A stretch of DNA of 22,470 nucleotides from a virus, in the IMG/VR virus record IMGVR_UViG_3300008886_000081. One strand, 5' to 3'. The translations under genes and the position numbers were made by a program. The notes beneath the pieces are model-generated. The model ran no database searches. It saw only the letters and a list, made by a program, of their open reading frames with translations, and was not told the origin of the DNA. Positions 1 to 22,470 of the stretch are shown here, one piece after another. The first letter of the stretch is position 1, and each line of letters begins with the position of its first letter.

Positions 1-3000
1 TTAGGCTGCTATTTGTAACATTACTAAAAGGGCTTCTGCTTCCAGCTCCAAAAGACGCAGGCGTTTTTTCTCGCTTTGGTCTTCTGCGCCTTCGGGTGGT
101 GGCAATACGATAGGAATACGGTTTGAGGATTTAATGGCATTTTCATTCAACTGTGATAGCTGGCGCTCCGTCACAATGACGCTGATGCCGTGATTGAATT
201 GCAGGACGCGTAAAAAGTCTTCCAGGTTAGAAGAGGTGACAATACCCTGCATCCGGTCTGAGACCTTTTCAAACATGTTTTTTTGCAGATAGGGGAAGAG
301 GTCGGGATCAAGGTATATATCCCCGGCTTTCGATCTTGCAAGCGGCATGATGAAACGAAAGCCTTCCGGGGAACGGAACACCGATATGCTCCCGCTGGCA
401 GTGAGCTGGCCATTTGTCAGAGAGCTGATGATGGGCAATGCTTTTAAGATCGGTACTTTTATTTCACGGTCGCCCTTTGCCGGCGCTTCCCATTCTTCCG
501 GCATTAAAATCCCTTTCTTAACCTGCCCGTCCATTGTGGTATAGCTTATCAGTTTCCCGCTTTTTCCTTCAAAGGCTTGTAGGATATTGCCTGTAATGAT
601 ATAGCGGGTATCACGGTCCTTAATGCGTCCGGCGATGGCCTCTCCCCACATATCCAATAATTCATCTATCGGCGGTTCACCTGCTTCCAGGCTTGCCGTC
701 ATAATGGAGGATATATCTTTATGATTACTCAGGGGAATTGCCATATAACGCATGCTGTTGCAAATGGCAATGAGTAGTTTCATGGAGCTGGGGGCGTAGG
801 GGTTTTTCTTTTTCATGTCAATGCTTACCCCAAGACTGACCGCTAAGGCCATTTCCTTGCCGTCATTGTAAGTACTGATCGGATAATTGAGCCTGCGGCC
901 CACATGAAAAAATTTCAGTATCGGATTTAGAAACTGATACCTGCTTTCCTGTGCCTTTTTCAGCATGGCCTTGTTTAGCTCACGCGCGCTTTCCAGTTCT
1001 TCTTTTCGCAGTTCAATGGCTTCCCTCCACTCTGCCGAATGTTCTTCCAGCTTCCTGATCGGGCGCTCATTAGGGACTTCGTTTATCAGGAAGTCATATT
1101 TTTCATCAGCCTCTTTGACCTCTAATTCATAACGATCAAGGCAGGCCTGCTTGAAATCGGCGGCTAAGTCTTTGCTTAGCTCAGCCGACAACTTACCACC
1201 CAGGCGCTCATCGACTTTTTTTGCCAGCTCTGTCGTGGTAAAGGGCTTACGCAGCACATTGGCTTTTACTTTTTCCAGGTAGCTGTCCTCGCCAAAGGCA
1301 CTGTTCCCGCCTTGCCCCATAATCATCACGGATGTTTCCTGTGTTTCTGTCTTTAAGTCTAGTGCCTCAACTTCCAGATCATATTCTCCGGCTTGCTGCA
1401 AATAGGTAATATAGTCATTGTAACGCTCAATCACTTCATTATAGAAAACAGCCTGCATTTTCGTTGATAAGACGGCGACACGTCCCGACACGCGGTGTGC
1501 CGCGTCTTCACCTCCTTTTACGTCCCGTTGCTCACCCTTTGCGCCCATTATAAAAAGCGGGTCGTCCAGCATCCTGTTCACCTCCGGGTTTTCTTTTAAG
1601 TATTCAACTACTACCTTATCGCCGTACTTGTTCAGAAAGTCAGGGACATCTAAAATACTGTTGCTCTGTTTCTGGTTGGAAGTTGTGTTAGCATCCAGCG
1701 ATTTTAGTTTTTGCTGTAGCAGCATCATCAAACGCTTTTCAGCCGGAATAGCTGATACCACATAATCATAGATCGGTTTCAGGATTTGCCCGGTGCGGTT
1801 GATTCTACCGCGTTTCTGTACTTCCGTGTTGATGTCCAGCTCGGGCTGCAGCACGATCATCACCCGTTGTTTAACTTCTTCCTTTGATACTTTAGGAGTA
1901 ACGATAGCATGAGCCGAAGCACCTGTACTACCGGACTGATTAATCATCAGCACATCCACTTCATTGTTATTAAACTGCCGGAAGGCATCATTCGCAGGTA
2001 TTTTCTTCCGTGCCAGCACAAGCCCCTTTGTTGCACTGTCATTGATCTGCACACTGAATTTCCGGCCTGTCACTTCCGCAACGCTATAACCTGCCGCCTC
2101 CAGCTTTTTAATAATCACGTCAATGGGTGAGATACAAAGGCTGGTGCTGACCGTGTCTATTTCATGCAGGATAGCTTTATAGGTCACGGTTGCTTCCACT
2201 CCCAGCTCGGCAAGGTCAAACTCCTTATGTTCGCCCTCGCCGTCAATGCCATATTCTGTATACTGACATACGCTTTCAAGCCCTCGCCTGAGCACCATTG
2301 AAAAATCCAGGTCAATCAGGTCGCCGTCACCAACGGGCATCCCGTGCGGGGTCTCCATTTGTTCAATAAAACTACCCATCGTAGAGGCAAAGGCAATTAC
2401 AGGTTTTTTGCCTTCCTTTAAGCGCATGATAGCCCTGTCTGCTACCGCCTCTGCCTTGATGCTAAACAGCATTTGGTTTATCACATTGAAGACTTTAGAG
2501 AAATAGGGCAGGTTGTCAGCGCCTGCTCTCTGGGTGCCTTCACGCACGGCCACCGATTTGCTTTCTTTTGCCTTGATAGCATCCAGTTGTTCAACCTGTT
2601 TATTGACATACTTGGTCTGAAAGTCTATGATCTGCCGCATAATTCCGGTAATACTGTCGGAAATAGCCGTATGCTTTTGTTCCAGCTCATCAAGGGTAAT
2701 ATAATTGACTTCGATACCTTCAAAGGAGCGCTCCCGTCTTATCATTTGCCCTTCGGATACCAATTGGCTGGATATGATCTCCTGTAAAGCGACACCGCCC
2801 TTGCTGATGGCGTCGACAAGAGCATCCTGCGTCAGACTGGCATCACTGATCGAAGTCTTGGAAGCGTAAATCGGCATATTGTCGGGGCGTTTGGCAAAAG
2901 TTGCGGACAGGAAAACCACGCCTTTGGTTTTGCGCACGACATCGCGCATAAATTCTCCGGTATTGCTTGAGCCGCTGGCATTGTGGGATTCATCAAGTAT

Positions 3001-5805
3001 CAGGATATTGTCAGTAGCAACAGCACTGAGATAGTAGGGCTTTTCAGGCTTCTTTTCTTTAGAGTTAAACTGTGAGTAGGTTGCAACCGCAAAATCAAAG
3101 CCTAAAGGTATTCTCTGCGTTTTAAAGATGCTGGATTGCTCGGAAGGACCGAGTGCCTGGTAAACGATAGTGCCGTCCTCGTCTTTAATATCCGTTTTGG
3201 ATTCGCGGCCGTTAATGATGAAGGGGCGGAGGTTCCCCGAGCCTATCGCTACCAGGTCACGGTAAATATCAGAAAACAGGTTCGCTTTTTCGGTAATGAA
3301 AACTGGCTTTAATCCCTGCTTCACCGCATAACGTATCATAGCAGCCGCTACACGCCCTTTCCCGATGCCTGTCTGATCGCCGATAATGGTTCCCTGCTCA
3401 CGTCCCTCGATATTATAAATGGCCATTGCCACAGCATCTATCTGCTCGGCAGATAAGGCTTTGCAAAGCTGGTCTTTGGTTTTATAGCCGAGCCTGTGCC
3501 GAACAAAATTATCAATGTCGCCGCCAACTTCTGCCTTGATACGCTTCATGGCTGCATGTATCTCCGCGCCCATTGCATCTGGTACGTGGGTATCGAGTAT
3601 AAAGCAGCTTTGTGACGCAGGGGTATAAAGCATACCTAATTCATCCTGTGACAAGAGGGCCATAATGCTGGCGGCTTCTGCTTCCAGGGCTTTGATCTGA
3701 AAAGGAGTTCTTTTAGTCATGATCGCGTTTTTAGAAGGTTTATTATCTTGATGCGGTACATACTGCATGATGCGCTCAAATAATTCCGCAAAGCTGTCCG
3801 CAACCTTATCCGCGCCGGCTTGCTTCAGAGGTGCAGCACCTTCGGGTGTTTCTTTTCTTCCGTCAATTAGAATCAGCCTTGTCGGGAAGGCAGTTCCTTG
3901 CCTGGAATAAAGCTTATGCCCATTGATCGGTATGACATCCACGACATTGTAATAGTGATAGAGGTGGTTAAAGAATATCCGGTTTTTGCCCGCCTGCACA
4001 CGACCCAATTTATCCCACACAGTATGTCCGCCGATGATTATCGCCGCTCTGCCGTCAGTGGTCATGGTCGACAGGGCACGGATAGCCATGACATGATCGA
4101 GTTCACGAATGCGAAACGAGTCAAACATGACTCCCTTATCAAGTCTGCCGAATGGCGGATTGGTTATCACCGCTGGAAAACTACCTTGTATATCGAGGTA
4201 TGAGCTTTCACTGAGTGCATCCCGTGAGAATACATTAGCAAATCCCTGTGTTTGCAGGTTGCGATTTCTCAGGATGTCAATCTCATTGACATAGACCCGC
4301 TCGGGCCTCGCGGCAATGGTCAGGCTGCCATTACCTGCACAAGGTTCGTAAGCATAGCCACCTGTTTCATCCAGCTTGTCAATACCACAGAAAATGCCCA
4401 TCAGAAAACCGATCGGCACAGGTGTGGAATATTGTTGTAATAGTATGCTCTGACTGGTACGGTGTGACAGTGTAACCTGGTTATGGTATAGGTTAACGAT
4501 TAGCTCATAGCGCCTTTCAAGAGGCATAGGCAGGTGTGCGAGGTATCGGGCCTGCCTGACGATAGCCAGCTCCAGCAGTTCCTTTAGCTGGGTACGGTCG
4601 CTGATTTCGTAGCGTTTTGCAAGTCGGTTGATCTCGACGCCTGACACCTTTGTCCCTTTTCTTAGTTCGTCATCGACAAGGTGTAAAAAACGGGCTTCAT
4701 TGGAATGCAGTAAGGTAGGTTCAGGCAGGCCTAACAGGCCTTCGTCCACAAAAGAATAGTAACCCTCGCGGGTTACTATTATATGATCGAGTACTTCTAT
4801 ATCCATTTGCCGGGCAGCTTCCCGGAGCCTTTTGGTCATATCAATATCCGGCTGGCTTGGTCGCTTGTTCCCGCTCGGGTGGTTATGTGAGATAATGATT
4901 GAAGAGGCCAGTGAGCGCAGTGCGACAGCCAGGATAAGTCGGGTTTCAGCAAACACACCACTAATGCCTCCTTTGGCGTGTTTGTAATATCCCAGAAGAT
5001 TATTGGCACGGTCGAGATACAAGACAATAAATTGCTCCTGCACCTCGATCTCTCCACGTATAAAAGTCTTGCGGATAAAATTAGCGACCTGAAGAGAGGA
5101 TGAAAGCCTGCCCTCAAACTCTTTGCGGGAACTTCGGTTATAACGCACCTTTATTTCAGGTATGTCTATCTTCGGAACTGCTCCACTCAACACGACCTCC
5201 TGATCTTCCCGGAATCCATTTCCGGCAAGTCCGAACATGGTGTTTTCTCTGTCTTGCATATATTTCTTAGTACGTAATTTCAATTGCTTATCAAGGATTG
5301 CCATATAGGACAAATGCAGGTGAAACGATAGGCCTTCAGGCAGATCGAGGATAACAGATTTCTCTGTCGCGTTATATAACCTGACCAGGTAGCCATACAG
5401 CTCAAGGATGTCCTCGCGGTACGGTGACCGTTGGGGTACTTGTTTCAATCTTTGCTCAAAGCGCCAGATCATAAAACGCAGCTCGGTCTTATTTAAACGG
5501 GCCTTATCTAATATCTGCCCGATGCGTAGCAGCTTTGCTTCCTCTGAATGCTCCCATTCCGGCTTTATTTCCGGTTGGTCTTCCGGTGCGACATACTTGC
5601 CATTTATCCAGGAGCGCAGTTTTTTAAAGGTCATATTGCAGCGCAGTTTAAAATCTGCATCGCTGTTATATTCACTCCAGTCCTTGCCCATATTGGTGCG
5701 CTTGGCAATGGCAACGAAAGCAGTTTGTAGTTGTGCCGGCAAGGCATCATAACCTTTTTCCTCTATGAGCCTGAAAAAATTGGATTTGGTGACAAGTGCT
5801 TTCAT
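1..5805 (-). CDS. 1934-aa multidomain protein: N-terminal helical region, RadC-type JAB domain, amino (N6-adenine-type) DNA methyltransferase, Strawberry-notch-like SF2 helicase (AAA_34 + Helicase_C_4-like)
   Basis: JAB: QEQF..LYLDRAN...SHNHPSGNKRPSQPD...EVLDHIIV (~4735-5165). MTase: QQYSTP, EPCAGNG (motif I), NEID, ITNPPF (motif IV) (~3850-4440). Helicase: IIGDQTGIGKGR, ATYSQF, LDESHNA, FLSAT, TGASAHA, QKRGRINRTGQ (~1700-3400). Confidence 0.9.
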   Translation of the reverse strand: MKALVTKSNFFRLIEEKGYDALPAQLQTAFVAIAKRTNMGKDWSEYNSDADFKLRCNMTFKKLRSWINGKYVAPEDQPEIKPEWEHSEEAKLLRIGQILDKARLNKTELRFMIWRFEQRLKQVPQRSPYREDILELYGYLVRLYNATEKSVILDLPEGLSFHLHLSYMAILDKQLKLRTKKYMQDRENTMFGLAGNGFREDQEVVLSGAVPKIDIPEIKVRYNRSSRKEFEGRLSSSLQVANFIRKTFIRGEIEVQEQFIVLYLDRANNLLGYYKHAKGGISGVFAETRLILAVALRSLASSIIISHNHPSGNKRPSQPDIDMTKRLREAARQMDIEVLDHIIVTREGYYSFVDEGLLGLPEPTLLHSNEARFLHLVDDELRKGTKVSGVEINRLAKRYEISDRTQLKELLELAIVRQARYLAHLPMPLERRYELIVNLYHNQVTLSHRTSQSILLQQYSTPVPIGFLMGIFCGIDKLDETGGYAYEPCAGNGSLTIAARPERVYVNEIDILRNRNLQTQGFANVFSRDALSESSYLDIQGSFPAVITNPPFGRLDKGVMFDSFRIRELDHVMAIRALSTMTTDGRAAIIIGGHTVWDKLGRVQAGKNRIFFNHLYHYYNVVDVIPINGHKLYSRQGTAFPTRLILIDGRKETPEGAAPLKQAGADKVADSFAELFERIMQYVPHQDNKPSKNAIMTKRTPFQIKALEAEAASIMALLSQDELGMLYTPASQSCFILDTHVPDAMGAEIHAAMKRIKAEVGGDIDNFVRHRLGYKTKDQLCKALSAEQIDAVAMAIYNIEGREQGTIIGDQTGIGKGRVAAAMIRYAVKQGLKPVFITEKANLFSDIYRDLVAIGSGNLRPFIINGRESKTDIKDEDGTIVYQALGPSEQSSIFKTQRIPLGFDFAVATYSQFNSKEKKPEKPYYLSAVATDNILILDESHNASGSSNTGEFMRDVVRKTKGVVFLSATFAKRPDNMPIYASKTSISDASLTQDALVDAISKGGVALQEIISSQLVSEGQMIRRERSFEGIEVNYITLDELEQKHTAISDSITGIMRQIIDFQTKYVNKQVEQLDAIKAKESKSVAVREGTQRAGADNLPYFSKVFNVINQMLFSIKAEAVADRAIMRLKEGKKPVIAFASTMGSFIEQMETPHGMPVGDGDLIDLDFSMVLRRGLESVCQYTEYGIDGEGEHKEFDLAELGVEATVTYKAILHEIDTVSTSLCISPIDVIIKKLEAAGYSVAEVTGRKFSVQINDSATKGLVLARKKIPANDAFRQFNNNEVDVLMINQSGSTGASAHAIVTPKVSKEEVKQRVMIVLQPELDINTEVQKRGRINRTGQILKPIYDYVVSAIPAEKRLMMLLQQKLKSLDANTTSNQKQSNSILDVPDFLNKYGDKVVVEYLKENPEVNRMLDDPLFIMGAKGEQRDVKGGEDAAHRVSGRVAVLSTKMQAVFYNEVIERYNDYITYLQQAGEYDLEVEALDLKTETQETSVMIMGQGGNSAFGEDSYLEKVKANVLRKPFTTTELAKKVDERLGGKLSAELSKDLAADFKQACLDRYELEVKEADEKYDFLINEVPNERPIRKLEEHSAEWREAIELRKEELESARELNKAMLKKAQESRYQFLNPILKFFHVGRRLNYPISTYNDGKEMALAVSLGVSIDMKKKNPYAPSSMKLLIAICNSMRYMAIPLSNHKDISSIMTASLEAGEPPIDELLDMWGEAIAGRIKDRDTRYIITGNILQAFEGKSGKLISYTTMDGQVKKGILMPEEWEAPAKGDREIKVPILKALPIISSLTNGQLTASGSISVFRSPEGFRFIMPLARSKAGDIYLDPDLFPYLQKNMFEKVSDRMQGIVTSSNLEDFLRVLQFNHGISVIVTERQLSQLNENAIKSSNRIPIVLPPPEGAEDQSEKKRLRLLELEAEALLVMLQIAA

Positions 5806-5815
5806 AGGAGACGTG

Positions 5816-6679
5816 CTATTTAAAATAAGGTAAGAGGCGTTTTGCTACTGCTTCCACAACCGCAACGGTGACGGCATTACCCAACATAATATAGCGCTGG
5901 GTATCGCTGATCGACTTTACTAAGCCACCATAATTACCAACTGCTGTCCAGTTATCAGGGAAACCCTGTAAGCGTTCACACTCCAAAGGAGTGAGACGGC
6001 GCAGCTTTCTGCCGGATTGTATATAGGTTTCTCCGTTACCGTGTACACCTTTGTGGTAGGTGCTGGTTATGGCTGTGGCATAAGGTGGGCTGCTTTGCGC
6101 CCGCGTAAGGTTGCCCGCTTCAGGTAAGCTACGGCCTTCGGTGATAGGAAATATTTGGGGTGCGGATGCTTTTCCAAGAGTGCCGACAAGGTAGATGCGC
6201 TGGCGGCTTTGTGGTAAAAACCAGGCAGTATTAAGCAGTTGCCATTGAATGTTATATAGCCCAATGTCGGCAAACGCTTTAATAACTGTTTCAAAGTCTT
6301 TCCCTTTGTTGGATGAGAATAGTCCTTTGACGTTTTCAAAGATAAAAGCACGGGGCTGGCATTCTTTAATGAGCCGAAGCGCTTCAAAAAAGAGGCTGCT
6401 TCTCGACCCTTTAAGTCCTTTAGCTTTTCCAGCAATGGAAATATCCTGACAGGGCGAGCCAAAGGTGATAAGGTCAATGCGTTTAAGGGTTTTGCCCCTG
6501 ACTTTTTTAATGTTACCGAGGTGTTGCGCTTTTTTGAAGTGATGGTGATAGTTGCTCGTGGCATGGGTATCTATTTCCGAGAAGTAATGATTGGAAAAAA
6601 CAAATCCAGCGGCAAGCAGGCCTTTGGCAAAGCCTGCTATGCCGCTGAATAAGTCAAGGTAATTAATCAGAGTTTTCAT
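5816..6679 (-). CDS. dcm: DNA (cytosine-5)-methyltransferase, orphan
   Basis: Canonical C5-MTase motifs: DLFSGIAG, GSPCQD (catalytic PC), FENVKG, QSRQRIY, RRLTPLECERLQGFP, GNAV. The symbol is a family-level label; target specificity is unknown. Confidence 0.95.
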   Translation of the reverse strand: MKTLINYLDLFSGIAGFAKGLLAAGFVFSNHYFSEIDTHATSNYHHHFKKAQHLGNIKKVRGKTLKRIDLITFGSPCQDISIAGKAKGLKGSRSSLFFEALRLIKECQPRAFIFENVKGLFSSNKGKDFETVIKAFADIGLYNIQWQLLNTAWFLPQSRQRIYLVGTLGKASAPQIFPITEGRSLPEAGNLTRAQSSPPYATAITSTYHKGVHGNGETYIQSGRKLRRLTPLECERLQGFPDNWTAVGNYGGLVKSISDTQRYIMLGNAVTVAVVEAVAKRLLPYFK

Positions 6680-6687
6680 AGGTATGG

Positions 6688-7197
6688 TTACAGATAAGTA
6701 AGCGTAGCGCGGTCATTCCAGACATTGACGAAGTTTTTGTTACCGTTGGCCCACTGTGAAACAGTTTGTGATCCCGATTGTGTGATGCGCTTAATCGCCC
6801 ATGCGGCAGCATTGATCGCGGTAGCCGGAGCAGCATAGCCTTCATAGATTGTATTGGGGTTACTGTCATCTCTGACTAAGGGCGATGATAATAATTCTAC
6901 CTCGACGCGGATTTTGTCAGTGATTGCTGTCAGGCTGCTCATCGACGCTCCGCCATCGAGCTGGCCGAGGTAGGTGTTATTGATGAGATCTCTGACCTGG
7001 GCGGCATTCGCCAAAATCGGAAATGTAATATCCGCAAAGGCAATGAAGATATTGTTTAAGGCTCCGCCGCCGATGTCGATTTTCAAAATCGTTCCTTTAA
7101 TGACTGACACCTCACGGATATTCTGCTTCATAATGTACCGCACGTCCGAACCGTTTACTACTTTCAGGCTTGCGCCTGCATCATATATTTCTGCCAT
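6688..7197 (-). CDS. Hypothetical phage-like protein (169 aa), beta-rich, possibly structural
   Basis: In-operon ORF with a GGAGG upstream. The C-terminal aromatic pattern YEGYA.P......AWAIKRI...WANG...F..VW.DR...TY resembles small domains I have seen in phage proteins; function unknown. Confidence 0.7.
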   Translation of the reverse strand: MAEIYDAGASLKVVNGSDVRYIMKQNIREVSVIKGTILKIDIGGGALNNIFIAFADITFPILANAAQVRDLINNTYLGQLDGGASMSSLTAITDKIRVEVELLSSPLVRDDSNPNTIYEGYAAPATAINAAAWAIKRITQSGSQTVSQWANGNKNFVNVWNDRATLTYL

Positions 7198-7209
7198 ACG
7201 TCCTCCTTT

Positions 7210-7383
7210 CTAATTTGATTTGTCCTTTCCTGTACCATGTACGATCAGCTCACCTATCATGGCCCCGAAAAAACCGCCGATCATGGTATAAGGAACGACA
7301 TCTTTGTGATGCAGTGTCGCATAATAGTAGGTCGCCAGAGAAGCTATAAGCGTACAGGTTGATACAATGGTTTTATCCTTCAT
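7210..7383 (-). CDS. Small two-TM membrane protein (57 aa), absent from the ORF track
   Basis: Manual translation: MKDKTIVSTCTLIASLATYYYATLHHKDVVPYTMIGGFFGAMIGELIVHGTGKDKSN*. The ATG is 1 nt after the upstream stop and the ORF fills the gap in the operon. Confidence 0.75.
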   Translation of the reverse strand: MKDKTIVSTCTLIASLATYYYATLHHKDVVPYTMIGGFFGAMIGELIVHGTGKDKSN

Positions 7384-7384
7384 G

Positions 7385-8020
7385 CTATTTCATGTTTTTA
7401 AGAATCAATAGCGTTGACAGAGAACCTGAAACCACAAGCAGGCAGGAGTTGACAATACGGCTGCGAATGGTTTTACGCCGCTGTTCTTTATAAGCCGTGT
7501 TTAACTGCTGTTCCAGGTTTTCCGTTCGTGCGCGCTGTTCTTCTGTAAGATTGCGGTACTGCTCGTGTACCTGTTCGCACAGGCGCAGGGCTTCGCTCTT
7601 ATTAGCTACGCTTTGTTCGAGGTGACTGATCGCCCGATCGCAGATACTATCCGTAGTGTTGCGCGTCTGTATGTAGGTTTCCAGCATCGGGCGCAGACTG
7701 TCCTGCGCTGTGATGCTGCTGTCCGGTTTCTCCGCGACTGTCTTTAGCCGGTATTCCAGCACAGCGGCCTTCGAGCGGTAGGTATTCAGCTTGTGCTTGC
7801 TCTGAGTAACAAGTTCCGCAAGGCTATCATTCTGCTTTTCCAGCTTCAGGGTTTGCGAGAGGTAAGCACTGGCTATTTGTTCGGTATGTTTTTGCAGCAG
7901 GTCGATGTATTCCTGTTCAGTTACTGCCGGAGGCAGAGGTTTATTGCAGGAACGGTATAATATGCCAAAGTGCATCAGGGTACCGACCAGGCTTAAAATA
8001 ATAATCAGGTTTTTCTTCAT
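7385..8020 (-). CDS. Coiled-coil protein with N- and C-terminal hydrophobic segments (spanin-like candidate)
   Basis: N-terminal MKKNLIIILSLVGTLMHFGILYRSC, a long Q/E/L-rich heptad region, and C-terminal TM CLLVVSGSLSTLLIL. Follows the holin-like gene with an ATGA overlap. The function is inferred. Confidence 0.6.
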   Translation of the reverse strand: MKKNLIIILSLVGTLMHFGILYRSCNKPLPPAVTEQEYIDLLQKHTEQIASAYLSQTLKLEKQNDSLAELVTQSKHKLNTYRSKAAVLEYRLKTVAEKPDSSITAQDSLRPMLETYIQTRNTTDSICDRAISHLEQSVANKSEALRLCEQVHEQYRNLTEEQRARTENLEQQLNTAYKEQRRKTIRSRIVNSCLLVVSGSLSTLLILKNMK

Positions 8021-8259
8021 GAATTGTCTTTTTTAAAGGGATTTGTGGTTTTCTGTGGGCGTTCGATGCTGTAGCCAAAACAACCTGCAGCCACGAGGCT
8101 AACAATGGCATAGAACATCGAATCAGGGGTTGTGATATTGAAGCCGAGCTGGGCCACCCAGCTTGCAACGATGAGCAGCATACAAATGCCGATCACCAGC
8201 TCGCGCAGGCTATAGCGGCCTGCTTTGTCCTTGAGTAATTGCAACACATAATGTTTCAT
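8017..8259 (-). CDS. Two-TM holin-like membrane protein (80 aa)
   Basis: Two hydrophobic helices (LVIGICMLLIVASWVAQL; MFYAIVSLVAAGCFGY) and a charged C-tail, next to two cell-wall enzymes. Confidence 0.6.
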   Translation of the reverse strand: MKHYVLQLLKDKAGRYSLRELVIGICMLLIVASWVAQLGFNITTPDSMFYAIVSLVAAGCFGYSIERPQKTTNPFKKDNS

Positions 8260-8939
8260 ACACGTGATTTGGAATTGAATTTGAAAAATGCAAACAGACC
8301 TGTACCTATGGCTCCGAGTATTGCCGCTGCATAAGCCGTCCAGCGCAGCGTTTGGCGTTTGACGGCCCTGAAGTCAATGAGCGAATATGTAAAGGCATTG
8401 CCATACAGGCTGCGATGCTTTTCGCAGAGGGCAAGGAAGCGGGCAAAATCAGCCGCATTTTCAAAGACCTGGCAGCCTGCCGAATACTTGTCTATGCTTT
8501 TGGTTTTCCCGCTTGCATTCGCCCGGTGGATATTGATACCGAACAACCCTGTGTTCTTTCTGCCGTTATTAAAATCCAGCAGGGCGTTCCGGTCATAATC
8601 CCGGATAATGGTAACCGGCTTGCGTTGTACAAGCGCTTTGTACTGGCCCCGGTGCAGGCCAAGCACATAAGCACCCTTATATTGCCCCTGCTGCAAGATG
8701 GCGGTACCTTGCGGCTGCATCGGGTTTTTCAGCCAGTAGGTTCCGGGGTCTGTGGTGATGCGGAATACATGGTATTCCCATTTGATACCGTTGGTCCGGT
8801 AAAATACATGGAGCTGGTCATCAAAGCGGTTTGCAGCGGTGTTATTGGAACGCAGTCCGACTATATTCAGTTCGTATGGCCGCGTAAAAAGGGTAAAGCC
8901 CTTATGCTTTAAAATCGCTTTGAGTTTTTGCAGCAGCAT
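8256..8939 (-). CDS. Putative YkuD/L,D-transpeptidase-fold cell-wall enzyme with C-terminal membrane anchor
   Basis: FGINIH-x14-SAGCQV matches the His-x(14-17)-S-x-G-C catalytic signature of L,D-transpeptidase-fold enzymes. Also LNIVGLR, NRFDD, TTDPG. C-terminal TM AYAAAILGAIGTGLFAFF. Confidence 0.6.
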   Translation of the reverse strand: MLLQKLKAILKHKGFTLFTRPYELNIVGLRSNNTAANRFDDQLHVFYRTNGIKWEYHVFRITTDPGTYWLKNPMQPQGTAILQQGQYKGAYVLGLHRGQYKALVQRKPVTIIRDYDRNALLDFNNGRKNTGLFGINIHRANASGKTKSIDKYSAGCQVFENAADFARFLALCEKHRSLYGNAFTYSLIDFRAVKRQTLRWTAYAAAILGAIGTGLFAFFKFNSKSRV

Positions 8940-8942
8940 GTC

Positions 8943-9392
8943 TTAGGCAGCAATACCCAGGTCAGGTTCGTAATTGCGCAACCATGTTTTTACGTCAAAG
9001 GAAGGACAGGCTTTTTTGACACCTGCAAAATCCCTGTGCCCTAAAATTTCAGCATCGGGATAACGGTTGCTGATCTCCACGATCAGGTCAAACATGGCGT
9101 GTTGTTGTGCGCGGGTGCGGTTGTCTACGGGCTTGTTGCTTTTATCGACACCACCCTTATAGGCAATGCTGATACACTCGCTGTTATGCGCATAGACACC
9201 GTAGGAGTTTTCTTTTTCATCCAGCAATTGAATAACCTCGCCGTCCGGGTTAATCAGGTAATGGTAGCCGGGTGTATCGCCCCAACCGCGCTGATTTTTC
9301 CAATAGCTGCGAATGCTCTCAAGCGTCGTCGTTTGCGGGGTTGCCGTACAGTGAATAACAATGTACTTAATCTTGCGTTTTGGTTTTTTCAT
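8943..9392 (-). CDS. N-acetylmuramoyl-L-alanine amidase (Amidase_2, T7 lysozyme-like), putative endolysin
   Basis: IVIHCTAT, GYHYLI, ISIAYKGG, GHRDF, KACPSFDV: Zn ligands His/His/Cys plus the catalytic Tyr of the T7 lysozyme family. Confidence 0.93.
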   Translation of the reverse strand: MKKPKRKIKYIVIHCTATPQTTTLESIRSYWKNQRGWGDTPGYHYLINPDGEVIQLLDEKENSYGVYAHNSECISIAYKGGVDKSNKPVDNRTRAQQHAMFDLIVEISNRYPDAEILGHRDFAGVKKACPSFDVKTWLRNYEPDLGIAA

Positions 9393-9427
9393 GTGGATTG
9401 GTGTTTAGGGTTAATAGATTGACATGT

Positions 9428-10339
9428 TTAGTGCATTGATACATCCATGCCGGATACTTTAAATTCATCGGCACCACCCTTAAAGCTGTAGTGCAGTCCG
9501 TCAAAGGCAATGGCGCGGCCTAATACCATATTGGCAGGTACTTTAATGGCTCTGCCTTCTTTGTAGACCGCTGTTCCGGCGCGTGTTGTCAGGATGCCCA
9601 ATGGCAGGCCGGAAAGTCCGGCAGGCAGTGACCATTTGTCTTTTGCTTCGTCATAGACAAGGCCCATCCGGCGGAAGGTCAGACGAAGCTGTGCTTGTTG
9701 CGCGGCATTGGTAAACACCTTGAACATGCCTGTGAGCAGGGATTGGTAGCGGACAGGCCCGTGACGGATACCCTTATACTGTTCCGATATGGCGGCATAG
9801 TCTTTCGCTGTGGTAATCCTGTTCAGGTGTGTTAAGGCATGGGTGAAATTACGCTGCAAGGTGGACTGCGCTAATGCCATTGCAATGCCGCGTGTATCGG
9901 GTTTGGAGTTTTTAATCAGCACATCAAAGGTGTCTTTATCGACGCTGGCAGGAAGGCCAAGCTTTGTGAGCGCGGCTGCCAGCTCAGGCGTGTAGCTGCC
10001 ATTGGCTCCCTGCTTGGGAAGAATGCTTTTACCATAGGTATTGATAAGGGCCTGTTGCAAAGCCTTGACATGATCGCCTTTGGAGCCTTTTCCGATAGGC
10101 TGAAAACCTTGCGGAGCCTGCGGTTTCTTCGGCGTGGTCTTCGCTTTGGCTGTCTTGGTTTTTACGGTCGGGGCTTTAGGCTTCACCTCTGCGGGTTTTT
10201 CTTCCGGTGTCAAAACTTCCTGCTCCCCGCTTTTATTAAAATGCTGCCAGCCGAAGTAGGTCAATACACCGAGGCCTGCCATGCCTATGCCACCGACTAT
10301 CCATTTCCAGGTTGCCCCTTTGGGTTTCGTGTTGCTCAT
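9428..10339 (-). CDS. Membrane-anchored protein with peptidoglycan-binding (PG_binding_1-like) domain (303 aa)
   Basis: N-terminal TM WIVGGIGMAGLGVLTYFGW; K/P/T/A-rich linker; PIGKGSKGDHVKALQQAL...ANGSYTPELAAAL resembles the PG_binding_1 consensus; then a helical domain, a GLSG motif and a small beta domain. Confidence 0.7.
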   Translation of the reverse strand: MSNTKPKGATWKWIVGGIGMAGLGVLTYFGWQHFNKSGEQEVLTPEEKPAEVKPKAPTVKTKTAKAKTTPKKPQAPQGFQPIGKGSKGDHVKALQQALINTYGKSILPKQGANGSYTPELAAALTKLGLPASVDKDTFDVLIKNSKPDTRGIAMALAQSTLQRNFTHALTHLNRITTAKDYAAISEQYKGIRHGPVRYQSLLTGMFKVFTNAAQQAQLRLTFRRMGLVYDEAKDKWSLPAGLSGLPLGILTTRAGTAVYKEGRAIKVPANMVLGRAIAFDGLHYSFKGGADEFKVSGMDVSMH

Positions 10340-10341
10340 GT

Positions 10342-11028
10342 TTACTTTGGTTTGCTGTTAATGATGTTCATGTAATCGGGATATTCCCAGAATTCCAGCT
10401 CTCCCTTCAGGTCAACATCGAGGCTGCTACCGTATTTTCGCTTATAGGTGTCCTTCACCAAGCGAAAAGCTGTCTGTGTCGGGATTTCAGCGAACACGCT
10501 TTTTATTCCGTCTTCATCCGTTGCCGGGAAATAGCCCTGATGATGATCGAAGGCGGCCTTCAATCGGTTTGCCCAGGCTTCGTATTTTACATTAGGGGCT
10601 ACTGCTTTACCTTTAGAGGGTTTGACATTGATAATGTTCAGCATGTCCTTCAGCTCATTAGGTTTCAGGTACTTTTCCATATCTGTGCCTAATGGCGTAT
10701 GGTACATATTCTGGTATTGCTGGCGGACAGATTCAACTTCCTCCTGCGTTTTCATTCCCGTGATGATCTCGCGCAGGTAAGTGGTGTTGCTTCCCCAATC
10801 GCCCTGATTTTCCAGTGCGGAATGCAACTGTTTGGCAACAGATTGTGCAGAGCCGGGCACAAAGGTTTTTTTCTCTGCTTTATTGGTTTTTCCTTTTTTA
10901 AATAGTTTCGATGCACCATAGCCAAGACCGATGCATCCAGCAAGGGCAAGGATAGAATACAATACTTTATCCTTAAAGCTGGTGCCTTTGGCTTCTGTAT
11001 CTTTCTGTATGATGACTGGCTGCTGCAT
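10342..11028 (-). CDS. Membrane-anchored protein with two annexin-like repeats (228 aa)
   Basis: Hydrophobic segment VLYSILALAGCIGLGYGA. Repeat 1: AKQLHSAL..GDWGSN...REII...VRQQYQNMYHTPLGTDMEKYL. Repeat 2: ANRLKAAF...ATDEDGIKSVF...VKDTYKRKYGSSLDVDLKGEL. Both follow the annexin repeat consensus. Confidence 0.75.
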   Translation of the reverse strand: MQQPVIIQKDTEAKGTSFKDKVLYSILALAGCIGLGYGASKLFKKGKTNKAEKKTFVPGSAQSVAKQLHSALENQGDWGSNTTYLREIITGMKTQEEVESVRQQYQNMYHTPLGTDMEKYLKPNELKDMLNIINVKPSKGKAVAPNVKYEAWANRLKAAFDHHQGYFPATDEDGIKSVFAEIPTQTAFRLVKDTYKRKYGSSLDVDLKGELEFWEYPDYMNIINSKPK

Positions 11029-11039
11029 GTCTTATCGCA

Positions 11040-11222
11040 TTACACGCCGAGCGCTGACTTTGCCATAGCCAGCTTGGCGGGTTCGTGTTTGATAATATGC
11101 TTGAGTGCGGCCAGCTCTTTCTCGGTCAACGCAGAAGATAAAGCTGCCAGTGAATCGGCTTTAGAATCAGCCTCAGCCTGGGTAGTTGCTTTGATTTGTA
11201 AATTGTATGAATAGCTTTTCAT
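11040..11222 (-). CDS. Small Ala-rich helical hypothetical protein (60 aa)
   Basis: ATG-initiated ORF that fills the operon gap with 11-nt spacers on both sides. Confidence 0.75.
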   Translation of the reverse strand: MKSYSYNLQIKATTQAEADSKADSLAALSSALTEKELAALKHIIKHEPAKLAMAKSALGV

Positions 11223-11233
11223 GTAATGGATTA

Positions 11234-12094
11234 TTAAAAGTTGTTAGTTTGATTATCTTTTGGCAGGAGAAGCTCACAGACAGTTTGTAATTGCGATTTG
11301 TCTTTTGAGAAAAGGATAAGCAGCTCCATGATCTGATTCATTTCATCGTCAGTAAACACATTTTGTAACTGACCAAACAGATCTATAAAGTGTTGTTCTT
11401 CTTCGCTCAGCTCAGAGGCAGAAGAACCAGCGCTTACGGTTGTTTCGCCTACAGGTTCCGAATTCGTTTGCAGTCGCTTGTTGTCGTCTTCGATGATGCC
11501 TGCGAGACCTTCTGCACCGGGAATACGGGCAAGCAGGTGAGCGTTACGCTTCAATATTCCTTCCCCGACAAAGGATAGGATATTGCCCCACTTCATTTCT
11601 TCTTTTTTTACCCCGGCCTTGTATTCTTCCAGTTCTTTTTCGACCAGCTCTGCGTATTGCTCGGCTTCCTGTAAATTGGCTTTGGCCTTCTCGTATTCCT
11701 CCTGCAATTTTTCATAGTCCCATTGCAGGCGCTCTCCCTGATTCTGTTTGCGCTGTAGCTCGGAAATGGTTTTTGCTGTATAGGAATTGCCAAAGCCGTT
11801 CAGGCCCATCTCCACAGCTTCTTTGGTATTGCGGGCCTGAACAGCAAAAACATACTGCTCATTGCGTTTTGATTTTTCCGAGCCGTAGATAATGACGCGC
11901 AGCTCCCGGCTGTCCGCATTCAAATAATCTTCATGGCTGTCAAAGTCTTCGATATTATCTGTTCGCGGTATCGCTTTCAGCCCGTCCACCTGGATTTCGT
12001 AAAACAGCGGGCGGCCTTTTGAGGCGGCTGTTTCCAGGTGCTGACGCAAACGGTCAACCTTGCTTTGTTGGTAGTTATCAAACTGTATCGGCAT
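11234..12094 (-). CDS. Acidic coiled-coil hypothetical protein (286 aa; start reassigned to MPIQ)
   Basis: The ORF track's 5' extension overlaps the upstream gene by about 140 nt; the ATG at 12094 overlaps by only 17 nt. Central heptad-rich region LQWDYEKLQEEYEKAKANLQEAEQYAELVEKELEEY flanked by GLNG and GLAG motifs. Confidence 0.75.
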   Translation of the reverse strand: MPIQFDNYQQSKVDRLRQHLETAASKGRPLFYEIQVDGLKAIPRTDNIEDFDSHEDYLNADSRELRVIIYGSEKSKRNEQYVFAVQARNTKEAVEMGLNGFGNSYTAKTISELQRKQNQGERLQWDYEKLQEEYEKAKANLQEAEQYAELVEKELEEYKAGVKKEEMKWGNILSFVGEGILKRNAHLLARIPGAEGLAGIIEDDNKRLQTNSEPVGETTVSAGSSASELSEEEQHFIDLFGQLQNVFTDDEMNQIMELLILFSKDKSQLQTVCELLLPKDNQTNNF

Positions 12095-12419
12095 TTTTCG
12101 GGTGTTTAGGAATAATGTGTAAAAAAGGAACGTGGCGCAGAGAGGTAGAAACGTTGATGATCGAAATGGCACCCTGATGTTCGTATTGCTGCTCGTTGGT
12201 ATCGGTGTTTGACAGGTCAAAAAGACCGAATTCCGAAGTGATCGTTATATCGCTGACATCTTCTGTTAAGATGTAGAGTTGGTTAAAGCCCTCTATTTCT
12301 ACTGTAGCTCCAGGCGCTACAACAAAGAGCCGTTGCCGCAGGTAATAGTTTGTGCCATAGCCTAACTCTTCCATGCGCTTAGGCACATAATCGTAGATCA
12401 GAATGGCGTTACTCATCAT
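12078..12419 (-). CDS. Small beta-rich hypothetical protein (113 aa), candidate minor capsid/vertex protein
   Basis: ATGA overlap with the upstream gene; alternating hydrophobic strands (RLFVVAPGATVEIEG, ITITSEFG, GAISIIN). The structural role is inferred from position. Confidence 0.65.
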   Translation of the reverse strand: MMSNAILIYDYVPKRMEELGYGTNYYLRQRLFVVAPGATVEIEGFNQLYILTEDVSDITITSEFGLFDLSNTDTNEQQYEHQGAISIINVSTSLRHVPFLHIIPKHPKNADTV

Positions 12420-12922
12420 TGCGCGGTTTGTGGTTTTGCTTTTTCTGCCATGCGCAGCCAGAGATAGATGCTCAGGCTGTAGGCCGGATTGGTTCCCATG
12501 TAGTTGCCAAGCTGATCGGTATACATCCCGCGAATGACTGTAGAGCCTCCCGGCACAGATACGGGTTCCGGTTCTCTTTCACCGAAGTGTGTCCAGTCCG
12601 CAGGTGTAAAACCAGGTTTGACAGAGTAATCGCCGAAGCTGGTATTACCGTCCGACTGGATATGCCTTGCGTAAAACACATTGGCTTTCTCCATGCTTTG
12701 CAACCTCAATTCTCCGACTAACAGCGAACGGTTATAGGGTAACAGGTTTGCATCCAGTGGTACTACAGCAGGGTTTTCGTACAGGAAATTGACCTGAGAG
12801 ATATAGCTTGTTTCCACGCCAATCACCTCAAGGGTATTCTCCGGCAGGTTCATTAGAAAATAATGAATCTGTCCTTTGCGGCTAATGGTGATGCGTTTGG
12901 ATATGACGTGTTCGACGGGCAT
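12416..12922 (-). CDS. Beta-rich hypothetical protein (168 aa), apparent paralog of the upstream 125-aa protein; candidate minor jelly-roll capsid protein
   Basis: Shares I.I...GQ.......L......V.GV..(.)S near the N-terminus and YTD...P(.)Y..S.Y at the C-terminus with 12928..13305. Confidence 0.65.
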   Translation of the reverse strand: MPVEHVISKRITISRKGQIHYFLMNLPENTLEVIGVETSYISQVNFLYENPAVVPLDANLLPYNRSLLVGELRLQSMEKANVFYARHIQSDGNTSFGDYSVKPGFTPADWTHFGEREPEPVSVPGGSTVIRGMYTDQLGNYMGTNPAYSLSIYLWLRMAEKAKPQTAQ

Positions 12923-12927
12923 TGATC

Positions 12928-13305
12928 TTATAGTTCAGCATTACAATCCACGTAGAGCGATACGCGGTAAGGGGTGAAAACGGTTCTGCCGTCAGGGACA
13001 TCGGTATAACTGATCTTTACCGTGCCATCACCCACAGGCACTTCTCCCAGCTCGTAATAGCGTTGACGGGGTGATACATTAATGCCGGACATCAGCAGTT
13101 TGCTTTCGTAATTGTCAGGGAAGTATTCTTCCTTATTAATTTCTATCTTCTGTGTGCCACGGTAGTACAGCAGATCGTCTTTGTCGGAAGTTACCAGTAC
13201 ACCGCGCACAGTCTTAATGGTCTTGTCCAGGTCAAAGGATTTTGACACATTCTGTCCCGAGTTAGTAATGGCGATGTCGTATCGTTTCTTGATTGGTTTC
13301 AGCAT
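12928..13305 (-). CDS. Beta-rich hypothetical protein (125 aa), candidate second single-jelly-roll capsid protein
   Basis: About eight short amphipathic strands (KRYDIAI, VSKSFDL, VRGVLVT, TQKIEIN, YYEL, TVKISYT, YRVSLYV); directly follows the 238-aa gene. Confidence 0.65.
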   Translation of the reverse strand: MLKPIKKRYDIAITNSGQNVSKSFDLDKTIKTVRGVLVTSDKDDLLYYRGTQKIEINKEEYFPDNYESKLLMSGINVSPRQRYYELGEVPVGDGTVKISYTDVPDGRTVFTPYRVSLYVDCNAEL

Positions 13306-13320
13306 GGTAAAAAGGTTTTA

Positions 13321-13349
13321 AATGCGGCGGCTATGACAGCCGCCGCATT
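13321..13349 (-). terminator. Perfect 12-bp hairpin after the candidate major capsid gene (leaky terminator or 3' stabiliser)
   Basis: aatgcggcggct-atgac-agccgccgcatt. On the minus strand it is followed only by a weak, interrupted U run (TAAAACCTTTTT), 15 nt before the next ATG. Confidence 0.7.
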
Positions 13350-13365
13350 AAGGGTTACTGTGTTG

Positions 13366-14082
13366 TTATGGAGTGGTAATGGTACCGTGTAACCCTACAT
13401 AGAGGTGTGTGTTTGCCGCAATGCCATCCATTGTACCTAACTCCACGGTCATCTCAATTAAGATGTCATCGTGAATTAATCGCGGATTGGCCAGCTTGAA
13501 ATAACCCACCGGGATATTGTGTCTGTTATTGGTCTTAAAGACATTGTTAGAGGTCTCCGGTACAATGATCTTTTTGTTGCTCTTTAATGAGAACTCGCCA
13601 TTGGCAATAGCCGGGATAGCTTCCAGCCCGTCAAACTGTGTGGCCATGATCTTGTCTTTGGTGTTGGCTGCCGCCACACCTGCCAGAAGGATAATGCCGC
13701 TGACAAGCAAGGCCTGGTTCTTTGGAAGCTTGGCTCCTGAAAGGGATTGCAGGCCGATTTCCTTTGTATCCTGCGTTTCAAACATCTTGATACTTTTGGA
13801 TGTCACAGGCTTAATGGAGTAGATCGTGGTATCGGCCAAGCGCAGCTCACTCTTCAAAAGAGCTTCCTTAATGTGCTTCGGCAGCTCACCGAAATGTTTT
13901 TCCATTTCAGCCCTTGAGCCTTTACTGACAGCTCCGGGAGAGGCGAGCTTGTTGATCGTCTTGGCTCGTTTTACCGGGTCCATACGGCGCAGTGCGCCTA
14001 AGAGTTCATCTCCGTCGAGGCCGTCCAGGCCGAGGAGAGCGCCTACGTTATTGTAGTCTTCGATTCCTTCTAAGTCTAACAT
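13366..14082 (-). CDS. Candidate major capsid protein, single jelly-roll type, with acidic Leu-x-Gly N-terminal peptide (238 aa)
   Basis: The C-terminal ~160 aa read as an 8-strand sandwich (TTIYSIK, KMFE, KLPKNQALLVSGIIL, NGEFSLKSN, GYFKLANPRLI, IEMTVEL, THLYVGLHG). It is the only structural-module gene bracketed by RNA stems and a long A-rich leader. The ORF is certain; the fold and role are inferred. Confidence 0.55.
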   Translation of the reverse strand: MLDLEGIEDYNNVGALLGLDGLDGDELLGALRRMDPVKRAKTINKLASPGAVSKGSRAEMEKHFGELPKHIKEALLKSELRLADTTIYSIKPVTSKSIKMFETQDTKEIGLQSLSGAKLPKNQALLVSGIILLAGVAAANTKDKIMATQFDGLEAIPAIANGEFSLKSNKKIIVPETSNNVFKTNNRHNIPVGYFKLANPRLIHDDILIEMTVELGTMDGIAANTHLYVGLHGTITTP

Positions 14083-14126
14083 GATTTTTATTTTTGGGTT
14101 TATGGGTTTTCTGTTTTTTTTTTAAA

Positions 14127-14233
14127 ACTGAAAGGCAAGACTTCCCCCGTTCCACTGACCTGAAGGCTTGTGGCGCAATACATAAACTGTATGTGTATGA
14201 GGTGGTGAAAGGAGAGAAGCCTTGCCGATCAGT
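14127..14233 (-). promoter_or_regulatory. Long imperfect RNA stem-loop in the leader of the candidate capsid gene
   Basis: 14127-14155 pairs with 14205-14233 at 26 of 29 positions on the minus-strand RNA, including four G-U wobbles that would be A-C mismatches on the plus strand. There is a small inner hairpin acata-aactg-tatgt. Confidence 0.65.
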
Positions 14234-14244
14234 CGGTAGCTTTT

Positions 14245-14841
14245 TTATAGAATAGGGTTGTCTTCATCTGCCCCGTCGATGCCATCATAGCCTGATGTTC
14301 CGGCAACCTCTTCGAGTTGATTTTCGATAGCATCAAGGCCTGAAAAATCATCCGGCCCGTTTACGGTTTCCTGGGCGGGGTATCGGAAATACTGTACTTC
14401 ACCCAAACCTGCCGTTCCTGTGTTCGTGGTCGCTGCGGGCTTTGGTTTTATGATCTTATCAATATAGAGGCGCTCCTTGAGGTTTTGGGTAAAGGCTTTA
14501 AAGCGCGCTTTGACCGCGTCCATGCCTTCAAGTCCGTCTGTTCCGTTCATAGCGGCCTGCCCGATCTGGTAGCCACCGGATGCCATCATACCTACGCCAA
14601 AGGATGTAGCAAGGGGATGACCGAAATAATGTCCGGCAAGGGTTACTCCGATACCTACCAGCAGCGAAGGCTTGCCAACCAGTGCGCCAGCTGTGCCGCC
14701 AATGACAGCACCCACAACCAAGTCTTTGCCTGTTTCAATGGCAGAGTTCTTTAAGTTGTTTTTTGTTTCCAGCTTCTTGGTCAGCTCTACCAATTTCCTG
14801 CGTTTGGCCTTTTGGGCGTAAGCGTTTTTTGTGTTACTCAT
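14245..14841 (-). CDS. Glycine-rich membrane protein (198 aa) with basic N-terminus and acidic C-tail
   Basis: Glycine-zipper hydrophobic core LVVGAVIGGTAGALVG..LLVGIGVTLAG..ATSFGVGMMASGG; N-terminal KAKRRK; multiple x-x-G motifs (MNG, LEG, GLG, VNG, IDG). Confidence 0.75.
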   Translation of the reverse strand: MSNTKNAYAQKAKRRKLVELTKKLETKNNLKNSAIETGKDLVVGAVIGGTAGALVGKPSLLVGIGVTLAGHYFGHPLATSFGVGMMASGGYQIGQAAMNGTDGLEGMDAVKARFKAFTQNLKERLYIDKIIKPKPAATTNTGTAGLGEVQYFRYPAQETVNGPDDFSGLDAIENQLEEVAGTSGYDGIDGADEDNPIL

Positions 14842-14861
14842 GTGTCTGTGCTTATCAGGTT

Positions 14862-16550
14862 TTACATTAAGGAAACAGGGCTGATTTGCTTATAGCGCTT
14901 GGCCCTCTTTTTTCGTTTGCCGCGTGGCGGGCCGTTTAATCCGCCTGCGGTTTTCTTTCCTTTTTTCTTGTTTTTTTTAATCAGGGCAATGGCAGCAACC
15001 GTTAGTACGCCTGCGGTAATGCCTGTTGGAATCATCCAGCGTTTATGCTTTGTCCAGAATGCCTTTACCTTATCACCTACGCCTGAGAGTCCTTCGGTTG
15101 TTCCGCCTTCATCGCCTGTTTCGGCAGGCAGGTTTTCATCTGCTGATTCCTGGGGAGCATCTTCTGTCGACTCTTCGGCTGCAGGTTCATCGGCAGGGGC
15201 TTCTGCCTCCGGTTCCGATGCTTCGCCGCCGCTGTCTTCTTCGCCGCCTGTTTCGGATGCTGATTCCTCTGCACCCTTTTTCTTTTTGTTGGGCATCACA
15301 TTGCCGATGCCTTTGATGACCGCAGCAATAGCAGTGATAACGGTCGTCGCTGCGGCGACTGCGGCTCCGGTAGCAGGTTCTCCCAACTGTCCGAGGCCCT
15401 CAATGCCTTCTACCATTTCACTGTGGTACAGATCTGCACCTAACAATGTCCCTACAGGTGTAGCCTCATCAATCCCCTCCATCTGTCCAGATAAACTATC
15501 CAGCGCACCCAACCCGTTTACACCTTTGTCCCTATTGCCCCTGCCACTCAGAATAGCTTTCTTCAGGTTTTCAGGTTTACCCCCGGCTGAATAAAAGACC
15601 TTTTCCAGTTTTTGAAGGGCTTGTTTCATCCGGTTATAGCGGCCCATGTCTGCGCCTTTGGCTCTGGCCTGATCTTCGGGAAGGTAAGCCCAGCGCAGGT
15701 TTTCACCGACTTTCATGATGTTTAGTTTCATCGAGGCAAGTATGCCCGCTCTTAACAGCGCTACACCGGGATTGACGCGGTTGGCTGCGTGTACCACCTT
15801 TTTCACGCCTGCCTTGATGCGCGCGCCCAGCTTTTTTTTGCCACCACCTCCGGCAGCTTTGTTTGCTGCGGCTTTGCGCTTGAAGAGCCTGCCAAGTCCG
15901 AGCAGATCATCACTGCCTGCCAGGTCTTGTGCATCAATGCCTTTCAAGTTTATGTCCTCTTCATCGAGGCCGTCTAAAAATTGTAATTCCATGTTATGAT
16001 CTTCTTTATCGGTGTAAGGGACTTCGTAGTTGAATTGGCTTGCTACGCAGTCCATAATGATATATCCCCCGTTTCCGTCCGGTATCAGCGGGTACACGTG
16101 CTGAAAAAAGCCCTTATGGTCGTATTCGGTAATCCGGTTAATGATGCCTTTTACACCGAGTTCATCCATACAGCAGTCGATGAAAGTTGTAAAGCAATCG
16201 CAGTCACCTTTGCCGTCATGTACCAGGCGGCGCGGTGAGCGCACCCATTCAAGCCCGTCAGGCTTTAAGGGTTTGCCGTTTTCATCTACGCCGTCTTTTT
16301 CATATTGTATATGGTACTTGACCCAATGCCAGAGTTTTTCACACTGCTTGTACCTGGACAGGCCTCGTAGTTCTTTATCAACAAAGCGCGTTACCTGCCA
16401 GCGGCATTGCTGAACGACTTTAGGGATAAACCTGATCGTATCGGAAACGCCTGCTTTTTTCTTTACCGTCTTATCTACTACCAGCGCGCGGGGGAAGAGG
16501 TGTCGGTAAGGCGCAAGGCTTTGCAGCCTTACCTGTGTATCCGGTCCCAT
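14862..16550 (-). CDS. Transglutaminase-like (Cys-His-Asp) enzyme fused to a low-complexity membrane-anchored region (562 aa); candidate maturation protease
   Basis: LWHWVKYHIQYEKD, VRSPRRL, GKGDCDC (Cys), QHVYP (His), YIIMD (Asp) match the transglutaminase-like superfamily. The C-terminal part has acidic LxG tracts, an E/A/P-rich linker, a TM (GITAGVLTVAAIALI) and a basic tail. Confidence 0.8.
   Translation of the reverse strand: MGPDTQVRLQSLAPYRHLFPRALVVDKTVKKKAGVSDTIRFIPKVVQQCRWQVTRFVDKELRGLSRYKQCEKLWHWVKYHIQYEKDGVDENGKPLKPDGLEWVRSPRRLVHDGKGDCDCFTTFIDCCMDELGVKGIINRITEYDHKGFFQHVYPLIPDGNGGYIIMDCVASQFNYEVPYTDKEDHNMELQFLDGLDEEDINLKGIDAQDLAGSDDLLGLGRLFKRKAAANKAAGGGGKKKLGARIKAGVKKVVHAANRVNPGVALLRAGILASMKLNIMKVGENLRWAYLPEDQARAKGADMGRYNRMKQALQKLEKVFYSAGGKPENLKKAILSGRGNRDKGVNGLGALDSLSGQMEGIDEATPVGTLLGADLYHSEMVEGIEGLGQLGEPATGAAVAAATTVITAIAAVIKGIGNVMPNKKKKGAEESASETGGEEDSGGEASEPEAEAPADEPAAEESTEDAPQESADENLPAETGDEGGTTEGLSGVGDKVKAFWTKHKRWMIPTGITAGVLTVAAIALIKKNKKKGKKTAGGLNGPPRGKRKKRAKRYKQISPVSLM

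Positions 16551-22470: not shown

Follow-up and report, generated by a model that had tools for sequence, protein, structure and literature searches.

Do the structural proteins of a bacterial virus-like element carry short glycine motifs that are cut by an enzyme of its own? The question is raised by a window of 22,470 nucleotides (the whole stretch of DNA that was analysed), which carries the structural module of a so far undescribed virus-like element integrated in the chromosome of Bacteroidota. Encoded in this module are a capsid-like protein with a jelly-roll fold, a number of membrane proteins and enzymes for lysis. An initial annotation had proposed that an acidic [LIVM]-x-G motif recurs across the structural proteins as a maturation cleavage code. 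That these are structural proteins is borne out by their place in the module and by the 238-aa protein, a candidate major capsid protein. Its residues 54-238 (positions 13369..13923; this and all features below are on the minus strand) are predicted to form a jelly-roll core (AF2 pLDDT 88-96), which is closest to the SPV1 capsid protein 6oj0_T, with 149/178 residues aligned and a VIA-align Z of 8.8, a value that barely exceeds the noise range stated for the tool. The next fold matches are PBCV-1, EhV-201, HCIV-1, HHIV-2, P23-77 VP17 and PRD1 P3 (Z 5.4-7.8). Viruses with single vertical jelly-roll capsid proteins (SPV1 of the Portogloboviridae, Sphaerolipoviridae/Simuloviridae, P23-77, HCIV-1 and HHIV-2) also resemble the element in the row of small beta-rich genes after the capsid gene, the many predicted membrane proteins and the absence of a recognisable packaging ATPase from the structural module. 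The element differs from them in its Bacteroidota host, in being chromosomally integrated and known from genes alone, and in having no sequence similarity to phage records or PHROG.

Is the loose motif a recurring code? The strings first quoted are all present in the genes named. [LIVM]-x-G is, however, not enriched above composition in most proteins of the stretch: 16 are observed in the 562-aa protein against 14-16 expected (P 0.34 with 14.3 expected), 7 in the 303-aa protein against 6.5 (P 0.48) and 6 in the 286/328-aa protein against 3.7 (P 0.14). Nominal significance is confined to the 198-aa protein (11 against 6.0, nominal P 0.015) and the 238-aa protein (10 against 5.6, nominal P 0.03). 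Part of the 198-aa signal is accounted for by a membrane glycine zipper, as six of the 11 sites lie in a hydrophobic segment of this kind (residues 42-70) instead of in acidic linkers, where the motif was said to cluster. Comparison with the host does not rescue the code: observed/expected is 1.45 for five proteins at about 80 orthologous loci versus 1.10 for flanking host proteins, and 1.45 falls inside the host per-protein spread (95th percentile 1.83). A subset of hydrophobic-x-G sites is nevertheless kept more than by chance, being 80-100% retained in linkers with only 14-50% local identity. These are sites 192, 344, 369 and 538 of the 562-aa protein, 98, 104 and 188 of the 198-aa protein, 98 and 197 of the 286-aa protein and 4, 16, 19 and 27 of the 238-aa protein. 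A switch from acidic to basic sequence after the glycine, described as frequent, holds at two sites only, G29 of the 238-aa protein and G220 of the 562-aa protein, where net charge passes from about -4 to +4.4 (15 residues on each side, 74-82 sequences). Unmasking of basic DNA-binding segments could apply to two sites at most.

The same proteins do carry a genuine, sharper motif, hydrophobic-[S/T/N/Q]-G-hydrophobic-G, most often as L-N/S-G-L/F-G. Sixteen proteins (four families from each of four divergent lineages) were scanned without bias for 5-mers in a reduced alphabet, and h-[STNQ]-G-h-G ranked first, with 15 seen against 0.58 expected (z 18.9); the highest z in 100 family-wise shuffles was 13.4. 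The pentapeptide definition was sharpened after inspection of the data, a concern that the scan and the shuffle control lessen. Nearly all occurrences of the motif belong to three families, those of the 562-, 286- and 198-aa proteins. In its hydrophobic-x-G-hydrophobic-G form it exceeds expectation 7-fold in the 562-aa and 17-fold in the 286-aa family; the corresponding ratios for host proteins (0.78), the giant helicase family (1.06) and the 238-aa family (0.15) show no enrichment. The four lineages, at about 35% identity or less, have 5, 2, 6 and 3 matches in the proteins bearing the putative protease, against about 0.35 expected; the lineages are homologous, and shared sites are therefore not independent. 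Some of the matches occupy non-homologous linker sites, and such displacement at a kept count is the turnover typical of short functional motifs. The contexts vary also: some copies precede membrane segments, others precede a coiled coil or lie in a basic tail. Conservation reaches 90-100% in the motif columns but not in those beside them. N or S predominates at the second position, and the motif has no conserved Gln or Lys.

Where do the sites fall? In the 562-aa protein, pentapeptides and looser conserved sites alike are placed where modules meet. The first island, F-L-D-G (residues 191-194, 15969..15980), stands directly after the putative protease domain; it is 99% retained in 73 orthologues at a local identity of 0.39, and three distant lineages have SLNG, FLGG and MNGLG at this border. 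L-L-G-L-G (residues 216-220, 15891..15905) marks the charge switch before RLFKRK, from -4.4 upstream to +4.5 downstream (74 sequences). The strict pentapeptide here is peculiar to this stretch (4% of orthologues), the family consensus being G-x-L-G-K-L-F-K-K; two distant lineages have the equivalents L-Y-L-G-R-V-K and S-L-G-K-L-K, and the third (L088) has no clear counterpart. Linker 2 (residues 344-387, 15390..15521), between a helical domain and the first hydrophobic segment, carries V-N-G-L-G, L-L-G and V-E-G-I-E-G-L-G. Its sites 344 and 369 are 97-100% retained, and the pentapeptide is present in 89% of orthologues, with observed/expected 12.6 relative to the region's own composition. L-N-G (residues 538-540, 14931..14939) follows the second hydrophobic segment and precedes the C-terminal basic tail. 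It is 99% retained at a local identity of 0.31, and its place is taken by QLNG, ALNGLG and QLSGLG in three distant lineages.

The 286-aa protein has L-N-G-F-G (residues 98-102, 11789..11803; family consensus G-L-N-G-L-G) between its N-terminal domain and coiled coil, 88% retained at a local identity of 0.23. One h-[STNQ]-G-h-G is found at this border in three of four lineages, and a variant differing in its second residue occurs in the fourth (L086); the looser h-x-G-h-G occurs once in the 286-aa protein of each lineage against about 0.05 expected. A second site, L-A-G (residues 197-199, 11498..11506), separates the coiled coil from the acidic C-terminal part and is 97% retained, with M-L-A-G-T-E-E in the second G001 element. 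In the 198-aa protein, M-N-G-T-D-G-L-E-G (residues 98-106, 14524..14550) forms an island, conserved as V/M-N-G ... L-x-G-L/M-D, that follows the membrane segment with the Gly zipper, with retention of 92% and 81%; homologues have V-N-G-L-G (L086) and I-S-G-M-G (L084, the second G001 element). L-S-G of the 303-aa protein (residues 242-244, 9608..9616) is a weaker, loosely placed site (retention 66% strict, 100% tolerant), and neither motif is enriched in this protein outside its membrane segment.

The 238-aa protein stands apart. Its acidic N-terminal peptide (residues 1-36, 13975..14082) lacks the pentapeptide and has four hydrophobic-x-G sites (4, 16, 19 and 27), 96-100% retained, the last in E-L-L-G followed by basic A-L-R-R-M; the charge changes from -4.0 to +4.4. 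Relatives at 30-35% identity still have [DE]-x-L-[LIV]-G. The peptide is conserved along its full length at about 75% identity, which suggests a binding role beyond a cut site. The AF2 model is partly helical here (pLDDT 46-71).

What enzyme could read such sites? Residues 1-188 of the 562-aa protein (15987..16550) constitute a transglutaminase-fold (BTLCP/LapG-like) Cys-His-Asp domain, as had been recognised at the outset, with D116-C117-D118 at 16197-16205, H151 at 16098-16100 and D167 at 16050-16052. C117, H151 and D167 are invariant in 30 homologues, 14 of which match Pfam Transglut_core. AF2 pLDDT is mostly >90 over the domain and <50 from residue 189. By comparison of the predicted fold, its closest solved structures are those of proteases and not of cross-linking transglutaminases: the calcium-dependent protease LapG (4u65_E, 4fgo and 4fgq, Z 10.3-10.8, 131-138 residues aligned) and 3kd4, also a protease (Z 10.4). 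The triad has the same order as in LapG/DvhG, and acidic residues flank the catalytic Cys in both, as D-C-D here and as D316-C317-E318, the calcium-site/catalytic-Cys arrangement, in the LapG-family protease DvhG (PMC13090378). Unlike these, the domain has no sequence-level match to solved chains and no signal peptide-like segment, continues into a body of 370 residues that has two hydrophobic segments, and has no giant adhesin, type I secretion system or LapD-type receptor encoded next to it, its gene lying in a virus-like module. LapG-family proteases cut site-specifically at a short motif, [T/A/P]-A-A-G, in which the scissile bond lies among small residues and Gly comes next; a conserved TAAG-type site is absent here, the K-A-A-G at residues 231-234 of the 562-aa protein lying in a non-conserved stretch.

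Recognition or cleavage of the glycine motif by this putative protease is the most likely role, if a tentative one. The LapG-like domain would start by releasing itself and cleaving the multi-module body to which it belongs; trimming would follow, of the 286-aa coiled-coil (scaffold-like) protein, of the 198-aa membrane protein and of the peptide at the N-terminus of the capsid protein. Its substrates would be the flexible linkers of the 562-, 286- and 198-aa proteins, with the pentapeptide core and looser hydrophobic-x-G variants, and the related E-L-L-G closing the capsid peptide might also be recognised; the order in which cuts are made, and control by calcium if there is any, are conjectural. 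Such a role is consistent with the rank of the motif above all shuffles, its enrichment in two families relative to the host, its recurrence and turnover in four lineages, and the placement of conserved islands at the borders of modules, within linkers that are variable and of low pLDDT. The operon-strand ORFs of the stretch (about 6,400 aa) contain four copies of the motif, and the 562- and 286-aa proteins account for three. The invariant triad, the protease folds, the DvhG-like D-C-D and the resemblance of N/S-G-L-G to the LapG-family site point the same way. Anecdotally, in L039 a stop codon splits the 562-aa gene two codons before N-L-N-G-L-G; only one MAG shows this, and misassembly could be the cause. 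Counting against cleavage are the chance level of the loose motif, the post hoc sharpening of the pentapeptide and its absence from the 238-aa protein, whose conserved, partly helical peptide fits a binding peptide equally with a propeptide.

Could the islands be conserved and yet uncleaved? As flexible hinges or short docking motifs they might position membrane and scaffold-like modules in assembly, with capsid shell, internal membrane or calcium as partners, and the capsid peptide might be an assembly arm that stays attached. This is possible, though less probable. It would accommodate the conservation and predicted helix of that peptide, the several motif copies that stand immediately before hydrophobic segments, and the acidic G-[LIM]-[DE] patterns (E-G-I-E, D-G-L-D) that recur in the 5-mer scan (z about 9, under the family-wise threshold) and are reminiscent of calcium-binding loops of the acidic Gly-Asp kind; the operon also encodes an annexin-like protein (Pfam Annexin E 8e-7). 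One pentapeptide in differing contexts and at non-homologous positions is, however, more easily explained by one reader enzyme than by several partners, and an intact cysteine-protease-like domain is always encoded alongside.

The fold also covers other chemistry, and the domain could serve entry or exit as a virion-borne peptidoglycan isopeptidase, or act as a deamidase or cross-linker, the glycine motifs being unrelated. The cell-wall isopeptidases PeiP (Z 9.0) and PeiW (Z 8.3), PNGase and the true transglutaminases factor XIII/TG2 are among the matches, and an amidase and a peptidoglycan-binding protein are among the neighbours. With its two hydrophobic segments the 562-aa protein might be membrane-anchored, and would then resemble the membrane-associated muralytic proteins of PRD1-type phages. 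This is unlikely: LapG-type proteases top the scores, the D-C-D signature matches their calcium site, and dedicated wall enzymes are already in the operon, while a motif without conserved Gln or Lys offers little to a cross-linker. Slightly less likely still is a by-product of Gly-/Leu-rich linkers and shared ancestry, without specific function. The chance level of the loose motif, the homology of the lineages and the refinement of definitions would agree with it; enrichment against linker 2's own composition, the excess over every shuffle, the conservation restricted to motif columns and the lack of enrichment in host and giant proteins speak against it.

Cleavage by the element's own enzyme would have parallels in adenovirus and mavirus. 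The adenovirus type-1 consensus is (M/I/L)XGX-G (PMC3386624), and the mavirus protease cuts GG/X and GX/G (slash, scissile bond) in its capsid protein and MV13 (PMC6048507). The adenovirus-like code of the initial annotation survives to the extent that the sharpened motif formally fits (M/I/L)XGX-G and GX/G; the loose LxG form does not survive, not being enriched. The enzyme is no adenain homologue: a transglutaminase-like C-H-D contrasts with the Ulp1-like H-E/D-C of adenain, so any likeness of code would be convergent. The element differs also from the systems of adenain and its clan CE relatives in virophages, ASFV and poxviruses in its bacterial host and in that cleavage is putative. It shares with them a (putative) cysteine protease in the virion module, glycine sites in several structural proteins and a capsid protein that is a vertical jelly-roll.

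The initial annotation read a short recurrent motif, [LIVM]-x-G (LxG), as a maturation cleavage code running through the structural proteins, and all of the strings it quoted are present at the genes named. Is the motif more frequent than chance? When each protein was shuffled, 16 copies were observed and 14.3 expected in the 562-aa protein that bears the protease domain (P 0.34), 7 and 6.5 in the 303-aa protein (P 0.48), 6 and 3.7 in the 286/328-aa coiled-coil protein (P 0.14), 11 and 6.0 in the 198-aa membrane protein (P 0.015) and 10 and 5.6 in the 238-aa jelly-roll protein (P 0.03); six of the sites in the 198-aa protein fall in a hydrophobic glycine zipper. The 1934-aa giant protein has 33 copies against 31.6 expected and shows no sign of belonging to the motif system. 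Across the orthologues as a whole, observed copies exceed expected ones 1.45-fold, versus 1.10-fold for host proteins whose genes flank the element in 80 related loci; the 1.45 lies within the host spread. The pattern is very permissive, and the code as first defined is not above chance. The accompanying idea of a switch from acidic to basic sequence holds at two places only, G29 of the 238-aa protein and G220 of the 562-aa protein (net charge from -4 to +4.4, conserved); the other sites have no switch or the reverse one.

A sharper motif is the pentapeptide hydrophobic-x-G-hydrophobic-G (h-x-G-h-G), whose observed/expected ratio reaches 7.2 in the 562-aa family and 17 in the 286-aa family. 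Host proteins, at 0.78, and the giant family, at 1.06, show no such excess, and for the 238-aa family the value is 0.15. Protease-bearing proteins of four lineages carry 5, 2, 6 and 3 copies where about 0.35 is expected, and each 286-like protein of four lineages carries one where about 0.05 is expected. To control for a motif chosen after the fact, every reduced-alphabet 5-mer in 16 proteins was counted. The strict form, h-[STNQ]-G-h-G, ranked first, with 15 observed and 0.58 expected (z 18.9, the maximum in 100 shuffled sets being 13.4), and its matches are nearly all in 562-, 286- and 198-like proteins. In the close family the concentration is in linker 2 of the 562-aa protein (observed/expected 12.6 against the region's own composition), and the shared logo reads K-G-[LV]-[NS]-G-[LF]-G-[ED]-[LI]-[DEG]. 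Several familiar signals were rejected as the identity of this motif: a lipobox, as there is no Cys; a transglutaminase Gln/Lys cross-link site, as N or S usually occupies position 2; and the prepilin and sortase LPXTG sites.

When about 75-80 orthologues were aligned for each family, a subset of the glycine sites stood out as islands that are 80-100% retained within linkers of 14-50% local identity. These are at positions 192, 344, 369 and 538 of the 562-aa protein (with weaker ones at 210, 380 and 383), 98, 104 and 188 of the 198-aa protein, 98 and 197 of the 286-aa protein, and 4, 16, 19 and 27 of the 238-aa protein. Three further lineages, at about 35% identity or less to the window, are represented by L084 (a second copy in isolate genome G001) and the related loci L086 and L088. 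Motifs of the same type are found at matching module borders of their protease-bearing proteins, though the linkers are unalignable. Directly after the protease domain the sequences are FLDG, SLNG, FLGG and MNGLG; ahead of the basic segment they are LLGLG-RLFKRK, LYLG-RVKQRQK and SLG-KLKIKK, with nothing clearly equivalent in L088; after the helical domain they are VNGLG, RLNGL and LSGLG; and in the C-terminal tail they are GLNGP, QLNGY, ALNGLG and QLSGLG.

What enzyme accompanies these sites? Residues 1-188 of the 562-aa protein give a confident AF2 model with a transglutaminase fold. C117, H151 and D167, in the order Cys-His-Asp, are invariant in 30 homologues, and the corresponding sequences of three distant lineages, DCDC, QH[IV]Y and [IV]D[CA]V, preserve the triad. 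All 21 chains with a structural-alignment score (Z) of at least 8 are transglutaminase-like (LapG, 3kd4, 3isr, TglA, PeiP, PNGase and TGase), and the top matches, LapG (Z 10.3-10.8) and a putative Parabacteroides protease (Z 10.4), come ahead of TglA, PeiP/PeiW, PNGase and true transglutaminases. In Pfam, the window protein gives a single sub-threshold match, to DUF553 (PF04473), with E 0.12 and 12.2 bits versus a cut-off of 20.5, and Transglut_core (PF01841) is matched by 14 of the 30 homologues (best E 1.7e-7). The earlier suggestion of a transglutaminase-fold enzyme was therefore right, as the fold, the invariant triad, the D-C-D sequence at the catalytic Cys and the Transglut_core matches all fit; among solved structures its nearest relatives are proteases. 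It is a member of the transglutaminase-like superfamily and, to judge from the model, would be nearest in working to a BTLCP protease. In locus L071 (7490-9326) the orthologous gene is frameshifted in the lysine-rich (A-run) linker 1, which may reflect slippage, a sequencing error in the homopolymer or decay to a pseudogene.

In DvhG, a LapG-family protease, the two acidic residues of D316-C317-E318 form a calcium site beside the catalytic Cys (PMC13090378). They are mirrored here by D116-C117-D118 (window 16197-16205), invariant in 30 homologues, where calcium binding is putative on the strength of the sequence. Together with the annexin-like repeat that the 228-aa protein carries (window 10342-11028, minus strand), the D-C-D sequence hints at calcium control of the module. 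LapG-family enzymes are periplasmic, soluble or anchored proteases with an adhesin [T/A/P]AAG site and LapD-type control, and none of these fits the 562-aa protein. It has no hydrophobic N-terminal segment (the first segment with hydropathy of at least 1.5 is at residue 394), no adhesin or LapD-like gene was found in the window, and no conserved TAAG-type site was found in the 562-aa family. Structural alignment of the domain with LapG gives 10-16% identity, and LapG was absent from the results when a profile was run against the whole set of PDB sequences at E up to 10. On context and substrate motif the enzyme fails as a member of the LapG family, and sequence-level similarity does not clearly place it there. 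Identity with adenain (family C5, clan CE) was also rejected: adenain has a Ulp1-like fold and the order His-Glu/Asp-Cys, whereas this enzyme is transglutaminase-like with Cys-His-Asp. Since fold and residue order both differ, any likeness of code would be convergent.

The 238-aa protein (window 13366-14082) has more than 1,400 homologues, the best 120 at 71-83% identity, and 454 further distant relatives. In its AF2 model (pLDDT 85), residues 54-238 form a jelly-roll core. This core most resembles the capsid protein of SPV1, a virus of archaea (6oj0_T, Z 8.8, 149 residues aligned), followed by the vertical jelly-roll capsid proteins of PBCV-1, EhV-201, Faustovirus, HCIV-1 and HHIV-2, P23-77 VP17 and PRD1 P3. 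Capsid proteins make up 12 of the 15 top structural matches, and Foldseek comparison with those of EhV-201 and SPV1 gives E 4e-5 to 2e-4. The model has the eight-stranded core in common with Portogloboviridae/Helvetiavirae-like capsid proteins, the likeness here being known from genes and models; a PHROGs search with ten distant relatives gave nothing significant (one match, E 0.005). The N-terminal peptide is conserved over its full 36 residues and has hydrophobic-x-G sites, with the pentapeptide absent; its [DE]-x-L-L-G survives in relatives at 30-35% identity. When a profile of residues 1-36 was run over every ORF of 81 loci, even the top match beyond its own family was not significant (7 bits, E ~1), and the likeness of LEGIEDYNNVGALLG to MEGIDEATPVGTLLG of the 562-aa protein was for this reason rejected as a conserved shared module. 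Structure prediction of the protease domain (1-190) with the N-terminus (1-60) gave no answer (score 0.00) and speaks neither for nor against binding. Relatives lacking the N-terminal peptide or the protease were sought as a natural control, and the single informative contig (the JGI contig of P0247) still encoded the protease. On this contig the full-length gene for the 238-aa protein is immediately followed by one for a 204-aa paralogue that lacks the N-terminal peptide, a pair reminiscent of two-capsid-protein systems.

Are the glycine motifs cut? We tentatively suggest, at somewhat short of even confidence, that the element's own LapG-like domain recognises or cuts them. The 562-aa protein, with its several modules, would then process itself and also act on the 286-, 198- and 238-aa proteins. 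The motif lies in disordered linkers at module borders, shifts between non-homologous linker positions with its count kept and is restricted to a few structural proteins, and an intact protease domain is present in every lineage examined; all of this favours cleavage. Somewhat less likely, the motif would be an uncleaved hinge or docking element; the 238-aa N-terminal peptide resembles a binding arm as closely as a propeptide. That the motif has no specific function is improbable.

The enzyme could also be an entry isopeptidase or perform other chemistry, although a role for it apart from the motif seems improbable. The LapG-family cleavage site, [T/A/P]-A-A-G, resembles the glycine motif in shape, with small residues followed by Gly. 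The adenovirus type-1 consensus is (M/I/L)XGX-G, with (M/I/L)XGG-X also used (PMC3386624), and the mavirus protease cuts GX|G sites (PMC6048507); the pentapeptide formally fits (M/I/L)XGX-G and GX|G, and by analogy cleavage here is putative. Cleavage is also favoured by a split of the 562-aa gene in one MAG, with a stop two codons before N-L-N-G-L-G. In this locus (L039:7599-9326, JBPOHJ010000012.1) the orthologue consists of 381- and 189-aa ORFs, divided just ahead of the first hydrophobic segment; the split may be natural, giving a two-gene form, or may come from misassembly.

If the LapG-like domain cuts the motif, this would be the first bacterial example, with convergence on a different protease fold, and the motif gives exact predictions of mature protein ends. 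Subject to experiment, the finding would be one of virion maturation by a site-specific cysteine protease. A broader, and unlikely, proposal is that unrecognised, widespread, membrane-containing jelly-roll viruses of Bacteroidota mature by a polyprotein-like cascade, in which a calcium-gated LapG-type protease cuts L-N/S-G-L-G. Under such a cascade the protease would stay inactive in the cytoplasm, where calcium is low, and be triggered by release or entry, and the adenovirus/virophage glycine code would have a convergent copy with another protease fold in a bacterial host. To our knowledge, glycine-code maturation belongs to eukaryotic jelly-roll viruses with clan CE proteases (adenoviruses, virophages, ASFV and poxviruses), and we know of no case in bacterial tailless viruses. 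The motif would also offer an easy handle on an element family that is widespread in Chitinophagaceae and Sphingobacteriales yet almost missed by virus catalogues.

The module forms one long operon on the minus strand of the window, from 18655 to 1, with products of 92, 186, 186, 562, 198, 238, 125, 168, 113, 286, 228, 303, 149, 227, 80, 211, 169, 287 and 1934 aa in order. The 303-aa protein has a peptidoglycan-binding part, the 149-aa protein is an Amidase_2, the 287-aa protein a C5 DNA methylase, and the giant (1-5805) combines RadC with a Strawberry-notch helicase; membrane proteins were predicted from hydropathy. The 562-, 238-, 125- and 168-aa proteins have no match in the combined Pfam and PHROGs searches, Pfam matches of the 198- and 113-aa proteins are sub-threshold and at chance level, and a PDB sequence profile search found none. 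No paralogy was found by hhalign among the 238-, 125-, 168-, 113-, 169- and 186-aa families (probabilities <3%). Beyond 19 kb the GC content falls from about 47% to 34%, and at 19000-22470 the genes are on the plus strand, including that for a 609-aa protein with DUF4365; the GC drop and strand switch probably mark the element boundary and a separate island.

Gene order is kept in about 80 loci of Chitinophagaceae, Sphingobacteriales and other Bacteroidota genomes, the element being common in the first two groups, and several genomes have two copies. Cultured carriers include Flaviaesturariibacter aridisoli 17J68-15 (L022) and Chitinophagaceae bacterium IBVUCB1 (L029). The 238-aa family has 276 matches among GTDB species genomes, 2 among 2.9 million IMG/VR contigs and, by tblastn, 0 in 50,697 phage records; neither the element nor the pentapeptides are described in the literature searched. 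Present virus detection appears blind to it. A regulator with HTH and Peptidase_M78 is a frequent upstream neighbour across related loci. The second, divergent copy of the whole module in the isolate genome that also holds locus L029 (L084, G001:C1:261000-280900) encodes a 238-aa relative of 34% identity and adjoins a large serine recombinase (Resolvase, Recombinase and Zn_ribbon_recom; 2509-4071, minus strand). In the same genome, at L085:4055-6968 on the minus strand, a 497-aa protein (weak P-loop, AAA_24) and a 445-aa orphan lie downstream of the giant gene and are followed by housekeeping genes; the former, encoded outside the window, is a candidate ATPase for packaging or replication.
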